From a virus, in the IMG/VR virus record IMGVR_UViG_3300033550_000002, positions 15,685 to 79,684 of that record: a stretch of 64,000 nt of DNA. One strand, written 5' to 3'. Positions 1 to 64,000 of this stretch are shown here, piece after piece. The notes under the pieces are model-generated. The model had not been told where the DNA came from and made no database searches. It was given only the letters and a program-made list of their open reading frames with translations. How positions within the stretch are numbered: position 1 is the stretch's first letter; the number at the start of each line of letters is the position of its first letter. The translations under genes were made by a program, and so were the position numbers.

Positions 1-51
1 GGAACCGATGAGGTTTTCTTCATCCTCTGCTGCGGAACCCCGTGAGGAACC

Positions 52-813
52 ATGCCTGAAATCGAAGTGATCCGGCACGTCGTCCGGCCGCACCAGCACC
101 GCAAGTCCGAGGAGTACGACCCCTCCCAGGACATGCTGATCATCGTGCACAAGAACCCCAACGACCCTGACGATCCGACGGAGTTCGGGCACCACATGCG
201 GATGGAAGGGCTGTCGTACCGCAAGGAGATGCTGGGCCTGGCCGAGTACGCGGACGTGATCGACCAGGAGATCCGGGACCTGGAGCGTTTCTACTTCTGG
301 GACGCCCAGAAACATGCCGGGGCTCACCCGCTCGCGGACATCACCGAGCACTACTTCGAAGGCCCCCCGGAGCGCATGAGGAGCTTCGCGCCGGACTACC
401 TGCTCGACCAGGCCGACCAGCTCTCCGCCGTCGGGCGCATGACGACGGACGCCGCGATGCACATGGCGGCCGACGTCGTCCTCTCGGGCATCGCGGACGT
501 CCGGAACTGCCTGGCGGCCAAGGAGGGGATGAAGTTCGCCTGCCGTGGCATGACGGGCCTCTCGCAGGACAGCGCGGAGAAGCGCGGCGTCGCGGTGGAG
601 AGGATGGCCGCAGAGTCCTCGGGGGTGACCCTGAAGTCCACCAAGGGTCTCGACGACGTACGCCAGCTCCTGACCGACCGGGGTCACGAACTGGAGCCCA
701 GCCGTGAGCGCTTCGTGGGGCACGCGCTCATGGAGTCCAATGTGCCCGCCCTGATGATGACCCGCGTGAAGCAGGCCGTCGAACGTCGCACCGGAAGGAA
801 GCTCCCTTCATGA
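52..813 (+). CDS. hypothetical protein
   Basis: 253-aa ORF, GAGG RBS, GC-rich third positions, overlaps next start. Confidence 0.7.
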   Translation: MPEIEVIRHVVRPHQHRKSEEYDPSQDMLIIVHKNPNDPDDPTEFGHHMRMEGLSYRKEMLGLAEYADVIDQEIRDLERFYFWDAQKHAGAHPLADITEHYFEGPPERMRSFAPDYLLDQADQLSAVGRMTTDAAMHMAADVVLSGIADVRNCLAAKEGMKFACRGMTGLSQDSAEKRGVAVERMAAESSGVTLKSTKGLDDVRQLLTDRGHELEPSRERFVGHALMESNVPALMMTRVKQAVERRTGRKLPS

Positions 814-1049
814 GCACCCCCGTCAACCTGGCCTCCGTCTCGTCGGACGACGTGATCTCGTCGTACCGCGAGCAGCTTGCCGACGCGCACCACCAGATCG
901 CGGTGCTGACCGCCCAGCTCTCCAAGGCCATTCAGATCATGAGGCAGGACCAGCAGAATGAGCTGGCCATGCAGACCGGAGACCGAGGAGAGACCGATGG
1001 CCGTAACACAGGTACCGCCCAGCGGCTGGATGCCCAGTCTGACGGGTGA
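810..1049 (+). CDS. small hypothetical (coiled-coil) protein
   Basis: ATGA coupling with upstream ORF; heptad-like YREQLADAHHQIAVLTAQL. Confidence 0.6.
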   Translation: MSTPVNLASVSSDDVISSYREQLADAHHQIAVLTAQLSKAIQIMRQDQQNELAMQTGDRGETDGRNTGTAQRLDAQSDG

Positions 1050-1428
1050 CGTCCAGGCTCCGGCCGGAGCGTCGAGCGTGGGCGGGGTCCGGCTGACCGT
1101 GGCCTGGTCGGCGGACCCGGTCGTCCTCGACGCCACGGTTCACCTCGGCGGCGTCGCGTTCACCAGCATGGGCGAGGCGCAGGCCAGCGGGAACGACCGG
1201 GTCTGGAGCTTCTACGGCCCCTCCCAGGTCGCTCCGGCGGCCGTCGCGGCCGGACTGTCCCAGGTGTCGAACGAGATGACGCCGGGCACCACGCTGACCG
1301 TCACCGCCGAGGGCGTGCAGCAGTTCTCGCCGGAGGGCGGCCTGGTTCCGGCGGGCGACCCGGTCGAGCTGGGCGTGCTCGAAGTCGTCACCTGGGAGGA
1401 GTGGCGGCGGCTCAACGGCGGGGACTGA
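997..1428 (+). CDS. hypothetical protein
   Basis: GAGGAG RBS before ATG 997. Confidence 0.6.
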   Translation: MAVTQVPPSGWMPSLTGDVQAPAGASSVGGVRLTVAWSADPVVLDATVHLGGVAFTSMGEAQASGNDRVWSFYGPSQVAPAAVAAGLSQVSNEMTPGTTLTVTAEGVQQFSPEGGLVPAGDPVELGVLEVVTWEEWRRLNGGD

Positions 1429-1927
1429 CCGGCAGCCCGCCCTTCGGGTACGCCGCCCGCAGGACCGGCAGGTAGTGGCGCTTGAACAGGAGCGTCACGG
1501 CGTGCCGGAGCGAGTCGCGCACGTGCCGCTGGTGGTGCTGGTGCCCGAGGTGGAGCCCCAGCGCCTCCAGGTGCTCGTCGGCGACCGTGTGCTTGGCTTC
1601 GCCGGGGAGCTGCGTGACCACCTCGTGGAAGATCGAGCGGTCGTAAAGCATCTGCTCGATCCCGCCGATCACCCGGAGCGCCGTGGTGTCGGTCGACGCG
1701 GCCTCCGGGGTATTGCGGATGTGGAAGTCCTCGTACACGAGGATGTGCTTGCCGGGGTAGTCCAGCGTCCACTCGATGAGCTGCTGGGTCGGCGGGGCCT
1801 CCTTCGGTGCCTCGTAGGGGATCGTGGAGTAGTCCAGCAGCTTGAACTCCTCGGGCTGGACGTGCAGCAGGCTCAGGCCGCTGTCGCCGCCGGGGTCGAC
1901 GGCGTGCAGGAAGTAGTCGTGAATCAT
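1412..1927 (-). CDS. RuvC-like Holliday junction resolvase
   Basis: AVDPGGDSG, VYEDF, HVRDSLRH acidic motifs; follows DNA polymerase. Confidence 0.7.
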   Translation of the reverse strand: MIHDYFLHAVDPGGDSGLSLLHVQPEEFKLLDYSTIPYEAPKEAPPTQQLIEWTLDYPGKHILVYEDFHIRNTPEAASTDTTALRVIGGIEQMLYDRSIFHEVVTQLPGEAKHTVADEHLEALGLHLGHQHHQRHVRDSLRHAVTLLFKRHYLPVLRAAYPKGGLPVSPRR

Positions 1928-1970
1928 GCGCCGATTCTACGCTTTTTCATGACGACTTCCTGCGTTTCCG

Positions 1971-3923
1971 TCAATCCTGGTAGCACCCGATCCAGCTCTG
2001 CGAGGCGGGGGACACGCCACAGGTGATCGGGACGCCCTGGAAGGTGGTGGTGAGCGCGTCCATGGCCCGCTGGCCGATCTCCTCCACGCGGTCCACGGGC
2101 ACCTCCAGCACGATCTCGTCGTGGATGACCAGGCAGAGCATGGACAACGTCTCGGGGTCCATGCGGAGCAGGCCGTCGCACAGGAGGTCGCGGGTCGTCG
2201 ACTGGCCGATCTGAGCCGGGGCCTGCGTGTACTCCTGGCCGGGGATGACACGCAGCGGGCGGCCCCACTTGCTGGCCACGAGCCCGGTCCGCACGGCGCG
2301 CTTGCGGATCTGGTCGCGCCAGCGGCACAGCACCGGAAAGGCCCGCTTCATCCCCTCGTCGAACTGCGTGGTGATCTCCAGCGACAGACCCGTCAGGGCG
2401 CTCGCCCCGGCCGGGCCCTGGCCGTAGTTCCAGGCGTGCGTGATCGCCTTGGCCTTCTTGCGGGACTCGTCGGAGCGGTCACCGAAGACGCGGAACGCGA
2501 CCTCGCGGTGCATGTCCATCCCGGGGCGGGCGAGCTTCATGTACTCCGGGTCCTTGCACCATCCGGCGATGGCGCGGGCGTCGACCTGGTCGAGGTCGAT
2601 CGCGATGAACACGTACCCCTCGCGCGCCTTGAACATCGCTCGCTGAGCGAGCGCCGCCCCCCGCTTGCCGATGTTCGTGACCGACGGCTCGATGTGCGCC
2701 CAGCGACCGGACGCCTGGATGTCGCCGATGCGGGCGTGCACCCGGCCGTCGGGGCAGATGTTCTTCAGCACCTCCTCGGCCTTCGCGTTGGCCGAGGTGA
2801 CCTGGATCGCGGCTTCGCACAGCTCGATCACGGCCGGGTTGTCGGCGTACTTGCGCATCAGGCCCGGCACGGACTCCTTGCCGCGCAGCCACGCCTCGCG
2901 CCCCAGCGCGTGCCTGGACAGGGCGAGGGAGCCCTTGAGGGTGTACGGGATGTCGCGGTCGCGGACGCCCGCCTCGCGCAGCGCCGCCTCGAACGCCGTC
3001 TTCCCCTCGGTCGTCATGAGCGGAGAGGAGCTGATCGGCTTGACGCGCTTCTTGTAGCCGGTCCGCAGGTCGGGGCACGGCCGGTCGTACAGGTACTCGT
3101 ACAGGTGCCGGATGCGCTTGCCCCGCTTCGTGGTGCGCGGGATGCGGACCTCGACCTCTTCCAGCCAGGTGATCTGGGACTCCGGGAGCGGGACCCCGGC
3201 CTTCTCGTGCAGGAAGGCGTAGGCGTTCAGGCGCTGGTTCTCAGTCGCCTCGACCTGCCGGTGAACCTCTTCGAGGTCGACACCCAGGCCCTTCATGTAC
3301 ATGCCGTTCTGGATGGCCGCGATGGCGACCTCGCGCCGGACGACACCGATCAGCCCCTTCGAGCGGGCCCGGCGGCCCAGCTCGAAGTAGACGGAGCGGG
3401 AGACCTCCAGGTCTCCACAGAGGTAGGAGCGGTAGTCCGGGTCGTCGAGCGGGATGCGGTCCAGGCCGCCGTGCAGCGCCGCCAGACGCATGATGTCGTC
3501 GGTCTTGCCGCTCAGCCCGTAGCGCGCGGCGGTCGCGTTCAGGGAGTAGCCGATGCGCAGATCTGCGGGCTCCAGGCCCTTGTTCCGCAGCGCGTTCATG
3601 TTCAGCGCGACGCCGGGTCTCAGCTTCGGGTACGGAGGGTTGACGCTCCGCTCTCCCACGAGGGTGTCGACGCACTTGGCCGCGAGCTTCCAGTAGTCGG
3701 CCCCGCAGTGGACGGCCAGGGCGATCAGGTCGAAGCCCAGGATGTTGTGGCCGTAGATCACGTCGCTCGCGTACAGGACGTCGAGGAGTTCCTGCGGGTC
3801 GGTGGACACCTGCGGCTCTCCGCCGTCGGTGACCCAGCCGACCAGCCGGACGAAAGGTCCCTGGTGGCCGCCACGGTAGATCAGGTCCGCGTCGGCCGTC
3901 TCGATGTCGAATCCGGTGATCAC
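1971..3923 (-). CDS. family A DNA polymerase with 3'-5' exonuclease
   Basis: FDIET, GHNILGFD, YLCGD exo motifs; DLDQVDAR (A), RKKAKAITHAWNYG (B), IHDE (C). Confidence 0.93.
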   Translation of the reverse strand: MITGFDIETADADLIYRGGHQGPFVRLVGWVTDGGEPQVSTDPQELLDVLYASDVIYGHNILGFDLIALAVHCGADYWKLAAKCVDTLVGERSVNPPYPKLRPGVALNMNALRNKGLEPADLRIGYSLNATAARYGLSGKTDDIMRLAALHGGLDRIPLDDPDYRSYLCGDLEVSRSVYFELGRRARSKGLIGVVRREVAIAAIQNGMYMKGLGVDLEEVHRQVEATENQRLNAYAFLHEKAGVPLPESQITWLEEVEVRIPRTTKRGKRIRHLYEYLYDRPCPDLRTGYKKRVKPISSSPLMTTEGKTAFEAALREAGVRDRDIPYTLKGSLALSRHALGREAWLRGKESVPGLMRKYADNPAVIELCEAAIQVTSANAKAEEVLKNICPDGRVHARIGDIQASGRWAHIEPSVTNIGKRGAALAQRAMFKAREGYVFIAIDLDQVDARAIAGWCKDPEYMKLARPGMDMHREVAFRVFGDRSDESRKKAKAITHAWNYGQGPAGASALTGLSLEITTQFDEGMKRAFPVLCRWRDQIRKRAVRTGLVASKWGRPLRVIPGQEYTQAPAQIGQSTTRDLLCDGLLRMDPETLSMLCLVIHDEIVLEVPVDRVEEIGQRAMDALTTTFQGVPITCGVSPASQSWIGCYQD

Positions 3924-3936
3924 CCTTCTCCCCCTC

Positions 3937-4884
3937 TCACGATGTCCCGGTGGCTGCCGGGAGCATGTAGCGCTCTTCCCAGGTACGGAGACGTTCGAAG
4001 TATCGAGGCCCAAGATCCTTGGCTCGGTGGAGTTTTGGGAGGCCAGGTATGCAAAGATGGTAGCATTCCTCGCCATTTCTGGGCACAGGCGTGGACGTGA
4101 AAACGTGCTCCTTGAGCAGCGCTTCCGGGAAGAGGTCCCGGACCCACTCCTGGCCGTGCACTCGGGGCATCAGGTCGCGGTCCTTCTCGCTGCTGACGCC
4201 CAGCCACATCAGGTACTCCTCGCGCGAGCGCACCGAGAGGGTCGGGAGGTCCGGGCCCACAGGGGTGTACTGGACGCCCCAGCCGGGCTCCAGGAGGGCC
4301 GGAGTGGGCACCCCGGTCATCCGGGCCGCCATGGCCTGCGGGACGCCCTTGGAGCGCACGATGTCGGCCGCGAAGGACCGGAAGGCGGAGTCGCCCCGGG
4401 TGGCCGCCTCCAGCCCGAGGTGGATGATCCGCATGTCGCACGATCCGGTCACCCGGGAGGCGAGCATCCCCTCCGGCCGCGTCATCCACTTCGACACGGT
4501 CTTGTGGTGGATGTCGGTCATCTCCTCGAAGAACGAGGAGCTGAACAGCATCAGCGGGCTGAGGAGCGTGACGGCGGCCAGCCGCCTGCGGCGGGTCCAG
4601 TGCCTGCGGTTCACGTAGGCCCACCACGTGAACGACAGGATCTGGCCCCGCTCGACAGGGCTGTACACGTGCAGCAGGTCGACGTCCCTCGGGTTGCCGT
4701 TGTACGGACTCCGGAAGACGGTCTGGTTCGGCCGGACCATGACGCGGTCCACGGCCCGCAGGAGGTGCGGGAAAGAGGACACGGAAGGCAGGAGGGTCCG
4801 GGCCCTCGCGATCCTCTCCTGCGGCGTACCGGAGCGGTCTCCAGGAGGCCGCCCCGGAGGCCGCCCGGTGGGCTGTCGGGGCAC
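3937..4884 (-). CDS. hypothetical, possibly DNA-binding protein
   Basis: 315-aa ORF between primase-helicase and polymerase; HTH-like EMTDIHHKTVSKW. Confidence 0.55.
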   Translation of the reverse strand: MPRQPTGRPPGRPPGDRSGTPQERIARARTLLPSVSSFPHLLRAVDRVMVRPNQTVFRSPYNGNPRDVDLLHVYSPVERGQILSFTWWAYVNRRHWTRRRRLAAVTLLSPLMLFSSSFFEEMTDIHHKTVSKWMTRPEGMLASRVTGSCDMRIIHLGLEAATRGDSAFRSFAADIVRSKGVPQAMAARMTGVPTPALLEPGWGVQYTPVGPDLPTLSVRSREEYLMWLGVSSEKDRDLMPRVHGQEWVRDLFPEALLKEHVFTSTPVPRNGEECYHLCIPGLPKLHRAKDLGPRYFERLRTWEERYMLPAATGTS

Positions 4885-4897
4885 GCCTTCCTCCGGG

Positions 4898-7177
4898 TCA
4901 GCTTCGGGCGATGGGGATGTAGCGCACCCTTCCGCGCTCGGTGGTCCGGTGGATCAGACCGGCCTTCATGAGAACGTTCAGGTCCGACTCGATGTCCCGT
5001 TCCTGGACCTTCGAGCGGAAGCGCGAGTACAGATCCTGCTCGGTGACGCCTTCCTTCCGGCCCTGGATCGCGGTCAGGATCTCGTTCTGCCGGGCCGCCC
5101 ATTCGGAGTGCAGGATGCGCCCGGCGACCCGCGTTGTCGAGCGGTACCACTCCTCGGCCAGGTGCATTGCCTTGAGCAGGTGCGGCATCCGTACGATCTT
5201 CTCGCGCTCGGACATCGCCAGGACGATCGCGGCCTTCATCATCGAGTCGCCCATGCGAGTGGCGGTGGGCAGCAGAACCTCGCTCAGCTCGTGCCCGTCG
5301 GCCGCGTTGTGCAGCTCCCACTTCGCCTTCTGGAGCCGCGTCCAGGCTTCGCCCTCGAACGGGATCATCACCGTCTGGCCGGGCTCCGTGGTGTTCATCC
5401 AGAAGGCCCGTGCGGCCAGCAGGTCGTTGATCAGGCCCTGTCGCACCGGGTCGTCGCCCGGGGTCTGGCCGTCGAACTGTTCGGTGAACATCCGCTCCTC
5501 GGTGATCGGCGGCGGGTCGGCCTCCGCGATCAGGAAACGGGTCAGGTGGCCGGACTGGTAGTCCTGGATCGTCAGGGAGGCGGCGACCTGCTTCAGGGTG
5601 CCGCAGAGGAACGTGATGAAGTTCGTCCGGATGACGGACATGTCGCGCTCTTCGTGCTCCTTCAGGTTCCCCACGCGAAGGGCGACGCGGACGCGGCCGG
5701 AGAACAGCTCCGTCATGTGCTCCTTGACACCGGCCAGGTAGCGCTTGGCGGCCTGTTCGTACAGCAGGCCGTGAGCCTCGTCGCGGAAGAACACAGAGGT
5801 GCGCCCGTTGCGCTCGGGCAGAATCACGCTCAGCGCCTCGGACGTCACGTCGGAGCCGAGCAGGTAGGGGAACTGATCGCTGGAGGCGTCGTCCAGCATG
5901 TCGACCCACATCATCATCGCGGTCGTCTTCCGGGCGCGCGTGGTGGGCCCGAGGATGAAGAACCACAGGGTGAGGTTGGTGTCGAACTTCGTCGGGCACT
6001 TGCCGAACTCGCCGAAGACCGCCGACAGGAGCGTGCAGGCACCGGCCCGGTGGTAGATCTCGGGGGCGTCGGTGCGCGTCCTGGCCCACTGGGTGTAGCG
6101 GTCGACGAAGGTATCCGTGGGGACCCGGTCGCGCTCGTCGGGCTTCAGGATCTGGACGGATTCGGCGAACGCCAGCAGCTTCTTCTCGGGGTTCTCCGTG
6201 CTCTTGTCGGCCTCCTTGCGGAATCCGACGTCGGAGAAGGAGTTGCGGACCGGCTGATTGTCGGGGTGGTCGTAGGCGCGGACGAGCTGCGTCCACAGCT
6301 CGCTCTCGTGGCGGCCGTCGATCTTGTACTTGTTGCACTTCGCGTCCCAGGCGATGTGCATGGCCGTCAGCCGGGACGTGTTCAGGCGCGCGAGCAGGCT
6401 GAGCAGCTTCCAGAGCGTCTTCGACCGGTCCTGGTCGGGGCGCAGGTCGGAGGCGTACAGGTCGTACACCTCGGGGCTGGACCGGAAGACCTCGGCGGAC
6501 TCGCGGATCGACTGGGCCGAGTAGTACCACTCGTTCTTCGGGGGCATCTCGGAGCCGGTGGACGGCCGGTCCTGGGTGCTGAACGGCGGGTAGGGGCTCG
6601 CGAGCGCCTTGAGCGTGTACGTGGGGCCCATCTTCGGCTGCGGGATCTGCCAGCGGGGACGGCCGTGCCGGGCGTACTTGTTGTTCGAGGTGCCGGGGAC
6701 GCGCAGGAGCTGGCCCGCATCCCAGCCGCCGGGGTCGCAGCCGTCTCCCCGGTGCTCCGTGGCGATCGACCGCGAGATGTCGACGAGCTGTGCCGGGTCG
6801 TCGGTCTCCGTGATCCAGTACAGGTGATGGCGGCCCTCGGAAGACTCGACGGCCATGGTCGGCTCGGCCTTCAGGCGGTCGAGCGGCAGCGTGTCGGCAT
6901 CCGCGTACGCCGCCCACTGGTGGGCGATGTTGCTGCCCTTCCGGCTGCTGCGGGACTTGAACAGGGCCGGGACGGTGTACACGTCCTTGTCGCTGTTGTG
7001 CAGGCAGAACGCGACCAGATCCTCCTCCTGGGAAGGCCAGGAGAAGAAGTGCGTCTGCGTGGGTCCGGTCTCCTCGTCGAAGACCCCTCCGGGATAGAGC
7101 GACAGGGCGACGAATCCGATGTCCTTTCCGTCGGGGTCCGTCTTCGGAAAGAGCGTGCGGAAGAACACGAAGCTCAC
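4898..7177 (-). CDS. bifunctional primase-helicase (RepB-like primase + DUF3987-like P-loop domain)
   Basis: YADAD, VESSEGRHHLYW, QLLRVPGTSNNKY; ILGPTTRARKTT and FFRDE; GTG start after AGGAGG. Confidence 0.8.
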   Translation of the reverse strand: MSFVFFRTLFPKTDPDGKDIGFVALSLYPGGVFDEETGPTQTHFFSWPSQEEDLVAFCLHNSDKDVYTVPALFKSRSSRKGSNIAHQWAAYADADTLPLDRLKAEPTMAVESSEGRHHLYWITETDDPAQLVDISRSIATEHRGDGCDPGGWDAGQLLRVPGTSNNKYARHGRPRWQIPQPKMGPTYTLKALASPYPPFSTQDRPSTGSEMPPKNEWYYSAQSIRESAEVFRSSPEVYDLYASDLRPDQDRSKTLWKLLSLLARLNTSRLTAMHIAWDAKCNKYKIDGRHESELWTQLVRAYDHPDNQPVRNSFSDVGFRKEADKSTENPEKKLLAFAESVQILKPDERDRVPTDTFVDRYTQWARTRTDAPEIYHRAGACTLLSAVFGEFGKCPTKFDTNLTLWFFILGPTTRARKTTAMMMWVDMLDDASSDQFPYLLGSDVTSEALSVILPERNGRTSVFFRDEAHGLLYEQAAKRYLAGVKEHMTELFSGRVRVALRVGNLKEHEERDMSVIRTNFITFLCGTLKQVAASLTIQDYQSGHLTRFLIAEADPPPITEERMFTEQFDGQTPGDDPVRQGLINDLLAARAFWMNTTEPGQTVMIPFEGEAWTRLQKAKWELHNAADGHELSEVLLPTATRMGDSMMKAAIVLAMSEREKIVRMPHLLKAMHLAEEWYRSTTRVAGRILHSEWAARQNEILTAIQGRKEGVTEQDLYSRFRSKVQERDIESDLNVLMKAGLIHRTTERGRVRYIPIARS

Positions 7178-7295
7178 TGCGTGCCCTCCTTTTCTGTGCG
7201 ACGTTCCAGTACGGAAAGGGCGGGGCCCCCGAGAGGACCCCGCCCTGTGGGGCTGGGCGGATTCGATCGTATCCGCCCAGCCCTTCCGGCTCACG

Positions 7296-8456
7296 TCAGC
7301 CGGTGTACTCGTCGGTGCCGCCGGACTGGCCGGGCACCTCGTTCCACTGCGTTCCGAGCCAGACCGCCGTGACGATCTCGCCCGTGCCCTTGAGCAGGAC
7401 GTCGACCTTGGCACCCGCGTTCGCGCCGAGGGCGATGCCGCCCACGGTGTCCCACGTGATCTCGCCCTCGGCCTCCGAGCCGTCCAGCCGCTCGATGACG
7501 ACCTTGCGCTCGGGGACCGGCTGGAACGGCTGCCACATGCTCAGGTAGTCGTTGACCGGGAAGTACTTCTCCTTCAGGACGTCGGAGGAGTCGCCGTTGT
7601 CGCGGATGGCGTACTTCTGGTCGAGGACGTGCACCAGCAGGGCCTCGTTCACGTCGGCGACCTCGCCGGTCTCCGCGTAGACGTAGCCGCCGGACTCGTC
7701 GACCTTGACGACCAGCACCGCGTCGCCCGTCTCCGGGTCCACCAGGACGTTGATCCGGTCGCCGTTCTCGTCGAGCCGGTCGCGGAACTTCGGCTTCTTC
7801 GAGGTGACGACGTTGATCTGCGCCATGACGACCTGCTCGTCCATGCGCTCGGCGACCTCGTGCATGTTCGCCTTGTTCACGCGGTCACCGGCCGCCGTCG
7901 CGCCGGAGGCGACGCGCAGCGCACGGCCCTGCTCGTTCGGACCGCCGGTCCGGTTGCCCTGCGGCTTGAAGAACGCGGTCTTGATCGTGAAGACCGGGAC
8001 CTCGATCTCGTAGTCGAAGCGGCGGCGGCCGAAGCGCGGGGCGACGTGGTTGGCCTGGACGATGAAGTAGGGCAGCGGGACCTCGGCGATCTTCTCCGTG
8101 GCACCGGCCTTCAGCATCGCCTCGACCTGGTCGAACAGGACGTAGGTCTTGCCGTCCTTCTGGGCGATGCAGGTCTTCGAGGAGAGCCGGGGAACGAACT
8201 TCTCGTCGACCGTGGGGGAGGTCAGACGGATCGGCACCCACATCTTGTCCAGCAGGCCGACGTCGCGCGGGTCGCTGTAGACCTTGCGCTCGTCGCGGGC
8301 CTGGACGGCCTCGCCGGACTCCTCCTCGTCCAGCTCGATCTCGTCGAGGATGTCGTCGAACTCGCCGACGGCCAGGTCCTCGTCACCGCCGTCGAGGTCG
8401 ATGGCGGGCTCCTCGGCCGGGGCGTCCCACGGGTCGAACGTCGTCTCGTCGCTCAT
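7296..8456 (-). CDS. hypothetical acidic protein, possible ssDNA-binding protein
   Basis: acidic N-terminus; lies between recombinase and primase; function inferred from position only. Confidence 0.5.
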   Translation of the reverse strand: MSDETTFDPWDAPAEEPAIDLDGGDEDLAVGEFDDILDEIELDEEESGEAVQARDERKVYSDPRDVGLLDKMWVPIRLTSPTVDEKFVPRLSSKTCIAQKDGKTYVLFDQVEAMLKAGATEKIAEVPLPYFIVQANHVAPRFGRRRFDYEIEVPVFTIKTAFFKPQGNRTGGPNEQGRALRVASGATAAGDRVNKANMHEVAERMDEQVVMAQINVVTSKKPKFRDRLDENGDRINVLVDPETGDAVLVVKVDESGGYVYAETGEVADVNEALLVHVLDQKYAIRDNGDSSDVLKEKYFPVNDYLSMWQPFQPVPERKVVIERLDGSEAEGEITWDTVGGIALGANAGAKVDVLLKGTGEIVTAVWLGTQWNEVPGQSGGTDEYTG

Positions 8457-8492
8457 GTCTCGTTGCCTCTCGTCTCTCGTGTGTTCCGCGTG

Positions 8493-9650
8493 TCAGCGGA
8501 GGTCGGTGATGATGGATTCCATGTGCGCGGAGAGCGTGGCCTCGCGGCCCCCCATCTCCACCATGGCCTCCGCCTTTCCGCTCTCCTGGGCCGCAGCGAT
8601 GGCGGCCTGGAGGGCGGAAGTCTTCTGGTCGGGCGACGCGTCCTCGCGGCCCGCGATGCGCTGGGACCATTCGAGGATGCCCTCGGCGTCGAGCTTGTCG
8701 GCCATCTCCCGCATCCGGTTCATGACGCGGCCGTGGGCCTTGTTCTCGGTCTCGTCGGTGACGTTCAGGACGCGGCCCTCCAGGGGCGCTCCGGACTCGT
8801 CGACCTGGACGCCCAGCTCCTCCGGGGTGTACATGGCGTTCGCCATGGCCAGCTCGTCGTCGCGGTCGCCGGAGAACGTGACGCCCAGGGTGGACATGAA
8901 GTTCTTGATGCCGAGGATCACGTCGGGCGCGCCGTCGCGGGTGACGCCGGACTTCGCCCGGCTCTTCAGCATCTCGGGGCCGTAGCTCTGCCAGGTGCCC
9001 TTGTTCGTGAGGCCCTGGATGGAGTTGGCCCGCTTCATGGTCCAGACGGACTCGAACCGGATGATCTTCGCAAGGTCGAACTTCGTCTCCGCGATCGTCG
9101 CACGCAGGGCGTCGAAGTCGTACTGGCCGTGCAGCTCGCCGAGCTGCTTGCGGAGGGCGGCGACCTCTTCCGTGGAGGGCTTCTCGTCCAGCAGGGCGAG
9201 TTCCTTCAGGTCGGAGATCCGCTCCAGGAGCTGCCTGCGCTGGAGGTCGTACAGGTTCTGCGTCGACTCCAGCAGGTCGGTCTTCTGCCGACGCTCCTCG
9301 TCCCGCATCCGGCGGAAGTTGTCGAGGTCGTCCTGGCTGGTCCGGCGCACCAGGGTCGCCGTGGCCTTCAGCGCGTCACCCTCGACGTGCACCTTGTGCC
9401 CGGCGGCCAGCGCCAGGGCGACCATGAGGTGCGAGGAGATGCTGGCCTTCAGCACGCCCTTCGACTCGAAGACGTAGATGTGCTGCATGGCGGAGGCGGG
9501 GTCGATGCCGAGCGAAGCGCCGATGCGCATCATGTACTCGACGGAGGCCGGGTCCTTGTGGATGTGCTCCGGCATGAGCCTGGACTTGGCCAGGCGCTGA
9601 GCCTGGGCGGGGTCGACCTCTCCGGTCGTGCGTCGCACCAGCTCTGACAT
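8493..9650 (-). CDS. RecT-like ssDNA annealing protein
   Basis: GASLGIDPASAMQHIYV, WQSYGPEMLKSRA, YTPEELG; adjacent exonuclease. Confidence 0.72.
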   Translation of the reverse strand: MSELVRRTTGEVDPAQAQRLAKSRLMPEHIHKDPASVEYMMRIGASLGIDPASAMQHIYVFESKGVLKASISSHLMVALALAAGHKVHVEGDALKATATLVRRTSQDDLDNFRRMRDEERRQKTDLLESTQNLYDLQRRQLLERISDLKELALLDEKPSTEEVAALRKQLGELHGQYDFDALRATIAETKFDLAKIIRFESVWTMKRANSIQGLTNKGTWQSYGPEMLKSRAKSGVTRDGAPDVILGIKNFMSTLGVTFSGDRDDELAMANAMYTPEELGVQVDESGAPLEGRVLNVTDETENKAHGRVMNRMREMADKLDAEGILEWSQRIAGREDASPDQKTSALQAAIAAAQESGKAEAMVEMGGREATLSAHMESIITDLR

Positions 9651-9732
9651 GGGCTTCCTCGTTTTTCGTCTCGTGTATCGCGTGTTTTCGTGTTCCGTCT
9701 CGTCGTGTTCTCGTACCTCTAGCTTACCACAA

Positions 9733-10575
9733 TCAGCGGCGCAGCCTAGGCCGAATCACGCACGGGAAGCACTTGGGGTGCGGGCTCAGTTCGGACGCCC
9801 GGCCGTCGCGGACCATCGAGGTCAGCTTCTCGGCCCTCCGGAGGACCCCCTCGGCCACGTCGTCCCTGTATGCACAGGACGTGACCCAGATGTCCTCCAC
9901 GTTGTTCGAGTCGCGGGGGATGAAGACGAGCACCGCATAGTCCGCCTGACGGCCGGACCGACGCAAGCCCCGCAGGTAGAGCATGGTCTGGCCCATGTAC
10001 TCGTCGGGCACGCCGCCCGACTGCTCGGCCGAGGCCGCGATCAGGCCCACCAGTCGGGCCATCTGCTCTTCCTTCAGCAGTCCGCCGCGCTCCAGCGCCC
10101 GTAGCTCATCCAGTTCCGCGCGCTCCTGGGCGGTCAGGCCCATGGTGTACGCGGAGGGGTTGGCTGAAGACCGGTACTCCTTCAGCTTCTTCAGGTCGGT
10201 GGTCTTCCAGTCGACGATCGTGAGCTTCTTCGGCAGGTACAGGTCGATGTGCCCCTTGACCAGTCCGAGACCGGGAACTTCCGCCACCTCGACAGTGATC
10301 TCCTGCTCGGCGTGCGGGTAGATCCGGTCGAGGTCCCGCTCCAGCTTCTCGTGCACGGCTGTTCCCAGCCACGCCTTCAGGCTGAAGCCACGGTCGCCGC
10401 GTCCCTCGATGCCGAGAGAGCTGGCGATCTTCTTGGCCACGCAGACGTCGCACTTGTCGGCCAGATCACTGGGCCCGGGGGCCCGCTGGAGATCTCGCTG
10501 ACTCGGTTGCGTGATGGCGGAGACTGCGACGCCCTCGACGAAAGTCCGAATATTTTTCTGATCTTCTGTGGTCAC
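9733..10575 (-). CDS. Cas4/RecB-like PD-(D/E)xK exonuclease
   Basis: GPSDL..C..C, GTAVHE, GHIDLY, DWKT, Q..LY, C-terminal CFPC. Confidence 0.85.
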   Translation of the reverse strand: MTTEDQKNIRTFVEGVAVSAITQPSQRDLQRAPGPSDLADKCDVCVAKKIASSLGIEGRGDRGFSLKAWLGTAVHEKLERDLDRIYPHAEQEITVEVAEVPGLGLVKGHIDLYLPKKLTIVDWKTTDLKKLKEYRSSANPSAYTMGLTAQERAELDELRALERGGLLKEEQMARLVGLIAASAEQSGGVPDEYMGQTMLYLRGLRRSGRQADYAVLVFIPRDSNNVEDIWVTSCAYRDDVAEGVLRRAEKLTSMVRDGRASELSPHPKCFPCVIRPRLRR

Positions 10576-11294
10576 GTCGCAACCTTACACTCCGGCACTG
10601 ACAGCCGGGCCAGGTCGCGCGCTTCCGCGAGCACCCCCTTCCATTCGCCGTGGATCTGGGCCTCCCGGTACAGGCGCAGGCGCTCCACAGAGGTCTCCGA
10701 GCCGACGTACCGGGTCTTCCTGGCGGGCTTCTCGTGCCAGAGGTGGTACAGCGGGGCGACGCCCCGCGCCGGAGGGCCGTACAGGCCGTTCAGCGCGAGG
10801 GCCCACGCTTCGTCCTCCTGCCCCCACCCGACGAAGCCCGGGTCGAGCGGGCAGTCCAGGTACACGTCCCGGCGCAGCACCGTCACGCCGCCGCCCTCGT
10901 AGCCCTTGTAGGGGTCCTGGTCGTACCAGATCCGGCGGCCGGTCAGGGAGCCGGGCTCGTCGCCCAGGTAGATGCGCTCGGTGGCCTGCGTGCCAAACCG
11001 GTACACCTTCAGGTGCGGCATGGCCCACGGCGCTCCGTTGCGTACCGCGCACACCGCCTCGGGGAGGCCGGGCACCAGGCAGTCGGCGTCGGCCACGATC
11101 ACGATGGGTTCGCCGTTCGTCCTGGACAGGGCCGAGGCCACGGCCTGCGCCTTGCACCACGGTTCGGGCGAGTTCCCGATCAGAATCCTGGCGTTTTCCA
11201 GGTGATCGGAGTACCAGGCCGTTACGTGCTGAAGCGCTCGCCTGCGCCACGGTGTTCCGTTGGCGAACGGAATCAGGACAGCTATCTCATGCAT
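10572..11294 (-). CDS. glycosyltransferase (GT-A fold, GT2/GT7-like)
   Basis: VLIPF, ADAD, GGG..., FVGWGQED, HLWH. Confidence 0.8.
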   Translation of the reverse strand: MHEIAVLIPFANGTPWRRRALQHVTAWYSDHLENARILIGNSPEPWCKAQAVASALSRTNGEPIVIVADADCLVPGLPEAVCAVRNGAPWAMPHLKVYRFGTQATERIYLGDEPGSLTGRRIWYDQDPYKGYEGGGVTVLRRDVYLDCPLDPGFVGWGQEDEAWALALNGLYGPPARGVAPLYHLWHEKPARKTRYVGSETSVERLRLYREAQIHGEWKGVLAEARDLARLSVPECKVAT

Positions 11295-11363
11295 GGCCGT
11301 ATCCTGACACGGAAGCCGGTCCGTGGGTGGGGACGCACGGACCGGCTTCCGCCGGGGCGGCGG

Positions 11364-12044
11364 CTACTGGAGGTAGAACTCCTCGCCGCTGCTGCGGGTG
11401 ACGGCCTCCGTCAGGGCCGCGTTCTCGTGGTCCTTGTCGGTGGCCTTGCGGACCGTGAGGGTCCAGCCGTTGTCCTTCTGGCACTTGACCAGCTTCTCCG
11501 GCTCGTTCTCGAAGACACGGGCCGCGAGCGTGGCGTCGGGCTTCGGGAGCAGGATGCGCTGGAAGTCGACCGGGGTGAGGTTCTTGCGAGCGGTCGCCGC
11601 GTCGAACTTCCGGGCGGAGGACAGGATGACGGCGTTGTCGCCGTACACCCGGGTGCCGGACTCGACCGCGCGGCTCTTGATCACGGCCTTCGCCTTGTCC
11701 ACCAGGTAGACGGCCCGCTCCTTCGCCTGCTGCTGCCGCTCGATGACCTCGGCCAGCTCCTCGTCGGTCATGCTGTCGAAGTGGTCGGCCATGTCCATGT
11801 CGTCGATCTCCGTCTTCATCGCGTGCGGGTGGTCACCCGGGAGGGTGTTGACCGGGGCGTAGCCCGTCTTGCGGGGCTCGCCGTCGGGTCCGAAGTAGTT
11901 GTCGTGGAACGCGTCCGAGCTGATCCGGCGCTTCCGGCCCAGGCCGTCCTCCTGGACGGTGGAGATCGTGACGACCGCACCTCCGTCGTTGACGACCTGC
12001 ACCAGGTTGCCGGACCTGACGTTTACGAAGAGCTGCCCGTCCAT
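11364..12044 (-). CDS. hypothetical protein
   Basis: AGGAG RBS, 226-aa ORF. Confidence 0.65.
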   Translation of the reverse strand: MDGQLFVNVRSGNLVQVVNDGGAVVTISTVQEDGLGRKRRISSDAFHDNYFGPDGEPRKTGYAPVNTLPGDHPHAMKTEIDDMDMADHFDSMTDEELAEVIERQQQAKERAVYLVDKAKAVIKSRAVESGTRVYGDNAVILSSARKFDAATARKNLTPVDFQRILLPKPDATLAARVFENEPEKLVKCQKDNGWTLTVRKATDKDHENAALTEAVTRSSGEEFYLQ

Positions 12045-12164
12045 GTCTTTTCTCCTTTCCAGGGCCCCCTGTGGGGGCCTTGTAAGAACAACTCTACCAC
12101 AGAATCGGGAAGTGTTGTTCTTTGATTTCGAGAAAGAAGACAGGGGCCCCGAAGGGCCCCCGTC

Positions 12165-12461
12165 TCACTGCTCGTCGCTCAGGATGCGCTCGACGTCCTC
12201 GGCGATCTCGCCCTTGACCTGCTCGAAGAGATCCTGTCGTGCCTCACCGAGGGAGGCCCACAGGCTCGCGGCGTCCTGGTCGGCGGAGAACCCCGCCAGG
12301 TCGACGACCTGTCCCCTGGTGAGCAGCACGCGGCCGTGCGGAACGTACGCCGCCGCCCAGACGGAGATCTGGCAGTTCGCGTCCAGGTAGAGAACCGGGT
12401 CCTGGGCGAACGAACTCATCAGGGAGTCCAGGTCGCTCATCTCAAGGATCGGCTGAATCAC
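12165..12461 (-). CDS. hypothetical protein
   Basis: ORF followed by hairpin at about 12143-12161. Confidence 0.55.
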   Translation of the reverse strand: MIQPILEMSDLDSLMSSFAQDPVLYLDANCQISVWAAAYVPHGRVLLTRGQVVDLAGFSADQDAASLWASLGEARQDLFEQVKGEIAEDVERILSDEQ

Positions 12462-12470
12462 GGTCGCCCC

Positions 12471-13127
12471 CTAGACGGCAACGACGCCGCTGGCGACTCG
12501 CACCGCGTGCGAGTGCTCCAGCAGGAAGTCGTGCACGACCTTGTCGTGTTCGGCGTCGCGAAGCGCGTGGTGCTGCCCGCGCGGGTCCTGCGCCGGAAGC
12601 TCCAGGCCGTTCGGCAGACGGCCCATGCGGACGCCGGAGATGTCCTCCAGGGTCGCGATGTCCTGGAAGGGCCGACGGGGCACCGAGGCGGGCATACGGC
12701 TCCAGTCGTTGTCCCAGAGGTTGTGCACCCGCTGCATGTCCTGCGTGCCGTGGTCCGCGATGAACCCGACGGACTCGCGGGCAGCCCGCCGGTTCGTCAC
12801 GTCCTCGAAGTACATCGCCACGGAGTTCCGCAGGTCGGCGTACGAGACGACGTTGAGGTGCATCTGGTCCAGCGACCCGTCGGCGAGACGCGGCAGCTTC
12901 GACCAGACGTTCTCGCGACGCCACAGGCTTCCGGCGTCCTGGGCGTTGCGGATCTCCTCCTGGTTCATGTCGCCGTTGATCAGGTAGATGCTGCCGCGCG
13001 AGGAGTGCAGGGCCAGGGAGATCAGGCCCCTCGGCGTCATGTCGTGCGGGATGAACTCCGCGTCTCCGTAGGCGAAGAGGAAGTCCGGAAAGTGTGCGAG
13101 CAAGGTGATCTCCTGTCTCAGGTCCAC
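12471..13127 (-). CDS. DEDDh 3'-5' exoribonuclease (RNase AS/Rv2179c-like)
   Basis: GDAEF, LISLAL, HHALRDA. Confidence 0.75.
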   Translation of the reverse strand: MDLRQEITLLAHFPDFLFAYGDAEFIPHDMTPRGLISLALHSSRGSIYLINGDMNQEEIRNAQDAGSLWRRENVWSKLPRLADGSLDQMHLNVVSYADLRNSVAMYFEDVTNRRAARESVGFIADHGTQDMQRVHNLWDNDWSRMPASVPRRPFQDIATLEDISGVRMGRLPNGLELPAQDPRGQHHALRDAEHDKVVHDFLLEHSHAVRVASGVVAV

Positions 13128-13552
13128 TGGCCGTTCAGGTAGGCGCGGGCCGCCCGGAAGACCTCCGGGGCCCGCCCCTCCTTCAGGGCCAGGATGGGCG
13201 ACTCGTCGCCCAGGTGCGGGTTCATGCCGATGATCCAGGCGCGGGCCATCTCGTCGCCCTCTGCTTCGGCGATGAGGGTGAAGATCTCTCGGGCAGCTCG
13301 GAAGGTCTCGGCCGTCTCGCCGATCGACCGACCGTCGCTCACGTGGAGAACCATCTTGCGGCCCAGGTTCTCCACGAGGAAGTCGACGTTCTCACGCTGC
13401 GCCGAGAGCCACCGCTCCTGCTCGTCCAGCACGAGCTGGATCGTCCTGCGCAGGGAGCAGTTCGCCTCGTTCTTCCAGGGGCAGTCCGGCTCGATCGCCA
13501 GGTGCAGGGCCTTCGCCTGGTCGGTGATGTGGTACGGCCACTCAGCGGCCAC
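13118..13552 (-). CDS. protein with MbcA/ParS/Xre antitoxin-like C-terminal domain
   Basis: ARAWIIGMNPHLGDESPILALKEG. Confidence 0.55.
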   Translation of the reverse strand: MAAEWPYHITDQAKALHLAIEPDCPWKNEANCSLRRTIQLVLDEQERWLSAQRENVDFLVENLGRKMVLHVSDGRSIGETAETFRAAREIFTLIAEAEGDEMARAWIIGMNPHLGDESPILALKEGRAPEVFRAARAYLNGQWT

Positions 13553-13976
13553 CGTTCTCCTCCTTCTCCGTGGGGCGCTCGACGACGAAGTGCCTGCGCC
13601 GCGTTCCGTGGACGAGGACGAGCGTCGCGTCCCCGACGATGTTCCAGCCGTGGGTGATGCCGCCCGCGCCGTGCCGACGCCCCATGCACTGGCAGTTGCA
13701 GTCACGGCTCTTGGCGTTCCAGCACCGGGTGTCGCAGCGCTCGACGCACGTGAAGTCCACGTAGACGTCGATCCGGCCGAGACGCCTCGCGAGCGCTTCG
13801 ACCACCGGCTCGAAGTGCGTCCGGGCGATCTCCCAGCGCTGCTCTTCCTTGTTCCAGTCGGGCCTGATGCTCTTGCCCAGGACCGCCTTCAGCCAGCTCC
13901 GGTTGTCCTTCGAGTAGGGCATCTTCAGGACCAGGCGGCCCCTCACGGGCCGCCAGACTCCGTACTGCGGTTTCAC
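13542..13976 (-). CDS. Cys-rich hypothetical protein
   Basis: CDTRCWNAKSRDCNCQCMG..HG; GGAGG RBS. Confidence 0.6.
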   Translation of the reverse strand: MKPQYGVWRPVRGRLVLKMPYSKDNRSWLKAVLGKSIRPDWNKEEQRWEIARTHFEPVVEALARRLGRIDVYVDFTCVERCDTRCWNAKSRDCNCQCMGRRHGAGGITHGWNIVGDATLVLVHGTRRRHFVVERPTEKEENGGR

Positions 13977-14491
13977 GATGCCTCCTTCGTACCCCCGATG
14001 AAGGCACCGGGGATGGGAACGCCGTTCCGCTTGCTGCTCAGGTGGAAGGCCCGGATGTTCTCCTCGCACCGGTACGAGCGCTGCTCGGTGGTGCCGTACT
14101 CCTCGGAGAGCTTCCTGGCGTGCCTGCGGGCCCGTATCCCCGAACGGTGGATGATCTTCCCGCAGGCGCACATCGTGCGCTTGGCCTTCGCGCGGCCCAC
14201 GTCCGTGCGCCCCGAGGACAGGAACTCCTCGAAGGCGGTGCGGTCGCACCGCAGCCACTCCGGCTGCCCGGCGGGCAGAGCGTAGAACCTCCACACGATC
14301 GAACCCTGTGCGCCCATCCTGACGGTCACGAGAGCTTCGTCGACACCTCCGTCCGCGAGGCGGCGGATGTGCTCGTAGAAGACCTCTCGGCGTGCTTCCC
14401 GGACGATCCCCCGGGAGAGCCAGCGGCGCTGGCGGAACTCGTCGTGCAGTTCCGCCAGCGCCACCGTCAGGGACTTCTCGTCAGGCGACAC
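13973..14491 (-). CDS. hypothetical protein, putative Zn-binding C-terminus
   Basis: CACGK...YRC...FHLSS. Confidence 0.55.
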   Translation of the reverse strand: MSPDEKSLTVALAELHDEFRQRRWLSRGIVREARREVFYEHIRRLADGGVDEALVTVRMGAQGSIVWRFYALPAGQPEWLRCDRTAFEEFLSSGRTDVGRAKAKRTMCACGKIIHRSGIRARRHARKLSEEYGTTEQRSYRCEENIRAFHLSSKRNGVPIPGAFIGGTKEAS

Positions 14492-15983
14492 GGAACTCGG
14501 GCTCCTGGACCGGCGCGGGGTAGCGGTCGATCCAGGCGAGTCCGGAGCGGTCGAGGTGACGCTTGGCGCGGGTGACGGCCACGTAGTGGATCATCGCCTC
14601 GTGCCGGTCGATGGTGCCGGGCTCCAGCTCCATCGTCAGGGGGTTCTCGAACGGGCGGGGCTCGAAGAAGTCGTCGCCGAGCTGGACCCGGTCCCACTCC
14701 AGACCCTTGATCGAGTGGCAGGTGGTGACCGCGACGTCGTGCTTCGGGTACCGGTCGCTGTACTCGACCATCTGCTTGCACGCGTCGATCAGGGGGCTGA
14801 TCTTGTACGCCTGGATGAGCTTCACGATCGACTTGAGGTGGCCGCCGCCCGGCTCCTCCGTGTAGTCGACCAGCTCCTGCCAGTTACTGAAGGCGCTCAG
14901 CTCCAGGCTGCGCGGCTTCTCGCCCTTCATGAGGCTGGACGCCGCGTAGGCGATGTCCAGGATCTGCTTGGTGCCCTTCACCATCGCGACCCGCTTGCCC
15001 GCCATCAGGTAGCTGATGGCGTACTCCATCGCTCCGGCGTTGGTCCGGGTCAGAACCACGTCGGGGTCGGGCATCTCGCCCTCGGTGACCCGGTCGTTGA
15101 TCGAGTCGAGACCCTTGATCGTCACGCCGGTCAGCGTGTGCGGCAGGTGCTTCATGGCCTCCTCGGCCACCGCGTTGCCGAAGCGGAAGGACTGCGTCAG
15201 GTACAGGCGCTCGCCCTCGAACTTCAGGATCTGGTCGGAGGCACCGCGCCAGGCGTACAGGGCCTGGCTCGGGTCGCCGATCAGGACGCCCTGCGCGCCC
15301 TTCTGGTTGGACAGGAACTTCATCGTGCAGTCGTTACTGTCCTGCGCCTCGTCGATCAGGACGGCCTCGTAGCCGAAGTTCCGGCCGCCCTCGGCGACCA
15401 GCTTGAAGGCGTGGGTCATCGTGAAGGGGAGCCACGAGCCCGGCTGGATCGCCTCCAGCCAGATCCGCCAGGCGAGCTTCGCGATGTGGATGCGGGACGC
15501 CTCCATGCTCGTCTGCTCGACACCGGCCACCGCGAAGTACACGTCCTTCTCGGTGATCTTCTTGTGGTCGGAGTTGCAGAACCGGTTGATCGCCTCGGCG
15601 GCCAGGCGGGCCTGCGTGAACCCGTCGAGCATCAGCCCGCTGCCGAAGTCGACCGGCTTGATGCCGAGGCGCTTGGCGATGGCCGAGGCGGGCACGTGCG
15701 GCGCGTCGATCCTCATGCGGTCCGCGTGCGTGTCGGCGTACGAGCGCCAGGCCATCTGGCTGGTGGTGCGCACGTCCACCCAGGGCATGTCCTTGAACTT
15801 GCGCTCCGCCTCCTTGCGGGCGGCGGTGTTGTAGACCAGGTAGAGCGTCTTCTTGCCGCGCATCTGGTGTGCCATGCCGACGGCGGTGGCGCTCTTGCCG
15901 GAACCGGCGGGCGCGATCAGGGAGAACGACACCCCCTTGGCGGCCAGGTCGATCGCGGCCTGCTGCTCCTCCGTGAACTTCAC
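14481..15983 (-). CDS. UvrD/Rep-like SF1 helicase
   Basis: APAGSGKS, IDEAQD, IGDPSQALYAWRGA, LTQSFRF, HSIKGLEW, YVAVTRA. Confidence 0.92.
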   Translation of the reverse strand: MKFTEEQQAAIDLAAKGVSFSLIAPAGSGKSATAVGMAHQMRGKKTLYLVYNTAARKEAERKFKDMPWVDVRTTSQMAWRSYADTHADRMRIDAPHVPASAIAKRLGIKPVDFGSGLMLDGFTQARLAAEAINRFCNSDHKKITEKDVYFAVAGVEQTSMEASRIHIAKLAWRIWLEAIQPGSWLPFTMTHAFKLVAEGGRNFGYEAVLIDEAQDSNDCTMKFLSNQKGAQGVLIGDPSQALYAWRGASDQILKFEGERLYLTQSFRFGNAVAEEAMKHLPHTLTGVTIKGLDSINDRVTEGEMPDPDVVLTRTNAGAMEYAISYLMAGKRVAMVKGTKQILDIAYAASSLMKGEKPRSLELSAFSNWQELVDYTEEPGGGHLKSIVKLIQAYKISPLIDACKQMVEYSDRYPKHDVAVTTCHSIKGLEWDRVQLGDDFFEPRPFENPLTMELEPGTIDRHEAMIHYVAVTRAKRHLDRSGLAWIDRYPAPVQEPEFRVA

Positions 15984-15992
15984 GGGCTTCTC

Positions 15993-16277
15993 CTATTCCG
16001 TCTTTTCTTCATCCTGGCGGCCCGGGACGAAGTCTTCGGGCCACATTCCGAAGAAGTCGGCGAGCCGGTCGAGGTCCCTGGAGTCCCAGGTTCCCGCCTG
16101 GATCTTCCGGGGCATGTACGCCTCGGAGACTCCCAGGTGATCAGCCAGCTCGCGCAGCTTCCTCGTGTACACCTTCCGGACCGTGCTCCCGGTGAGGGAT
16201 TCTCGGTCCTCGCTGACCTTGAGGGCCAGCATGTTCTCGACGGTCTGACTGATCGTCGCGCCTGTATTTTTCGCCAC
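15993..16277 (-). CDS. HTH DNA-binding protein (Xre/Cro-like)
   Basis: RELADHLGVSEAYMPRKI, LDRLADFFG. Confidence 0.7.
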   Translation of the reverse strand: MAKNTGATISQTVENMLALKVSEDRESLTGSTVRKVYTRKLRELADHLGVSEAYMPRKIQAGTWDSRDLDRLADFFGMWPEDFVPGRQDEEKTE

Positions 16278-16361
16278 GGTCTCTCCTCGTGATTGCCTCA
16301 CTTAAAGATACCGCCGTTTTCCCTTCTTCTGTGATTCTAGCACAGAAGAACTTCAACTTGC

Positions 16362-16886
16362 TTACAGGCTACGGAGGTAGTCGCCGAGGCGGATCGGCTT
16401 GTCCTCGATCACCACGACCTGGTCGGAGAGGCCGGAGTTGTCGGCCTCCTCGATCAGCTTCTTCTTGTGCGCCTCGACCTTCGCCACCCTGGCCTGGCGC
16501 ACCAGGCCCATCGCGCGGTCGTGGCGACCCTTCTCGATGAGCCTGCGGGCCGCGTTCTGCTGCGGCGGCGTCTCCCGCTGAACCTCCGTCGGCACCTCGG
16601 CGGGCTTCACCGGGGCGGGCGGCTCGGCCACGGGTGCGTCGACCACCTCGGACCGCTGTACCCCGGCCGACGGCTCACGCAGCTCCACCTCCTGGGTGAC
16701 GCCCTCCGCCTGCTGGGCGGCCACGGCGTCCTGGTAGTACTTCAGTGCGGCGTCTGATCCGCTGCGGATGTACGCCTCAACCATGTCGGCGGAGAACAGG
16801 AAGTCCTCGAAGGCTCCTCCGCCCATCGCGCCCATGTACTGCCCGGCGGCCTGTGCAGCCGCCGCACGGATCTCGATGTCGTCCAC
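16362..16886 (-). CDS. hypothetical protein
   Basis: GAGGGG RBS, GTG start. Confidence 0.6.
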   Translation of the reverse strand: MDDIEIRAAAAQAAGQYMGAMGGGAFEDFLFSADMVEAYIRSGSDAALKYYQDAVAAQQAEGVTQEVELREPSAGVQRSEVVDAPVAEPPAPVKPAEVPTEVQRETPPQQNAARRLIEKGRHDRAMGLVRQARVAKVEAHKKKLIEEADNSGLSDQVVVIEDKPIRLGDYLRSL

Positions 16887-17021
16887 GTTCCCCCTCTTTT
16901 CAATTCCAGGGCGGGAGTTCGCCATGCACCAGGAAGTACAGCAGCCCGTAGACCGCCGAGAGGACGATCAGTATGACCGCACCCTGGAGCAGGGCGATTC
17001 CCAGGTTTCTGAAGTTCTGCT

Positions 17022-17270
17022 TCACCGGTACATCCGGCGGACCGCTTCGACGTCGTCGGCGCGGTACCCGAGACCGTTCCAGGTGCGCACCGGGCGGATG
17101 CCGTTGCGAACCAGGACGTTGCGGGTGCGGCGGGCGTTCAGGCCCAGCCGGACCGCCGCCTCGTGGAGGGGGATGATCGGGTCGACGCTCTGCGGCGTGC
17201 TCTCGCCGCGTGCGCGCCTGCGCTCCTCGCGCTCGCGCTTCACGTCGGACCACTTGGTGTGCGGGTTCAT
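17022..17270 (-). CDS. small HTH protein
   Basis: IPLHEAAVRLGL...YRADDVEA (MerR/Xis-like). Confidence 0.55.
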   Translation of the reverse strand: MNPHTKWSDVKREREERRRARGESTPQSVDPIIPLHEAAVRLGLNARRTRNVLVRNGIRPVRTWNGLGYRADDVEAVRRMYR

Positions 17271-17419
17271 TCCCTCTCCCTCTTGCGCCGTCGAAGTTCA
17301 GCCAGGCCCAGGATTCGGATGGTGTCCGCGAGGCTCCGGCTGTCCTTTTCCGAGAAGTCCTGGAACTCGGACTTCTCCTCCTTCGTCAGCCGGATCGTAA
17401 CGCGTTCGTCGCGTGCCAT
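17267..17419 (-). CDS. ribbon-helix-helix protein
   Basis: RVTIRLTKEEK...SLADTIR. Confidence 0.55.
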   Translation of the reverse strand: MARDERVTIRLTKEEKSEFQDFSEKDSRSLADTIRILGLAELRRRKRERE

Positions 17420-17427
17420 GCCCGCCT

Positions 17428-17646
17428 CTACGAGTGGTCGATGCCGCTGACCGCGCTGCTGCCGGGCCCCTCGGCGACGGCGGGGCCGGTGTTGCGGACG
17501 GTGATCCGGGTACCGGGGCGGGGCGCGGGGCCGGAGTAGCCGGAGACCGCCCGGCCGCCGCCCGACTGCACGGCGGGGCCGGTGTCCTGGATCTTCACGT
17601 TGCTCCGGCGGCGGAGCCGCGCCCACATGCGCTCGACGGTTTCCAT
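17428..17646 (-). CDS. hypothetical protein
   Basis: GAGGT RBS; internal repeat TGPAV. Confidence 0.5.
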   Translation of the reverse strand: METVERMWARLRRRSNVKIQDTGPAVQSGGGRAVSGYSGPAPRPGTRITVRNTGPAVAEGPGSSAVSGIDHS

Positions 17647-17708
17647 GAACCTACCTCTCTGTTCGGTAAGTTCAGTCTACGGCAGACTTTGGCTGCCAAT
17701 CAAGTCCC

Positions 17709-18086
17709 TCAGGAGCGGCCGGGCGAGCAGTAGAGGGCGAACCCCACGGCCACGGCCGTCACCAGCAGGCACGGCAGGGAGAACGTGAGGAACGTCGAGA
17801 CGGCACCGACTCCGGCCACGATCCACATGCCCAGGTAGAGGCGCTGATCGTGCACCACGTGCTCGACCACGCGCTCGACGCCCTCCTGTTGGATGTAGGG
17901 CGACTCCTGCTGGATCTTCACGATCCGGTGGTAGGCCATGTCGGCCGCCCGCTCGTGCGCCTCCGGCCCGAAAGCGCCGATCCCGTCAGGGGTGGGAGAT
18001 CCCGCGCGAGCGCGCTCGGCAGGAGGGTGCGCGAGACTCCGGCGTCGAGCCGTGGAGCCGAAGATCTCGTCCTTGTCGTAGCTCAC
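17709..18086 (-). CDS. membrane protein
   Basis: two C-terminal hydrophobic segments. Confidence 0.55.
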   Translation of the reverse strand: MSYDKDEIFGSTARRRSLAHPPAERARAGSPTPDGIGAFGPEAHERAADMAYHRIVKIQQESPYIQQEGVERVVEHVVHDQRLYLGMWIVAGVGAVSTFLTFSLPCLLVTAVAVGFALYCSPGRS

Positions 18087-18160
18087 CGAAACCGCATCAC
18101 CTTTCCCTCCACTTCCACACCCGATTGTGCGGTACGTTTCGCCTTTTTGGCCAGCACGAA

Positions 18161-18186
18161 AAGGGCCCGGCCGAAGCCGGGCCCTC
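18161..18186 (-). terminator. intrinsic terminator hairpin
   Basis: gggcccggc-cgaa-gccgggccc with T-run on - strand; near-identical hairpin at about 45762-45786. Confidence 0.65.
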
Positions 18187-18188
18187 GT

Positions 18189-18920
18189 CTACAGGGTCAG
18201 GAACAGGAGCAGTCCGTTCATCGCGAGTGCGACGGCAAGAGCCGGACCCTTCTCCTCCTTCTGACCGGACTTCACGTAACTCCCGAGAAGGCGGAAGTTC
18301 CACCACCGCTTCCCGCTGAACTTCACCGGCCACAGGGCGGGGACCCCGGAGGTGGTGCACCCGTCCGCGATCACGTGGCTCAGGTAACCGCCGCCGACGG
18401 CCAGGGCCATCAGCCAGGGCGTCATGTACAACCCGGCGGCGTACGAGACCGCGACCGCACCGAGGAAGCAGACCGCCATGGCGATCCGGCGGGAGACCTT
18501 GCCCTTCTTCCGGTACACCGGCCAGAGCAGGAACACGCCCAGGCCGGTCACCAGTCCGCCCAGGGTCGCCGTGTCGGCGAGGTAGGCGAGCGCCGAGAGC
18601 GCCAGCGTCACCAGGACGGTGTGGGTGAGCGTCCGGTGCACCGGGTCTTGCCGGTTGATCCGCTTCCAGTTCGCATGGCTGACGTCACGGCCGGTCGAGG
18701 TGGACGTCAGGGCCGCCCGGCTGACCCGGTGGACCGCACGGTGCGCGAGCGGTCCGACGGCCTGGCTCGCCAGGGAGTTCGGACTGTCGATGTCGGGCAG
18801 CAGGGAGAATCCGGCCGAGACGGCCGCCATGATGACACCCTGCGGGATCGACACGGCCCCGGTCAGGGTCACCCCTGCGGGGACGGAGACCCCGATGGCC
18901 GCGTGGACGGTCCCCTTCAC
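18189..18920 (-). CDS. membrane-bound metal-dependent hydrolase (YdjM-like)
   Basis: H near N-terminus, LLPDID, HRTLTH, SHVIAD..T..GVP..WP. Confidence 0.85.
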   Translation of the reverse strand: MKGTVHAAIGVSVPAGVTLTGAVSIPQGVIMAAVSAGFSLLPDIDSPNSLASQAVGPLAHRAVHRVSRAALTSTSTGRDVSHANWKRINRQDPVHRTLTHTVLVTLALSALAYLADTATLGGLVTGLGVFLLWPVYRKKGKVSRRIAMAVCFLGAVAVSYAAGLYMTPWLMALAVGGGYLSHVIADGCTTSGVPALWPVKFSGKRWWNFRLLGSYVKSGQKEEKGPALAVALAMNGLLLFLTL

Positions 18921-19267
18921 TCGACGGCCCTCACGATCGCCTGGACATCGACGGAGCGGACGTCCTTGAAGCCGCGCAGGGCGTTCTCGATGTGCGACCG
19001 GCACAGGGTCGGGATCTCTCCGGCGTCGTAGTACGTGCCGTCGAAGAGGATTTCCGCCGACACGTACGCGCGGTTCCGGGTGCCTTCCGGCACGACCGGG
19101 AGCGAGTCGCCCCGGAGGGCCGCCCGGAGCCGCCTGGAGGCGATGCGCAATCCGGGCCGGTAGCGGTCGTCGGTCTTCGCGTCGTCGTGCAGGGCGTCCA
19201 TCTCCAGCGCCATGGACTCCAGCAGCTTGCGCTCTTCCTGGTTCATCGTTTCCTCTCTCGTGGACAT
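18917..19267 (-). CDS. hypothetical protein
   Basis: ORF overlapping next start. Confidence 0.5.
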   Translation of the reverse strand: MSTREETMNQEERKLLESMALEMDALHDDAKTDDRYRPGLRIASRRLRAALRGDSLPVVPEGTRNRAYVSAEILFDGTYYDAGEIPTLCRSHIENALRGFKDVRSVDVQAIVRAVE

Positions 19268-19311
19268 GCCGACGGCCGGGGCCCTTGCGGACCCCGGCCG
19301 TCAGGTCGTTC

Positions 19312-19785
19312 TCAGATGCCGTTCTCCAGGGCCTCGACCCAGATCTCCTCGAAGCCCTTCTCGGCGCTCTCGTCGATCATCACCTTCGTGATCTCCTCGA
19401 TCGTCTTGCCCTCCTTGTGCATCCGGACGATCCGGACGCAGCGCTCGGCCGACTTCATCCCGAGCTTGGCGCGGATCGAGAGGGCCGTGACGGGGTCCTG
19501 GCCGCCGACCACGGCCTCGTCGTTGTACGTGACCCACTCGGGCAGCTTCTTGCGGTAGCCCGCCTCGGCCAGCTCGACGGCCTCGGGGGTCGCGTCCTGG
19601 ATGTCGCGGTGGAGCAGGCGGATCAGCTCCTGCTTGAGGTCCGCCTCGCTTTCGGTCTTGGCGCGCAGGGCCGCCTCGAAGGTCCGGACCGAGATGTAGA
19701 TCGCGGCGTCCCGGCCGACGCCGAGCTTCTGCATGGTCTCCGACAGCATGTCCTGCGGGGAGCCGGGGTTCGTCGCCTTGGCCAT
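19312..19785 (-). CDS. hypothetical protein
   Basis: GAGG RBS, 157 aa. Confidence 0.6.
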   Translation of the reverse strand: MAKATNPGSPQDMLSETMQKLGVGRDAAIYISVRTFEAALRAKTESEADLKQELIRLLHRDIQDATPEAVELAEAGYRKKLPEWVTYNDEAVVGGQDPVTALSIRAKLGMKSAERCVRIVRMHKEGKTIEEITKVMIDESAEKGFEEIWVEALENGI

Positions 19786-19810
19786 GTCTCTTTTCCTCTC
19801 CTCGGTCGGG

Positions 19811-20476
19811 TCAGGAGACCCGCGTCGCGCCGTAGTAGTCGCTCATGTAGCTGATCTTGTCGAAGCGGATCTTCGACCTGCTGTTCGGGGCGTGCAGCAT
19901 GTACCCGCTGCCGACGTACAGCCCGACGTGGTGGATGCCGCGTTCGGTCTGGCCGTAGAACACCAGGTCGCCGGGACGCAGCGCGCTCTTCTTCGGGTGG
20001 ACGTTGGTCGTCGCGTACTGGTCGTTCGCCACGCGCGGGAGCTGCACCCCCGCCTTGGCGTACGCCGCCTGCATGAGGCCCGAGCAGTCGAAGCCGCCCT
20101 CCTCGTCGGACTCGCCGCCCCACACGTACTTGTGACCCAGCTTGGTCTGGGCCCAGTTGATCGCCGTGGCCCAGGCGGGTATCTCCTGGGAGCGGGCGGC
20201 CGGTGCCATGTCGTTCCGGGTTCCGACCGGGTCCTTCTTGGCCTTTTCGCCGGAGACCTTGGGCTTCTCCGGCTCCTTCGGCTTCGTGCGGTCCGCCCGG
20301 TCGGGGGCGGGTCGGGGGGCTCCGTCGGCGTAGGAGTTGACCTCCTGTATGGCCGGATTCTTGTTCGCCTTGGCGTTGCTGACCGGCGAGTCGCCGAGCG
20401 ATCCGCAGCCCGTAAGGGCGAGAGCGGACAGGCTGGCCGTTGCGGCGGCCAGCGCCGCCCGGTGTCGCACCTTCAC
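19811..20476 (-). CDS. NlpC/P60 peptidase lipoprotein
   Basis: lipobox LTGC; YVWGG, FDCSGL, PGDLVF, HVGLY. Confidence 0.9.
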   Translation of the reverse strand: MKVRHRAALAAATASLSALALTGCGSLGDSPVSNAKANKNPAIQEVNSYADGAPRPAPDRADRTKPKEPEKPKVSGEKAKKDPVGTRNDMAPAARSQEIPAWATAINWAQTKLGHKYVWGGESDEEGGFDCSGLMQAAYAKAGVQLPRVANDQYATTNVHPKKSALRPGDLVFYGQTERGIHHVGLYVGSGYMLHAPNSRSKIRFDKISYMSDYYGATRVS

Positions 20477-21096
20477 TGCTCGAACCTCCCTGCCCGCTCG
20501 AAGATCAGGCGGACGTAGTCTCGGGTTTCCCTGTAGGGCGGGACGCCCTGGTACTTCTTCACCTTGTAGGCCCCGGCGTTGTACGAGGCCAGCATGTTCC
20601 TGCGCGGGTCACCGGGTACGTTCCTGACGTAGCTGGCCACCTTGCAGTCGTACACGGCGGCCGAGGGGATCGCGTCGGCGGGGTTGAGGATCTGCCTCTT
20701 TCCGTCGCCGTTGGCGTCGATCCCGTGATCGGCCCACGTTCCGGGCATGAACTGCGCGATGCCGCGCGCTCCGGCCGGAGAGTCCTGCTGACCGGAAACG
20801 ACTTCCGGCTTGAATGCGATGCTCTCCTGGTAGAGCTGCGAAGCCAGAAGTGCGGGGGTCAGGGAATCACACAGGTTTCCCCACTTGTTGAAGAGGGCTT
20901 CCCACTCCTTCTTCGGAACGGAACCGGGCCGGATCGGCCCGCCCTTTCCGGAGAACTTGTAGCTCTTCTCCGTGGACTCGTTGGTCTGAGTGTTCGCGCT
21001 GGCAACCGTCTGCGGCGCGTCGCCGGTATCCGTCAGGGCGAAGTAACCGCCCGTCAGGAGAAAGCCGACAACGAACACGCCTCCTGCTCTTCGCAT
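20473..21096 (-). CDS. lytic transglycosylase (SLT)
   Basis: QES, GARGIAQFMPGTW, ASYNAG, VPPYRETRDYV; N-terminal hydrophobic anchor. Confidence 0.9.
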   Translation of the reverse strand: MRRAGGVFVVGFLLTGGYFALTDTGDAPQTVASANTQTNESTEKSYKFSGKGGPIRPGSVPKKEWEALFNKWGNLCDSLTPALLASQLYQESIAFKPEVVSGQQDSPAGARGIAQFMPGTWADHGIDANGDGKRQILNPADAIPSAAVYDCKVASYVRNVPGDPRRNMLASYNAGAYKVKKYQGVPPYRETRDYVRLIFERAGRFEQ

Positions 21097-21203
21097 CTCT
21101 CCTCCTTCCGTGATTCCACCGTAACACTGACCTAGGCCATGTTCAACCCCCAGTTTTCCCCCAACAAGCCGAAACGGCCGGACCCCTTGAGGGGTCCGGC
21201 CGT

Positions 21204-21791
21204 TCAGCCGACCTGGAGAAGCTGCGGAATCCACTGCCCGATCGCGAAGGTCACGTCGGCGAACCAGCCACCGCCGAGCGGCCACAGGAAGCCGCAGATC
21301 GCGCCGTACATCAGGTCCTTCATGTCGTCGTCCCGGCTCCGCATCGCCATGCCGAGCAGGAAGAAGCACAGGCCCGCCGCGCCGATGTCGGCGATGATGG
21401 GCCAGTCGGCGATGCCGAGGACGATGCCCTGGAACCACTCGACGATCGAGAGGATCGCGCCCGGCTGGCTGCTGACGATCGCCGTCATGCCGAACGCGCC
21501 GAAGCCCCAGGTCATGAGGGACTTCCAGTCGATGCCCTCCATGTCGTCGCGCTTGGACCACTTGTCGAGCATCCGCTTCGTCGGGTCGGTGATGAGCCGG
21601 TCTCCAACGGAGACGATCAGCGGCCCCCACGGACCCATCGAGACGATCTCGCCGGAGCCCTTGCGCTTACGACCACGGATGCACCAGGCCGAGAAGACCA
21701 GCATCACGATCCCGACACCGGCCATCGACATGTGGCCGACCCAGGAGTTCTGCGGGACGTCGATCTGCTGCTGCTGAAGTGCGAGAATCAC
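21204..21791 (-). CDS. multi-pass membrane protein (spread/transfer-like)
   Basis: several TM segments; in operon divergent from GntR gene. Confidence 0.6.
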   Translation of the reverse strand: MILALQQQQIDVPQNSWVGHMSMAGVGIVMLVFSAWCIRGRKRKGSGEIVSMGPWGPLIVSVGDRLITDPTKRMLDKWSKRDDMEGIDWKSLMTWGFGAFGMTAIVSSQPGAILSIVEWFQGIVLGIADWPIIADIGAAGLCFFLLGMAMRSRDDDMKDLMYGAICGFLWPLGGGWFADVTFAIGQWIPQLLQVG

Positions 21792-21894
21792 CTTTCTTCT
21801 CCTCTTCGTGGGTTCTCTTCCAGGTGGACGAGCCACCAGTACCCCCGGCCGATTTGACTCGGCTGACCCGACTCGCGGCGGGGGCCCTTGTGCA

Positions 21895-22857
21895 TCACCA
21901 GGCTGCGTCCGGTGCGTTGAGCAGGAAGCCGGTGACGATGGAGGCCAGCGGCATCATGAGCAGGATGTGCGTGGCCCCCAGGGGAAGCCGCTTCTCGACG
22001 CGGTCGAAGACCCACATCGTGAAGTAGTACGCGGTGCAGAACAGTCCGGCGACCCAGATGAGCCACCACTCCAGGACCCACGGCCCCCCGAACATCGCGG
22101 TCACCTGGTCGGGGTACGAGACCCCGGTCAGGAAGACCAGCGGGACCAGGTAGGGGAGCCGGTTGAGCCAGCGGAGGGCGAAGCCGCCCAGCCTGCTCAC
22201 GTGCGTCGCCTGACCCAGGTAGTTGGTGCTGATGTTCCGGATCGACAGGATGAGCATCGGGAGGAGCCCGATGATCACGGCCCAGATGAGCGAACCCATC
22301 CGGCCGGTCTCCCCGGCCATGACCAGGGTGTCGCGGAACCAGCGACCGGGTCCGTTCATGATTCCCCACTCGGAACCCTGCCCGGCGGCCAGAACGCTGG
22401 CATCGTGCGCCGGGGCAATCAGGGTTCGTCCGGAGAGAAGAACGATCCGGTCGTAGGCCGCAACGAAGAGCTGCGGTCCGGCCGCCCAGGAGAGCGCCGA
22501 CGAGAGGAGGAAGGAGGTGACGTAGGGCTTGGTCCGTCCGTTCCTCAGGTCGAGGACTCCTCGCATGGACCCGATGACCTTCAGGACCGGCTCGACGACT
22601 TCACCGGCCAGCTTCTTCTCCTCGGCGACCCGTTCCTTCACGGGCTCCAGAATCTCTGCGGCGTCCTTTCGGACTTCCGCTTCCTTGGACTTCGCCGCCT
22701 TGCGACCCTCGGCCCACTTGGAGCGAGCCGAGTTCGCCTTTTCCTTCAGCTTCCGCAGGTCGCTTTTCAGCGTCCTCGGCGGCTTGCGGCTGGCCCCCTT
22801 GAGGTGCACGGTGGGGGCCTTCTTCGGCTTGGGGGGTACCCCGGTCGAAGTTGCCAC
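21895..22857 (-). CDS. multi-pass membrane protein (spread/transfer-like)
   Basis: basic N-terminus followed by about 5 TM segments. Confidence 0.6.
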   Translation of the reverse strand: MATSTGVPPKPKKAPTVHLKGASRKPPRTLKSDLRKLKEKANSARSKWAEGRKAAKSKEAEVRKDAAEILEPVKERVAEEKKLAGEVVEPVLKVIGSMRGVLDLRNGRTKPYVTSFLLSSALSWAAGPQLFVAAYDRIVLLSGRTLIAPAHDASVLAAGQGSEWGIMNGPGRWFRDTLVMAGETGRMGSLIWAVIIGLLPMLILSIRNISTNYLGQATHVSRLGGFALRWLNRLPYLVPLVFLTGVSYPDQVTAMFGGPWVLEWWLIWVAGLFCTAYYFTMWVFDRVEKRLPLGATHILLMMPLASIVTGFLLNAPDAAW

Positions 22858-22869
22858 GGTTCTCCTTCG

Positions 22870-23025
22870 CTACGGCTTCCCGTCGGACGCCAGCCCGATG
22901 GTCTCCACCACGCGGTCCTCCACGCGCTGGATATCCTGGGAAGAGCTGTAGTCCGTCAGGGTCGAAAGCTCCGCCTGGGCGACGGAGTTCTGCTGGGCGT
23001 TGCTGTCGTTCTGCGCCATCGTCAT
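22870..23025 (-). CDS. small hypothetical protein
   Basis: MTMAQNDSNAQQ...GKP, below ORF-track cutoff. Confidence 0.4.
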   Translation of the reverse strand: MTMAQNDSNAQQNSVAQAELSTLTDYSSSQDIQRVEDRVVETIGLASDGKP

Positions 23026-23105
23026 CACCTACTTTCCTGGCTGGCGCTTGTGACTTCAGCATGACACAATACGGCCTAGGCCACAAGTGGAGACGAGGAG
23101 AAAAC

Positions 23106-23840
23106 GTGACCGACCAGATTCCCAAGTACCGCGTCATCGCGGGCATTTACCGGGGGCAGGTGACCTCCGGTGCGCTGGAGCCGGGGTCTCCGCTGCCGTC
23201 GCGGCGCAAGCTGGCGAAGCTGCACGAGACCTCGCGCGTGACGATAGACCGCGTGGTCGAACTTCTGACGGCCGAGGGCGTGCTGGAACCGTCGGACGGC
23301 AATCGCCCTCCGGTCGTGGCCGACATCACCCAGCGGACGGCGACGATCCAGAACCGGATCGAGAACGCTGCCGCGACCGGACGCGCGCTGGGCGAGAAGG
23401 AGACCTCGAAGATCCTGCGGATCGAGGAGGTTCCGTGCCCGGCCGACATCGCTCCGCTGCTCGGCGTCAAGACCGGCGAGCCGGTCGTCTGCCGGGAGCG
23501 GCTGAACCTCATCGACGGGGAACCGGTCGCCACCGGCCGTTCGTACTACCCGCCCGAGGTCACCGACCTGACGCCCGAACTGCGGCAGCCGGTCTCGATC
23601 CCCTCCGGCTCCCGCGAGCTGGCGGCCGAGCGGATGGGCTCGAACCAGAAGGACGTGATCACGATCATCACGTCCCGCCTGGCGAACGACCGCGAGCGGA
23701 AGCTGCTGGAGCTGGCCAGCCCGTTCAGCGTCGTGACGCAGGCCGCCCGCAGGGTCCTGCTGGCCAACGGCCGGGTCATCGAGGTCGCCCTGAAGATCGG
23801 AGAGGGCTCTCGGCCGCAGTCCTTCTACACGGCCCTGTGA
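23106..23840 (+). CDS. GntR-family (HutC/UTRA) regulator, KorSA/TraR-like
   Basis: KYRVIA...LEPGSPLPSRRKLA..HETSRVT; UTRA-like C-terminus; divergent from membrane genes. Confidence 0.88.
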   Translation: MTDQIPKYRVIAGIYRGQVTSGALEPGSPLPSRRKLAKLHETSRVTIDRVVELLTAEGVLEPSDGNRPPVVADITQRTATIQNRIENAAATGRALGEKETSKILRIEEVPCPADIAPLLGVKTGEPVVCRERLNLIDGEPVATGRSYYPPEVTDLTPELRQPVSIPSGSRELAAERMGSNQKDVITIITSRLANDRERKLLELASPFSVVTQAARRVLLANGRVIEVALKIGEGSRPQSFYTAL

Positions 23841-23849
23841 GGACCCGAT

Positions 23850-23901
23850 GCAGAAACGAAAATCCCCCGCTCCTCTCTGAGGGCGGGGGATTTCGTTTTG
23901 C
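23850..23901. terminator. bidirectional terminator
   Basis: long inverted repeat gcagaaacgaaaatcccccgc...gcgggggatttcgttttgc between convergent genes. Confidence 0.8.
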
Positions 23902-24183
23902 TCAAGAGCCGTTCTCCAGCGTTCGGCGAAGCAGGGTATCCTCCCTCGCATCCTTCTTCCGCTGAAGCGCGTTCCTGCGTCTGGGCTCCTTCACGTAGAC
24001 GTGCCACCATCCGCACGCCTTGTGCGGGAGGGCCTGGTGGATGTTCCCCTGGAAGGACGGCGTCCGACGTGCTTCCTTGCGGGCCTCGCCCTCGTACAGG
24101 CAGGGCAGGAGGTCCGACTCGCAGGTCTCCGCGTGGACGTACACCCTCGGAGCCGGAACCTCGTACCGCTCTTTCCGGCTCAT
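23902..24183 (-). CDS. hypothetical protein
   Basis: coupled ORF with C/H motif. Confidence 0.5.
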   Translation of the reverse strand: MSRKERYEVPAPRVYVHAETCESDLLPCLYEGEARKEARRTPSFQGNIHQALPHKACGWWHVYVKEPRRRNALQRKKDAREDTLLRRTLENGS

Positions 24184-24818
24184 CCGGCCGTCGCCAGGAC
24201 CAGACCCTCGAAGTCCGCCAGAACCACCTGGGCGGCCTTCTGGCGGCCTGCGAACTCGACGGTGCCGGTCACCTCGCCGCCGGGCGGGATGATCCGCGAG
24301 CCGGGCGCGAGCGTGCCCTCTCCGACCATTCCGGTCCGGCCGTCGGCCATGAACAGGTTGGCCGTCACCGTGACCGGCTTGTCGGTGCCGTTGCGGACGG
24401 TCAGCTCGATGAGGATTCCGGTCCGGCCGGTGCCCGCGTCGCGCCGGGTCATCTCGATCCGGCCCGGAGCCTTCTCGTCCGCCGTGACGCCCTCACGGGC
24501 GTCCACGCTGGCCGCCTCCTGCGGGCCGCCGCCCGCAGCCGGGAACAGCTCCTGCGGCTGCCCGGCCTCCTGCGGCCCGGCCTTCGGCTCCACCGGGGAA
24601 TCGGGGGCGACGGCCCACAGCGTGCCCGCCACGGCCACGGCAGCCACGGCGGTGATGACCAGACCCTTGCGGGACCGCTTCTTCCCGGCCGCAGCCTCCG
24701 TGACCGGCGGCACGGGCGGCGCGGGCGGCGCGGGCGGCATGGGCTCGGGGTCGTGCCAGGGCTCGGCCGGGCGCTCGCTCTCGGCGTCCGGCATGTCCTG
24801 CCTCCACCAGTCGGTCAC
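24180..24818 (-). CDS. membrane-anchored protein with DUF4352-like beta domain
   Basis: Pro-rich N-terminus, one TM, IELTVRNGTD...GTVEF. Confidence 0.55.
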   Translation of the reverse strand: MTDWWRQDMPDAESERPAEPWHDPEPMPPAPPAPPVPPVTEAAAGKKRSRKGLVITAVAAVAVAGTLWAVAPDSPVEPKAGPQEAGQPQELFPAAGGGPQEAASVDAREGVTADEKAPGRIEMTRRDAGTGRTGILIELTVRNGTDKPVTVTANLFMADGRTGMVGEGTLAPGSRIIPPGGEVTGTVEFAGRQKAAQVVLADFEGLVLATAG

Positions 24819-25027
24819 TTCTTTCCTCCGCTCCTGAGCATCTTCACGATCTTCGGCGCGGCACCGCTCACCGCTCCGGCCGCGACCGCCCCCGCACCCG
24901 GCAGCCCCATCGCCTTGAAGGCCGCGCTGTCGAGCGCCACGCCGACCAGCGCGGCGGTCGCCACGCTGTCGTCCACCTCGTCCTCCACGACCTTCTGCAA
25001 GGCCCACCCCACGACCTTCTCGATCAC
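24815..25027 (-). CDS. small hypothetical protein
   Basis: coupled ORF. Confidence 0.45.
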   Translation of the reverse strand: MIEKVVGWALQKVVEDEVDDSVATAALVGVALDSAAFKAMGLPGAGAVAAGAVSGAAPKIVKMLRSGGKK

Positions 25028-25335
25028 GGCAGCAGGCCCGTCATCTCGTGGACACCGAGGACCGCCAGGTACTCGAAGCTCCAGAAGGTGACGCTCTCCC
25101 CGTCGCCGTCCTCCACCATCGAGCCCTTGACGACGGTGTAGCGGATGCCGGTCCGGTCCCGGTACACGAACCCCGGCGGCATGATCGGAAGGGTCGGTGC
25201 CTGGTTGTCCCCCCAGGGGACCACCCGGATCACCACGTACTGCATGGGGTTCGCGGGGTCGTTGTCCACGACCGGCTGGATGGTGACCCGGTTCTGGGCC
25301 TGGTCGCTGGATGAAGTCTCAAGTCGCCAGCTCAT
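25024..25335 (-). CDS. hypothetical protein
   Basis: GAGGAG RBS. Confidence 0.55.
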   Translation of the reverse strand: MSWRLETSSSDQAQNRVTIQPVVDNDPANPMQYVVIRVVPWGDNQAPTLPIMPPGFVYRDRTGIRYTVVKGSMVEDGDGESVTFWSFEYLAVLGVHEMTGLLP

Positions 25336-25423
25336 CTCGTTCTCCTCTCCTCAATACATCCAGAATACAGGGAAGTTGAAAAGCCGGAAGCCCCCTCCGC
25401 AGAGGGGGCTTCCGTGTGTTGCG

Positions 25424-26590
25424 TCACGCGTCGTCGCCGAGCCAGTCGACGAGGTCGTTCTCCTCGAACCAGTCGAGCGGGAACCGGCGGGTGGCCTCGG
25501 AGAGGCGCGGCGGCCGGATGCGGTTGGCCTCGCAGAACGACGCCTTCGTGATGCCGCCGGTCACGTGGTTCGCGGCGTAGTACTGCCGGGCCATCGCGAG
25601 CTGCTTCATCTCGCCGTCGCTCAGGGAGAGACCGGCGTTCTGGGCCAGCTCGCGAACCGGGGCCGCGACCGGGGCGGAGGAACCGCCGGAGAGGACTTCG
25701 CCACGGATCAGCATCGGCTGCCGGAGGGCGATCTCGGCCTCGGCGTCCAGACGCTCCAGCGTGATCTCCTGCCGCGAGCGCATGGTGTCGATCGCGAGAC
25801 GGGAGTCGAGCTGGGCCTTCATGAGCTTCAGGTCGTTCGAGCGCCGCAGGGCGTCGGTTTCCAGCTCGTGCTTCAGCTCGGCCTCCAGGCGGTCCTTCTC
25901 GGCCTTGGCGCGGGCCGCCTCGATCTCGGCCTCGTTCTTCGCCTTCTCGTCGGCCAGCTCCGCCGCGTGCTTCGCCTTGCGGTCGGCCATCTCGGCCTCG
26001 TGCTTGCGGCGCTTCGCGGTCATGTCGGCCTCGTGCTCCTCGGCCGTGGCGTCGGCCTGGGCCGCCTTGCGCCGGGAGGCCCGGTGGGTCTCGGCGATCT
26101 CCGCCTTCTCCTCGTCGGTCAGGTCGTACGGGTCCTTGAGGTCCGCCATGGCGAACATCCAGGCGACCCGGGTGAGGAGCGGAAGGACCGCCGCGAACGC
26201 CGCTTCGCCGCCGCCCATCCGGCTGCCGTGGTAGGCGAGCAGCGAGACGAGGAACAGCACTTCGAGCCAGCCGATGATCGGGACCAGGTTCACGGGCTTC
26301 TTGCCCTTGCCCCGGCGGTTGAACATCAGGCGGACGCCCCGGTACTCGGCGTACAGCGTGGCGCTCCAGGCGATGTCGGCCGTGGCCGCCGCCGAGAGGG
26401 CGATCGGGCTGACCTCGCCGAGGTTGTTCATGTCCAGGCCGCCGGGCTGGTACAGGTCCAGCAGCGAGTACGTCGACCAGATGATGGAACCGAGGGAAAG
26501 CAGCGAAGCCAGCAGAACGAGGAAGGTGAACTTCCGCCTCTCGTTCGCCTCCACCGATTCCGCCGTTTCGGCCTTCTTGAACTCCGACAT
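25424..26590 (-). CDS. SpdB-like plasmid spread protein
   Basis: four N-terminal TM helices (WSTYSL..L, DIAW), long coiled coil, C-terminal HTH-like end. Confidence 0.7.
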   Translation of the reverse strand: MSEFKKAETAESVEANERRKFTFLVLLASLLSLGSIIWSTYSLLDLYQPGGLDMNNLGEVSPIALSAAATADIAWSATLYAEYRGVRLMFNRRGKGKKPVNLVPIIGWLEVLFLVSLLAYHGSRMGGGEAAFAAVLPLLTRVAWMFAMADLKDPYDLTDEEKAEIAETHRASRRKAAQADATAEEHEADMTAKRRKHEAEMADRKAKHAAELADEKAKNEAEIEAARAKAEKDRLEAELKHELETDALRRSNDLKLMKAQLDSRLAIDTMRSRQEITLERLDAEAEIALRQPMLIRGEVLSGGSSAPVAAPVRELAQNAGLSLSDGEMKQLAMARQYYAANHVTGGITKASFCEANRIRPPRLSEATRRFPLDWFEENDLVDWLGDDA

Positions 26591-26850
26591 GTTCTTCTCC
26601 GTCTCCGAGGCCCCCCGTGGGGGCGATACGCATGACTCTTCCAGTCGGCCTAGGCCATGTCAAGCCCGGATCGGCGTTTTCCTCAAATCGGCCCTCCAGG
26701 AAACACGTTCGTCCGATTTGGGACCCTTCGCCCCGAAGGTCTCCGATGTCGCTCCAGAGTGCGGTGATTCGTCCGATTCGGTAGGAGAAGAACCAGGTTC
26801 CCCGGCGGACTTCCAGCAGTCTGGAAGCCCGCCCGAACTTCTGGAAGGTG

Positions 26851-27246
26851 TCAGGGGCGGCTCAGGAGGGACCGGAGCCATCCCTTCCTGGCGTGGCGCG
26901 GACCCGAAGATGCCGGAAGAACTTCTTCGGGTGCCGAACGCTGTTCGGGAACGACCGGCTCCACCGGGTCCTCCGCGCACGGCGGCTCCAGCAGGCACAT
27001 GTTCAGCACGTACACGTTGGGCCCCCGGAGTCCGTTCGCGGAGAAGCCGGGCTCCGTGCGCAGGAGCTGGTGCCGCACAAGCTCCCCGCGTGCCCGCGTC
27101 AGGCCGCCCTGCGTCAGCTTCGTGGAGCCCAGCAGCACCGAGGTCGGCACCTGGGTCCTGCCGACCTCGTTGACCCGCTTCAGCAGCTCTTCCAGGAGGC
27201 GCACAGCCTCGTGGCCCAGCACGCTCCGGTCGAAGGTCTCACTCAT
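26851..27246 (-). CDS. winged-HTH protein
   Basis: LTQGGLTRARGELVRHQLL...NVYVL. Confidence 0.55.
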   Translation of the reverse strand: MSETFDRSVLGHEAVRLLEELLKRVNEVGRTQVPTSVLLGSTKLTQGGLTRARGELVRHQLLRTEPGFSANGLRGPNVYVLNMCLLEPPCAEDPVEPVVPEQRSAPEEVLPASSGPRHARKGWLRSLLSRP

Positions 27247-27337
27247 CGCCGTTCCTCTCGTAAGGCTCCGTTCTGGCCCACAGGGTACGGCGAAGGGGCC
27301 CCGGAGTGGCATCCGGGGCCCCTTCTGGTAGGCCATC

Positions 27338-28771
27338 TCACTCTTCCGTCGGCGTGGCCCACGGGTCCGCGTCCAGCCACCGGGAGACCGTCGACCGGTT
27401 CACTCCCAGCATCCTGGCGATCTCCGCCTGGCTGACCCGCTGGGCGTTCACCTCTCCGCGAGCCCAGCGGACGACTTCCAGCCGCGCCGTCTCCTTGTCC
27501 TGGTCGGACGCCGACGACATCGCCTGCACCGCGAGGTACCGAACCGCCTGCGGCGGCAGCCGCACGCCTCCGACCTCGACCGTGCCCTCGGGGGCTTCGG
27601 CGGGGGCTTCGGGCCCGGGGATCTCCGGCTCGATGACGGGAGCGTCCTCGGCGGCCTTCGGCTCCTCCTCCGTGGGCCCGTCGGGCTTCACCAGCCACCA
27701 GTCCTCGGCGACAGGCTCCGACGTGACGAGGTAGGGGCCCGAAGCCGCGACTTCGGTCTCCAGGACCAGCGGCAACGGTTGCTGCAACGCGCCCTTCAGG
27801 CCCTCGACCTGCGGTTCTTCTGTTGCGGAGGGGGTCTCGTGCACGGCGGTCTGCAACACCTCGGCCTCGGCCGCGTCGGGGGCGTTGCGGGACCCGTTTT
27901 CGTCACTCTCCGTGCTGTCCGTTTCGATGGGGATTGCCTCACCGAAAGCGGCCTCTTCGACCTCCTCCTGCAACGGCGTTGCAGGCGTCTTGACCAGGGA
28001 GTATGCGGTCTCAGGAGTGGCCTCGTGCGGCGGCCCCCAGGAGGGCTGTGCAACACCTTCGGCGGAATCGGACGAAAGGGGGTCCGGTTCCTCCGTGTTT
28101 GCACCGTCCGTAGTGGCCTTCTGCAACGCGTTGCGCAACGGGCCGAAAAGGCCCTTCCGGCCTTCCGTCGCCTCGATCTTCGGCTCTTCGGAAATGGCCT
28201 GGTGCTCCATCTCCGGAACCGTCTCGGCTTCGATTCGCCCGTTTTCTTCCTTTTCGAGAACTTCATCCCCGGTGTTGCGCTCGACCTCGGAAGGCTCCGG
28301 GCCGCTGACCTGCGGCTTCTCCAGGACAGTGGTCGGGGCCTCGCTCGTGGGCTCCACGAGCGTCTTGGGCTCCGATTCGTCACTCTCGGTGCCCAGATCG
28401 GGCAGCTTCAGCCACGGCTCCTCGCGCCCCGCCTTGCGCTCCCTCGCGGAGAACCAGGCGAGTTCCGCCAGGGTCACGACCAGGGCCATCACGATCGCCC
28501 GGCCCACGCCCATCTGCTGCCCGCCCCGCTCGGGCCCCCCGGTGGCGGCGCTCAGCACGATCCAGAACGGCGCGAGGGCCACCAGCATCCGCAGGGTCTT
28601 GCCGCCGGGTCCTCGCGGGGTTCCGTCGGCCTCGGGCTCCAGGGCCCAGTTCTTCACTCCGTGCAGACCCCGGCGCAGCATCAGGCCAGCTCCACGCCGG
28701 GCGTGACGCACTTCCAGGGACTGCCTCACCGCCTTCGTGCCGGTGCGGCGCACCTTCTCCTTCGCAGGCAT
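27338..28771 (-). CDS. membrane protein with acidic linker and C-terminal HTH (Spd-like)
   Basis: two TM segments; SQAEIARMLGVNRSTVSRWL. Confidence 0.7.
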   Translation of the reverse strand: MPAKEKVRRTGTKAVRQSLEVRHARRGAGLMLRRGLHGVKNWALEPEADGTPRGPGGKTLRMLVALAPFWIVLSAATGGPERGGQQMGVGRAIVMALVVTLAELAWFSARERKAGREEPWLKLPDLGTESDESEPKTLVEPTSEAPTTVLEKPQVSGPEPSEVERNTGDEVLEKEENGRIEAETVPEMEHQAISEEPKIEATEGRKGLFGPLRNALQKATTDGANTEEPDPLSSDSAEGVAQPSWGPPHEATPETAYSLVKTPATPLQEEVEEAAFGEAIPIETDSTESDENGSRNAPDAAEAEVLQTAVHETPSATEEPQVEGLKGALQQPLPLVLETEVAASGPYLVTSEPVAEDWWLVKPDGPTEEEPKAAEDAPVIEPEIPGPEAPAEAPEGTVEVGGVRLPPQAVRYLAVQAMSSASDQDKETARLEVVRWARGEVNAQRVSQAEIARMLGVNRSTVSRWLDADPWATPTEE

Positions 28772-28852
28772 GTCCTGTCCTTTCCGAGGACGGCCGGACC
28801 AGGCGGGTCCGGCCGTCGAGACTCTTTCGATGTGGCCCAGCCGGGCCATTTC

Positions 28853-29194
28853 TCAGCGGCCCGAGAGCCAGTTCTTCGGGTCGTTGTGCTCCTCGACCGG
28901 GGGCACGACGATGGCCTCCCCGTGGACGGTGTGGCCGATCACGGTGCCCGGCTTCAGCAGCGGGTTCCCCTTCGAGGGGCCCTGGCAGCTCAGGCACGGG
29001 TCGCCCTCCTGGCGGCCGTGCTCGCAGCGGTGCAGGTCCAGCATCATGCGGCCGAGTCGGGAGATCCTGACGGCCTCCTCGCTGCGCCGCAGCTCGGCCT
29101 GGGCCTCCATGTAGAACCCGTCGAGCATCTTGACCAGATTGGGGTTCTCCGAGTCCGCCAGCGCCAGCTCCAGCGCGTTTCGGTAGTCACCCAC
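28853..29194 (-). CDS. hypothetical protein
   Basis: RCEHGR..GDPCLSC motif. Confidence 0.6.
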   Translation of the reverse strand: MGDYRNALELALADSENPNLVKMLDGFYMEAQAELRRSEEAVRISRLGRMMLDLHRCEHGRQEGDPCLSCQGPSKGNPLLKPGTVIGHTVHGEAIVVPPVEEHNDPKNWLSGR

Positions 29195-29384
29195 GGCTGG
29201 CCTCCTGCCGCTTCGAAACGGGCGAATCGGCCTGAACTTCCACGAACACCTTGCAGGCGCAGCGCAGCTTGCGGCCGATCTCCTGCTTGCACATCGTCCG
29301 GTGCCCCTCCTCGTGGTTCCCGGTGTGCCGGTGGCGGGGGTGGTTGCACCGCCCGCAGAGCATCTTGTCGTAGAGGCTCATCAT
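29187..29384 (-). CDS. small Cys/His-rich protein
   Basis: CGRCNH...H...C...CAC. Confidence 0.55.
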   Translation of the reverse strand: MMSLYDKMLCGRCNHPRHRHTGNHEEGHRTMCKQEIGRKLRCACKVFVEVQADSPVSKRQEASRG

Positions 29385-29698
29385 CCCTCCTCGTTCCAGA
29401 CGTTGCCGAAGTAGTCCTTGTGCGGGGTGGCCGGGTAGTGGCGGACCTCCTCCTCGCACTGCTTGTAGCCCTCCTCGGCTCCGCAGGTCTCCACCACGCC
29501 GACCTCGCGCAGCGCCTCGCGGGCCGGGGAGTCGGCCGCCAGGAGGGCGACGTTGGCCTCGCCGACGTCCCAGTCCTCGTCCCTGAGGGCCCTGATCAGG
29601 GAAGCCATGACCTGCTTCGCGCTGACCTCGCCACGGTCCCGGGCCTCTACCGCCCCGACGACCGCCTCGAAGACGCGTCGCCCTCCGTGCCAGCTCAT
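29381..29698 (-). CDS. hypothetical protein
   Basis: coupled ORF. Confidence 0.55.
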   Translation of the reverse strand: MSWHGGRRVFEAVVGAVEARDRGEVSAKQVMASLIRALRDEDWDVGEANVALLAADSPAREALREVGVVETCGAEEGYKQCEEEVRHYPATPHKDYFGNVWNEEG

Positions 29699-29752
29699 CC
29701 GTTCTCTCTTTCCGCTTTCGCTGCGTGGATTCGCCTTGTAATCGAAGGCGAA

Positions 29753-29968
29753 TCAGATCGCTTCCACTCGGGTCACGTGGTAGCGGGTCTGGTAGATGTC
29801 ACGGACATCCTCCACCCGCATTCCGTCGAGATCGACCGCGAAGGTGTGGTGTTCGCCCGTCACGTCGGTGCAGGGCTCTCCGTTCACCGGGCACGGGCCG
29901 GTCTTCTTGTCGCGCGGGTTGTGCTCCGGGTTCTTCGGGAGCTTGACGGTCACCAGGTGGCTGGCCAT
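29753..29968 (-). CDS. small hypothetical protein
   Basis: HNP..K.TGPCP...CTD.TGEHH. Confidence 0.55.
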   Translation of the reverse strand: MASHLVTVKLPKNPEHNPRDKKTGPCPVNGEPCTDVTGEHHTFAVDLDGMRVEDVRDIYQTRYHVTRVEAI

Positions 29969-30441
29969 CAGAACCGGCCGTAGTAGGCGTGACGGCCGCT
30001 GTACAGGTACTCGTTGATCGGGGCCAGCACGACCTTCCTGCCCCGGTAGCTTCCGCTGTTGGCGTTCCACATCCACGCCTTGCCGGACCAGTACCCCGCG
30101 TAGATCCCGATGTGCTTGATGTTGCCGGTCGAGGTCCCGATGGCGACGATGTCGCCCTTGGTCCGCGACTGCCAGGACAGCTTCTTCGAGGCGTTGTACT
30201 GCTGCTGCGCCGTGCGCGGGAGCGTCTTGCCCACCTTGCCGAAGGAGTACTTGACCAGGCCGGAGCAGTCGAACGCGTTGGGCCCCGTCGCGCCGCTGAC
30301 GTAGGGGTCGTTCTTCTGTCCGGCCGCGATACTGAGCGCCCTCACCCGTATCGAGGTCGCGGCCTCGGCCTGCGGGGCCAGGCCGACCGCCAGGGTCGCG
30401 CCGACGACGGTCGAGACGGTGACGCCGAGGATCTTCTTCAT
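29968..30441 (-). CDS. secreted NlpC/P60 peptidase
   Basis: signal peptide AEA; PYVSGATGPNAFDCSGL, HIGIY. Confidence 0.88.
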   Translation of the reverse strand: MKKILGVTVSTVVGATLAVGLAPQAEAATSIRVRALSIAAGQKNDPYVSGATGPNAFDCSGLVKYSFGKVGKTLPRTAQQQYNASKKLSWQSRTKGDIVAIGTSTGNIKHIGIYAGYWSGKAWMWNANSGSYRGRKVVLAPINEYLYSGRHAYYGRF

Positions 30442-30497
30442 GGATTTCCCTGCTTTCTGGGTTCGTTCGGAGGATTCGCCTTGTAATCAGAGGCGAA

Positions 30498-30914
30498 CTA
30501 CCACTTGAGTCCGTGGGGGCTGAAGAACACCTTGATCTCGGCCTTCCGGGCCCTGCGGACGCAGTCGGCCGTTCCGTGGGAGGCGTGAAGGCCGGGAGGG
30601 CACCAGCGGGTCCGCCTGCGGCAGGGGAGTGCGAACGCGAGGACCAGGTCGGCCCCGGACTGCACCATCTGCTCGTTGCGCATGAAGCCCGCCTGACGCC
30701 CGTGCTTGTCCCAGTTGGCCGGGAAGCCTACCTCGGAGACGAGTCCGGTCCTGGAACGCATCGTGACCCACTGGTGCGCCATGTGGTCGGCACCGGTCGG
30801 ACAGAGCCCCTGGAGAACCGTCACGCGGCCGGAACGCCGCAGGATGTTGTCCAGGGCCTGATTCACCGAGGAAGCCCTCAGCCAGTCCCTGGACCCCGTC
30901 ACGAGCACTCTCAC
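30498..30914 (-). CDS. SLOG-family (DUF2493/YspA-like) protein
   Basis: RVLVTGSRDW, GAD, PANW..HG..AG..RN..M, GTADC. Confidence 0.82.
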   Translation of the reverse strand: MRVLVTGSRDWLRASSVNQALDNILRRSGRVTVLQGLCPTGADHMAHQWVTMRSRTGLVSEVGFPANWDKHGRQAGFMRNEQMVQSGADLVLAFALPCRRRTRWCPPGLHASHGTADCVRRARKAEIKVFFSPHGLKW

Positions 30915-31478
30915 GCGTCTTCCCTTCGCTCTGTGCGTCGATATGCCGGTCCACCTGCGGCGACACCCTCAACATCCGGGCGGATTGCGCTTCTTGGCGA
31001 CTGGCCTAGGTCAAGACTACACCCGGCCTACCTCTCGGGGTAGGCCACTTCTCGAAATCACCCTTGTGGCGGTTCGACCGATTCCGCCCGTTTAGAATCA
31101 GCCCGAATTCGGACAAACGGTCACCGCTAGGCCGACGAATCGGTGGAACATCGCCAGATTTGCCACCCGAATCAGGGTGAACCGGACATTCGGCTTCGGG
31201 CGAATCAGGACATTCTCATCATTCGCCCAGCTCAGTGCGGGTTCGTCGATTCGTCTCCGAATATCCGATTCGCGCAGAATGAACCAGGCTGGCAGTCCGA
31301 TCTGTCCCGGTTTGATCCGAGAGCCCTTCGGCTGATTCTTCCAGGGATTCGGCGGGCTTCCAGCCGTCTTCCCGGTTACCTACAAGTAGCTTCTTGTGTG
31401 TTCGTGAACCGAAGGAAAGCTACCGAACGGTAACCAGGTGGCACGAAGAAGGCCCGCCACGGCAGGGCGGGCCTTCGG

Positions 31479-31721
31479 TCAGACGAGCCAGGACGGGATC
31501 GCGTCGTCCGGCGGGTGAACGGTGAACTCCTCCTCCTCGGGTGAGCCGTCCTGTCCACGGACGATCGCCCCGGAGGAGTCCCGGACGAACCGGAAGAGCG
31601 TGACGGCTCCGTTCTCGTTCGTGATCGGCGTGTCCAGCGGGATGTCGTGCGGGTCCACCCCGCACGCCTTGAGCATCTTCACCGCGTCGAGGCGGTACTG
31701 CTCGTTCTTGAGCACCTGCAT
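31479..31721 (-). CDS. hypothetical protein
   Basis: GAGGAG RBS; flanked by hairpins. Confidence 0.55.
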   Translation of the reverse strand: MQVLKNEQYRLDAVKMLKACGVDPHDIPLDTPITNENGAVTLFRFVRDSSGAIVRGQDGSPEEEEFTVHPPDDAIPSWLV

Positions 31722-31765
31722 GACTCTCCTCACGCGAGAAGGGCGGGGCCGAAGCCCCGCCCTTC

Positions 31766-32176
31766 TTACAGTTCCACCTTCGACCCGTCGGGCCACAGAA
31801 GCAGAGCGACCTCCTTGCGGACGCCCTCCTCGTCGGAGACGACGCGCCAGACGTCGCCGCCGAAGTCCTCCGAGTCGACGACCAGCTCGCCCCGGAACAC
31901 GTGGTCCGGGAACGCGGCCACCAGCTCCGCCACGTCGTCCTCCATCTGGCGGGCGTCGTACGGGGTGTCGCGGAGCGGGCCGACCGTGCGACAGGTCAGG
32001 ACGGTGTTCACGCCCTCGTCGGTCTCCCTGTCGTCACGGTCGACGCACATGGCGATCCTGGGCGTCCCACGGCCTACGGCCTTGTTCTCGATGAAGAACT
32101 TGCTGTCCTTGATCTGGGACCACTTCATCGGCGGCTTGACCGACAGGTAGCCGGTGACCCTTCCGGTGTAGCTCAC
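31766..32176 (-). CDS. hypothetical protein
   Basis: 136-aa ORF. Confidence 0.6.
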   Translation of the reverse strand: MSYTGRVTGYLSVKPPMKWSQIKDSKFFIENKAVGRGTPRIAMCVDRDDRETDEGVNTVLTCRTVGPLRDTPYDARQMEDDVAELVAAFPDHVFRGELVVDSEDFGGDVWRVVSDEEGVRKEVALLLWPDGSKVEL

Positions 32177-32267
32177 CCTCTTCCCCTTCCAGCGGTGATC
32201 GAGATGACGATGGCCATCAGGCCGACGAAGACCATGGAGGACATCAGGGCGTGGGAGAAGAGGCTCA

Positions 32268-32846
32268 TCAGCCCTCCGTGCAGGCGGGGAAGTCGGACTT
32301 CTCCGGGCACCGGTCGTAGTCCACGCGGCGCACGTCCTGCTCGAACAGGCCGTCGGCGTTGCGGATGAACAGCTCCGGCTCCTCCTTGCACCCGGCGAGG
32401 GAAAGCGGGAGGGCGGCCTTCAGGAACTTCGGGATCTTCACCGGCTTCGCGGGCTTCTTGTCCAGCTCGACGCCCTTGGACTTCTTCACCGGCCGCTCGG
32501 TCCGGACCGGCGCGCTGCTGGCCGGTGCACTCCGGCCCGGCGCACTGCTGGCCGCCTTCGAGGGAGCCGTGGAGGGGGTCCGGTTCGACGAGCGCGGGGC
32601 CTCGGCGGTGTCGGGGGTGTCGCTGGTGCTCGTGCTGGACCTCGGCGGCGGCTTCGGCCTTCCGGCGACGGCCGCCTGGAATCCGATCGGGGCCATCGCG
32701 ACATCCTCGCCGGGGCAGTCGTAATCGATCTGCCGGGCCTCGACGACGCCGGAAACCTCGTACCGGTACGAGTCACCGGCACACCCTGCCACCAGCGAAA
32801 TTGCGCCGATGGTTGAAGCCAGGATCAAACTGCTCTTTTTCTTCAC
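32268..32846 (-). CDS. lipoprotein
   Basis: lipobox VAGC; Ser/Pro-rich linker. Confidence 0.65.
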   Translation of the reverse strand: MKKKSSLILASTIGAISLVAGCAGDSYRYEVSGVVEARQIDYDCPGEDVAMAPIGFQAAVAGRPKPPPRSSTSTSDTPDTAEAPRSSNRTPSTAPSKAASSAPGRSAPASSAPVRTERPVKKSKGVELDKKPAKPVKIPKFLKAALPLSLAGCKEEPELFIRNADGLFEQDVRRVDYDRCPEKSDFPACTEG

Positions 32847-32955
32847 GTTGAATCTCCTTTCCAGTTACTAGTGTTGCAGAAAACCGTGTTTCTGTCGAGC
32901 TGAATCTTCGTAGATCTGTGCGAGGCTAGCTTCATCACTACGGAAGGAGAGGGCC

Positions 32956-34038
32956 TTGGCCACACCTCCGAGCGCAACCGCCTTCGCAAACGCACTGCGG
33001 GCGGAAGGCTGCAAGGTCGTCGAAGTGGGCGACTGGGAGCACCACAACCGCAACCACAAGGGGCCGTGGGGCCCGGTTTACGGCGTGATGATCCACCACA
33101 CCGTCACCCGGGGAACGGCGAACACCGTACGGATCGTGAAGGACGGGTACTCCGGCCTCCCCGGTCCGCTCTGTCACGGCATGATCGCCAAGGACGGAAC
33201 GATTCACCTCGTCGGCTACGGCCGCACGAACCACGCCGGTCTCGGCGACGACGACGTGCTGCGCGCGGTCATGACCGAGAGCGCACTGCCGGTCGACAAC
33301 GAGGCGAACACCGACGGCAACCGCGCCTTCTACGGCTTCGAGTGCGAGAACTGGGGCGACGGTTCGGACCCCTGGCCCGCCGCCCAGCTCGAAGCGATCG
33401 AGCGTGCCTCGGCCGCCCTGTGCCGCCTGCACGGCTGGAAGGCCGAGAGCGTCATCGGGCACCGCGAGTGGCAGCCGGGGAAGCCGGACCCCAACGGCTT
33501 CACCATGTCCTCCATGCGCGCACGCGTACGCGCGAGGCTGGCGCACGCGCCGAACGTCCCCACGCCGCCCACCAACGGCTCCACGTACACCGTGAAGCCG
33601 GGCGACACGATGGCGGGCATCGCGAAGGCCCTCGGCGTCACCGTCGAGGCCCTGTTCGCGGCCAACCGGGACCGCGTGAAGGACCCGGACGAGATCTTCC
33701 CGGGGCAGGAACTCGTGATCCCGCCGCCGAAGACCCCGCCGCCGCCGAAGAAGCCGGTCGTCGACCTGTCGCGACTCGTCTCGGCCGCGCGCAACGATCC
33801 GTCGAAGAGCGGAACGCCGGTCAGCTACAGCGGTGTTTCGATCCTCGAAACCGCGCTGGTCGACGCGGGCCTGCTCGCCAAGAAGTACCGCGACGGCCAC
33901 TACGGATCGAGCACGGTCTCCGCATATGCCGCCTGGCAGCGCAAGTGCGGCTACCGTGGCACCGATGCCGACGGGATTCCGGGTATGACCAGCCTGAAGA
34001 AGCTGGGCGACACCCACGGATTCACCGTCGTCGCCTGA
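32956..34038 (+). CDS. endolysin: N-acetylmuramoyl-L-alanine amidase + LysM + PG-binding domain
   Basis: MIHHT, GFECEN, IGHREW..KPDP; YTVKPGDT...IFPGQEL; DGHYG..T, ADGIPG. Confidence 0.92.
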   Translation: MATPPSATAFANALRAEGCKVVEVGDWEHHNRNHKGPWGPVYGVMIHHTVTRGTANTVRIVKDGYSGLPGPLCHGMIAKDGTIHLVGYGRTNHAGLGDDDVLRAVMTESALPVDNEANTDGNRAFYGFECENWGDGSDPWPAAQLEAIERASAALCRLHGWKAESVIGHREWQPGKPDPNGFTMSSMRARVRARLAHAPNVPTPPTNGSTYTVKPGDTMAGIAKALGVTVEALFAANRDRVKDPDEIFPGQELVIPPPKTPPPPKKPVVDLSRLVSAARNDPSKSGTPVSYSGVSILETALVDAGLLAKKYRDGHYGSSTVSAYAAWQRKCGYRGTDADGIPGMTSLKKLGDTHGFTVVA

Positions 34039-34059
34039 CCCTCGAAGGAGGAAATCCTG

Positions 34060-34326
34060 ATGTCCGACCTCGACCTTCCCGACGGCGAGACCGTCGTCAA
34101 GACGGCCGCGATCTACGCCAAGGATCTGGCGGAGCGCGTCGTGGCCACCTTCGTCGTCACGGCGGCCGGTGTCGCCGTGGCCGCCGGACCCGGTGACATG
34201 TTCTCCGCCTCCTTCTGGGAGACGGTGGCCGCCGCCGGTATCGCCGCCGCCGGTTCCCTGCTGAAGGGCATGGCGGCGCGGGCGTTCGGCACCAAGAACA
34301 GCGCCTCCCTGGTCAAGGGGGCCTGA
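34060..34326 (+). CDS. holin (r1t-like)
   Basis: DLAERVVATF, two TMs, directly after endolysin. Confidence 0.8.
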   Translation: MSDLDLPDGETVVKTAAIYAKDLAERVVATFVVTAAGVAVAAGPGDMFSASFWETVAAAGIAAAGSLLKGMAARAFGTKNSASLVKGA

Positions 34327-34757
34327 TGCGCACGGCGGTCCGCAGGATTCAGAAGCTGCTGGGCCGCCGTGGCGCTGCGCTCCTTCTTCTCGGGGTGTCT
34401 CACGTGTGCTTCGGGCTGGGCTACGTCGTCCAGCCCGAGGTCACTTCCCCCGGCCTCGTCGTGCTGACCCGCTGGGCCAGCCTGTACTGCTGGACGTTCG
34501 TCTGGCTGACGTGCGGGCTGGCCGCGTTCGGGTCGGCATGGCTCCGGGTCGGAAGGGACTGGCTCGGCTTTTTCGCCGCGCTGATACCGCCGTTCCTGTG
34601 GGGATCGGCGTTCTTGTGGAGCGCATTGACCGGCGACTACCCGCGTGGACTGGCGGTCGCGGCCTGGTACGTGATCGGGCACGTTGGACTGATTCTGTGG
34701 GCTGCGACGGTTCCCGAGTTCTCCCTACCCCGTCCAGTCCGGAGGGAGCGGAGATGA
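34326..34757 (+). CDS. membrane protein in lysis cassette
   Basis: four TM segments, coupled start. Confidence 0.7.
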   Translation: MRTAVRRIQKLLGRRGAALLLLGVSHVCFGLGYVVQPEVTSPGLVVLTRWASLYCWTFVWLTCGLAAFGSAWLRVGRDWLGFFAALIPPFLWGSAFLWSALTGDYPRGLAVAAWYVIGHVGLILWAATVPEFSLPRPVRRERR

Positions 34758-35128
34758 CCGAAGACTGGGGGGCCCTGGTGCCCATCGTCGGAGCAGTGCT
34801 GGGGGCGGTGGCCCTTCTCGGGTCCGGCCTGTTCGCGGCTCGGGCGACGAGGGCGGCGGCCCGCATGACGACGGAGGCGCAGCGCGCCACCGCGCTGGCT
34901 TCCGCAGAGCCCGCGCAGCGCCAGGCCGACCTGGCGACGTTCCGGGAGATCCGGGACGGGCTGGAGCGGAAGCTGGACCAGCAGGAGAGGCGCGTGGACA
35001 GCCTCACGTCGCTGGTGCGGGCCTTCTCCTGGTACGTGTCCGAGTTGACGGGACACATGAGGGGCCAGGGCATCGATCCGCCTGCGCCCCCTGAGCGCAT
35101 CCAGGAGTACAACCGCTCGGGCGTCTGA
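34754..35128 (+). CDS. membrane-anchored coiled-coil protein in lysis cassette
   Basis: N-terminal TM followed by coiled coil. Confidence 0.65.
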   Translation: MTEDWGALVPIVGAVLGAVALLGSGLFAARATRAAARMTTEAQRATALASAEPAQRQADLATFREIRDGLERKLDQQERRVDSLTSLVRAFSWYVSELTGHMRGQGIDPPAPPERIQEYNRSGV

Positions 35129-35160
35129 GAAGAGGGGCACCGGGCTGGGGTGCCCCTCTC

Positions 35161-36651
35161 TCACTTGTCCCCGTACAGCGAGGACATCCGCGACCGCTTG
35201 GTGAGGTTGTTCAGCTCCACGTCGAAGTCGATGGTGCCCTCGGTGAGCAGACGCCACCGCTGGACCGGGGACTTCTGGCCGGGCCGGTACAGACGGCCTT
35301 CTGCCTGCTGGTTCGCCACCGTGTCCTCGGTGGCCGAGGCGATGATCTCGCACCGGCAGACGTCCTTGATCCAGTCGACGCCTTCCGCGAGGGACTGGGT
35401 CTGTGCGATCAGGACGCGCCACTCCTTCCCGAAGCCGGTCTCGATCTTCTTCCTCTTGGCTGCCGTCGTCTTCATCGTCCACGAGACAGCCTGGCTTCCG
35501 ATCGCCTGCTCCGCCATGCGGGCCCACTTCGCCGACGACGTCCACAGCAGGACGGGCTCGTCGGGCGGGAGGTCGCGCAGGATCTCCAGGACCGCATCGA
35601 TCTTCGGCTGCGGCATGTCGGGGTTGTAGGAGATGTCAGGCTTGTACTTCCCCTCGACCTCCGTGGCCAGGAGAGTCCCGAGCGCGGCCTGCCGGAGCCT
35701 GGTCCGCTGCTCGATCGGGAGGGACGCACCCACGGGCATGTCGTTGATCCAGGCCAGGGACTGCTTCTTGAAGTCGGCGTACTGCTCGGCCTGCTCTTCG
35801 CCCATCGACACCACGACCTGGCGTTCGACGATCGGAGGCATGTCGGCGACGACCTCCTCCGTGCGATAGCGAACCACGGCGGGAATGCCCCGCCAGACCG
35901 CTCCCGGGAACTTCTCCTTTCCGATCTTCTTGACCGACTTCTTCTGGCCGCCGGAGTAGTAGGAGTCGTCCTCGATCTCGAAGTGCTTCTCCGCCCACTG
36001 CCAGAAGTTCGGGAACAGGTTGGGCCAGATCAGGTTCAGGAGAGCCCACAGGCCCTCGGGACGGCCGCCTCCGGGCGTGGCCGACAGGGCCAGCATCTGG
36101 GTCGCCTTGATGCACTTGAGCACCTGACGTGGCACGCCCTCGCGGTTGCAGGCGCGGTGCGCCTCGTCGAGGATCACCAGATCCCATGTTCCGGTCCGGC
36201 TCCATGGCGGCACGGTGCCCTCACGCATGGCGCGCAGAGCGGACGCCTTGGTGGCCTTGGGCTCCTTGCGGATGCGGTTGCGGCCCTTCGACGCCTTGCG
36301 CCGGATGTCCTCCGGGATGCCGCCGTGCATCGCGTTCCAGCTCATGATGAACACGCCCGGCTGCTTCTTGAGGATCAGCCCCCAGTTCTCGGTGTCGGTC
36401 CGGTGTGTGCCCGTGATGTGCAGCAGGCCCCGGTCGCGAAGGGCGGGGAACTGCTCGGCGAACGTAGCCTCCCACTGCCGGGGCATCGTCGCGGGGGCGA
36501 TCACCAGGACGCGCGGGGCGCGGCCGAGGTCCAGCACGCGGCACGCCTCGACCGAGGTGACCGTCTTACCGGCACCGAGGCCCGAGGCGTTGATGCCGCC
36601 CCGGGCCAGAATGCCGACCGTCTCCACCTGGTACGGCCTGAGCTTCTTCAC
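35161..36651 (-). CDS. SNF2-like SF2 helicase
   Basis: LRPYQ, GLGAGKT, ILDEAH, LSATP, QAEGRLYRPGQ. Confidence 0.9.
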   Translation of the reverse strand: MKKLRPYQVETVGILARGGINASGLGAGKTVTSVEACRVLDLGRAPRVLVIAPATMPRQWEATFAEQFPALRDRGLLHITGTHRTDTENWGLILKKQPGVFIMSWNAMHGGIPEDIRRKASKGRNRIRKEPKATKASALRAMREGTVPPWSRTGTWDLVILDEAHRACNREGVPRQVLKCIKATQMLALSATPGGGRPEGLWALLNLIWPNLFPNFWQWAEKHFEIEDDSYYSGGQKKSVKKIGKEKFPGAVWRGIPAVVRYRTEEVVADMPPIVERQVVVSMGEEQAEQYADFKKQSLAWINDMPVGASLPIEQRTRLRQAALGTLLATEVEGKYKPDISYNPDMPQPKIDAVLEILRDLPPDEPVLLWTSSAKWARMAEQAIGSQAVSWTMKTTAAKRKKIETGFGKEWRVLIAQTQSLAEGVDWIKDVCRCEIIASATEDTVANQQAEGRLYRPGQKSPVQRWRLLTEGTIDFDVELNNLTKRSRMSSLYGDK

Positions 36652-36917
36652 CTGACGACCTTCCGGTCCCCTCGGGTCCGGGTGTAGACACGGACGTTGT
36701 CCGCCGCGTTGCGGCGCTGGCCCATCAGGTCGCTGGAGACCTCGCCGTCCGTCGTCACCCAGCCGAAGGAGCCGGTGGCGATGTACCCGCTGTCGATCGG
36801 GACGAAGAAGGTCCAGCCGGAGATCTCGTCGCTGAAGCGCCGCGCCTTGACCGGCCGGAACTCCTTGGCCGTCGGGAACTTCTCCAGAACCGCCTGCTCG
36901 TGGATCACGCCCTTCAC
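36648..36917 (-). CDS. hypothetical protein
   Basis: coupled ORF. Confidence 0.55.
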   Translation of the reverse strand: MKGVIHEQAVLEKFPTAKEFRPVKARRFSDEISGWTFFVPIDSGYIATGSFGWVTTDGEVSSDLMGQRRNAADNVRVYTRTRGDRKVVR

Positions 36918-37225
36918 CCTTCCTTCCCGAGACGCCTGCGGGCGACCTCTCGCCGCGCGGCGGTCACGTACTTGCGGCCCCAGCGGGCTGCGGTCATCGA
37001 GATGAACTGGTCCAGCCGGTCGCGGATCTCGATCGCCTCGGCCAGACTCAGGTGCGGGTCCATGGCCTTGACGGTCGGCGACTCGCCGACGAAGAGCCAG
37101 ACGTGCGGCCCCTCCGCCGACGACGACTCCTGCACGCGCACGGAGTGCCCGTACGAGGTCTCCACGGCGTCACCGCCGTAGATCAGGAAGCCGCGCTGCG
37201 TCTCGACCGGGTCCGGGGCGCTCAA
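36914..37225 (-). CDS. hypothetical protein
   Basis: RGF..YG...VRVQESSSA..PHVWLF; TTG start overlapping upstream stop. Confidence 0.55.
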   Translation of the reverse strand: MSAPDPVETQRGFLIYGGDAVETSYGHSVRVQESSSAEGPHVWLFVGESPTVKAMDPHLSLAEAIEIRDRLDQFISMTAARWGRKYVTAARREVARRRLGKEG

Positions 37226-37473
37226 CTCACCACCCCGATCACGCGGGCCGCCTCGGCGTCGGTCGCGTAGCCCTGCTCGGCCGCGTACTCGGCGATGTCG
37301 ACCGGCCAGCGCTTGTCGAAGAACCCGATCACGACCGTCTGGCCCTCCAGCTCGACCGTGTTCGACTTGCCCGCCCCGAAGTAGTCCTTGTGCTCCAGGT
37401 AGACGGCTTCCGCCGCATCCTGACTCAGGCACTCCAGCCGGACCTCGTTCAGACCGTTCTCACCCTGCTGCAT
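37222..37473 (-). CDS. hypothetical protein
   Basis: AGGAG RBS. Confidence 0.5.
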   Translation of the reverse strand: MQQGENGLNEVRLECLSQDAAEAVYLEHKDYFGAGKSNTVELEGQTVVIGFFDKRWPVDIAEYAAEQGYATDAEAARVIGVVS

Positions 37474-37485
37474 CCCAGCTCCTTC

Positions 37486-37704
37486 TCAACGCCATCCCAC
37501 GACCGCGCGGCGCGCGGACGAGAGGAAGTGCGCGACGGTGTTCCACGGCTTTCCGCAGAACAGGCACCCCTTCAAGGTCGGGGTGAACCAGTGCGGGGTG
37601 TCCTTGACTCCGGCTTCGGCCGAACTGCGGTGCTGGCTCTCGGTCGCACCGCAGTTCGGGTAGAGGCAGGCGTTCTCACCCCTGAAGACGTGATCCTTGA
37701 TCAC
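37486..37704 (-). CDS. small Cys/His-rich protein
   Basis: two H-x-F...C..C...H units. Confidence 0.45.
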   Translation of the reverse strand: MIKDHVFRGENACLYPNCGATESQHRSSAEAGVKDTPHWFTPTLKGCLFCGKPWNTVAHFLSSARRAVVGWR

Positions 37705-37916
37705 TTCGTCGACCTGTCCACCGCGTTGATCGCGCGGTTGACGGCGCGGCGCACCGGCTTGGTGTACATCACGGCCGCTCCGACCGCGAGGGTCGTGGCG
37801 GCGGCAAGGCCGCTGGCCGCAGCCGAGTCGGTGGCCAGCTCCACGCCGACGGCACTCACGGCGGCCGTCGCCAGGATCACCGCGTCGTGGGCGACCAGGT
37901 GCGCGTCCTTGTCCAT
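37701..37916 (-). CDS. small membrane protein
   Basis: AAGGA RBS; two hydrophobic segments. Confidence 0.5.
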   Translation of the reverse strand: MDKDAHLVAHDAVILATAAVSAVGVELATDSAAASGLAAATTLAVGAAVMYTKPVRRAVNRAINAVDRSTK

Positions 37917-37944
37917 CTCTTCCTTCTCCGTTTCCTCCGCGAGG

Positions 37945-38247
37945 TCAGACCTCGAAGAACTTCCCCTGCCCCTGCGGGACCTGGGGGGCGTTGCCCTCGT
38001 CGACCTCACGCCAGTGGCGCAGGGACTGCTCGGGCGAGTGGGTCAGCCGGGCGCTGAGCCATGCCCGGAGTTCCGGAAGCTGCTCTTCGCGCCAGGCGGG
38101 CTGGCCCTCGATTCTGCCCGGGACGTCGTAGAAGGTGTCCTCGGGCATCGGGAAGGCGGCCGTCGGTCGGTCCACCCAGTTCAGCACGGTCAGTCTCGTC
38201 ACTCCGAGGTGCCGGGCCACGTGCCCAGCGCCGAACAGCTTCAGCAT
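37945..38247 (-). CDS. AlpA/Xis-like HTH protein
   Basis: GAGHVARHLGVTRLTVLNW...FPMP...PAW. Confidence 0.65.
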   Translation of the reverse strand: MLKLFGAGHVARHLGVTRLTVLNWVDRPTAAFPMPEDTFYDVPGRIEGQPAWREEQLPELRAWLSARLTHSPEQSLRHWREVDEGNAPQVPQGQGKFFEV

Positions 38248-38334
38248 GGTTCGCTCCTTTCGACCTAGGCCAAGCCTAGCACGAATCGGAAGATCGAAGT
38301 TCCAACATTGCTGCTGAATGGCCGACTTGGAGAA

Positions 38335-38712
38335 TCAGTCGGGCTTGTGCGCTTCGAGAACCGCGATGACGCCTTCCAGGGCCTCGTCGGGGTACCCGCG
38401 CATCGACCCCAGACCGTCGGAGCGAGTCGGCATCAGGCCCAGGTCGAAGATCCGGCCGAGCAGGGCCTCGCGCTTCCTGACGGCCGCGACCTCGGTCTTC
38501 GTGCGGAAGTACCGCGTGTAGCCGTAGTTCTTCTCCGTGTCCACGCGATCGGTCATCGAGAAGGCCGACTCTCGGCCACGCACCTCGATGTAGATGCGGC
38601 GGGTACCGATCCGGGTCACCTCGCAGTTGTCGTACTCACGGCCGTCGTAGACGACGACCTTGCTGCCGGGCCGCAGGACTTCCCCGCCGACCTTGAACTC
38701 TCGCTCCTTCAT
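38335..38712 (-). CDS. hypothetical protein
   Basis: GGAG RBS, upstream -10 TAGAAT. Confidence 0.6.
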   Translation of the reverse strand: MKEREFKVGGEVLRPGSKVVVYDGREYDNCEVTRIGTRRIYIEVRGRESAFSMTDRVDTEKNYGYTRYFRTKTEVAAVRKREALLGRIFDLGLMPTRSDGLGSMRGYPDEALEGVIAVLEAHKPD

Positions 38713-38824
38713 GCACTTCTCCGTTTCCTCAACTAACCCCATTCTAGCGAAAGTTGAGAACGCGGGCAAGGAGGGCACGAGAAGGGCCCCCCACCTCCGG
38801 AGAGGTGAGGGACCCAGGCGGGGC

Positions 38825-40399
38825 TCAGGTGAGCCACGGCCACTTCTCGTCGTACCCGGCCTCCAGCGCGAGCACCTGGGCGAAGACCTGGTCGGTCAGT
38901 CCGCCGAACTCGTACCAGCCCTTCAGGCGGGTGTCGATCACGGTCGAGGCGTACCCGACCGGACTGACGCCGTAGAGCTTCACGCCGTCCGGCACCGGCA
39001 GGCTCCCGACGCGGCACTGCATGTCCGAGATCACGAACACGCGGTCGTGGCCGTCGAGACGGTTGCGGATCGCGCCCGAGATGTTCGTGCCGTGGCCGAC
39101 CTCACCGGTCCGCTGGACGAAGTCGCGGGCCGCCGACAGGACGCCCTGGCCCGGCTTCACGTTGTGCCGGAACTCGCTGTCCGCGAAGCCGAACAGGTCC
39201 ACCCGGCCCTGGTTGCGCTGGGCCAGCGTGACGCCGAAGATCGAGGCGACCTCCGACATCATGACCGTCGACTTCTGCGACATCTTCGTGTAGGTCATCG
39301 ACGCCGAGGTGTCGATGAGCACGAGCGTGCGGCCCGGCAGCTCCGGGACGGACTTCAGCGAGCTGTTGATCGCGTCGTCCAGGGCCTGCTTCCAGCGGTC
39401 GCTCGGGGCCTCGCGGTACGCCGTGTAGAACCGGAACGGGAACTGACGGCTCTTCGCCACCTCGGCCGGGTCGGCCAGCCGGTCGGCCAGCGCGCGCGCC
39501 CGCTTCGGGTCGATACCTGCCTCGTCCATGTTCCGCAGGTTCCGCAGCGCGGCCATGTACGGCAGGTGCGGGGCCATGGCGTCCCAGACCTTCTTCGCGC
39601 CGACGCGCGCCTTCAGGTCCGAGACCGCGTTCTCCCACGTGATGCCCGCATCCGTGAAGGCGGAGCCGTCGGCGAGGGACGCGAGCTTGCGCTGGTCGTC
39701 CAGGCCGTACCAGCGCTTGCGGGCCGCGATCATCGGGACCGTCGAGATGTCGCCGTCGCCGTGGTGCCGCTCGTCGAGCAGGTACTTGAACAGGGCACCC
39801 TGCCAGTCGCCTTCACCGCGCTCGGTGCGCGGCTTCGGGTGGACCAGCTCCAGCACGTCCGCGAAGCGCAGGCCGCGCGCGTCGGAGTCCCACTTCAGCA
39901 CGTTCCGCTCGGTGAAGAGGCGGCGGATCGCCATCCCCAGACCGGCGCGGACCGCGTTCGGGAGCGCCCGGCCGAAGGTGAGCTGCCAGTACGCCAGGAA
40001 CTCGGTGATCTCCTCACCCCGCTGGATCACGGAGTCGATCAGCTCGGCGTTGCCGTCGTGCTGGCCCGCCTTGAGCCGGGCGCTGACCGCGTGCGCCGCC
40101 CCGGTCAGGGAAGCGGTGCGGATGTTCGCGTCCGAGCGCAGCCAGCGCAGCAGGCCGCGCAGCCACTCCCAGTCGCCGACCGCGTGCAGCTCCACGAGGT
40201 TGTTGTAGCGGGCGTCGCGGCTGGTGCCCTTCTCATGGAAGGTGTCCTGGCCGACGAGGTTCACGGCCGCGAGGCTGTACAGCTCGCCGCGCAGGCCGTG
40301 CCCGAAGGCCGGGGCTCCCTGGTGGTTCACCGTCGCGCCCTTGACGACGTCCTTCGGGCGTCCGGTCGCCCGGACACCTGCGTTGTTGAAGCGTGCCAT
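38825..40399 (-). CDS. Ro60/TROVE domain RNA-binding protein (Rsr-like)
   Basis: MARFN, R.DANIRT, LVHPKP, TWE, LPYMAALRNLRNM, SRQFPFRFYTAY, vWA LIDTSASM...ISDMQ. Confidence 0.95.
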   Translation of the reverse strand: MARFNNAGVRATGRPKDVVKGATVNHQGAPAFGHGLRGELYSLAAVNLVGQDTFHEKGTSRDARYNNLVELHAVGDWEWLRGLLRWLRSDANIRTASLTGAAHAVSARLKAGQHDGNAELIDSVIQRGEEITEFLAYWQLTFGRALPNAVRAGLGMAIRRLFTERNVLKWDSDARGLRFADVLELVHPKPRTERGEGDWQGALFKYLLDERHHGDGDISTVPMIAARKRWYGLDDQRKLASLADGSAFTDAGITWENAVSDLKARVGAKKVWDAMAPHLPYMAALRNLRNMDEAGIDPKRARALADRLADPAEVAKSRQFPFRFYTAYREAPSDRWKQALDDAINSSLKSVPELPGRTLVLIDTSASMTYTKMSQKSTVMMSEVASIFGVTLAQRNQGRVDLFGFADSEFRHNVKPGQGVLSAARDFVQRTGEVGHGTNISGAIRNRLDGHDRVFVISDMQCRVGSLPVPDGVKLYGVSPVGYASTVIDTRLKGWYEFGGLTDQVFAQVLALEAGYDEKWPWLT

Positions 40400-40414
40400 G
40401 GAACTTCTCCTCTC

Positions 40415-41176
40415 TCAGCCGATGTTCATGGTTCGCCGGTAGTCGGCGAAGCGGGCCTTGCGGATGACCGATCGGTCGGCGCTCCGGAAGACGATGCCTT
40501 CCGGCGAGCCGTGCCCCTTCTCGTCGAGTGCGACGCGGGTCTGGGGCAGGGTGTTGCTCAGGAACCGGTGGGTCCCGAAGTGGGTCTCGGGCATCTCGTA
40601 GCCCATCACGGTGCACAGGTGCGGCACGCGCGGGATGCCGGTCAGGCGGCTGACGTCGTCGAGCTGTTCGACCGACAGGAAGGTCTGGCCGCCGTTCTCA
40701 CGCCACCGGGAGATCGTTTCCCGGTCCCACTCGAAGGGCTGGGTGCCCTCCGTCAGGACGTCGAACATGCGGTGGCCGCGCGATCCGCTGCCCGTGTACT
40801 GCTTCGCCTGGCCGCCGATCTTCGAGCCGTAGACCTCCAGGTACACCGCGACCACGCCGAGTTCCGGGGACAGCTCCGAGATCTGGCACAGGCTCTCCGC
40901 GACGGGGCGCAGCTCGGTGACGATGTCGTGGCTGACGCCGGTCGACGGGACCACCCGGTCACCCTTCGCGTGCAGCAGCTCCTCGCGGGAGCCGATGAAG
41001 TAGTCACCGCCGGGGAGCAGGACGATGCGGCCGTTCGTGCCGTCGACCTTCTCGTAGCCGAACACCTCTCCGGTGAACGGTGTCACCTTGTCGGTGAGCC
41101 GACCCTTCTCGCCGAGGACGTGGTAGGTCTCGATCGATGGGTACTTCGTGACGGAGTTCAGGATTTCCAGGTTCAC
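40415..41176 (-). CDS. ATP-dependent RNA ligase (Rnl2-like nucleotidyltransferase)
   Basis: KYPSI, motif I EKVDGTN, III EVYG, IIIa FDV, IV EGIVFR, V RKAR..DY. Confidence 0.8.
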   Translation of the reverse strand: MNLEILNSVTKYPSIETYHVLGEKGRLTDKVTPFTGEVFGYEKVDGTNGRIVLLPGGDYFIGSREELLHAKGDRVVPSTGVSHDIVTELRPVAESLCQISELSPELGVVAVYLEVYGSKIGGQAKQYTGSGSRGHRMFDVLTEGTQPFEWDRETISRWRENGGQTFLSVEQLDDVSRLTGIPRVPHLCTVMGYEMPETHFGTHRFLSNTLPQTRVALDEKGHGSPEGIVFRSADRSVIRKARFADYRRTMNIG

Positions 41177-41195
41177 GGTTCTCTCCTTTTCCGGG

Positions 41196-41225
41196 AAAAC
41201 AAAAACCCCCTCCGACTGGAGGGGG
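41196..41225 (-). terminator. intrinsic terminator after Y RNA cluster
   Basis: - strand CCCCCTCC-AGTC-GGAGGGGG-TTTTTGTTTT. Confidence 0.8.
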
Positions 41226-41232
41226 CGCGATA

Positions 41233-41394
41233 TGCACAGACGTACCGGCCGGTTCACCAGAGCAACTGCGGTTTTTGGAGACCATTGCTCTACCAATTGA
41301 GCTACCCAGCTTTTCAAGGCCGGGACTGGAATTGAACCAGCAACCCACGGTTTGAAGTAACCGCCGTCTTCGCACCGGCCGGTGCGTCCGTGCA
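41233..41394 (-). ncRNA. Y RNA (YrlA-type) with permuted tRNA domain
   Basis: about 21-bp terminal stem with GGUGCGA/GGUGAACC Ro-site-like helix; T arm GCUGG-UUCAAUU-CCAGU precedes D arm GCUC-AAUUGGUA-GAGC. Confidence 0.85.
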
Positions 41395-41397
41395 CAT

Positions 41398-41567
41398 CAC
41401 AGGAATCCTGGAGCCGCCTGGTTCACCGAGATCGCGACGGGGAACGTTGCGCGTGCTGCCAATTACACTACCGGGCTTTCGCCTTCGCCTGGACTTGAAC
41501 CGGACTACGCCCTCCTGAAGGGGAAGTATCCGTCACTGTCGCACCAGACGACACCAGGATTCCTGTG
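41398..41567 (-). ncRNA. Y RNA (YrlA-type) with permuted tRNA domain
   Basis: CACAGGAAUCCUGG/CCAGGAUUCCUGUG stem, GGUGCGA/GGUGAACC, T loop GGUUCAAGUCC before D arm GUGUAAUUGGCAGCAC. Confidence 0.8.
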
Positions 41568-41570
41568 AAT

Positions 41571-41650
41571 TGCGCCCCCCGGTTCACCGGAACGACTGCG
41601 GAGAGTTTCATTACCAGTGAAGTATCCGCTGTCTTCGCACCGGGGGTGCA
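41571..41650 (-). ncRNA. minimal Y RNA lacking tRNA domain
   Basis: same GGUGCGAAGAC.GCGG.UACUUC and CCGCAGU.G.UC.GGUGAACC motifs, closed by a short loop. Confidence 0.75.
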
Positions 41651-41656
41651 GGAAAA

Positions 41657-41686
41657 ACATTACGGGATGCTGCGACGAGGTCGCAA
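41657..41686 (-). promoter_or_regulatory. sigma70/HrdB-type promoter for Y RNA cluster
   Basis: TTGCGA-18 nt-TAATGT, 6 nt before first Y RNA. Confidence 0.65.
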
Positions 41687-41691
41687 CTCCT

Positions 41692-42165
41692 TTACGCGTA
41701 GACCGCGCAGAGCAGCCAGGAGGCCGTCGTCTGCTGCGGGGTCATCTCCAGCCGCTCCAGCGCCCGGCTCAGCCTGCCCTCCGCGAGGAGGTACTGCGCC
41801 GGGGTGAACGTGAGCGGGTCGATGGCCTGGGGAACGGTGCCGGAAGCCTTGAAGGTCATGCCGGAGGCGACCAGGGAGATGTGCGTGTACTCCAGGTGCC
41901 CGGTCCAGCAGATGTCGATGCCGAGGTGCTTCGCCATGAGCGCGGACAGCGAGTACTCGGCGGAGTCGATCTCCTCCTGGCTCACGTTGCCCGCGCGCAG
42001 GAGCCGCCTGCGCATCTCGTTCTCGTAGTCCGACTCGATGTCGGCCATCCAGTGGCCGTCGAGAAGGCTGCCGTACTCGTCGACCTCGTCGACCTTCCAG
42101 GAGCCCTCGTCGGGACAGCCCAGGTAGAACCCGTACGCGAGGCGCGCACTCGACCCCATCGGCAT
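41692..42165 (-). CDS. hypothetical protein
   Basis: 157-aa ORF, GAGGGG RBS. Confidence 0.6.
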   Translation of the reverse strand: MPMGSSARLAYGFYLGCPDEGSWKVDEVDEYGSLLDGHWMADIESDYENEMRRRLLRAGNVSQEEIDSAEYSLSALMAKHLGIDICWTGHLEYTHISLVASGMTFKASGTVPQAIDPLTFTPAQYLLAEGRLSRALERLEMTPQQTTASWLLCAVYA

Positions 42166-42343
42166 ACCATTTCCCCTCTCCGGAACAAGACCGCGCGTCA
42201 GTACGCGCCGGACTCCTCGTACATCATCGTGATCTTCTGCTCCCGGTAGGCTTCCAGCTCCTCCGGGGACAGGAAGGTCATGCCGTCCTCGATCGCGATA
42301 AAATCGGCCGTGTCGGCCATCTTTTCTTCTCCCTTCCCTTGCG

Positions 42344-42461
42344 TGTACACGATGGGATTCGAACCCACGGACCGCACGGAATCACCAGTTCCGCCCGGTC
42401 GCCTGCCCCTGTCGCTGGGACGACTTCAGCAGGCACCCTTTGGCCACTCGGGCACGTGTAC
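42344..42461 (-). ncRNA. non-canonical tRNA-like RNA (expanded anticodon loop, very long variable arm)
   Basis: acceptor GUACACG/CGUGUAC, D arm CCCGAGUGGCCAAAGGG, anticodon stem GCCUG/CAGGC, T arm GUGGG-UUCGAAU-CCCAU. Confidence 0.7.
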
Positions 42462-42570
42462 TGCCGGACCTCGAACGGTTACCGGCCCAGATTCCGCCTA
42501 CGGGGGTCAATGTGGCCATACGGCTCATCTACGCGGAATCAAGGAGGCTCTTCTGCCACCCCCACCTCAG

Positions 42571-42641
42571 AACCTGTGACGGGATTTGAACCCGCGCCGC
42601 CGACACCCTCACGTCGGAGTGCTGCGCTACACCACACAGGC
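42571..42641 (-). ncRNA. tRNA-like RNA with 8-nt anticodon loop
   Basis: acceptor GCCUGUG/CACAGGU, CCGAC-GUGAGGGU-GUCGG, T arm GCGGG-UUCAAAU-CCCGU; D loop lacks GG. Confidence 0.65.
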
Positions 42642-42753
42642 CGGAATCCAGGAGCGGAAGCGTGGAGCCGCCGCTGTGCCTTCCTGGATTCCTTGTTGGT
42701 TCAAAAAGGACCGAGGGCTGTGCTGTGCCAACAGGGTGCAACCCCCGGTCCAG

Positions 42754-42827
42754 TCGACGGAGAAGGACTTGAACCTTCGACCTCTGGTTTATCAGACCAG
42801 TGCTCTACCGAACTGAGCTATCCGTCG
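42754..42827 (-). tRNA. tRNA-Ile(GAT)
   Basis: canonical cloverleaf CGACGGA/UCCGUCG, loop CU-GAU-AA, T loop UUCAAGU; no encoded CCA. Confidence 0.92.
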
Positions 42828-42938
42828 TTCCTCGCCAGGGGTGGTCGGATCACCCCCGGCGAAGGGTGCGCCGAGGAGGGCCAAATCAACCTCGGTGCGG
42901 GTGTTCTCAGGTGGTCGGACACCCTCGAACTAGTTATT

Positions 42939-42968
42939 ACGTTACCGGAGTTGAGGGCAGGGTGTCAA
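42939..42968 (-). promoter_or_regulatory. sigma70/HrdB-type promoter for tRNA/ncRNA cluster
   Basis: TTGACA-18 nt-TAACGT. Confidence 0.75.
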
Positions 42969-42978
42969 CTTCCTGCGA

Positions 42979-44286
42979 TCAGACCGCGAGGCGGAAGTAC
43001 TCCCCGTCCGGCTTCAGGATTCCGTCGCGGGTGAAGGACCGCAGGAATCCCGTCGCCTGCTGGGTCCCGCAGCCCGTCCAGGAAGCCAGGATCTCCGGCG
43101 TCCAGAAGCCGTCCGGCTGGCTCCTGAGCGCCCGCAGGGCGACGTCCCGGGGAAACTGCCCGACACCGTTCTTCGGGTACGCCAGGAGGCGCACCATGTC
43201 GTCGGTGACCGTCCAGGTGCGGATCAGGTTCCGGCCGTGCACGTTCAGGTACCCGTGCCCCCGGAAGCGCGTTCCGCGCGGGAGCGTGTGCGGCTCCACG
43301 CCGGAGCCGTCGCCGAGCACCGTCGTCGTGTTCTGCGAGGTGTTCACCCGCAGGCAGAAGGAGTAGTCGAAGTTCGAGCGGATGCCCGAGGTGATACCCC
43401 GGTCGTCTCCCGTGCGCAGCGGGTTCTGCGTCATCCACATCAGGATGACCTCGCGGGAACGCCCCTGGCTGGACAGCTCGGTGAGCTTCTGCATCACCGA
43501 CTTGTCCGGGCCCTCCTGGAAGGTGTACTCCTCACCGTCCTGGTTCTTCGGGGCCTTGCCGCGCCGCTTGTCCTCCTCGATCACCGCGCAGAGGACCGAG
43601 TACCCCTCGTCGATGACGATGAGCTTGCGGGGCCCGAGCTGGAAGTCCCACTTGCTCAGGCCCTTCTTGGCCATCAGGGCGGCCCGCTCTTCCATCTTGG
43701 CGTGGGCGGACTCGATGGCCTCGATGATCTCCTCGTGGGCGACCGCGCAGCGGCAGATGCCGCGCCAGACCGTGGCCTCCTCGCCCTTCCCGTCGATGAA
43801 CCAGTCCAGCTCCTCGTCGGGGTGCACGACGGCGCGGGCCATCAGGGACCGCGTGGACCAGCTCTTGCCGGAGCCCGAGGCCCCGCCGACCAGGATGCGC
43901 TCGTTGCGCGGTACGTCGACCTCCTCGCCCGTGACGGTGTCGCGCCCCAGGGTCGTGATGCCGGGGTGCCAGAACATGTCCAGCTCGTCGGTCACGTACC
44001 GGGTCCGGATCGCGTAGAGCACTCGCGAGGACCGGCCGGAGGGCGACAGGTCGCTCAGGTCGGCGTCGAGGACGTCGAGCATGACGCGCAGCTTCTGGTG
44101 CCCGCGCTCCAGCTCGGTCAGGGTGTCGCGGTCGTTGAGTCCGAGGGTCGCCACGACCCCGGACTCGGTCAGGGCGGCGTTGACCAGGCTCACGCCACGG
44201 AAGCCGCGCTTGCGGGACTCGACTTCCCACCAGGCGGGCTGGAGGAGGTCGAGGAGGCGCAGTTCCTCATCCGTCGGCTTCAGCAC
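42979..44286 (-). CDS. TraB-like FtsK/SpoIIIE DNA translocase
   Basis: ILVGGASGSGKS, IDGKG, IVIDE, QGRS, TQNP, IRSNF; short C-terminal wHTH. Confidence 0.85.
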   Translation of the reverse strand: MLKPTDEELRLLDLLQPAWWEVESRKRGFRGVSLVNAALTESGVVATLGLNDRDTLTELERGHQKLRVMLDVLDADLSDLSPSGRSSRVLYAIRTRYVTDELDMFWHPGITTLGRDTVTGEEVDVPRNERILVGGASGSGKSWSTRSLMARAVVHPDEELDWFIDGKGEEATVWRGICRCAVAHEEIIEAIESAHAKMEERAALMAKKGLSKWDFQLGPRKLIVIDEGYSVLCAVIEEDKRRGKAPKNQDGEEYTFQEGPDKSVMQKLTELSSQGRSREVILMWMTQNPLRTGDDRGITSGIRSNFDYSFCLRVNTSQNTTTVLGDGSGVEPHTLPRGTRFRGHGYLNVHGRNLIRTWTVTDDMVRLLAYPKNGVGQFPRDVALRALRSQPDGFWTPEILASWTGCGTQQATGFLRSFTRDGILKPDGEYFRLAV

Positions 44287-44593
44287 GGCGCTCCTCCGGG
44301 GTGACGTCGATGAAGGGCTCCGTGTGCAGGCGCAGGACCAGGCCGGTCTCGACCGCGATGTAGGCGCTGTACGGGGGCACGTGCTGGCAGATGGCGGCGG
44401 CCCTGTCGAGGGCGTCACGGCCCTCCAGGCCGTCCCGGAGGAACCACACGGCCATCGTGTCGGCCGGTCCGAGACCGAGCGACAGGGCGGCGTTGTGCGG
44501 GTTCGTGGCGAGAACGGCGTCCCCGCTGTAGACGTTGTAGGTCAGGTCGCGGCCCCTTCGCCGCGCCTTCACCGCGTAGTACTGGTTGAGCAT
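44267..44593 (-). CDS. hypothetical protein upstream of TraB-like gene
   Basis: AAAGGA RBS; overlaps next start. Confidence 0.55.
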   Translation of the reverse strand: MLNQYYAVKARRRGRDLTYNVYSGDAVLATNPHNAALSLGLGPADTMAVWFLRDGLEGRDALDRAAAICQHVPPYSAYIAVETGLVLRLHTEPFIDVTPEERRAEADG

Positions 44594-44679
44594 TCCTTTC
44601 TCCTTTCACGACGAAGGCCGGTCCGGGCGCGAGGGGATCTCGCCCGGACCGGCCGGTCCTTGGTGCGCCGGAGCGCGGG

Positions 44680-45150
44680 TCAGAAGGTGCTGCCGACGGA
44701 GACGGCCTCGGCGGCCTCGTCCTCGTCGTCCTCGTCGATCTCCGCCTCGATCAGGTCCTCGTCGAGGCCCGCCTCGGCGGCGACGGCGTCGGCCTTGCGG
44801 ATGTCGTCGACCAGCGCCTGCGCCTCGTCGGCGGAGAGGTTGGTGTCGAGGACGATCGCCGGGACCGGGTCGACGCCGGAGGCGTCGGCGCGCTGGACGA
44901 TCGGCTTCACGACGTTGTCGCGGACCGAGTTCTTCAGGCTGACGGCCCAGTCCTCGCCGTTCTTCGCGGCCTCCTGGAAGGCCAGGTCGGCGAAGGCGAA
45001 CAGGTCGTCGTCCTTGGTGGTGGAGCTGGGGTTGTCGAGTGCTGCTTCGACCTGGACGCGGATGTAGCTGCGCAGGTCGGCGTCGGCCGCACCCGGGAAC
45101 TTCAGCTTGGCCTTGCGGGTCAGGGACCGGATCGTGGTTCCGAGCGACAC
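44680..45150 (-). CDS. hypothetical acidic protein
   Basis: GAGG RBS, GTG start. Confidence 0.6.
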   Translation of the reverse strand: MSLGTTIRSLTRKAKLKFPGAADADLRSYIRVQVEAALDNPSSTTKDDDLFAFADLAFQEAAKNGEDWAVSLKNSVRDNVVKPIVQRADASGVDPVPAIVLDTNLSADEAQALVDDIRKADAVAAEAGLDEDLIEAEIDEDDEDEAAEAVSVGSTF

Positions 45151-45229
45151 GGGTTTCTTCCTCTCCTCAACAGCTTTCAGGTTCTGCGCTGTTCTCTGTG
45201 AACAGCTTAGCACGAAATGGCCTGGGCCA

Positions 45230-45589
45230 CTACTTCTGGGCCGGACCCTTCGGGCGCTTGCGGATCGTGGCCGCCGCCGGGTCGTCGGAGTTCGCGAAGT
45301 CCGTCAGCCGGGCCGACGGGACGAACTTGATGACGTACCGCTCCGGCACCAGAACGCGCTCGCCGGTCTGCGGGTTGCGGGCGTACCGGGCGGGCCGCTT
45401 GACGCGGGTGAAGGTGCCGAAGTTCGTGATGGAGGTCGAGCACCCCTGCGCGGCCCGGTTCGCGACGATGTCGAAGACCGTTTCCGTCGCCTCGTAGGCG
45501 GCGGACTGAGTCATCGAGTTGCGGTCCGCGACCTCGTGCGCGAGGGAGAGCTTGTTCAGATTCGTGACGTTCTTGTCGTCCTGGGTCAC
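45230..45589 (-). CDS. HU/IHF-like histone-like DNA-binding protein
   Basis: NK..L...VA, ITNFGTF, R.AR.ARNPQTGE, FVPS..L. Confidence 0.92.
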   Translation of the reverse strand: MTQDDKNVTNLNKLSLAHEVADRNSMTQSAAYEATETVFDIVANRAAQGCSTSITNFGTFTRVKRPARYARNPQTGERVLVPERYVIKFVPSARLTDFANSDDPAAATIRKRPKGPAQK

Positions 45590-45802
45590 GTCGGTTTCCT
45601 TTCCTCAACTAGGCCAAGCATACCACTACTTGGGCAACTGCGCAGCAGGGTTGGCCCGATTGGGCGCAAGGAGTGGTAGCGGAGTGAACAACGGTACGCC
45701 GACAGGCGTGTTTCCGTCACATCTTCCAGGCGGAAAACCGACCTGAATCGGAACGGAAGGAGGGGCCCGGCCGAAGCCGGACCCCTCCTGGGTTCCTCGA
45801 CG

Positions 45803-46096
45803 TCACCGTCCTCGGCGGAACCAGCCGGTTGTGGACTTCGCGTCGCGGTCGGCGAAGGACTCGCCTCCGCCGTTGTCGGATGCGGCCCGACGGCTCGCCC
45901 GGCCCAGAAGGCGGGACTCCGAGGACCGGGGTGCCGCGATGAGCTGACGCATCGCGTCCTGCGTGCTGAGCCCGGTCGCCGACGGCGCGCTGTCGCGCGT
46001 CTGCCGCTCCGCCGCCTTGCGCCGGTTCCGGTCGCTCGCCGACTCCTTGCCCTTCGCCGCGTACTTCGCGGCCAGTCGCTCGTCCCGCTTGCTCAC
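45803..46096 (-). CDS. basic hypothetical protein
   Basis: coupled ORF ending before hairpin. Confidence 0.5.
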   Translation of the reverse strand: MSKRDERLAAKYAAKGKESASDRNRRKAAERQTRDSAPSATGLSTQDAMRQLIAAPRSSESRLLGRASRRAASDNGGGESFADRDAKSTTGWFRRGR

Positions 46097-46476
46097 GTTC
46101 CGTTCCTCTCTTCGATGTGGAGGGACACGGTGATGCCCATCCGGGACTTCGGGGTCCTGTCGTGCGGGTCGTACGCCTTGCTCTCCGCGATGAACACGCA
46201 GGCCATGTCGGCGTCCAGCGCGTCCTCCGGAAGAAGCGTCGAGCGGGCGGTCAGGCTGACCGACCCGATTCGGAACGAGATCGATCCGGGCCGGACCGTC
46301 ACCAGGCCGTCACCGGCCGGGGGCACCGGACCGTTCGGGAAGTCGCCGCCCTTGCCGCCGGACTGGGTCATGGCCAGCTCGCACTCGAACCGGTCCGAGG
46401 TGTCCTCGTGCGCCAGGACGGCGATGACCGCCCCGACCTTCCGGTCCACCCAGGAGGTCACGTTGACCTGGCCCAT
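46093..46476 (-). CDS. hypothetical protein
   Basis: coupled ORF. Confidence 0.5.
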   Translation of the reverse strand: MGQVNVTSWVDRKVGAVIAVLAHEDTSDRFECELAMTQSGGKGGDFPNGPVPPAGDGLVTVRPGSISFRIGSVSLTARSTLLPEDALDADMACVFIAESKAYDPHDRTPKSRMGITVSLHIEERNGT

Positions 46477-46588
46477 CACGCGGCCCCGAGGTTGTCGGGG
46501 TCGAGCGCCACGCTCTCGCCGATCCGGCGGCCGACCAGCATGGCCAGCACGGCGGCCACGGTCACGCACGCCCACGTTCGCATCTTCC

Positions 46589-46798
46589 TCATGCCTGCTT
46601 CTCCTCCTCTTCCTTCTTGCCCTTGAGGTGCCGCTCCAGCGGCCTGGAGGCCGTGATGACCAGGGCCTCGCTCGCGATCAGGGCCGCCAGCGGCCAGCCG
46701 TCCACGTCCGCCGCGCCGACCGCCGTGAGCCAGAGCGCCGCACCAGTGGCGCTCATGACCAGGTAGACCGCGAGGGCCTTGCCCGCCTTGCCGCCCAT
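46589..46798 (-). CDS. small membrane protein
   Basis: two TM segments. Confidence 0.55.
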   Translation of the reverse strand: MGGKAGKALAVYLVMSATGAALWLTAVGAADVDGWPLAALIASEALVITASRPLERHLKGKKEEEEKQA

Positions 46799-47085
46799 CA
46801 GGCCGTCGCGACCTTCGCCTGGCGGATCTCGGCCAGCTTGGCGATGACCTCCTGCGCCCAGCCGCCGCGCTTCCGGTTCCGCGCGGCACGGCGGAGGCGG
46901 GAGTTCAGCGTGTTCAGGGCGGCCGAGTCGTTGTAGTCGTACCGGCTGGCGATGTCCTTGACGAGGCCGATCAGGTTGTCGGTCGCCTCACGGGACAGGC
47001 CCATCGTCAGGAGGACTGCGGCGGTCTCGAAGCCGACCGGCTTCACCTTGCCGTTGCGACCGTTCTCGATGATCGTGGTGGCCAT
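46798..47085 (-). CDS. hypothetical protein
   Basis: AAGGGG RBS; first gene of leftward block. Confidence 0.6.
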   Translation of the reverse strand: MATTIIENGRNGKVKPVGFETAAVLLTMGLSREATDNLIGLVKDIASRYDYNDSAALNTLNSRLRRAARNRKRGGWAQEVIAKLAEIRQAKVATA

Positions 47086-47204
47086 GTTCTTCCCCTTTTC
47101 CGAAGCCGCCTTTTCGGCGTTGAGACCACTCTTTCAGAAAGTGGCCCAGGCCGTCAAGCGTGCCTGGTGACGCTATGATTGACGGAAGGAAAGGAGGTGG
47201 TGGG

Positions 47205-47666
47205 GTGACGGGAGACCTTCACGAGCAGATCCAGATCCCGGCCGACTGGCCCCTCACGGAAGAACCGGTCACCGAACCCAGGGCCGGACCCGAGGGTCGG
47301 CTCTCGTTCACCCAGGTCCCCGACTGGGTGATCATCTGCGAGCGCATAAACGCAACGGCCTTCAGGCTGTGGAGTGTTCTGCGGTCGATGCAGTTCGAGA
47401 ACGAGGGGCCCGGGATACCCCCGCTGACGCTCGACGAGGTCTGCTGGCTGCTGCCGGGGATCAACGGGAAGCCGACGTCGAAGTCCCGGGCCAGGCAGGC
47501 GCTGGACGACCTGCTCGAAGAGGGGATTCTGGAGGACGTCAGCGAGCCGGGGCTCGGGCGGGCTGCCGCCCGGAGCTATGTCACGCACGACCGGCCGGTG
47601 AAGTCCCTCGGGCACAGCAGTGCACGCAGGAAGCTGCGAAGGTACTGGCCGGGCTGGCGCAAGTAA
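47205..47666 (+). CDS. winged-HTH protein resembling replication-initiator N-domain
   Basis: FTQVPDWV....INATAFRLW..L...SKSRARQALDDLLEEG; AGGAGG RBS. Confidence 0.65.
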   Translation: MTGDLHEQIQIPADWPLTEEPVTEPRAGPEGRLSFTQVPDWVIICERINATAFRLWSVLRSMQFENEGPGIPPLTLDEVCWLLPGINGKPTSKSRARQALDDLLEEGILEDVSEPGLGRAAARSYVTHDRPVKSLGHSSARRKLRRYWPGWRK

Positions 47667-47827
47667 CAGAACAGCCGCCCCTCCGGCGGGGGGGATACCG
47701 GAGGTGCGGCTGCCTGGAGCCGGGCTCCTCGGCTCTCCCTCAAAAGGTACAGGGAGAGTCGGGGATTCGCAGCAGGAACCTCTGAACTTCCTCAAGCCGG
47801 GTTCCAGTCCGGCCGCGACGGGAGAAG

Positions 47828-48049
47828 ATGCCAGGCATGACACTCAAGAAGAAGCCGCAGCAGGCGGCCAAGAAGAAGCCCGGCTCCTCCTCGACCGCGC
47901 AGACTCCCGCGTCGTCGCCGTTCGACATCCTCCAGTCCGCCGCGTCGAACGGCTCCTACACCTCGTCCTCCTGCGACAGCGGTTCCAGCTCCAGCTCGTG
48001 CGACAGCGGCTCCAGCTCCTCGTCGAGCTGCGACAGCGGCGGGTTCTGA
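47828..48049 (+). CDS. small Ser-rich peptide with three SCDSG repeats
   Basis: GC-rich third positions; three tgcgacagcgg repeats. Confidence 0.55.
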   Translation: MPGMTLKKKPQQAAKKKPGSSSTAQTPASSPFDILQSAASNGSYTSSSCDSGSSSSSCDSGSSSSSSCDSGGF

Positions 48050-48050
48050 C

Positions 48051-51000
48051 TCAGAACGTGAACACGTTGCTGAAGTACGGCGTCGTCGCCGGGTCCGTCA
48101 CCGAGCCCGGCGACAGGTGCCAGTACCGGCCCCGGTAGGTCGTGTCGTTGAAGTTCACCGTGTACGGCCCGACGTCGGTCCGGCTGGCCGAGATGCCCGT
48201 CGGCGTCACCGAGACCTCGAAGGTCATGGGGACTCCGGCGACCGGAGCCACCGTCGTCGTGGTGGCGAGCTGCGTCCCGGTGGTGACCCCGGCGGTGTGC
48301 CGGTAGAGCTGGAGATCGCCGTTGGCCCGGAAGACCACGTGGTAGCCGCCGGAGTCATTGGCCCCGCTGAAGACGTACGCAGTGTCGTCCGGCTTGCCGA
48401 AGGCGATGCCGGAGTGCAGCGTCGAGACGCCGGGCAGGACGTCCCAGGTCATCGTGAAGGCGATGGTGTACGTTCCGGCCGCCTGGGCCGTGCTGACCCG
48501 GTGGCCGCCCATCAGGACCGCGTTGTTCGGGATCTGGGTGATGAACATCCGCTGCGAGGAGTCGTACTTCAGCGCGTAGTCCGCGTCGTACGGAGCGACG
48601 CCGATCGTGCCGGGGGTCTTGACCTTCGTCCACGCCTGGACGCCCTGCATGGACTTCTGGTTGTTCAGGTAGATCCACTCGGCTTCCATCAGGCCCTCGA
48701 CGCCGAGCCCGACCAGCCGGGTCACGTCGGCGTGCCGGTGCACCGACCAGACGATCACGGTCTTGCCCCGGTTCACGACCTCGGTGATCTTCGCGTCGGT
48801 CGCCGCGAGCGGCACGCCCCACCAATCCACGTTGGCGTCGACCGAGTCCATCTGGCCCGAGGTCGTGCCGACGTCGATGTAGGCCCAGGTCGTGAAGCCG
48901 TTCGCCTTGGCCCAGGCGAAGCTGCCCGAGAGGTAGTAGTTCTTCCAGACCACCGAGTTCTGGCAGCCGGGGTACTGCCCCAGCAGGATGTCCTGGAGGA
49001 TCGGGATGGAGTCGTTGTCCTTCCCCTCCAGGAAGATCACGACCTTGCCCACGAACCGGTCGAGGACGTCCGAGATCGTCGGCAGGGGCTGGTTGGACCA
49101 GCCGTCGCCGAGAAGACCCTGCGCCCGGACCTTGATGACCTCGCTGAGCTGCGAGTACGTGTAGTCGCCGATCCCCTCGGTCGGGACGCCGCTCATCCGC
49201 ATCAGGTCGGTGTCGTGGTAGCAGACCGGGATGCCGTCGGCCGTCACCTGGACCGACACCTCGATGGCCATCGCCCCGGCCGCCACCGCGCCCTCGTACG
49301 CGACCATGGTGTGTTCGGGGAACTCGCCGCCGGAGCCCCGGTGGGCGATCGTGAACGGGTTGTTCGAGGTGAGGTCGGCGATCGTCACGCCGCCGCCCTC
49401 GGTGATCACGTACGCCTGGGTGTACCAGTTGCCGCCCTGCGGGACCATCGTGATCGATTCCCAGGGGACCCGCAGGACGAACGTCAGTGCGCCGTCGATG
49501 GTCTGCGACCCGTTGGCGTCCACCGTCACGAAGTTCTGGCTGAAGTCGATCTTCTTGACGGTGATCGGGTCGGTCCGGCCGACCGCCGTCGGCAGCGTGA
49601 TCGTGATCGCGGCCGAGTTGGCGTTGCCCAGGATCACCTCGTCGAAGGCGTTCGCCGTGTAGTTCGCGGTCTTCACGACCGACTGGAACGTGAGCTGGCT
49701 GTTGCGGATGCGCAGCCCCGTCGGGGAGTCCAGTAGCAGGCCGGAGGCCGTGAAGGGCCCCGCCAGCACGACCTCGCCCCGGGCCGCCGCCAGACCGGCC
49801 CCGCTGTTGGAGTCGCCGAAGCGCGGGGCGGTGGAGTTCGTGCCGATCTCCAGGAACAGGGTCGGCCCGAGGCTTCCGGAGCCGGTGCCGAAGATGTAGA
49901 TCAGGTACGTGCAGTTGTCCACCGAGACCAGGGACCCGATGACGGGGTAGCGGGCGGCGTCCGACCCGAGGTAGAAGCCGGAGACCGACAGGCCGACGTA
50001 GCAGTACCGGACCCGCAGGCCGTGGATGTCGGTCCGCTCGGTGAGCAGGACGCCGTACTTGTAGCCGCCGCCGCAGGTGACGTTCTCGATCAGGATGCTG
50101 CCGTTGCCGCCGTTCGCCGGGAGGAGCAGGCCGATGGCGTTTCCGGCGGAGAGGCTGTTGACGTCCGCGTAGCTGGAGCCGGGGGCCGCGATCGTTCCGG
50201 CGGTGGCGTACAGGACGTCGCGGATCTGGAGGTTGGCGACGCCGGAGAAGTCCATCGCCGTGTACGTCAGCGCGAAGTCGGAGTGGCACGTCAGGATCGA
50301 CAGGTCGTGGATCTCGACCGAGAGGTTCGAGTACAGACCCGCCGTCACGCCGAATCCGCTGAGCTGGTTCGGACCACCGATGACGCAGGGGTTGCCGTTG
50401 GCGTTGATGTTGTTCGTCTGGTCGGTCCCGCTGGCGAACAGACCGAAGGAGACCAGGGTCGAGCCGGTCGCGTTCGGGAGTGCCTGGTCCGGGCGCTGGG
50501 AACCGGCACCGGTCTGCGATCCGGAGATCCGCAGGGTCATCCGGCGGCCGGAGGTCGGGATGGCCGGGAGCGAGATCTGGGCGTTGCCGAGGGCACCGGT
50601 GTTCAGTGCCCCCGCGATGCCGTAGAAGGCACCGGGGGCGGGCGGGATGTGCACCGTGGCCGAGTAGGAGTGCCCGATCGCGTACAGCACGGCCGCGTTC
50701 ACGGCGGCCTGAATGGCGGCCGTGTCGTCCGTGGCCCACATCGCCACACCGGAGGTCACGGTAGTCAGGGCGGGGGTGGCGAGGGTGACCTCGGTGGCGC
50801 TGACGTACGTCGAGATGGTGGTCGACAGGGTCCGGCTGGAGGTGCCCGCCTTCAGGATCATGATGGGCTTGCCCGCGTCGCCGGGGACGAAGGGTGCGCT
50901 GGAGCAGGTCAGCGATGCGGTTCCGCTGGTGATCGCGGCGTTGGACACCATCTTGCCGTCGCCGACCGCGCCGTACTCGAAGACGTTGAAGGCGTCCGGC

Positions 51001-53120
51001 GGCGCGTCCCGCGTGGCCATGGAGCCGAGGCCCAGGTTGGTGCGGGCGGCCGGGGGATCGGTCAGCTCCGAGAGGTTGTTGCTCGCCTGGAGCAGGGCGG
51101 GTCCCGCCGTGGTGGAGTCCGTGATCAGGCCGAGGTTGGCCAGGCTCGCGAGCAGGTCCGTGAGGGCCGCGCCCGAGGTCCGCTCCCCGGTGATCTCCTG
51201 CTTGGCGATGGCGGTCGCGCCGTGGAACCCGAGCAGGTTGGACGCCCCGTCGAGCGTGTGGACGGGCGCGTTGGAGGGGGCGTCGGTGAACTCCCAGCGG
51301 CCGATCGCGTGCGCGAGCTGGAGGGCGTTCTCAAGCTGGAGGTACGGGAAGAGGGTTCCCGAGAAGCCGCCGAGTTCGTAGACCGACAGGTTCAGGTCCG
51401 CGCCGGAGCCCTGGATGTCGAGTTCCGTACCCGACTGCCGCAGCCGGATGCCCTTCGCGAGTTCCTGGCCGATCATCAGGTCGGTGTTGATGAAACCCAT
51501 CAGACCTGCGGCGACGCGGCTCAGCTCGGAGTCGAGAGCGCCCGTGCCGGGGCCCCACAGGTGCGAGCCGTCCGCGAGGGCGCGGTAGCGCTCGAAGGCG
51601 TTGCCGGTCACCTGGAAGAGGTGGGCGACGGAGCCGGGGTCGCCGAGAAGGCTGCCGATCGTGCCGGTGAAGGTGTCTCCGGCGAGCTTGGCGTAGAGCG
51701 TCAGCGGGTCGGAGCCGGAGGACGGCCCGACACCGAACTTGGCCGCCTGGACCACCACGGCCTGCGTCGAGTCGGAGAGGTTGGTGGCGTTCTTCTTGAC
51801 GGCGATGAAGGCGGCCAGGATGCCCTGGCCAGGCAGGGCCGGGTTGGTGACATAGGAGGCCCGGCCCATTGCGTTCACGGCCGCGTCGAGGTTCGGGTAG
51901 ACGGTCTGCCCGTACTGGAGGACGTGGATCTCCGAGCCGTCATTGGTCGGGAAGATCCAGAGCCGGTGGACGACCGAGGAGTTCGCCCCGCCGCCGATGG
52001 CCGTCAGGACGCCGTTGTTGTCGTACTGGGTGACGTTGATCGCCGTACTGGGTGCTGTGGTCAGCAGTGCAGTGTTGCGGAGCAGGTGAATCCAGGAGGC
52101 CGGGGACTCGCCGACGGTGTCGATGATGTGCGGGTTGTTCGTCAGCGCCGCGCCGTTGTAGTGGCCCCAGGCCCGGGAGAACATACGGCCGGGGGCGTGG
52201 TTCAGGAAGAGGTTCGTGCCGTTCGGGACGATCTCGTTGCCGGTGATGTTGAACGCGCCGATGGAGTCGATCAGGTCCGCGAGCTGGTTGCCGACCTGCG
52301 GGGCGATGATGGGCAGCGACTGCGCCAGGAAGATGCTGCTTCCGGTCTGCGCCGTGACGCCGAGCACGATGAACTGGCGTCGCTCCTCCGGGGACGGCCG
52401 CGCCTCCTGCTGGTAGACAGTCAGGTTCTCGTCCATCAGCCACCACGTGATCGTGCGGGTGAGCGCCGGGGCGTCCAGGGCTACGGTCAGGGGGCTGTTG
52501 AGCTGGACCGGCGTGATGGTGATCGGCTGCGTGAGGATGTCGACAATGTGCCCCTGGAAGGGGTTGATCGTGATCGCGAGCGGGTTGCCGACGGCCACGG
52601 AGATGTCGCCCCCGGTGAGGATGCCCGTCGTCAGGCCGTCGCCGCTGCCGGGCTCGCCCATCGGCCCCTGCGGACCCGGGCCGCCGTCGGGCCCCGGAGG
52701 ACCAGCGGGACCGGGCGGACCGGGCGGGCCGTCAGCCCCGGGGACGGGAACGTAGGGGGTCCCGGCGATGTCGGAGGAGACGATGTCCGTGATGTCGATG
52801 TCGCTGCCGTCGCCGACGGGCAGGAAGAAGTACTGCGTATACCAGACTCCTGCCACGAATTGCCGGAACTTCCACAGTCGGCCCTCGGTCGGCTCGACGC
52901 CTTCCGCGTCGGTGCAGACGAGGGTTTCCGCGAAGGAGCCGTCGGCCTCCAGGGTGACCTTTCCGCCGCCGACGAGAATCTGGTTTCCGTCCTTGTCGGT
53001 CCAGCGGGCGGGCACCGGCTCGAAGATGACGTAGTGGTCACCGTTCGTGCCGTCGTACGGCTCACCGGTCACCGGGTTCGTGTACAGGCCGGTAACGGTT
53101 CGTTCCGTGGGCAGCGGCAT
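48051..53120 (-). CDS. large tail-fibre/receptor-binding-type protein with collagen repeat, beta-helix and glycerophosphodiester phosphodiesterase domain
   Basis: GPPGPPGPAGPP; FNVFEYGAVGDG...DDTAAIQAAVNAA; IAHRG..GEFPEHT...EVSVQVTADG..VCYHD; AAGGAGG RBS. Confidence 0.8.
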   Translation of the reverse strand: MPLPTERTVTGLYTNPVTGEPYDGTNGDHYVIFEPVPARWTDKDGNQILVGGGKVTLEADGSFAETLVCTDAEGVEPTEGRLWKFRQFVAGVWYTQYFFLPVGDGSDIDITDIVSSDIAGTPYVPVPGADGPPGPPGPAGPPGPDGGPGPQGPMGEPGSGDGLTTGILTGGDISVAVGNPLAITINPFQGHIVDILTQPITITPVQLNSPLTVALDAPALTRTITWWLMDENLTVYQQEARPSPEERRQFIVLGVTAQTGSSIFLAQSLPIIAPQVGNQLADLIDSIGAFNITGNEIVPNGTNLFLNHAPGRMFSRAWGHYNGAALTNNPHIIDTVGESPASWIHLLRNTALLTTAPSTAINVTQYDNNGVLTAIGGGANSSVVHRLWIFPTNDGSEIHVLQYGQTVYPNLDAAVNAMGRASYVTNPALPGQGILAAFIAVKKNATNLSDSTQAVVVQAAKFGVGPSSGSDPLTLYAKLAGDTFTGTIGSLLGDPGSVAHLFQVTGNAFERYRALADGSHLWGPGTGALDSELSRVAAGLMGFINTDLMIGQELAKGIRLRQSGTELDIQGSGADLNLSVYELGGFSGTLFPYLQLENALQLAHAIGRWEFTDAPSNAPVHTLDGASNLLGFHGATAIAKQEITGERTSGAALTDLLASLANLGLITDSTTAGPALLQASNNLSELTDPPAARTNLGLGSMATRDAPPDAFNVFEYGAVGDGKMVSNAAITSGTASLTCSSAPFVPGDAGKPIMILKAGTSSRTLSTTISTYVSATEVTLATPALTTVTSGVAMWATDDTAAIQAAVNAAVLYAIGHSYSATVHIPPAPGAFYGIAGALNTGALGNAQISLPAIPTSGRRMTLRISGSQTGAGSQRPDQALPNATGSTLVSFGLFASGTDQTNNINANGNPCVIGGPNQLSGFGVTAGLYSNLSVEIHDLSILTCHSDFALTYTAMDFSGVANLQIRDVLYATAGTIAAPGSSYADVNSLSAGNAIGLLLPANGGNGSILIENVTCGGGYKYGVLLTERTDIHGLRVRYCYVGLSVSGFYLGSDAARYPVIGSLVSVDNCTYLIYIFGTGSGSLGPTLFLEIGTNSTAPRFGDSNSGAGLAAARGEVVLAGPFTASGLLLDSPTGLRIRNSQLTFQSVVKTANYTANAFDEVILGNANSAAITITLPTAVGRTDPITVKKIDFSQNFVTVDANGSQTIDGALTFVLRVPWESITMVPQGGNWYTQAYVITEGGGVTIADLTSNNPFTIAHRGSGGEFPEHTMVAYEGAVAAGAMAIEVSVQVTADGIPVCYHDTDLMRMSGVPTEGIGDYTYSQLSEVIKVRAQGLLGDGWSNQPLPTISDVLDRFVGKVVIFLEGKDNDSIPILQDILLGQYPGCQNSVVWKNYYLSGSFAWAKANGFTTWAYIDVGTTSGQMDSVDANVDWWGVPLAATDAKITEVVNRGKTVIVWSVHRHADVTRLVGLGVEGLMEAEWIYLNNQKSMQGVQAWTKVKTPGTIGVAPYDADYALKYDSSQRMFITQIPNNAVLMGGHRVSTAQAAGTYTIAFTMTWDVLPGVSTLHSGIAFGKPDDTAYVFSGANDSGGYHVVFRANGDLQLYRHTAGVTTGTQLATTTTVAPVAGVPMTFEVSVTPTGISASRTDVGPYTVNFNDTTYRGRYWHLSPGSVTDPATTPYFSNVFTF

Positions 53121-53303
53121 CGGACCTCCTTCTCGGTGAGGCCAGATTACGGCGAAGCCCCCGGCCGCCGGAACCAAGAACACCCCGCCTTGCGGTCACC
53201 CGGCTTCAGCGCGGGCTCCTACGGCGGGGTGTTCGGGGGGATCTCTCGTTGCCGAGAGGTCACCAGACTAGCGAACTTGCGACAGTGATCGCAAGGTTGA
53301 GGC

Positions 53304-54338
53304 TCAGACCATCAGCAGCAGGCGCGTGCCGGGGATCAGCTTCCGGTTGACGCTCGTCGACTGGATGAAGATCTGGTAGTCGGGGTTGTGGCCCGGCTTC
53401 ACGGTCGTGTTCACGTCGGGCAGGCCGACCAGCCTGCGGGCGTCCTGCCCGAGGAAGACGCGGTCGGTCTTCTTCTCCACCACGGCGATCTGCTTGGTGC
53501 CCTGGACGGTCTCGCGCTTCGACAGCTCGTAGAACGCGCAGCCGGTCGCGTAGCGGTAGCCCGCGCGGATCACGAAGTCGCGGATCTGCATCTGCTCGTC
53601 GACCGGGATGAGCTTGTACGAGGCGGCCGGGATGTGCTGGAGCGTGGAGTGCACGTCGGCGGCCGTCAGCTCCTCGCCCATCGAGAAGAGGTTCTTGGTG
53701 CCGCGCAGGCCGCTCTTGCGGGCCTGCATGAAGGTGTCGGTGGCGCGCTGGATGGTGCTGACGGCCTCGTTCAGACCGGCGGAGGAGTTCACGTTCCAGG
53801 TGGTGACGTTCTGGGCCGGGAAGCCGAAGCGCTTGGCCTCGTGCGCGGCACGCATGTCGGGAACGAGGACGCCGACGGTCCAGTGGTCGGGGAGCTTGGC
53901 GAGGGTGGTGGAGATCCGGTCCATCAGCGACCGGGCCCCCATGCTGCCGTAGCCGCCGTACGAGGCGTTCTCCATGCCGTCGGTGAGGACGAACGTCAGG
54001 AAGGAGTGCTCGCCGTAGCCCTCCCAGACGTGTCCCAGGTCTTCCTGGGACTTGCAGACGGCCTCGACGAGCGCCGTCATGCCGCCGGGCCGGTAGTAGT
54101 CGCCGATCTTCGGGAGCCGCAGAACGTCCTTGTCGTAGATCACGCACTCGACCTGGTCGCTGAAGGTGTAGACCGAGACACGGGTCTCCTGGTCCAGCTC
54201 CTTGGAGCGCTGCGCGAGGTAGGCGATCTGCTCCTCGACGACCTTCACGAGCTGGCCTCGGTGGCCCGACATCGACGCGGAGGCGTCGAGCACCAGGGCG
54301 ACGTGGTTGATCTGGTTCTGCGTGTGCTTGGCGGCCAT
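53304..54338 (-). CDS. vWA domain protein
   Basis: MIDAS LVLDASASM, GGMTAL, VLTDGMENAS. Confidence 0.85.
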   Translation of the reverse strand: MAAKHTQNQINHVALVLDASASMSGHRGQLVKVVEEQIAYLAQRSKELDQETRVSVYTFSDQVECVIYDKDVLRLPKIGDYYRPGGMTALVEAVCKSQEDLGHVWEGYGEHSFLTFVLTDGMENASYGGYGSMGARSLMDRISTTLAKLPDHWTVGVLVPDMRAAHEAKRFGFPAQNVTTWNVNSSAGLNEAVSTIQRATDTFMQARKSGLRGTKNLFSMGEELTAADVHSTLQHIPAASYKLIPVDEQMQIRDFVIRAGYRYATGCAFYELSKRETVQGTKQIAVVEKKTDRVFLGQDARRLVGLPDVNTTVKPGHNPDYQIFIQSTSVNRKLIPGTRLLLMV

Positions 54339-54516
54339 CTTTTCTTCTCCGTGATCCTGTGTGTTTTGTGCGGGGTCTCGTGTCTCGTCTTCTTGTGGTT
54401 CCCACGCTATCAGCCCCCACTGACAATCGCCCTGACCTGCACGGATATCCGGCAGAGCGGTAGGCGTGTGGCAGACTCCTGTGGAGCAGGATCAGGAGCG
54501 GTCGAGGAGGCCCGGC

Positions 54517-55464
54517 GTGGCAAAGTACGGTCTGACAGGTGGTCAGGGGTTCATCGGTGGCTGGGTGCGCAGGGAACTGCTCCGGCGCGGCCACCAGGTG
54601 GTCGTCTTCGACCGCTACCCGCGCACGGCGATGGCCGAGGGGGAGGACTTCTACCTCGGCGACGTGCAGGACGCGACGGCGGTCACCGAGATGGCGGCGC
54701 ACGTGGACGGAATCATCCACCTCGCGGCCGTCCTCGGCACGCAGGAGACGATCCAGAATCCCCGCCCGTCGGCGGCCACGAACATCCTGGGGAGCCTCAA
54801 CGTCCTGGAGGCGGCCGTCCAGTACGACCTTCCCGTGGTCTACGCAGGCGTCGGGAACTCCTTCATGCGGGAGATGGCGACCGGCTCGTACACCATCTCG
54901 AAGACGTGCGTGGAGGACTACGTGCGCATGTACAACGCCTACCGGGGTGGCCGGATCTCGGTGGTGCGCCCGGTCAACGCCTACGGCCCCGGCCAGTCCG
55001 TGGCCGCGCCGTACGGGCCGAGCAAGGTCCGCAAGATCCTCCCCGCGTTCACCTGCCGCGCCCTGACCGGGACCGACATCGAGGTGTACGGCGACGGCAC
55101 CCAGGTCTCCGACTGCGTCTGGGTCGGCGACGTCGCGCGCACCTTCGTCTCCGCCCTGGAGCACACGGCGGCCAACGGACCGCTGGAGAAGGCGGCCGAG
55201 GTCGGCCCGGTCGAGTCCGCCACGGTCAACGACGTGGCCCGGCTGGTCGCCGAGGAGGCGGCCATCGCGACGGGCCGCGAGCCGGTCGGCATCACGCACC
55301 TGCCGATGCGGCCCGGCGAGGTGCCGAACGCCGTCGTCCGCTCGGATGTCTCGACTCTCGAACCGCTCGGGATCGACGCGAACGGCTTCGTCTCGCTGGA
55401 GGAGGGCGTGAAGCGGACCGTCATCTGGCTGGCCGAGAGCTGGCTGCCGGGGTGGAACGCCTGA
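54517..55464 (+). CDS. NAD-dependent nucleotide-sugar epimerase/dehydratase
   Basis: TGGQGFIG, IIHLAA, YTISK, NAYGPGQ, YGDGTQ..D, RPGEV. Confidence 0.92.
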   Translation: MAKYGLTGGQGFIGGWVRRELLRRGHQVVVFDRYPRTAMAEGEDFYLGDVQDATAVTEMAAHVDGIIHLAAVLGTQETIQNPRPSAATNILGSLNVLEAAVQYDLPVVYAGVGNSFMREMATGSYTISKTCVEDYVRMYNAYRGGRISVVRPVNAYGPGQSVAAPYGPSKVRKILPAFTCRALTGTDIEVYGDGTQVSDCVWVGDVARTFVSALEHTAANGPLEKAAEVGPVESATVNDVARLVAEEAAIATGREPVGITHLPMRPGEVPNAVVRSDVSTLEPLGIDANGFVSLEEGVKRTVIWLAESWLPGWNA

Positions 55465-56312
55465 TGGACTACGTGATCGTGCCGCTGTGGCGGAGGGCCG
55501 GATTCGCCGAGGCGTGCCTGCGTCGGCTCGGGCTGGCCATGGACGGCGGCGTGCGCGTCCTCGTCTCGGTGGACTGCGGTCACAACGAGGAGACCCTGGC
55601 CGTGGCCGAGCGCTTCGTGCGCGAACGGCCCGGCCGGGCTGCCCTCACCGTGCGGGACGTCGACTACCCGACCGGCTCGTACAACGTCTTCACCGCGATG
55701 CGTGAGGCGCTGGACTGGGTGGGACCCGATGACCTGGTGCACGTCCTAGAAGAGGACATCCTGATCGGCCGGGCCTACTTCGCATACCACCGGCACGCGC
55801 ATCACCTTACCCCCGACGCGTATTCGGTGAGCGGGTGCGAGAACATCTTCCTGGAGGACCACGTCCAGGTGCCGGACTTCCATGACGCCGTCTACCTGTC
55901 GGGCGCGTTCCAGGTCTGGGGGTCCAGCTACCGGCCGGACCGGATCGGGAAGATCCTGTCCCGGCTCCGGCCCGGCTACTTCGAGGACATGGGCAAGGCG
56001 GTGGCGGCCGAGTTCGGCGAGGACAACATGCTGCGCACGGGTGCCCTGTACGACGGCGTGATGGCCAACGACATGGCCCAGCAGGGCCTGCACGTCACCT
56101 TCCCGTTCACCCCGCGCGCCTACCACGCGGGGTTCGAGGGCCTGAGCTACGGCGACGAGGCACTGGCGGGCCCGGCGGACGAGCAGGCCGACGCCATCCT
56201 GGCCATGTCGGGCGAGGAGCTGAAGGCGCGCTGCACGCTGCCCGGGGCGCGGTTCAGGCCGGTCGACCTGGAGCGGCCCCTGGGCGGCGTGCACCAGATC
56301 CTGCCGTTCTAG
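55464..56312 (+). CDS. GT-A fold glycosyltransferase
   Basis: VIVPLWRR, VSVD, HVLEEDI; coupled (TGATG) to epimerase. Confidence 0.7.
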   Translation: MDYVIVPLWRRAGFAEACLRRLGLAMDGGVRVLVSVDCGHNEETLAVAERFVRERPGRAALTVRDVDYPTGSYNVFTAMREALDWVGPDDLVHVLEEDILIGRAYFAYHRHAHHLTPDAYSVSGCENIFLEDHVQVPDFHDAVYLSGAFQVWGSSYRPDRIGKILSRLRPGYFEDMGKAVAAEFGEDNMLRTGALYDGVMANDMAQQGLHVTFPFTPRAYHAGFEGLSYGDEALAGPADEQADAILAMSGEELKARCTLPGARFRPVDLERPLGGVHQILPF

Positions 56313-56995
56313 CTCCAGTAGCTGTAGAACACCGGCCGCAGGTCCCGCCAGGCGTCCTCCTGGGCGAACAGGCCGCCCCACCGGGCGATCCGGACGATCT
56401 CCTGCGGGACCAGCGGCACGACGCCCTCCTCGGCTGCCGCCAGGTCCGGGAAGCCCAGGGCGGCGGCCAGCTTCTTCATGACCGAGATCTTGTCGTGGGA
56501 CACCTTCTTGGACAGGTGCATCTTCCGGAAGATCGACGCCGCCGTGGTGTCGAGCTTCAGGCCGGTCCGGGCGTCCATGTATAGACCCGTGAACGGGAAG
56601 ACGCCGCCGCTCAGCGGCCGGTGGACGATCTCCATCTTGTCGTGGACGGTCCAGTACTCCTCGGTGTCGATCGCGTCGCTGTAGCGGGCCCAGTGCGGGA
56701 ACCCGGCGGCCCGGATGACCAGGACGGCCGGGTCGCCGTACTCCCCGTCCCAGGTGACGGGCTGCGCCAGGCTGGTCTCGGAGTGCATCATCTCGCGGAG
56801 GATCATCCGCTCCATCTGGGCGTCCTCGTCGCCCGCCCGCTCCAGCTCGTCGAGCAGGTCGAGGTAGTCGCGTTCCGGCGTCAGGCCGTGCAGCAGCGGG
56901 CTGTCGGCGTTGATCCGGGGGTCCTCGATTCCCCCGTCTCCGCACTTCACATCGGTCAGGCCGTAGCCGATGTACTTCCCCAGGCGCATACCCAC
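56309..56995 (-). CDS. hypothetical protein
   Basis: 228-aa ORF. Confidence 0.6.
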   Translation of the reverse strand: MGMRLGKYIGYGLTDVKCGDGGIEDPRINADSPLLHGLTPERDYLDLLDELERAGDEDAQMERMILREMMHSETSLAQPVTWDGEYGDPAVLVIRAAGFPHWARYSDAIDTEEYWTVHDKMEIVHRPLSGGVFPFTGLYMDARTGLKLDTTAASIFRKMHLSKKVSHDKISVMKKLAAALGFPDLAAAEEGVVPLVPQEIVRIARWGGLFAQEDAWRDLRPVFYSYWS

Positions 56996-57049
56996 GGGGG
57001 TCTCCCTTCCATGAGGACGGCCGCCCGGCGGGTGCCGGGCGGCCTGCGG

Positions 57050-57265
57050 TCAGTTGATCGTCTTGACGGACGACTCGAACGGGTCGTGGTCGGAGTGGTA
57101 GCTGGCTGCCAGGACGGCCCCGACCGAGCTGCTGAAGCGCCGCTCCTTCCGGTCCGGGCAGCCGGAGCACTGGAAGCGGAACTCGCCGGTCTCCGCGTCC
57201 CCCTCGGCCACCACCAGGGAGCCGTCGGGCGCGGTCATCACCTTGCTCACGGGTTCGAAGGCCAT
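57050..57265 (-). CDS. small hypothetical protein
   Basis: C..C...H...H motif; coupled start. Confidence 0.5.
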   Translation of the reverse strand: MAFEPVSKVMTAPDGSLVVAEGDAETGEFRFQCSGCPDRKERRFSSSVGAVLAASYHSDHDPFESSVKTIN

Positions 57266-57525
57266 CAGACCAGCACGACCTTCCCGGCGGTCGACCAGGT
57301 GATCACACCGGCCTTGCCCAGGACGTCCAGGGTCCGGCTGGGGACCGACATGGAGACCGCCCTGTCCGAGCCGCACGCCATGAGCGACAGGTCGATCAGA
57401 GCGTGCACGGCCCCGGTGGACGCGACCTCGTAGTGCGCGGCGGCCGTCGCCAGCCGCTCCAGCGCTGCCTGCGCGCCCTCCTCGGGGTCCCTGAACGTCG
57501 CGTTCGTGACGACGATGAGTGCCAT
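57265..57525 (-). CDS. hypothetical protein
   Basis: GAGG RBS. Confidence 0.5.
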   Translation of the reverse strand: MALIVVTNATFRDPEEGAQAALERLATAAAHYEVASTGAVHALIDLSLMACGSDRAVSMSVPSRTLDVLGKAGVITWSTAGKVVLV

Positions 57526-57844
57526 GTGTCTTTTCCTCTCCGATGGCCGCGACCGGTTCGCGGTTTCTGGCATCAGCTTCACAGGTTTCCGCACCCCCGA
57601 GTGTCCAGCATTGGGCATTCGGAGCGTGACGAAGGTCACAGAGTACGGTTCTGCCAGGTCTGGCCGTGCTCGTCGGTGTACTCCGTCCAGCGCAGCCGGT
57701 ACCCGTGGCCCACCCCCGAGTCGCAGCCGAAAACCTGCTGCGGCCACGGCGAGCAACGGGTGCGGACCGGGCAGCCGCAGGTGAGCTTCACGACGATCGG
57801 TGCCCTCCGGCGGAACTTCCGGACCGGAGGGTCCTCCATCCCGG

Positions 57845-58327
57845 TCATGCCGCCTGGACCTCCAGGCGGATGAACGGCATCTCCGGCAGGGGGCCGGAGA
57901 ACATCAGGCCGACGTCGGTCTGCTCGGCCAGCCGGTCGAAGGCCGCGTGGTGCATGAGGCCCGCGTACACCGAGCCGTCGGCCAGGGCCACGTCCGTCCA
58001 CCAGGTGGAAGTCTCGCCCCACTCGACGACCGTCGAGAACGTCTCGGTCTCCAGCGAGACCGAGTCCGGCCGGATCGTGCACACGCCGACGGCGCGCAGG
58101 TCGACCGGGACGCAGAACTCCGGGTTCTCCGTCCGGGCCTCCATGTCCTCGAAGCAGGCGCTCATCGACAGGTGCGTCCTGTCGTCGCACCCGCGCACGA
58201 TCAGCAGGGCCCGGGTCGAGCCGTCCGCGTACCCGCGCACGGCATTGCACACCTGCACGGCGGAGGGCATCTCCGTCATCTCGCCGAACACCTCCTCGAT
58301 CAGCTTCCTGGCGATCACGTCGCTCAC
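57845..58327 (-). CDS. hypothetical protein
   Basis: coupled GTG start. Confidence 0.5.
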   Translation of the reverse strand: MSDVIARKLIEEVFGEMTEMPSAVQVCNAVRGYADGSTRALLIVRGCDDRTHLSMSACFEDMEARTENPEFCVPVDLRAVGVCTIRPDSVSLETETFSTVVEWGETSTWWTDVALADGSVYAGLMHHAAFDRLAEQTDVGLMFSGPLPEMPFIRLEVQAA

Positions 58328-58490
58328 GTCTTCACGTCCTCCCTCTTGCAGCGGCACACCAGCCGCTGGTCGGGCATCACAGCGGGCTGGAGGCCCTTCT
58401 CGACGGCCTGGACGGCATCGAGAAGGGCCTCGTGCTGCTCTTCGGTCAGGCAGGCGGGCCACACGCAGGGGCGGCCCTCCCGGGGGCCCG

Positions 58491-59054
58491 TCACCGGGCC
58501 GGGATCTTGAAGGAGGTCACCTCGTGCGCCACGGAGAAGTGCCTGCGCAGCGCGTGGGACACCGTCCAGCCGTAGTCGGTCAGCCCGAACCGGGCCCAGC
58601 GCATGAGCCGACGTTCGACCGCCACGCCGGGCGAGGGGACCGGGAGCGGGTCGGCGATGCCGTACCCGCTGGGCTTCAGGTAGCGCGAGCCGTCCCGGGA
58701 GAGGGGCGGCATGGCGACGGTCACCAGGTCGTGCATGACCAGGTCCATCACCGCGTCCATCTCGCAGTGGTCGTCGGCCGTGTGGCCCTTCATCCGCAGC
58801 CCGTACTTCTCGGCCGCGTCCGGGCCGTCGGGGTAGGGGTTGCGGCGGGCGGCGTAGAGCATCGGCCAGTTCCGGGCCGAGAGGGTCAGCCGGTCCCAGC
58901 TCGGCTCGCCGTACCCGTCGACCACCCGGGTCTCGATGTACAGCAGCATCGACAGGTGGTCGCGGCCCCAGTCCAGCGGGCCGAAGGACTCGCGGCCCTC
59001 CCGGTCGTGCCACATCAGTCCGCTGGGAAGGCTCTCCTCGATCCGTGCGTTCAC
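58491..59054 (-). CDS. hypothetical protein
   Basis: WGRDH.SMLLYIETRVVD; AGGAGG RBS. Confidence 0.6.
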   Translation of the reverse strand: MNARIEESLPSGLMWHDREGRESFGPLDWGRDHLSMLLYIETRVVDGYGEPSWDRLTLSARNWPMLYAARRNPYPDGPDAAEKYGLRMKGHTADDHCEMDAVMDLVMHDLVTVAMPPLSRDGSRYLKPSGYGIADPLPVPSPGVAVERRLMRWARFGLTDYGWTVSHALRRHFSVAHEVTSFKIPAR

Positions 59055-59584
59055 AGCTTCCCCTCCTTTTCGAGCAGGTCGTGGTCCGCGTCTCCGAGGA
59101 GAGTCTTGATCGCCTTGGCGATCTCGACGGCCATCCCGAAGACGGAGCAGGTGTGGTCGCCGCACACCTTCCGGTCGTGGTCGCGGACCAGCTCCGGGTA
59201 CCGGGCTCCCATCGACTCGACCTCGCGCAGCAGGCGGGCCAGCGCGATGGCCGCCTTCGGGTCGATCAGGCCCGCCATCGCGCCTGCCGCGCCGCCCATG
59301 CCGTTCACCATGCCGTCACGCCAGGCGGTCTCCGGCGCGTAGACCTGGTAGAACGCACTTCCCGCCACGTCGGCCTGGGCCGTGTGGGCATGGATGTCCA
59401 GCATCGTGGCGGCCTGCCGGAGTGCCGTGACGTTCTCCGTCAGGGTCTCGGCGGACTCGGTCTCGACGTCGTCGAGCATCGAGTCCAGGCGCTTGCAGTC
59501 GGGGCCCTGGACGGCGGCCGGGCCGTAGCGGCAGCCGTCCTTCTGGCAGGCCCGCCCGTGGACCATCTCGCGTCCGGTCTTCAC
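59051..59584 (-). CDS. hypothetical protein
   Basis: AAGGAG RBS. Confidence 0.55.
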   Translation of the reverse strand: MKTGREMVHGRACQKDGCRYGPAAVQGPDCKRLDSMLDDVETESAETLTENVTALRQAATMLDIHAHTAQADVAGSAFYQVYAPETAWRDGMVNGMGGAAGAMAGLIDPKAAIALARLLREVESMGARYPELVRDHDRKVCGDHTCSVFGMAVEIAKAIKTLLGDADHDLLEKEGKL

Positions 59585-59714
59585 TCGCTCTTCTCCTTCC
59601 GGGCCTGCTGCGGGATCAGGCCGAGCGCCCGGCGGGCCTCGCGCCTGCGGCGGCGCGCACCCGAACGGGTGGGGTTGTCGGTCGGGTTCTTCCCGACCAT
59701 GTCGCGCGGGTCCT

Positions 59715-60257
59715 TCACGTCTCTCCTCCGGGAGTCTTGATCCGCCTGCTCTTCCCGCTGTACCAGGGGAGCGCGAGGCCGTCGTTGTGCTCTCGCGGAA
59801 CCAGGTGCAGGTGCAGGTGGAAAACGCTCTGCGTCGCCTCACGGCCACGGCTGGTGATCAGGTTCATCGGTCGGTCCGACCAGTGCACCAGCTCGGCCGC
59901 CCGGCGCACCGTCATGGCGGTGATCTCCGGCACCGACGAGAAGTCGGCGACGTGGACCTTCGGCACGACGAGCGTGTGGCCTTCGGTGACCGGCCCGATG
60001 GGCGTGAACGCCATGGTCTCCGGCCAGTGCTCGCGCTCCACCACCCACTTCGGGGGCTGGCGCACGCCTTCGGCGATCTCGCAGAAGGGGCACTGGCTGG
60101 CAGGCTTGACGATCGGGTCCTCGCACCCACGGCACCAGACGCCCGACGGGAGGTCGGCCGCGTACACCGGGTTCGACGGAGAGCCGACGGCCCGGCGGGC
60201 GCAGGACGGGCACGCGTACGAGCCGAACAGCAGGTACGCGACCGGCTCGGCCTTCAT
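59715..60257 (-). CDS. HIT-family nucleotide hydrolase with N-terminal Zn ribbon
   Basis: CPFCEI, GHTLVVPK.H, ATQSVFHLHLHLVPR; two additional CxxC. Confidence 0.88.
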   Translation of the reverse strand: MKAEPVAYLLFGSYACPSCARRAVGSPSNPVYAADLPSGVWCRGCEDPIVKPASQCPFCEIAEGVRQPPKWVVEREHWPETMAFTPIGPVTEGHTLVVPKVHVADFSSVPEITAMTVRRAAELVHWSDRPMNLITSRGREATQSVFHLHLHLVPREHNDGLALPWYSGKSRRIKTPGGET

Positions 60258-60583
60258 CGCGCGACCCGCAGGAGCTGGAACCCGTCCCGGTCGGGGTCGG
60301 TCTCGTGCTCGACGGCGTAGCCGCAATTCAGCAGGACGCGCGTGTACTCGGCCAGCGTTCCGGACTCGTTCTCGCAGGGGCCGAAGAACCGGACCACCGA
60401 CTCCTCGCCGTCCTGCTTCACCTCGAAGCCGCCGGACCACCGGATTCCGGGACCCCGGTACTCGATGGAACCGTCGACCCGGCGGTGCGTGCGCACCCGC
60501 CACTCGTCGGACTTGCTCTTGACGCTGGCGAACCCGCCGCACGACAGGAAGTCCGACACCTCGTGTGCCTTTGCCACCTGCAT
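60254..60583 (-). CDS. hypothetical protein
   Basis: AAGGAG RBS, upstream -10 TAGAAT. Confidence 0.6.
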   Translation of the reverse strand: MQVAKAHEVSDFLSCGGFASVKSKSDEWRVRTHRRVDGSIEYRGPGIRWSGGFEVKQDGEESVVRFFGPCENESGTLAEYTRVLLNCGYAVEHETDPDRDGFQLLRVAR

Positions 60584-60683
60584 CTCCTTTCCTTTAACTT
60601 CATTCTAGCACGGGAAGGTTGAGACGCAGAAGCCCCTCCCCGGAGGGACCGGGGAGGGGCGGATCGGAGGCGGCGGAAGGGCG

Positions 60684-61418
60684 TCAGACGCGGAAGACGG
60701 TCGCCTTGCGGACCATCACCGAGTTCTCGACGCCGCCCGCGCGCATCTCGCGGCCGAGCGGAACCGTCGACTGCTGCGTGGAGCGGGAGACGTGGCCGAG
60801 GAAGTCGAGGATGTACGACTCCAGGTGCGCGGCGTTGTGCTGGGTGACGTCGAAGCCGGTGGCCGTGACGATCCGGACGTCCGTGATCTCCCAGCGGCCG
60901 GTGTGCTTCGCCTCGAAGACGTAGACGATCTGCGCGCCCAGCTCGTCGGTCGCGAAGACCAGGTACTTCGAGGCTCCGGAGATGCGGATCTCGATGTCGA
61001 TCTTCTTGTCCGGCATGACGAGCTTGCGGAGCTGGTCCGCCGAGGACGTGACGACGGCCGGGGCGAGCTGTTCGTCGACCGGCTTCGACTCCGGCAGGAC
61101 GGCCTTCTTCGCACCCTTCGGGACGAAGTTGCGGCGGCCGTTGTCGGGGTCCTTGAAGATGGCCGCGTACATGTCCCACGAGCTGGCCAGCGCCGTCTTC
61201 TTGCCGTCGATGTGGAGGGTGGAGTCGCACCAGTTCCACTTGCCGCCGGACGACAGCTTGAACGTGATGGTCATCCGGACCCGCGCCGAGCTGTGCACCA
61301 GCGTCAGGTGGCCGAATCCTCGCCGTTCGACGATCGGCTCCACGCCCGTGTTGTCGAGCAGGAAGCTGTAGGGCTCGAAGGCCACGCCGGGAAGTTCGTC
61401 GACCGAAACCGTGTTCAC
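60684..61418 (-). CDS. hypothetical protein
   Basis: AAGGAG RBS; followed by hairpin. Confidence 0.6.
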   Translation of the reverse strand: MNTVSVDELPGVAFEPYSFLLDNTGVEPIVERRGFGHLTLVHSSARVRMTITFKLSSGGKWNWCDSTLHIDGKKTALASSWDMYAAIFKDPDNGRRNFVPKGAKKAVLPESKPVDEQLAPAVVTSSADQLRKLVMPDKKIDIEIRISGASKYLVFATDELGAQIVYVFEAKHTGRWEITDVRIVTATGFDVTQHNAAHLESYILDFLGHVSRSTQQSTVPLGREMRAGGVENSVMVRKATVFRV

Positions 61419-61495
61419 GCGTTCTCCTTTTTCCGATTCCTTCAACTTAACTGTACCACAGCTAAGTTGCTCAGAGTCCCCAGATGTTGGGGACC

Positions 61496-61801
61496 TTAGT
61501 CGAGATGTCGGCCGACATACTCGACGTCGATGATCTGCACCTCGTCGGTGTGCTTTCCGAAGGCCCAGACGATCCGCTCGCCCACAGGCCCGATGCGCAC
61601 GTACGAGATCCAGAGGTCGTCGCGATTGTCGAAGCGCGAATCCGGCTTCATGCGGTGCGACTTCAGGCCCGGGTGGGCCGGATCGCTGGCCAGGTTCGTC
61701 AGCGCCTTCTCGACCTGCTTCATCTTGCCCCGGTCGCCCGACTTGCGGATCTTCTCGATCCCCTTCTGGGCGGCCGGGGTGATGTTCAGCGTGAAACTCA
61801 T
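61496..61801 (-). CDS. RelE/ParE-superfamily toxin
   Basis: FTLNITPAAQKGI...KAL..L..DP.HPGLKSH...RIVWAF. Confidence 0.7.
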   Translation of the reverse strand: MSFTLNITPAAQKGIEKIRKSGDRGKMKQVEKALTNLASDPAHPGLKSHRMKPDSRFDNRDDLWISYVRIGPVGERIVWAFGKHTDEVQIIDVEYVGRHLD

Positions 61802-62103
61802 GCCGCGTCACCCCAGACGAGGGAGTGGATCTCGTCCGGCGTACGGACGGTCACTCCGTAGTCGCCCCGGCCACGGGCCTCCTCGTTGAAGAGCAGGGCG
61901 GCAGCCACATCCCCCAGCTCGTCACCCAGCGCCTCCTCGGGCGACAGGATCTCCGGCGACTCCGGCACGGAGACGGGTACCAGTGCCACCGGCACCAGCG
62001 TGATCACCCCGTCCGTGTCGCGGATCGCGTCGTACAGCTCGTGACCACCGGACAGCGCCCGAAGGCTCGCCCGTCCCTGGCGGTCCAGCTTGATCAGGCT
62101 CAT
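61798..62103 (-). CDS. putative antitoxin (AbrB-like N-terminus)
   Basis: IKLDRQGR.SL...DGVITLVPV; acidic tail; ATGA-coupled to toxin. Confidence 0.62.
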   Translation of the reverse strand: MSLIKLDRQGRASLRALSGGHELYDAIRDTDGVITLVPVALVPVSVPESPEILSPEEALGDELGDVAAALLFNEEARGRGDYGVTVRTPDEIHSLVWGDAA

Positions 62104-62795
62104 AGGCCCTCCTTCCACTCCCCACTCTAGGGGACTTCCCTACGAGGGGCAACCCCTCTTTCATCACGTCTCTCCCGAGCCACCCACGGCCCGCAGACGG
62201 CCTCTCACCGGCCCCGGGCGGCACGGGGAGCCGGAAGACGCCCACGGCCCGCAGACGGGCGGCCAGCCCCCACGGCGGGGCACCCTGGCCCGGCGGCCGG
62301 GACCCACCGGCACCGGCCCGCAGCCGCCCACGGCGGAAGCCCCACCGCTTGTCCCCACGAAGTGGGTCGCCCTCCTCAGGCGCGCCCCGCGCGCGGACGA
62401 CGACGAGGAGGAGGTTCCTGGAGGAGCGTCAGTGCGGGCCGGTGGGCGGAGCCCGCCGGGACGTGATGATGCGACGACAGGAGGCTCTTCCGAGGAGGAG
62501 GATTCTTATAGGGGGTGGATTAGCTCGTTTCCCCAGGTCAGGTCGGCTACCGACCGCTGCCGGAGAGGTTAGGGACTGGGAACCTGCGGATAGGGACTAT
62601 CCAAAATAGGTCAGGGATATTGAGGGGCGAATCCGGACATAATTTCGCAGTGGGCGGATCGTGCGCCGCGCCGCCGAGGTGTGAGAGGCTGGAACCAGAG
62701 GGCAGTCCCCCTGACCTCCAGTTCCACACCTGGGTCCTCTAGCTGCGAAAACGACTCGCCTCTGCTAGGGTCTCCAGTACGGAAAGGAGTTTGAG

Positions 62796-63182
62796 ATGGG
62801 ACACGAGGCAAGCCTCATCAGGGCAGATCTGCTGGACGACCTGTGTGAATTCGGGCGTACCGCCCCTGTGCCGCTCTGGGTGGTGCAGCGCTTCAGCGAC
62901 GACTTCGGCACCCTCGGCGTGTACGTCAGGATTCTGTCGGCGGCCGAGCTGGCGGACCCGGAGAAGATGTGCGTGACGGTCTCGAAGAGCTGGGCGCGCG
63001 AGCTGCTGGAGGGGGACCTGCGGGAGCCCATGTCCCGCCTGCTCGACGTCGGCGCGGTCACGCAGGTCGCGGCGTACCGGAGCGGCAAGGTCCGGTTCCA
63101 GATCGAGGAGTTTCCGCCCAGGGTCCGTGCCGAACTCGACTCGTACCGGCGGCCCGGCGGCCGACTGGTGGCGGCGTTCTGA
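62796..63182 (+). CDS. hypothetical (wHTH-like) protein
   Basis: AAGGAG RBS; VPLWVV...GVYVRI resembles neighbour. Confidence 0.6.
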   Translation: MGHEASLIRADLLDDLCEFGRTAPVPLWVVQRFSDDFGTLGVYVRILSAAELADPEKMCVTVSKSWARELLEGDLREPMSRLLDVGAVTQVAAYRSGKVRFQIEEFPPRVRAELDSYRRPGGRLVAAF

Positions 63183-63257
63183 GAAAAGAAGAAGGCCCCG
63201 GTGGGTGAGACCGGGGCCTATGCAAAAGCAACAAACCAAGTGAAAGGTAACACAGAA

Positions 63258-64000
63258 ATGGCAGGCGTGTCACGGCACTTCACGGTGGTGGACGACTGGG
63301 TTCTGCTGAATCCGGAGATCACCTCCACCGAGTACCGGGTGTACTCGATCATCAAGGGGCGCATCCGGCACAAGGGGAGCATCCCCCGGGGCGGCTTCAA
63401 GGTGACCGCCTCCTGGGTCTTCGAGACGTCCAAGGGGATGATCTCGGTCAGCACCGCGCACAAGGCGATCCAGGGCCTGGTCAAAAAGGGCGTCTTCCGG
63501 CGGCTGAACGACCCCAACTGCGGGATCGGCGCGGAGTTCGAGATCGTGGTGATTCCGTCCGAGGGATACCAGGGCGAACGCAGTGTGATGCAGGCCGGAA
63601 GCAGGGCCGAGCGCAAGAACGAGCGGGGCGTCCACTTCTCCGAGATCGAGCTGAGCGGCCACCGCTCGAACGGCCTCATCCTGGAGGAGGTGCGAACCCC
63701 GGCTCCGTCTAGTACGCTGACCATGACGGAAGTTGAGGACGAAGCCCCTCTCGACGAAGACATCCGCCCGGAGGTCCACGAGAAGGAGGCCGAGTTCGCC
63801 AGGGCGCTCATGGAGCGGACCGCCAGGAAGAGCGAGACCCACCTCCGCCTGATGGAGGGGGCCTGCTTCCGCCTGGCCGGGCTGGCCCGGCCCGCCCTGG
63901 ACCGGGGATGGGACCCCGACAGGCTGGCCGCCCGGCTTGCGGCCGAGCTGAACCCGAAGATCCACGCCCCGGAGCGCTTCCTCGCCGGGAAGTTCAAGGA
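63258..64000 (+). CDS. probable replication initiator protein (partial, runs off window)
   Basis: ATG 63258, MAGVSRHFTVVDDWVLLNPEITSTEYRVYSII...SVSTAHKAIQGLVKKG wHTH; open to window end; absent from ORF track. Confidence 0.6.
   Translation, partial: MAGVSRHFTVVDDWVLLNPEITSTEYRVYSIIKGRIRHKGSIPRGGFKVTASWVFETSKGMISVSTAHKAIQGLVKKGVFRRLNDPNCGIGAEFEIVVIPSEGYQGERSVMQAGSRAERKNERGVHFSEIELSGHRSNGLILEEVRTPAPSSTLTMTEVEDEAPLDEDIRPEVHEKEAEFARALMERTARKSETHLRLMEGACFRLAGLARPALDRGWDPDRLAARLAAELNPKIHAPERFLAGKFK

Follow-up and report, generated by a model that had tools for sequence, protein, structure and literature searches.

The window analyzed here is a 64,000-nt stretch of viral DNA (positions 15,685 to 79,684 of IMG/VR record IMGVR_UViG_3300033550_000002). 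It is a genome fragment, 42% complete, from a Streptomyces phage of about 185 kb, with Satis, Kradal, Kela and Frankenweenie as relatives, and not the mobile element of the preliminary description. The elements which that description listed (Ro60, an RNA ligase, three Y RNAs and a tRNA cluster) were all recovered on the minus strand, each no more than a few bases from where it had been placed (Table 1). A conserved core consisting of a promoter, three Y RNAs, a terminator, Ro60 and a ProQ_C-like gene is found at 14 of 14 related loci, the last gene being checked in the six relatives with downstream DNA. The ligase, Ro60 and ProQ_C-like genes have ribosome-binding sites, and no separate promoter is visible for them. 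Long contigs of two other samples are colinear with the whole stretch, including the ligase, and matches occur in one RNA library, which may contain DNA.

Table 1. Features of the Ro60 locus, from upstream to downstream on the minus strand (window positions)
Feature	Position	Strand	Basis
FtsK-like ORF, upstream gene	42979-44418	-	PF01580
Promoter-like site (TTGACA, 18-nt spacer, TAACGT), precedes tRNA cluster	42939..42968	-	Sequence reading
tRNA-Ile(GAU), canonical	42754..42827	-	ARAGORN and Rfam tRNA, 75.1 bits
tRNA-like RNA 2, 8-nt anticodon loop	42571..42641	-	Rfam tRNA, 43.9 bits
tRNA-like RNA 3, type-II tRNA shape, long variable arm, extended 'anticodon' arm	42343..42461	-	Covariation
40-aa ORF, conserved	42199..42320	-	tblastn: 10 related loci, ~60% identity
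157-aa ORF, directly upstream of Y promoter	41692..42165	-	tblastn: 11 related loci, 29-33% identity
Y RNA promoter (TTGCGA, 18-nt spacer, TAATGT)	41654..41686	-	33-nt pattern, almost invariant, 14 loci
Y RNA 1, short stem-loop, YrlB-like, without tRNA module	41575..41647	-	Fold z-score -2.5
Y RNA 2, basal stem and degenerate tRNA-like module (T arm)	41414..41551	-	Covariation
Y RNA 3, YrlA-like; basal stem, T arm, acceptor-like stem, D arm	41245..41382	-	Rfam YrlA and covariation
Intrinsic terminator, end of Y RNA array	41205..41226	-	9-bp GC-rich stem and T run
ATP-dependent RNA ligase, 253 aa, nucleotidyltransferase domain only	40415..41176	-	PF09414, 41.6 bits (cut-off 27)
Ro60 (TROVE and vWA with MIDAS site)	38825..40399	-	PF05731, 62.5 bits (cut-off 23)
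ProQ C-terminal-like domain protein	38335..38778	-	PF24203, 2.9e-13, full profile

The TROVE/Ro60 identity assigned earlier passed the profile HMM check, scoring above the Pfam cut-off, and the protein also matches PHROG 850 (4.5e-40). Its AF2 model (pLDDT 87.6) is a ring of HEAT-like repeats closed by the vWA domain. Full-length Foldseek searches with this model matched Xenopus Ro60 (TM 0.76), Ro60 of Thermus phage phiLo (TM 0.62) and D. radiodurans Rsr. The MIDAS site (DxSxS...T...D) is intact, with D363, S365, S367, T438 and D459 invariant in 30 homologs. By tblastn, the ProQ_C-like gene lies directly downstream of Ro60 in 6/6 relatives with downstream DNA.

The 33-nt pattern of the Y RNA promoter, used as a query, retrieved nine further contigs. 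The three RNAs behind it have a common basal handle and a CGG(U/A)UACUUC box; the CGAA motif occurs in Y RNAs 1 and 3. Compensatory change affects 3 of the 21 consensus pairs of Y RNA 1, 7 of the 27 pairs of Y RNA 2 (97% paired versus 28–47% with slid partners; 0/500 shuffles) and 18 of the 40 pairs of Y RNA 3 (98% paired versus 32–43% when slid; 0/500 shuffles; fold z-score -3.8). Y RNA 3 matches the full Rfam YrlA model (RF02553) at 40.8 bits (local E 4.6e-7), short of the gathering score of 69, as is true of all actinophage YrlA matches. Lying about 850 nt upstream of Ro60, it has the YrlA architecture: a basal stem around a T arm, an acceptor-like stem and a D arm, with Ro60 as neighbour. 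The terminator that ends the array is kept in all relatives, with compensatory changes. All three units first described as Y RNAs are present, but only the third matches the Rfam YrlA model, and that below threshold. Their assignment as Y RNAs is supported, and their binding by Ro60 is predicted from adjacency and the common handle.

Phage Ro60 genes with upstream Y RNAs are already known (Chen et al., 2014, PMC4201824; Thermus phage phiLo, NAR 2025, PMC12135203), the former paper reporting that YrlA adjoins Ro60 in phages. The systems of Ro60 (Rsr) with YrlA and YrlB, known in bacteria including actinobacteria and in their phages, similarly have a TROVE plus vWA Ro60 and Y RNAs encoded just upstream, one with a long stem, T arm, acceptor-like stem and D arm and one a short hairpin (PMC4201824). 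In contrast, the window has three tandem Y RNAs between one promoter and one terminator, a sub-threshold Rfam YrlA match, the CGG(U/A)UACUUC box in all units and a ligase in the operon. The phiLo system, with Yrl1 and Yrl2 (PMC12135203; PDB 9KOP, 9L5Y), is alike in its Ro60 ring, several Y RNAs directly upstream and the CGAA motif, and its Ro60 matches that of the window in sequence (E 1.2e-25) as well as in fold; the text of that paper mentions no ligase, and the host of the window phage is an actinomycete. What is unusual here is the ligase within the Ro60 operon and the two tRNA look-alikes nearby.

These look-alikes follow a tRNA-Ile whose location is unchanged in Kradal, Kela, JustBecause and Frankenweenie. 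The preliminary description of a tRNA-Ile and two odd tRNA-like RNAs was borne out, by ARAGORN and Rfam for the first two and by covariation for the third. For tRNA-like RNA 2, ARAGORN gives a four-base anticodon, 'gagg'; its relatives retain the acceptor, D and T arms and vary in the anticodon arm, which is a 7-nt His-like loop in Kradal and has an insert of ~22 nt in Kela and Frankenweenie. Neither ARAGORN nor Rfam calls tRNA-like RNA 3. Across nine loci, pairing holds for 96% of its cells and compensatory change is seen at 21 of the 37 pairs, a level that 0/500 shuffles reach. In its 'anticodon' arm, an invariant stem of 7 bp is followed by a 3x3 internal loop and a covarying stem of 4 bp, capped by a UCCCAG loop; there is no anticodon loop of 7 nt. 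Both RNAs are conserved and tRNA-shaped, without a standard anticodon loop. As for the two promoters reported initially, their sequences and conservation hold (TTGAC and the downstream box of the tRNA-cluster site are kept in five phages), but a strict sigma-70 consensus scan flagged neither. A family search with the 40-aa ORF gave no match, nor did Pfam, PHROG and NCBIfam searches with the 157-aa ORF, whose homologues stand immediately before the Y promoter at every one of the 11 loci found by tblastn.

One use for such RNAs would be as decoys: the Y RNA 2 and 3 modules and the two non-decoding tRNA-like RNAs would sequester host nucleases that cut tRNA, or other defence proteins that bind it, Ro60 would shield them from exonucleases, and the ligase, where present, would mend nicked decoys or tRNAs. 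Several observations point this way. Covariation shows the acceptor, D and T arms to be maintained, with anticodon arms that are non-canonical and differ between relatives; in read data, a 33-nt stretch of Y RNA 3 resembles genuine tRNA genes from other organisms at 90% or more; and the tRNA-like RNAs are about 35 kb away from the main tRNA cluster in complete relatives. An inhibitor or decoy role for YrlA has also been raised before (PMC7790460). However, the anticodon arm of tRNA-like RNA 3, with its invariant stem and loop, resembles a specific protein-binding site more than a multi-anticodon mimic. We consider the decoy explanation quite improbable.

The ligase gene directly follows the Y-array terminator and starts with GTG, preceded by the ribosome-binding site AAGGAGA. 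Its spacing from Ro60 is exactly 15 nt, as originally reported, and includes another ribosome-binding site, GAGAGGAGA. The claim that this gene encodes a nucleotidyltransferase is upheld by a PF09414 score above cut-off and by the presence of all catalytic motifs; the protein also matches PHROG 548. No variation was seen among 30 homologs in motifs I, III, IIIa, IV and V, at K43 (motif I, EKVDGTN), E114, F138-D139, E226-G227 and K240/R242. A phmmer search against PDB sequences gave no match. Aligned by VIA-align, the AF2 model (pLDDT 92.5) scores Z 16.9 with the nucleotidyltransferase domain of NgrRnl, 16.6 with that of T4 Rnl2 and 12 with Rnl1, the first two over ~192 residues at rmsd 3.2 and 15–18% identity. 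T4 Rnl2 and the Rnl5 enzymes of Naegleria and Deinococcus are nick-sealing RNA ligases. The window protein shares their nucleotidyltransferase fold and catalytic motifs and differs in its ends: it stops 11 residues past motif V and aligns to Rnl2 1–233 only, lacking the signature C-terminal domain of Rnl2, and it has ~40 residues before motif I and aligns to NgrRnl 135–334 only, lacking the N-terminal OB-like domain of Rnl5. It is of the Rnl2/Rnl5 type, with the complete catalytic motif set of a lysine-adenylating 3'-OH/5'-phosphate RNA ligase. Of the initial label 'Rnl2-like ATP-dependent ligase, not RtcB', the ATP type and the distinction from RtcB hold, but the Rnl2 C-terminal domain is missing.

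RtcB joins 3'-phosphate or cyclic-phosphate ends to 5'-OH. Searches of the window's contig and of complete relatives gave nothing for RtcB (PF01139) or RtcA (PF01137), and profiles for polynucleotide kinase/phosphatase and 2H esterase (PF13671, PF08645, PF13563) had no match in genomes G000 (42% complete), G002 (100% complete) and Kela. With no end-healing enzyme found in complete relatives that bear the ligase, anticodon-nuclease products ending in 2',3'-cyclic phosphate and 5'-OH could not be sealed by the phage genes alone. Phage T4 repairs tRNA cut by the PrrC anticodon nuclease with Pnkp and Rnl1. The window phage similarly has an ATP-dependent RNA ligase possibly tied to tRNA breakage, but no kinase-phosphatase was found in the three genomes searched, and its ligase is nearer to Rnl2/Rnl5 than to Rnl1. 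The Salmonella rsr-yrlBA-rtcBA operon, linked to tRNA damage, also encodes Ro60 and Y RNAs together with an RNA ligase (PMC7790460); here, in contrast, the ligase is of the lysine-adenylating ATP type for 3'-OH/5'-phosphate ends, RtcA has no match and the ligase is optional.

Among 12 assessable relatives, the ligase lies between the Y array and Ro60 in four and is missing from eight. Kradal, Frankenweenie and a third relative (G001), whose genomes are complete, contain no match to PF09414 or RtcB. Since complete relatives without the ligase retain Ro60 and three Y RNAs, Ro/Y works without it: the ligase is an optional add-on, outside the conserved core. Its family spans 316 species, mostly actinomycetes. 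In bacteria and on Streptomyces plasmids these ligases usually stand by themselves: of 80 bacterial loci, 76 lack a Ro60 gene within 8 kb, and no other neighbour is common to them. Because the ligase is optional and mostly solitary in bacteria, and healing enzymes were not found, 'self-contained repair module' was an overstatement. Only one of the best 80 viral Ro60 loci carries the ligase. Other actinophage Ro60 genes lie within tRNA arrays, without a ligase.

The linkage nevertheless recurs. The order Y array, ligase, Ro60 is common to the window, the lineage of Kela, JustBecause and L012, and two further IMG/VR contigs (L114, L102); in another (L103) the ligase is 3 kb from YrlA and Ro60. 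Ro60 lies within 6 kb at 4 of 48 viral ligase loci, compared with Ro60 relatives at 357 or more places among 2.9 million viral contigs overall. Four Dactylosporangium chromosomes have the ligase divergent beside Ro60 and YrlA, among housekeeping neighbours, an independent arrangement. The phage ligases form one 18-row clade (SH-aLRT 92), and ligase and Ro60 identities drop in step by lineage (67/89%, 54/50% and 46/34%), which fits an old linkage followed by losses. The proposed linkage of TROVE, ligase and Y RNAs is thus present in several lineages but missing in 8/12 relatives and 76/80 bacterial loci. Since it recurs across several lineages of phages and, in another arrangement, in Dactylosporangium chromosomes, some functional link between the ligase and the Ro60/Y RNAs is likely.

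Alternatively, the Ro60/Y particle may act only through host exoribonucleases, in a RYPER-like complex with PNPase, and the ligase may be an unrelated accessory at a permissive spot between terminator and Ro60. RYPER, in which a Y RNA tethers Ro60 to PNPase, is known for Deinococcus, Salmonella and phiLo (PMC4201824, PMC12135203), and phiLo Ro60 binds its upstream Y RNAs and, in vitro, host PNPase (PMC12135203). The ligase-less complete relatives and the mostly solitary ligases of bacteria and Streptomyces plasmids agree with this explanation. It accounts less well for a ligase inside the operon, 15 nt from Ro60, for an adjacency that recurs across several phage lineages, variously arranged, and has a separate counterpart in Dactylosporangium chromosomes, and for a single phage ligase clade whose divergence tracks that of Ro60. 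We regard it as somewhat unlikely.

On balance, we lean toward reading the locus as a Ro60/Y-RNA operon in a large Streptomyces phage, into which an RNA ligase has been inserted as an optional element. In such an operon, the three Y RNAs would be cut out of one precursor and bound by Ro60 via the common basal handle, with read-through of the terminator leaving Y RNA in large excess over protein. By analogy with Deinococcus, Salmonella and phiLo, the Ro/Y particle would act on structured or damaged RNA and could dock on host PNPase, while the tRNA-like modules may attract factors that handle tRNA or keep the RNAs from decay. In phages that have it, the ligase would be co-expressed and could reseal 3'-OH/5'-phosphate nicks in structured RNAs such as tRNAs. 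The Ro/Y particle may aid the ligase and could supply the RNA-binding surface that the ligase lacks. A more specific proposal, which we think unlikely, makes the Ro60/Y particle the RNA-binding and targeting module of the nucleotidyltransferase-only ligase, in a machine that, during infection, would reseal nicked tRNAs or tRNA-like RNAs; the non-decoding tRNA-like RNAs would be additional clients or serve as decoys.

The ligase is a minimal member of the Rnl2/Rnl5 fold, and the two tRNA-shaped RNAs without a standard anticodon loop extend the list of phage tRNA mimics. Related cultured Streptomyces phages form a natural presence/absence series, with the ligase in Kela and JustBecause and without it in Satis, Kradal and Frankenweenie. 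Since Kela and Frankenweenie also have a common isolation strain, S. scabiei RL-34, cooperation between Ro/Y RNA and ligase is directly testable. Known links of bacterial and phage Ro60/Y RNAs are to PNPase, for degradation, and by gene neighbourhood to RtcB, for repair. A Ro-Y-ligase machine, if true, would do for joining what the Ro-Y-PNPase machine does for degradation.

The elements that the preliminary description had read from the sequence are all present, and all lie on the minus strand of the window. They are listed in the table in operon order. The longest open frame through the ligase, 40415–41395, was rejected as the gene because it extends through Y3, the YrlA-like Y RNA, and the terminator. 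A strict promoter scan flagged neither the tRNA-cluster promoter nor the Y RNA promoter; both were assigned by conservation across phages. In 11 related loci the Y promoter is directly preceded by the 157-aa ORF, which has no match in Pfam, PHROG or NCBIfam; the 40-aa ORF has none in Pfam. An NCBIfam search with all four query proteins also found no match. Directly downstream of Ro60 is a protein with a ProQ C-terminal-like domain, which adjoins Ro60 in all six relatives with downstream DNA and could add another RNA-binding component to the operon.

Features of the Ro60/Y RNA operon and its flanks, in window coordinates
Feature	Position	Strand	Remarks
FtsK-like gene	42979–44418	–	PF01580; first, ahead of promoter-like site
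Promoter-like site TTGACA/TAACGT	after FtsK-like gene	–	read from sequence
tRNA-Ile(GAU)	42754–42827	–	75 bits
tRNA-like RNA 2	42571–42641	–	43.9 bits; 8-nt anticodon loop
tRNA-like RNA 3	42343–42461	–	overlooked by ARAGORN and Rfam
40-aa ORF	after tRNA-like RNA 3	–	conserved
157-aa ORF	41692–42165 (after tRNA-like RNA 3)	–	conserved
Second (Y RNA) promoter	41654–41686	–	33 nt, near-invariant
Terminator	41205–41226	–	9-bp GC-rich stem and T run, after three Y-like RNAs
Ligase	41176 (GTG) to 40415	–	AAGGAGA ahead of start
Ro60	40399 to 38825	–	starts 15 bases past ligase end, behind GAGAGGAGA
ProQ C-terminal-like protein	38335–38778	–	PF24203, 2.9e-13

The virus record (79,684 bp, 67% G+C, estimated completeness 42%; the window is its 15685–79684) has as its nearest named relatives Streptomyces phages of 184–200 kb, so the region is phage DNA, neither plasmid nor integrative element. 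Nucleotide identity to the window, over part of the stretch, is about 74% for Kradal, Satis, Quantum and EhyElimayoE; it is Kela, JustBecause and Frankenweenie that are remoter. DNA matching 38825–42968 occurs in 20 sequencing runs from 11 studies, including soil, plant, groundwater and invertebrate-gut samples, and 17 runs contain at least half of the sampled words as near-identical DNA. The whole 4.1-kb stretch is colinear in long contigs of two other samples, with 12 and 59 differences. One oligo-dT RNA-seq run yielded a few short contigs, 95–99% identical to stretches within the ligase, Ro60 and small-ORF regions, which may reflect DNA carry-over and do not count as evidence of expression; the Y RNAs were matched in this run by tRNA-like fragments of other organisms alone.

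Ro60 matches TROVE at 62.5 bits. Its structural model (pLDDT 87.6) superposes over the full length on Xenopus Ro60 (TM 0.76), and likewise on Thermus phage phiLo Ro60 and Deinococcus Rsr. Across 30 homologs the MIDAS residues do not vary, and the closest cellular homologs are from actinomycetes (45–48% identity). Sub-threshold Rfam matches near other Ro60 genes include a manA RNA in phage BRock (L100 5579–5742, 49.7 versus 55.2 bits) and a cspA thermoregulator in an IMG/VR contig (L102 9030–9394, 50.6 versus 78 bits).

Among the Y RNAs, Rfam's YrlA model matches Y3 only, over the full model, at 40.8 bits, which is below the gathering score of 69. Related loci were sought with the 33-nt Y promoter as a search pattern, which added four viral and five metagenome contigs to four named phages; a search with the Ro60 protein as single query returned nothing. 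The same promoter is found in 14 of 14 loci, and three units with a terminator in all twelve loci that could be read through the whole array. Y3 has 40 consensus pairs, 18 of them compensatory, with 98% of cells paired and 32–43% when the 3' partners are slid (0 of 500 shuffles). The corresponding figures for Y2 are 27 pairs, 7 compensatory, and 97% against 28–47% (0 of 500 shuffles). Y1 has 21 pairs, 3 compensatory; pairing and shuffle figures were counted for Y2 and Y3. The elements of Y3 follow the YrlA order of basal stem, T arm, acceptor-like stem and D arm, Y1 is a short YrlB-type hairpin, and all three RNAs have a basal handle in common, as well as a CGG(U/A)UACUUC box that is invariant. 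A CGAA motif that serves to identify Y RNAs in phage phiLo (PMC12135203) is also present in Y1 and Y3 of the window.

Two GenBank tRNA annotations fall in Y arrays: a tRNA-Cys in JustBecause (L007 3335–3405) and a 91-nt tRNA-Pro in Frankenweenie (L006 4245–4335). These are tRNA-like modules of Y RNAs, not tRNAs. A 33-nt stretch of Y3, 41273–41305 (minus strand; D arm and adjacent stem), resembles contigs of other organisms at 90% or more. Several of these contigs run on into T-arm-like sequence, as would fit tRNA genes. This likeness shows the Y3 module to be a close copy of a real tRNA.

The assignment of 40415–41176 as a nucleotidyltransferase was borne out by a PF09414 match (41.6 bits), catalytic motifs that do not vary among 30 homologs (EKVDGTN around K43, followed by III, IIIa, IV and V) and a nucleotidyltransferase fold in a confident model (pLDDT 92.5). 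The model aligns equally well with the nucleotidyltransferase domains of Naegleria Rnl5 (Z 16.9) and T4 Rnl2 (Z 16.6), and more weakly with REL1 (14.9), archaeal Rnl3 (12–14) and Rnl1 (12). A phmmer search of PDB sequences gave no match. Since the protein has neither the C-terminal domain of Rnl2 nor the N-terminal domain of Rnl5, we place it in neither family. It is predicted to work like a lysine-adenylating ligase that joins a 3'-OH to a 5'-phosphate. The isolated nucleotidyltransferase domain of T4 Rnl2 self-adenylylates and closes pre-adenylylated nicks, yet performs the complete reaction poorly; by analogy, an RNA-binding helper for the phage ligase is conceivable.

The preliminary description called the locus a self-contained RNA repair/surveillance module, which is too strong, as searches found no end-healing enzyme among the phage genes. 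The sequences covered were the window's contig and two complete relatives with the ligase, G002 and Kela; none of the three gave a match to RtcA, RtcB, polynucleotide kinase (PF13671), PNK phosphatase (PF08645) or 2H esterase (PF13563). Because the ligase needs 3'-OH and 5'-phosphate ends, cuts that leave a cyclic phosphate and a 5'-OH would not be mendable by phage genes alone. Classical anticodon nucleases leave ends of this kind, which the phage alone could not mend.

Conservation of the gene linkage is partial: the order Y RNAs, ligase, Ro60 recurs in some phage lineages but is missing in eight of 12 assessable relatives, where Ro60 directly follows the terminator. The ligase stands between terminator and Ro60 in the other four (the window, Kela, JustBecause and L012). 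Nowhere in the complete genomes of Kradal, Frankenweenie and a further relative, G001, is there a PF09414 protein or an RtcB. Among 50,697 phage records, Ro60 relatives occur in 65 and this ligase in six; Kela and JustBecause are the two with both. In Logan, contigs of two lengths, 123,549 and 142,335 bp, each gave both a ligase and a Ro60 match. IMG/VR contains 48 ligase loci, four of them with Ro60 within 6 kb: the gene order of the window is repeated in L114 and L109, L102 has YrlA and ligase followed after about 500 nt by Ro60, and L103 has YrlA and Ro60 at 3 kb from the ligase. Starting from Ro60, one of the best 80 viral loci has the ligase. At 14 of the 48 viral ligase loci, tRNAs lie within 6 kb, with up to 31 tRNAs at a locus.

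In bacteria, relatives of the ligase occur in 316 species (one genome per species), mostly actinomycetes and some cyanobacteria. Of 80 bacterial ligase loci, 76 lack Ro60 within 8 kb and have no further neighbour in common, and on Streptomyces plasmids the ligase is solitary. Four Dactylosporangium chromosomes (L082, L086, L087 and L089) have Ro60 and a YrlA match about 300 bp from a divergent ligase (L086 6168–8732), among housekeeping genes. In L087, a TRAM-domain RNA methyltransferase comes just after the ligase; this ORF family is present at five of the 80 loci, three others of which also have it directly behind the ligase. On a Planctomycetaceae MAG contig (L081 1988–4478), an array of 10 tRNA genes precedes the ligase.

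In a tree of 204 ligases, the window's sequence, the Kela type and several long-contig metagenome sequences form one 18-row clade (SH-aLRT 92), and bacterial sequences cluster roughly by taxon. Identity to the window declines together for ligase and Ro60 across lineages. Our reading is that the ligase was taken up once by this phage group and set in the Ro operon, with several later losses. Its linkage to Ro60 and the Y RNAs is far above chance, yet it is dispensable.

The tRNA-Ile and the two odd RNAs always adjoin the Ro region; in complete relatives the ordinary tRNAs, about ten in number, form a cluster of their own roughly 35 kb from there. tRNA-like RNA 2 retains acceptor, D and T arms, and its anticodon arm varies across relatives between a 7-nt loop, an 8-nt loop and an insert of about 22 nt with a mini-hairpin. 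tRNA-like RNA 3 is shaped like a type-II tRNA, and 21 of its 37 pairs covary. Its ‘anticodon’ arm has an invariant 7-bp stem, then a 3×3 internal loop, then a 4-bp stem that covaries, and the loop UCCCAG; this invariance suggests a candidate specific protein-binding site. Neither RNA looks like a decoder; the two may be clients or decoys, or may be unrelated. We considered whether tRNA-like RNA 3 might be a tRNA with an intron that the ligase splices, and rejected this, as the RNA is equally conserved in phages without the ligase and its two bulges are opposite each other, not staggered as in the bulge-helix-bulge splice motif. Other actinophages, GiJojo, BRock and Atuin, have Ro60 inside large tRNA arrays, with sub-threshold YrlA matches and no ligase, so the closeness of Ro60 to tRNA genes is general.

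Phage Ro60 with Y RNAs has been established by bioinformatics (PMC4201824). For Thermus phage phiLo, structural and binding work has established it too, and with it a complex with host PNPase (PMC12135203). Cellular precedent includes Ro60 and Y RNAs next to RtcB, with YrlA as a possible anticodon-nuclease inhibitor (PMC7790460). In a survey of jumbo phages, some with ATP-dependent ligases also have a TROVE protein (PMC7824862). In the part of the literature covered, we found no description of an ATP-dependent ligase inside a Ro/Y operon. We hold the identity of the parts to be nearly certain. That the ligase cooperates functionally with Ro/Y is plausible, though we would not quite expect it, and a counter-defence role against tRNA cleavage is rather unlikely. 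The locus is a real and well-conserved phage Ro60/Y RNA operon of a known kind; what is new is a facultative minimal RNA ligase and a set of conserved tRNA mimics.

What the first reader, a model, noticed from the sequence alone, without database searches (positions are those of the whole stretch)
41233..41650. Tandem array of three modular Y RNAs with a constant Ro-binding scaffold and different effector domains
Three hairpin-closed units lie only 3 nt apart (162, 170 and 80 nt). On the - strand all share GGUGCGA(A/C)..., ...GG(U/A)UACUUC and ...GGUGAACC, but carry different inserts: two different permuted tRNA domains and one short loop. They have their own promoter and a strong terminator before the protein genes, implying RNA in excess over Ro60 (inference). 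The layout resembles a programmable adaptor set: one protein, several RNA cargoes.
Basis: partly seen in the sequence, partly recalled or inferred. Interest (0 to 1): 0.8.

Follow-up and report, generated by a model that had tools for sequence, protein, structure and literature searches.

The report
Three Y RNA genes beside phage Ro60
A soil Streptomyces-type phage carries three back-to-back genes for small "Y RNAs", the known partner RNAs of the Ro60 ring protein encoded just downstream; the find is real but belongs to an already described kind.

Summary
On the minus strand, 41650-41231, three hairpin-closed units (80, about 172 and about 166 nt) abut each other. Each carries GGUGCGA(A/C)-N5-CGG(A/U)UACUUC and GGUGAACC: 3 matches to the 23-nt motif against 0 in shuffles.

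The units lie between a conserved promoter-like site and a strong terminator, upstream of an RNA ligase and a Ro60/TROVE gene.

Covariance models built only from bacterial, metagenome and other viral contig sequences find exactly these three units as the best hits in 64 kb: 94, 48.6 and 50.4 bits. Stems covary across eight related phage loci.

Unit 3 is a YrlA-type circularly permuted tRNA-Trp mimic. Unit 2 is a degenerate T-arm/D-arm mimic. Unit 1 is a short hairpin Y RNA.

The same scaffold occurs next to Ro60 in many Actinobacteria and actinophages, in arrays of 2-6 units.

Modular Y RNAs, several per species, made from one precursor and present in phages, are published (Chen 2014; Wang 2018; phiLo 2025). 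This scan has also noted similar arrays on other DNA.

Verdict: new member of a known kind. Three points may be new. The relatives' arrays are unannotated or mis-annotated as tRNA. The RNA ligase is an ATP-type one. Two scaffold variants travel with two Ro60 types.

No expression or binding data exist.

The parts
41657..41686 (-). Promoter-like site: TTGCGA (41686-41681), 18-nt spacer, TAATGT (41662-41657). U1 starts 6 nt downstream.
   Evidence: The block is conserved in eight related phage loci while the flanks diverge. The relaxed pattern finds 4 sites against 0.73 expected. The strict scan did not call it. Function is inferred.
41571..41650 (-). U1: short Y RNA. It has an outer stem, GGUGCGAAG, an 8-bp second stem, AUACUUC, and a small apical hairpin (UUCA-CUGGUAA-UGAA).
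   Evidence: R1 (49 independent short units) scores 50.4 bits, E 5e-10, full length. R2 scores 36.4 bits. Covariation: 6 of 23 pairs compensatory, and the covariation score is reached by 0 of 500 shuffles.
41397..41568 (-). U2: Y RNA with a roughly 27-bp outer stem and a degenerate tRNA-like insert. The insert has a T arm, a GGC-GAAA-GCC mini-hairpin and a D arm (GUGU...GCAC), about 41510-41451.
   Evidence: R2 scores 48.6 bits, E 5e-10, model positions 1-142. 13 of 55 pairs are compensatory among three type-A loci. No tRNA call after re-circularising.
41231..41396 (-). U3: YrlA-type Y RNA. The outer stem is about 24 bp. The tRNA-like module, 41351-41274, is a permuted tRNA-Trp: anticodon-stem 3' strand, V loop, T arm, closed acceptor hairpin, D arm, anticodon-stem 5' strand, then the CUCCAAA loop remnant.
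   Evidence: Rfam YrlA RF02553 scores 40.8 bits, E 5e-7, below the gathering score of 69. R2 scores 94 bits, E 4.5e-21. 25 of 61 pairs are compensatory, reached by 0 of 500 shuffles. ARAGORN calls tRNA-Trp(cca) on re-joined constructs. BLAST hits phage tRNA-Trp genes.
41196..41226 (-). Intrinsic terminator: a 9-bp G+C stem at 41226-41205, then UUUUUGUUUU. The ligase start codon follows 20 nt after the U tract.
   Evidence: Called by the scan. A stem plus U tract sits at the same place in all relatives, with different stem sequence in the type-B loci.
40415..41176 (-). RNA ligase gene, 253 aa, with a KxDG nucleotidyl-transferase motif.
   Evidence: Pfam PF09414, E 1e-10. PHROG 548 'RNA ligase'. 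Present at the same position in JustBecause and L012 (46% identity), absent in Satis, Frankenweenie and L230.
38825..40399 (-). Ro60 ortholog (TROVE + vWA), 524 aa: the presumed protein partner of the three RNAs.
   Evidence: Pfam TROVE, E 5e-17, plus VWA_2. PHROG 850, E 4.5e-40. PDB 9L5Y/9KOP, Thermus phage phiLo Ro60, E 1.2e-25.

Best explanation
The stretch is a three-gene Y RNA operon of a Streptomyces-type phage.

Transcription (inferred). One transcript starts at about 41651, just downstream of the conserved TTGCGA-N18-TAATGT site. It runs through U1, U2 and U3 and mostly stops at the terminator 41226-41205. No room for another promoter exists between the terminator and the ligase start, so read-through would supply the RNA ligase and Ro60 mRNA.

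Processing (inferred). The precursor is cut at the 0-3-nt linkers between the long closing helices into three RNAs. This is by analogy with M. smegmatis YrlA/YrlB and D. radiodurans Yrn2-tRNA-Yrn1, which are made from one precursor (PMC4201824). The nuclease is unknown; RNase III or RNase E/J are guesses.

Binding (inferred from family membership). Each RNA binds the phage Ro60 through the shared scaffold. The scaffold comprises the closing helix, the 5' strand GGUGCGA(A/C), which matches 6 of 7 bases of the vertebrate Ro60 contact GGUCCGA, and the 3' strand UGAACC.

Modules (fold supported, partners unknown). Each RNA presents a different module: a small hairpin (U1), a degenerate T/D-arm tRNA mimic (U2), and a near-complete permuted tRNA-Trp mimic (U3). 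By analogy with known Y RNAs, the modules gate the Ro60 ring and tether it to other factors such as host PNPase or tRNA-recognising enzymes.

Shown here: the anatomy, its conservation, the covariation, membership of the family, and linkage to Ro60.
For: (1) The motif triad occurs three times against 0 expected.

(2) The units are on the same strand as, and about 830 nt upstream of, a Ro60 ortholog.

(3) Models built without the window give U1 50.4 bits (R1). R2 gives U3 94 bits, U2 48.6 bits and U1 36.4 bits. These are the top three hits in the 64-kb window and in the whole 79.7-kb contig.

(4) Rfam YrlA hits U3 at E 5e-7.

(5) Covariation. U3: 25 of 61 pairs compensatory, 97% of cells paired against 33-41% when partners are slid. 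U1: 6 of 23. U2: 13 of 55 among 3 sequences.

(6) The same three-unit order, promoter block and terminator are found in Satis, L230, JustBecause, Frankenweenie and three IMG/VR contigs (L009, L011, L012). L010 is cut off after unit 2.

(7) The 23-nt motif recurs in more than 120 genome loci (mostly Actinobacteria), more than 119 metagenome loci and 24 viral loci. A Ro60 homolog lies in the same locus in 66 of 120, 46 of 119 and 18 of 23 of the newly fetched viral loci.

(8) Within each genome all units share one scaffold variant, while the neighbouring stem sequences differ. The window has GGUGAACC three times. Satis and L230 have GGUUAACC three times. Type-B phages have GGAGCGU/UGUUGGCC three times. 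pSt2308 and Alone3 have CGAUGCG/UUUCUAG five times.

(9) All 8 natural variants inside the units that were seen in other metagenomes fall in loops or in the conserved internal loop (41430), or keep pairing (mapped by hand).
Against: - No RNA-level evidence: discrete RNAs, their ends and their abundance are unknown.
- No binding data.
- U3 is below Rfam's gathering score (40.8 against 69). U1 and U2 get no Rfam hit.
- The published GNCGAAN0-1G motif is matched only approximately: UGCGAAG in U1 and U3, UGCGACAG in U2.
- The strict promoter scan found nothing.
- The loci used to train R1 and R2 were fetched with a pattern taken from the window's 5' motif. That part of the score, roughly a quarter of the model, is circular.
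- Contigs L155 and L261 have the GGUGAACC variant with a Ro60 only 32-33% identical to the window's. Scaffold variant and Ro60 similarity are therefore not tightly coupled outside this phage group.
Confidence: 0.85

Rival explanations
1. The stretch is a cis-acting structured leader of the ligase-Ro60 mRNA. Ro60 would bind its own 5' leader and set terminator read-through. The three elements would then not accumulate as separate RNAs.
For: The array, terminator, ribosome-binding site and start codon are contiguous, with no room for a second promoter. The arrangement is conserved in all relatives.
Against: In Atuin, R2-matching units lie both upstream and downstream of Ro60. Published Y RNAs upstream of rsr in M. 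smegmatis are processed, stable, Rsr-bound RNAs (PMC4201824). Three different conserved modules are not needed for an attenuator.
Confidence: 0.07
2. The units are tRNA-derived RNAs that act without Ro60. They could be decayed tRNA genes of the neighbouring tRNA cluster, or free tRNA decoys or substrates for the adjacent RNA ligase.
For: tRNA genes lie 900-1600 nt upstream. U3 resembles tRNA-Trp. GenBank annotators called parts of the homologous units tRNA.
Against: The order of arms is permuted and the acceptor stem is closed, so no tRNA can be made. U1 has no tRNA part yet shares the scaffold. The scaffold and closing helices covary and are conserved. The same scaffold tracks Ro60 in the fetched loci, whereas the ligase is found in only one of the 262 fetched bacterial, metagenome and viral loci.
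Confidence: 0.05
3. The units are chance hairpins or a repeat family unrelated to any RNA function.
For: High-G+C DNA folds well in general.
Against: The motif occurs 3 times against 0.00 expected. The fold z-score is -7.6. Compensatory changes exceed every shuffle and every slid control. Independent models give E values of 5e-10 to 4.5e-21.
Confidence: 0.01

Closest known systems
YrlA (Rfam RF02553): bacterial and phage Y RNA with a tRNA-like effector module (Chen et al. 2014, PMC4201824; Wang et al. 2018, bioRxiv 10.1101/312249)
   Same: U3, and more loosely U2, share these features: next to Ro60 on the same strand; a long stem formed by the 5' and 3' ends, with a GGUCCGA-like 5'-strand motif; a module ordered T arm, closed acceptor-like hairpin, D arm.
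   Different: The Rfam score is below the curated threshold. The closing helices are much longer (about 24-27 bp). The motif is UGCGA(A/C) rather than GNCGAA. U3 keeps a recognisable tRNA-Trp anticodon-loop remnant. U2 has only a 3-5-bp acceptor substitute.
[quoted passage not shown]
   Same: U1 is a second, small Y RNA that is essentially one long hairpin. It is encoded beside a tRNA-like Y RNA and, by inference, made from the same precursor.
   Different: The U1 loop (CUGGUAA) is not pyrimidine-rich and is not conserved among relatives. Homology to the named RNAs was not tested because their sequences were not at hand. Membership was shown only for the actinobacterial short class collected here (R1).
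Thermus phage phiLo Ro60 with Yrl1 and Yrl2 (PMC12135203; PDB 9KOP, 9L5Y)
   Same: A phage-encoded Ro60 with more than one Y-like RNA gene directly upstream. The Ro60 proteins are homologous (E 1e-25).
   Different: Three units instead of two. tRNA-like modules, which the paper does not mention for Yrl1 and Yrl2 (0 occurrences). An RNA ligase gene lies between the RNAs and Ro60. Nothing has been tested biochemically here.
rsr-yrlBA-rtcBA RNA repair operon of Salmonella (Hughes et al. 2020, PMC7790460)
   Same: Ro60, Y RNAs and an RNA ligase are encoded together. A role in tRNA damage and repair has been proposed, including YrlA as a competitor of an anticodon nuclease.
   Different: The ligase here is an ATP-type PF09414 enzyme, not RtcB. 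No RtcA or RtcR is present. The gene order differs (RNAs first). The setting is a phage.

Membership tests
Bacterial/phage Y RNA (Ro60 partner RNA) | Encoded within about 4 kb of a Ro60/TROVE ortholog, on the same strand | tested here: met
   The array ends at 41231 and Ro60 starts at 40399, both on the - strand.
Bacterial/phage Y RNA (Ro60 partner RNA) | A long stem formed by the 5' and 3' ends, holding a conserved GGUCCGA-like / GNCGAAN0-1G 5'-strand motif | tested here: inconclusive
   The stems are present and covary. The motif is GGUGCGA(A/C), which matches 6 of 7 bases of GGUCCGA but is one base off GNCGAA.
Bacterial/phage Y RNA (Ro60 partner RNA) | Bound and stabilised by Ro60 | not testable with these tools
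   Needs RIP, EMSA or a Ro60 deletion. Indirect hint only: one scaffold variant per genome in all units.
YrlA (Rfam RF02553) | Score at or above Rfam's gathering threshold (69 bits) | tested here: not met
   U3 scores 40.8 bits (E 5e-7 in the 2.3-kb search). U1 and U2 have no hit at E <= 10.
YrlA (Rfam RF02553) | tRNA-like module with T arm, closed acceptor-like stem and D arm in that order | tested here: met
   U3: the Rfam alignment, R2 across the full model, and ARAGORN tRNA-Trp calls on re-joined constructs. U2: T and D arms align to R2 but the acceptor stem does not, and ARAGORN makes no call.
Actinobacterial Ro60-linked Y RNA group collected here (models R1, R2) | Full-length match to covariance models trained on sequences that exclude the window | tested here: met
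   U1 scores 50.4 bits with R1. U3 scores 94 bits and U2 48.6 bits with R2. Caveat: the training loci were fetched with the window's own 23-nt 5' motif.
Canonical tRNA | Cloverleaf with free acceptor ends, detected by ARAGORN or by Rfam tRNA at 29 bits or more | tested here: not met
   ARAGORN finds no tRNA in 41231-41650. The best Rfam tRNA score there is 16.6 bits.

The most novel reading that the evidence does not exclude
The locus is a phage counter-defence module against host enzymes that cut tRNA. In this reading the Ro60-held tRNA mimics (U2, U3) act as decoys or sensors for anticodon nucleases, and the ligase reseals cut tRNAs or cut Y RNAs. The two scaffold/Ro60 variants seen among sister phages would keep phage particles distinct from the host's own Ro60/Y RNA particles. 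Competition of YrlA with an anticodon nuclease has been suggested for Salmonella (PMC7790460) but has never been tested in a phage.
Probability: 0.15. Interest if true: 0.75.

Novelty: new member of a known kind. Interest (0 to 1): 0.35.

Why it matters
Y RNAs, their two-module design, their tRNA mimicry and their presence in phages are all published, so the finding does not open a new category. Its value is practical.

- Annotation. A whole group of large Streptomyces phages, and other actinophages with 4-5 units, carry Y RNA operons. In GenBank these are left blank or mislabelled as tRNA-Pro, tRNA-Cys, tRNA-Arg or tRNA-Ser.
- A test system. Cultured relatives growing on S. lividans give a non-essential system in which to ask what the tRNA-like modules bind. 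That question has been open since 2014.
- A ready experiment. Sister phages carry two natural scaffold/Ro60 variants in an otherwise syntenic locus, which sets up a swap experiment on Ro60-Y RNA recognition.
- A parallel. An ATP-type RNA ligase sits where bacteria have RtcB, which strengthens the link between Ro60 particles and RNA repair.

Tried and rejected
- Rfam at gathering thresholds found only the two tRNAs.
- The search for related loci with the Ro60 protein in IMG/VR returned nothing. Relatives were reached through DNA patterns instead.
- A loose T-loop pattern scan gave mostly unrelated loci and was not used.
- A MAFFT alignment of U2 across both scaffold types misaligned the outer stems. 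It was replaced by type-specific alignments.
- R1 aligned only the 5' halves of U2 and U3, so R2 was built.
- Re-circularising U2 gave no ARAGORN tRNA call.
- The strict promoter scan found nothing.
- The PDB sequence search with the ligase found nothing.
- The 2020 Annual Review on bacterial Ro60 is not held. Part of the prior literature, and the supplementary tables of Chen 2014, therefore could not be checked for arrays of three or more.
- Sequencing runs: no RNA holder is listed. Only contigs could be laid, so they show variants but no transcript ends.
- Complex prediction and protein structure prediction were not used, because no protein-protein claim is made.

Full report
WHAT IS THERE

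The window is part of a 79.7-kb IMG/VR viral contig, about 42% complete. It is 65-70% G+C. Its relatives are the roughly 186-200-kb Streptomyces phages Satis, Kradal, Quantum, EhyElimayoE, JustBecause, Kela and Frankenweenie.

On the minus strand the order is as follows:
- an FtsK-like gene
- tRNA-Ile
- an odd tRNA
- a 157-aa ORF ending at 41692
- the stretch in question
- a terminator
- an RNA ligase (41176-40415, PF09414)
- a Ro60 ortholog (40399-38825, TROVE + vWA)
- a ProQ-C-like protein

The Ro60 protein matches the solved Ro60 of Thermus phage phiLo at E 1.2e-25.

THE OBSERVATION

Reading the minus strand gives three units:
- U1, 41650-41571
- U2, 41568-41397
- U3, 41396-41231

They are 0-3 nt apart, and each is closed by a helix between its two ends. 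All three carry GGUGCGA(A/C)-N5-CGG(A/U)UACUUC near the 5' end. That is 3 matches in 64 kb against 0.00 in shuffles. All three carry GGUGAACC near the 3' end.

COMMON ARCHITECTURE

The architecture was derived from 49 short and 60 long independent relatives. From outside to inside it is:
- an outer helix
- an internal loop with conserved strands, 5' UGCGA(A/C) and 3' UGA(A/U/C)(C)UC; the window's version is UGAACC
- a second helix of 7-9 bp that covaries strongly
- the (A/U)UACUUC motif, present in every unit examined
- a variable module

THE THREE MODULES

U3 has this order: anticodon-stem 3' strand, V loop, T arm, a closed acceptor-like hairpin, D arm, anticodon-stem 5' strand, and then CUCCAAA. 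That is a circularly permuted tRNA-Trp.
- Rfam YrlA aligns to it at 40.8 bits, E 5e-7, below the gathering score of 69.
- BLAST finds phage tRNA-Trp genes.
- When the module is re-joined head to tail, ARAGORN calls a tRNA across the junction in 463 constructs. The calls are mostly CCA or CCAA anticodon loops, with 58 exact tRNA-Trp(cca) calls.

U2 has a T arm, a GGC-GAAA-GCC mini-hairpin and a D arm. No re-joined construct gave a tRNA call, so it is a degenerate mimic.

U1 has only a 4-bp hairpin. Its loop sequence differs in every relative.

MEMBERSHIP TESTED WITHOUT THE WINDOW

I fetched loci holding the 23-nt 5' motif from three collections:
- genomes: more than 120 loci, mostly Streptomyces, Kitasatospora and other Actinobacteria
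- metagenomes: more than 119 loci
- IMG/VR: 24 loci

A Ro60 homolog lies in the same short locus in 66 of 120, 46 of 119 and 18 of 23 newly fetched viral loci. By chance one would expect about 70 motif matches in 596 Gb. The excess itself therefore cannot be read from a capped list. The Ro60 linkage and the multi-copy loci are the evidence.

The 274 distinct units fall into four groups:
- short: 79
- T arm only: 92
- permuted T-then-D: 94
- a few in the ordinary D-then-T order

Arrays of 2-6 units are common, and 'short | T | YrlA-type' is a typical order.

Model R1, built from 49 short units, hits U1 at 50.4 bits, E 5e-10. Model R2, built from 60 YrlA-type units, hits U3 at 94 bits (E 4.5e-21), U2 at 48.6 bits (E 5e-10) and U1 at 36.4 bits. 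These are the top three hits in the window and in the whole contig. One caveat applies: the 5' motif part of these scores is circular. The tRNA-like core, the second helix and the 3' strand are not.

CONSERVATION AND COVARIATION IN THE PHAGE GROUP

Six further loci have the same three units in the same order, with the same promoter-like block and a terminator: Satis (L001), metagenome contig L230 (Ro60 61% identical), JustBecause (L003), Frankenweenie (L004) and the IMG/VR contigs L009, L011 and L012. A further IMG/VR locus, L010, is cut off after unit 2.

| Unit | Compensatory pairs | Controls |
|---|---|---|
| U3 | 25 of 61 | 97% of cells paired against 33-41% when partners are slid; 0 of 500 shuffles reach the observed values |
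| U1 | 6 of 23 | covariation score 0 of 500 shuffles; compensatory-pair count 1 of 500 |
| U2 | 13 of 55 | three type-A sequences only |

Near-identical copies in soil, plant and groundwater metagenomes differ at eight places inside the units (seven substitutions and one deletion). I mapped these by hand:
- 41333 and 41496 are the R57 position of the two T loops.
- 41461 is in a D loop.
- 41614 is in the U1 loop.
- 41560 changes A-U to G-U.
- 41232 changes G-U to G-C.
- 41430 is in the 3' strand (GAUCUCGG) of the scaffold's internal loop of U2, not in a predicted pair.
None of them breaks a predicted pair.

ONE SCAFFOLD VARIANT PER GENOME

| Genome | Scaffold variant | Units |
|---|---|---|
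| Window | GGUGCGA / GGUGAACC | 3 |
| Satis, L230 | GGUGCGA / GGUUAACC | 3 |
| JustBecause, Frankenweenie, L009-L012 | GGAGCGU / (U/A)GUUGGCC | 3 |
| pSt2308, Alone3 | CGAUGCG / UUU(N)CUAG | 5 |

The helices that flank the motifs are unrelated in sequence between units of one genome. Gene conversion is therefore an unlikely cause. A shared trans-acting partner is the simplest reading (inference).

In the phage group the variant travels with the Ro60 type. The window's Ro60 is 62% identical to that of type-A phages and 34% identical to that of type-B phages. Most neighbouring proteins are about equally distant from both groups: ProQ-C 41% against 43%, SNF2 62% against 61%, ORF 37945 43% against 46%; FtsK is an exception at 74% against 42-53%.

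Outside the group the coupling is loose. L155 and L261 have GGUGAACC with a Ro60 only 32-33% identical.

TRANSCRIPTION

TTGCGA-N18-TAATGT (41686-41657) is conserved in all relatives. It fits a relaxed -35/-10 pattern that occurs 4 times in the window against 0.73 expected. The strict scan does not call it.

The terminator is strong. The ligase start codon follows 20 nt after its U tract. In Satis, L230 and Frankenweenie it is the Ro60 start codon that follows. The protein genes therefore probably depend on read-through. That would give more RNA than protein, but this is inference. No RNA data exist.

COMPARISON WITH WHAT IS KNOWN

Chen et al. 2014 (PMC4201824) described:
- YrlA RNAs next to Ro60 in 254 bacteria and 22 phages
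- at least two Y RNAs per studied species
- one Y RNA with a tRNA-like module and one long-hairpin type
- a YrlB with a T arm
- production from a single precursor

Wang et al. 2018 (bioRxiv 10.1101/312249) state that Y RNAs are modular, with a Ro60-binding module and an effector-binding module. The phiLo paper (PMC12135203) shows two Y-like RNAs upstream of a phage Ro60. Hughes et al. 2020 (PMC7790460) describe Ro60, Y RNAs and an RNA ligase in one operon, and suggest that YrlA may compete with an anticodon nuclease.

Earlier notes of this scan report similar arrays on other DNA.

I did not find the following described in the papers held:
- the three-unit operon of this phage group
- the 4-5-unit arrays of VanLee, pSt2308, Alone3 and Atuin
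- their mis-annotation as tRNA genes
- the ATP-type ligase in place of RtcB
- the paired scaffold/Ro60 variants

VERDICT

The stretch is a real three-gene Y RNA operon: a new member of a known kind. Confidence that these are Ro60 partner RNAs is 0.85. Their partners and their role in infection remain open.

Noticed in passing
L004:2745-2835; L003:1835-1905; L005:2204-2275; L008:2274-2347: GenBank tRNA features overlap strong R2 Y-RNA hits and look like mis-annotated Y RNA parts. The features are Frankenweenie tRNA-Pro (91 nt), JustBecause tRNA-Cys, VanLee tRNA-Arg and Alone3 tRNA-Ser.
   Followed up: partly
L005:1900-2440; L006:1800-2420; L008:1790-2420; L007:1940-2020 and 4398-4831: Other actinophages carry larger Y RNA arrays beside Ro60. 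VanLee has 4 units, pSt2308 and Alone3 have 5, and Atuin has at least 4, some of them downstream of Ro60 and interleaved with tRNA genes. Each phage has its own scaffold variant, but all keep UACUUC.
   Followed up: partly
L148:2574-2700; L150:4427-4560; L142:2382-2510: A few viral contigs have units in which a tRNA-like insert in the ordinary D-then-anticodon-then-T order sits inside the same Y scaffold, instead of the permuted order.
   Followed up: no
all units, e.g. window 41625-41619, 41529-41523, 41360-41354 (- strand): (A/U)UACUUC, at the junction of the second helix and the module, is the most constant element. It is kept even where the 5' and 3' scaffold motifs differ: type-B phages, pSt2308, VanLee and Atuin, all of which were found through Ro60 and not through the pattern. 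Its role is unexplained.
   Followed up: no
window 42571-42641 (- strand): A tRNA-like gene to which ARAGORN assigns a four-base anticodon (gagg). Rfam tRNA scores 43.9 bits. Satis annotates the homolog as tRNA-His.
   Followed up: no
window 41686-41666 and 53294-53273 (- strand): Two promoter-like sites share an inverted repeat that overlaps the -35 element: TTGCGA-N5/6-TCGCA. This may be an operator or a phage-specific promoter element. The repeat is also kept in the relatives' array promoters.
   Followed up: no
window 40415-41176 (- strand): The RNA ligase gene is present or absent at exactly one position, between the terminator and Ro60, among sister phages. It is present in the window, JustBecause and L012, and absent in Satis, L230 and Frankenweenie.
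   Followed up: partly
window 38335-38778 (- strand): A protein with a ProQ C-terminal-like domain (PF24203, E 3e-13) directly follows Ro60. It is kept in all relatives at 33-43% identity and is a possible further RNA-binding partner.
   Followed up: no
window 41150-41720: Near-identical DNA is held by soil, plant, groundwater and invertebrate-gut metagenome runs from 10 studies, so this phage lineage is widespread.
   Followed up: partly
L286:5146-5810: Planomonospora sp. has five tandem units of the same scaffold directly upstream of its chromosomal Ro60: one short, two with T plus GGUGUAA-type D arm, one T-only and one YrlA-type. The phage array thus mirrors host-type arrays.
   Followed up: no

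Follow-up and report, generated by a model that had tools for sequence, protein, structure and literature searches.

Is the tRNA-shaped RNA encoded upstream of a Ro60 module in this phage DNA a tRNA interrupted by a short intron, or an RNA that no longer decodes? The question comes from a sequence-only reading of the window, by which we mean the whole 64,000-nt stretch analyzed here (positions 15,685 to 79,684 of IMG/VR record IMGVR_UViG_3300033550_000002). That reading had noted a tRNA-like RNA with an intron-like insertion in its anticodon loop and had proposed a ligase substrate, a nuclease-activated tRNA or a structural mimic. The source contig is a 79.7-kb IMG/VR virus fragment, about 42% complete and approximately 73% identical at the nucleotide level to the 184- to 200-kb Streptomyces phages Satis, Kradal, Quantum, EhyElimayoE, JustBecause, Kela, and Frankenweenie. 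Downstream of the RNA, on the same strand, follow small ORFs, three Y-RNA-like units, an RNA ligase and a Ro60-like protein. The features of the locus are listed below in window coordinates; position p of the 118-nt RNA corresponds to coordinate 42462-p.

42753..42827, minus strand: canonical tRNA-Ile(GAU), 75.1 bits, with a strong hairpin and a U tract after it
42570..42641, minus strand: second aberrant tRNA-like RNA, 108 nt upstream of the 118-nt RNA, here with an 8-nt anticodon loop
42344..42461, minus strand: 118-nt tRNA-Tyr-derived tRNA-like RNA (fold, Rfam tRNA match of 35.3 bits, covariation)
42455..42461, minus strand: 5' strand of its acceptor stem (RNA positions 1-7), paired with 42345-42351
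42436..42452, minus strand: D arm, 3-bp stem CCC/GGG and an 11-nt loop with A14, G15, GG, and A21
42401..42434, minus strand: X arm, 34 nt in the anticodon-arm position (fold and alignment)
42370..42400, minus strand: Y arm, 31 nt in the variable-arm position, directly 3' of the X arm
42352..42368, minus strand: T arm, 5-bp stem and loop UUCGAAU (GUGGG-UUCGAAU-CCCAU)
42198..42320, minus strand: small ORF of 40 aa with its ATG at 42320, first in a run of small ORFs
41233..41650, minus strand: three tandem Y-RNA-like units with a common 5' GGUGCGA...UACUUC and 3' GGUGAACC
40415..41200 (end approximate), minus strand: RNA ligase (PF09414, phrog_548)
38825..40399, minus strand: Ro60-like protein (TROVE plus vWA; PF05731, E = 5e-17)

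The minimum free-energy fold of the 118-nt RNA is exactly a five-arm cloverleaf (-60.4 kcal/mol, z = -3.7), and none of 200 shuffled sequences folded as well. A 7-bp acceptor stem (GUACACG/CGUGUAC, with UG after its 5' strand and the discriminator A73 at 42344) leads into a class II D arm of the form CCC / GAGUGGCCAAA / GGG, which a single nucleotide separates from the X arm. The X arm comprises a 7-bp outer stem (GCCUGCU with GGCAGGC), a 3x3 purine internal loop (GAA opposite AGG), a 5-bp inner helix (GUCGU with GCGAC, 42411-42424) and the apical loop CCCA; counted from GCCUG/CAGGC, the stem encloses 24 nt including the hairpin GUCGU-CCCA-GCGAC. The Y arm has 11 bp with one bulge per strand and a 7-nt loop, CUGGUGA, and a single C (position 48) lies between it and the T arm. 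Earlier claims of well-formed acceptor and T arms, of a GCCUG/CAGGC stem around 24 nt with an internal hairpin and of a 31-nt variable-arm hairpin thus agree with the minus-strand sequence and its fold, and it is correct, as a statement about sequence, that removing 17 nt after position 37 would leave a 7-nt CU-GAA-GG loop. What the RNA lacks is a 5-bp anticodon stem with a 7-nt loop containing U33, the 24-nt "loop" being folded as a rod. The sole 7-nt loop belongs to the variable arm, where close relatives show GGU, GGA, or GGG.

Neither default ARAGORN nor an Rfam scan of the whole window reported the 118-nt RNA. In a 4.5-kb search, it scored 35.3 bits with the Rfam tRNA model (RF00005; gathering score, 29) with its arms mis-assigned, the Y arm being taken as the anticodon arm and the X arm as a 47-nt insertion. 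Rfam searches of the RNA at E values up to 10 returned only tRNA matches, with no intron and no YrlA. A k-turn, a loop E/sarcin-ricin motif and a bulge-helix-bulge were also considered for the X-arm rod and checked by hand; none fits the alignment.

Homologues of the RNA, 73 to 79% identical, lie at the same place in all seven of the Streptomyces phages named above, and scans of IMG/VR and metagenomes added nine further loci. The 13 full-length copies used for alignment (10 distinct sequences) are all 118 to 119 nt long and all carry the insertion. Scanning IMG/VR with the rod motif gave two loci; a D-arm plus CUGAA pattern, able to match insertion-free copies, gave four viral and six metagenome loci, again all 118 to 119 nt with the insert, and no insertion-free copy was found with it in IMG/VR or the metagenomes. 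Our own covariance model of the RNA (R1) scored 134 bits here and 126 to 143 bits in relatives. In the Ro-encoding phages GiJojo and VanLee it matched ordinary tRNAs only, a search for related loci with the Ro protein as the query found nothing, and a weak R1 match within the Satis tRNA array (L010:4663-4780) has no significant fold (z = -0.9). By these searches, copies of the RNA occur in a single clade of large Streptomyces phages.

Across the 10 distinct sequences, 98.4% of alignment cells fall in standard pairs and 18 of the 38 pairs change on both sides. Controls in which the pairing was slid gave 1 to 4 compensatory pairs, and 0 of 500 shuffles reached the observed value; a six-sequence version of the analysis was also run. 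Covariation is present in every helix, the inserted hairpin included (4/5 pairs compensatory in the inner X helix, 7/11 in the Y arm), with the sole exception of the outer X stem, which does not vary in sequence (GCYUGCU/GGCAGGC across homologues). All seven acceptor pairs are kept (100% paired, 3 compensatory), as is the T stem (100% paired, 3/5 compensatory) below a canonical T-loop. The internal loop of the X arm takes the form GAA / RGR and its tip the form N-CCA closed by U.G, and the Y loop is an anticodon-like CUGG-NNN, expanded to 8 nt in 4 of the 13 homologues (Frankenweenie and loci L008, L015, and L017). No copy deviates in the CUGAA of the 5' X strand, in U-N-CCA-G at the X tip, in G53, in GGCAGGCG or in the Y-loop CUGG; the canonical tRNA core nucleotides are equally constant, with U8, A14, G18G19, and the T-loop unchanged in 13 of 13 copies. 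Near-identical metagenome strains differ by four substitutions, of which three are pairing-compatible (U2.G, G94-C, and U.G56). The structure of the 118-nt RNA is under selection. Unstructured decay among homologues, named in the sequence-only reading as the sign of a pseudogene, was not seen; the insertion is constant.

Several features point to a particular tRNA as the ancestor. From U8 to G25, all 19 nt agree with Streptomyces tRNA-Tyr(GUA), G1-C72 and A73 match the host tRNA-Tyr, and in a Streptomyces genome R1 scores highest on tRNA-Tyr (44 bits), with the Cys, Ser, and Glu tRNAs behind it. When the D-arm pattern was checked at 14 genome loci, 13 were tRNA-Tyr(GUA), including all 10 Streptomyces loci. 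Given the identical D arm, the acceptor identity and the best host match, the 118-nt RNA is a derivative of a host-type class II tRNA-Tyr and is not of Leu type. Host and phage RNAs further share the 7/5 acceptor/T geometry, a class II variable arm and C32-U33-G34. They differ in that the phage RNA has the 24-nt rod in place of a 7-nt GUA loop, and a variable arm of 31 nt compared to 13 nt in host tRNA-Tyr. U35 is a major determinant for TyrRS; the phage RNA has no GUA anticodon and reads C-U-G-A-A before entering the hairpin.

Could the insertion nevertheless be removed? If the RNA were a spliced tRNA precursor, a host nuclease or an unknown phage nuclease would excise RNA positions 38-54 (17 nt), after which ligation by host RtcB or the phage PF09414 enzyme would give a class II tRNA with the loop CUGAAGG and the anticodon GAA. 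In favor, the tRNA body is complete, none of the seven nucleotides of the would-be loop (C33, U34, G35, A36, and A37 plus G55 and G56) varies, and the RNA ligase that the earlier reading placed 1.2 kb away is indeed encoded in the phage of the window, as a PF09414 ORF about 1.15 kb from the RNA. Its true start lies downstream of that of the longest ORF, since the latter overlaps the YrlA-like RNA, and no PDB or NCBIfam match allowed the enzyme to be typed beyond PF09414 and phrog_548. Against splicing, ligase homologues occur only in the phage of the window, JustBecause, and Kela (tblastn and profile searches; two of five phage genomes by PF09414); the same searches found none in Frankenweenie, in Satis and its kin or in a complete IMG/VR relative, phages that all retain the RNA with its insert. 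Nor did five phage genomes, one rated 100% complete, encode a tRNA-intron endonuclease (EndA; PF01974), RtcB (PF01139) or a CCA-adding enzyme, for which control genomes were positive. The bulge-helix-bulge of protein-spliced tRNAs has two 3-nt bulges 4 bp apart at the exon-intron borders; here, just one register offers a pair of 3-nt bulges, but its central helix is 2 bp long and it clashes with the covarying inner-hairpin pairs 38:51 and 39:50. Because those pairs occupy the nucleotides needed for a central 4-bp helix, no bulge-helix-bulge is present. We therefore regard a spliced tRNA precursor as quite improbable.

Further evidence on the insert leads in the same direction. The check with ARAGORN in intron mode, as the sequence-only reading had suggested, gave inconsistent results, with the same span in six homologues being called Arg(gcg), Phe(gaa), Ala(ggc), or Pro(ggg) with introns of 25, 44, 24, or 34 nt. 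Within the "intron," U42, CCAG, and G53 do not vary, and the insert of the neighboring tRNA-like RNA leaves no 7-nt loop. A tyrosine-type body with a phenylalanine anticodon would mis-decode or would duplicate the phage tRNA-Phe(GAA), which Satis carries as a normal tRNA together with nine other tRNAs in a separate array. Similar to intron-containing pre-tRNAs of archaea and eukaryotes (intron at 37/38), the phage RNA has a short hairpin-forming insertion 3' of an anticodon-like triplet, but it lacks the 3-4-3 bulge-helix-bulge, a phage splicing endonuclease and a consistent exon junction. A group I intron was rejected as well, as the insert is 17 to 24 nt long compared to a catalytic core of ~200 nt or more and has no Rfam intron match. 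The 24 listed sequencing runs are DNA metagenomes or bear a metatranscriptomic label but probably derive from DNA, all in contig form; four of them cover the locus contiguously with no joints and, as DNA-derived contigs, are silent on RNA. The view of the RNA as a ligase substrate or as a nuclease-activated or spliced tRNA is thus unsupported. In a narrower form, the 17 nt could be a genuine short tRNA intron excised in the bacterial host without a bulge-helix-bulge, e.g., by a structure-specific host nuclease at the purine internal loop with host RtcB or the phage ligase, yielding a phage-made class II recoding tRNA with anticodon GAA on a tyrosine-type body. We keep this short-intron reading in view on account of the invariance of all seven would-be loop nucleotides, and judge it very improbable.

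The surroundings of the RNA suggest a different connection. Here and in every relative examined, the same strand carries a Ro60/TROVE gene and three Y RNAs at a distance of no more than 2 kb (0.7 to 2 kb in the window, 1.9 kb for Ro60). The Ro60-like protein shares 62% identity with what is called "Ro-like RNA binding protein" in Quantum and Kradal. The last Y unit matches the Rfam YrlA model (RF02553) at 41259-41367 with 40.8 bits (E value of about 1e-6), below the gathering score of 69; the array is equipped with a promoter-like TTGCGA/TAATGT and a strong terminator at 41226-41205. Satis, JustBecause, and Frankenweenie have three equivalent units each, and parts of the Y units of relatives are labeled tRNA-Cys or tRNA-Pro by ARAGORN and annotators. 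YrlA Y RNAs are established tRNA mimics that lie beside Ro60 in bacteria and phages (PMC4201824). Like YrlA (RF02553; PMC4201824; bioRxiv 10.1101/312249), the 118-nt RNA, a probable tRNA mimic, has authentic D and T arms and a Ro60/TROVE neighbor, and a long helix replaces its anticodon loop. YrlA is circularly permuted, ends in a Ro-binding stem and has an acceptor stem closed by a loop, whereas the phage RNA is arranged like an ordinary tRNA, its acceptor end free, and also differs in its closed rod and very long variable arm. Judged by sequence, the 118-nt RNA is not a Y RNA in the YrlA sense: its ends form an acceptor stem in place of the terminal Ro60-binding stem, the scaffold of the three Y units is absent, and no YrlA match was obtained at E values up to 10. 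Given the lack of both a Ro-binding terminal stem and a YrlA match, a direct link to Ro60 is one of proximity alone.

It is against this background that the remaining explanations have to be weighed. The RNA could bind the phage Ro60/Y-RNA particle as a further Ro60 ligand or mimic one of its substrates, with the rod as a non-canonical Ro site or with the 3' end threading the Ro ring as a misfolded RNA would. Its co-occurrence with Ro60 and three Y RNAs in every relative would fit, as would the Ro genes that lie in or beside tRNA genes in other actinophages and the CUGG-type anticodon-like loop that recurs in the minimal Y RNA of the window; the differing topology, ending at an acceptor stem, the lack of likeness to the Y scaffold (5' GGUGCGA..UACUUC and 3' GGUGAACC) and the missing YrlA match make this unlikely. 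Alternatively, the RNA may act in cis, as a tRNA-shaped processing or stability element of a small-ORF mRNA, such that RNase P and 3'-end processing set the mRNA 5' end ~10 to 25 nt before the start codon with no function in trans. The 40-aa ORF starts 24 nt past the RNA, its ribosome-binding site begins ~10 nt past the RNA 3' end, and equivalent small CDSs follow 1 to 25 nt downstream in all annotated relatives examined; the position of the RNA inside a run of structured spacers would also suit such a role. An ordinary tRNA or a simple hairpin would suffice for it, and the invariant rod, the invariant loop motifs and the 11-bp covarying variable arm with its anticodon-like loop would be left unexplained, so that we consider a processing element fairly unlikely. 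Hardly credible is a decaying tRNA-Tyr pseudogene or a protein-coding region, even though tRNA finders fail on the RNA, the GenBank records of Kela and Quantum put an 81-aa CDS across it and the JustBecause annotation has just a 72-nt "tRNA-Ser" inside it. With 18 compensatory pairs and an invariant insertion among sequences 73 to 79% identical, neutral decay is incompatible with the data, and a better start (ATG with ribosome-binding site) lies after the RNA.

On balance, we consider it probable that the locus encodes a non-decoding tRNA mimic that engages tRNA-binding proteins, acting either as a decoy that occupies host tRNA nucleases or in partnership with the Ro60 module. Structure, conservation, tRNA-Tyr ancestry, the missing anticodon loop and the genomic association are matters of observation. 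The RNA keeps the features by which a tRNA becomes an L-shaped substrate, in a class II architecture (7-bp acceptor with G1-C72 and A73; U8, A14, G15, and a single C48; the D-loop GG; a canonical T loop). Codon pairing is not possible, since a closed rod (7-bp stem, 3x3 purine loop, 5-bp helix, and tetraloop) replaces the 7-nt anticodon loop; of the options in the sequence-only reading, that of a structural mimic fits this conserved tRNA-Tyr-type body without a usable anticodon loop. The RNA also appears dispensable for decoding, given that Satis has its own tRNA-Phe(GAA) and nine further tRNAs and that the Y-loop triplet varies. Host RNase P, 3'-end trimming and CCA addition would be expected to mature the RNA, and proteins that read the tRNA elbow, the acceptor end or a long variable arm would recognize it. 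Of the candidate functions, we favor that of a pseudo-substrate or sponge for a host tRNA-targeting enzyme, e.g., an antiphage anticodon-arm nuclease or an acceptor-end toxin, a role for which a mimic without a cleavable loop could be suited. The oversized variable arm displays a look-alike of an anticodon stem-loop (CU-GGN-..). Alternatively, the mimic may be an accessory RNA of the adjacent phage Ro60/Y-RNA module.

A decoy is plausible given that Streptomyces cuts tRNAs in the anticodon loop (PMC2241913) and that antiphage tRNases which attack the anticodon arm or tRNA-Tyr are countered by phage tRNAs (PMC11555353, PMC10264068, PMC13056530). Like the phage tRNAs that counter tRNA-targeting defenses (PMC10264068, PMC11555353), the 118-nt RNA is phage encoded, tRNA derived and altered in the anticodon region relative to the host, and tRNA-Tyr is a documented target. 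The countering tRNAs still function and carry point changes or are highly expressed, whereas the RNA described here cannot decode and would need to act as a decoy or inhibitor. The seven invariant nucleotides of the would-be CUGAAGG loop count against a mimic and fit a spliced tRNA too, and so does the restriction to one phage clade count against it, with nothing found by R1 in GiJojo and VanLee although both encode Ro. In phage T4, "species 1" and "species 2" are small stable RNAs with tRNA-like ends within the tRNA gene cluster; to our knowledge, they have no sequence or structural relation to the 118-nt RNA and are not linked to Ro60.

In the literature searched, we found no description of the 118-nt RNA, and GenBank records omit or mislabel it. 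The known kind to which it belongs is the Ro60-linked tRNA-mimic non-coding RNA, of which it is a new form. Phage annotation misses such RNAs or labels them CDS, tRNA-Ser, tRNA-His, or tRNA-OTHER. Phage tRNA genes are now viewed as weapons against host tRNA-cutting defenses, and among bacterial tRNA mimics the Y RNAs associated with Ro60 are the best known; within 4 kb, this locus combines a Ro60 gene, three Y RNAs, two tRNA-shaped RNAs without an anticodon loop and a facultative RNA ligase. With S. lividans or S. scabiei as hosts for Satis, JustBecause, and Kela, it offers a defined and culturable system for asking what phage tRNA mimics bind. Should the RNA be a pseudo-substrate inhibitor of an antiphage tRNase, it would represent RNA-based anti-defense of a new type.

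Other parts of the locus gave fewer leads. No Pfam, PHROG, or NCBIfam profile matched the 157-aa neighboring ORF, the 40-aa ORF was negative against PHROG, and a sigma-70 consensus scan of 41100-43100 returned no promoter. The 118-nt RNA lies within a run of structured spacers. The second tRNA-like RNA has conserved and covarying acceptor, D, and T arms. In most relatives it is 85 nt in all and has a 14-nt loop hairpin, CUGG-N6-CCAG, flanked by CUA and CG; in the Satis group, it has a 3-nt loop, though it is annotated as tRNA-His. Two adjacent genes thus keep the tRNA body while the anticodon loop is unable to decode, which looks like design rather than accident; anything except a working anticodon loop looks like the general pattern, the neighboring RNA included. 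Within the 118-nt RNA, the CCAG at the rod tip is complementary to the Y-loop CUGG, and the two might form a loop-loop contact or a shared protein site. Both tetramers are invariant and hence give no covariation signal, and the estimated odds of an accidental match are ~5%. The same tetramers, CUGG and CCAG, form the inserted helix of the neighboring tRNA-like RNA.

Several features accompany the 118-nt tRNA-Tyr-derived RNA (hereafter the main RNA) on the same strand of the window.

41233-41650 (-): Y-RNA-like array of three tandem units, which share a 5' GGUGCGA..UACUUC and a 3' GGUGAACC
41226-41205 (-): terminator of the Y-RNA-like array
40415-41395 (-): longest RNA-ligase ORF, 326 aa
42570-42641 (-): second aberrant tRNA-like gene; copies in relatives at L001:3330-3415 (the JustBecause locus), L002:3306-3391 and L003:3927-3996

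The Y-RNA-like array has its own promoter-like sequence (TTGCGA-17-TAATGT). Permuted tRNA-like domains are present in two of its three units, and one of these two matches the Rfam YrlA model with a score of 40.8 bits, which does not reach the gathering score. The remaining unit is short and carries the anticodon-like loop CUGGUAA at its apex. Relatives encode three Y units apiece, with differing apex loops (CUGCAAA, CUGGAAA). GGAAUCC/GGAUUCC motifs are repeated between the Y units. Ro-like genes also occur beside tRNA-type annotations in other actinophages: in Streptomyces phage GiJojo the gene is embedded within a tRNA array, and in Gordonia phage VanLee it is preceded by a lone "tRNA-Arg," possibly a YrlA-type RNA that was annotated as a tRNA.

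The longest RNA-ligase ORF overlaps the YrlA-like RNA, and its Pfam match begins at residue 110; the homologue in JustBecause is 250 aa long. The true start of the ligase probably lies near 41200 or farther downstream.

The spacer 3' of tRNA-Ile (42642-42752, minus strand) is predicted to form a pair of strong hairpins (-56.6 kcal/mol, z = -5.5). A UUUUU run comes after the first, which is thus terminator-like, and the second, an 11-bp stem (GGAAUCCAGGA/UCCUGGAUUCC), stands immediately ahead of the next tRNA-like gene. In the second aberrant tRNA-like gene, the tRNA body is conserved and covarying, and the anticodon region takes several forms: a loop of 8 nt in the window, one of 3 nt in the Satis group, where the gene is annotated as tRNA-His, and, in the JustBecause, Frankenweenie and metagenome copies, a 14-nt hairpin (CUGG-N6-CCAG). 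These hairpin-bearing copies are annotated as tRNA-OTHER, and ARAGORN returns Pyl or undetermined.

GenBank annotations are at odds with the main RNA in several relatives. It is spanned by an 81-aa CDS in Kela (gene 140, L004:621-866) and Quantum (gene 139, L005:611-856), its 3' two-thirds make up a 72-nt "tRNA-Ser(gga)" in JustBecause (gene 141, L001:3112-3183), and its site is unannotated in Satis, Kradal, EhyElimayoE and Frankenweenie. No tRNA of class II (Leu, Ser, Tyr) is annotated in the main tRNA array of Satis. There, the covariance model of the main RNA family scored 30.9 bits on an unannotated 95-nt stretch 3' of tRNA-Asn (L010:5449-5543; Satis 126448-126542). This stretch contains an acceptor stem of 7 bp together with a T arm, but its fold is not significantly better than shuffles (z = -0.8).

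DNA near-identical to window positions 41150-42950 was found in metagenome runs X1-X19 (65-100% of sampled words). These derive from soil, groundwater, plant and invertebrate-gut metagenomes of about ten studies, and the phage lineage is therefore widespread. A depth spike at 41272-41332 represents unrelated tRNA-like contigs that match the tRNA domain of the Y RNA.
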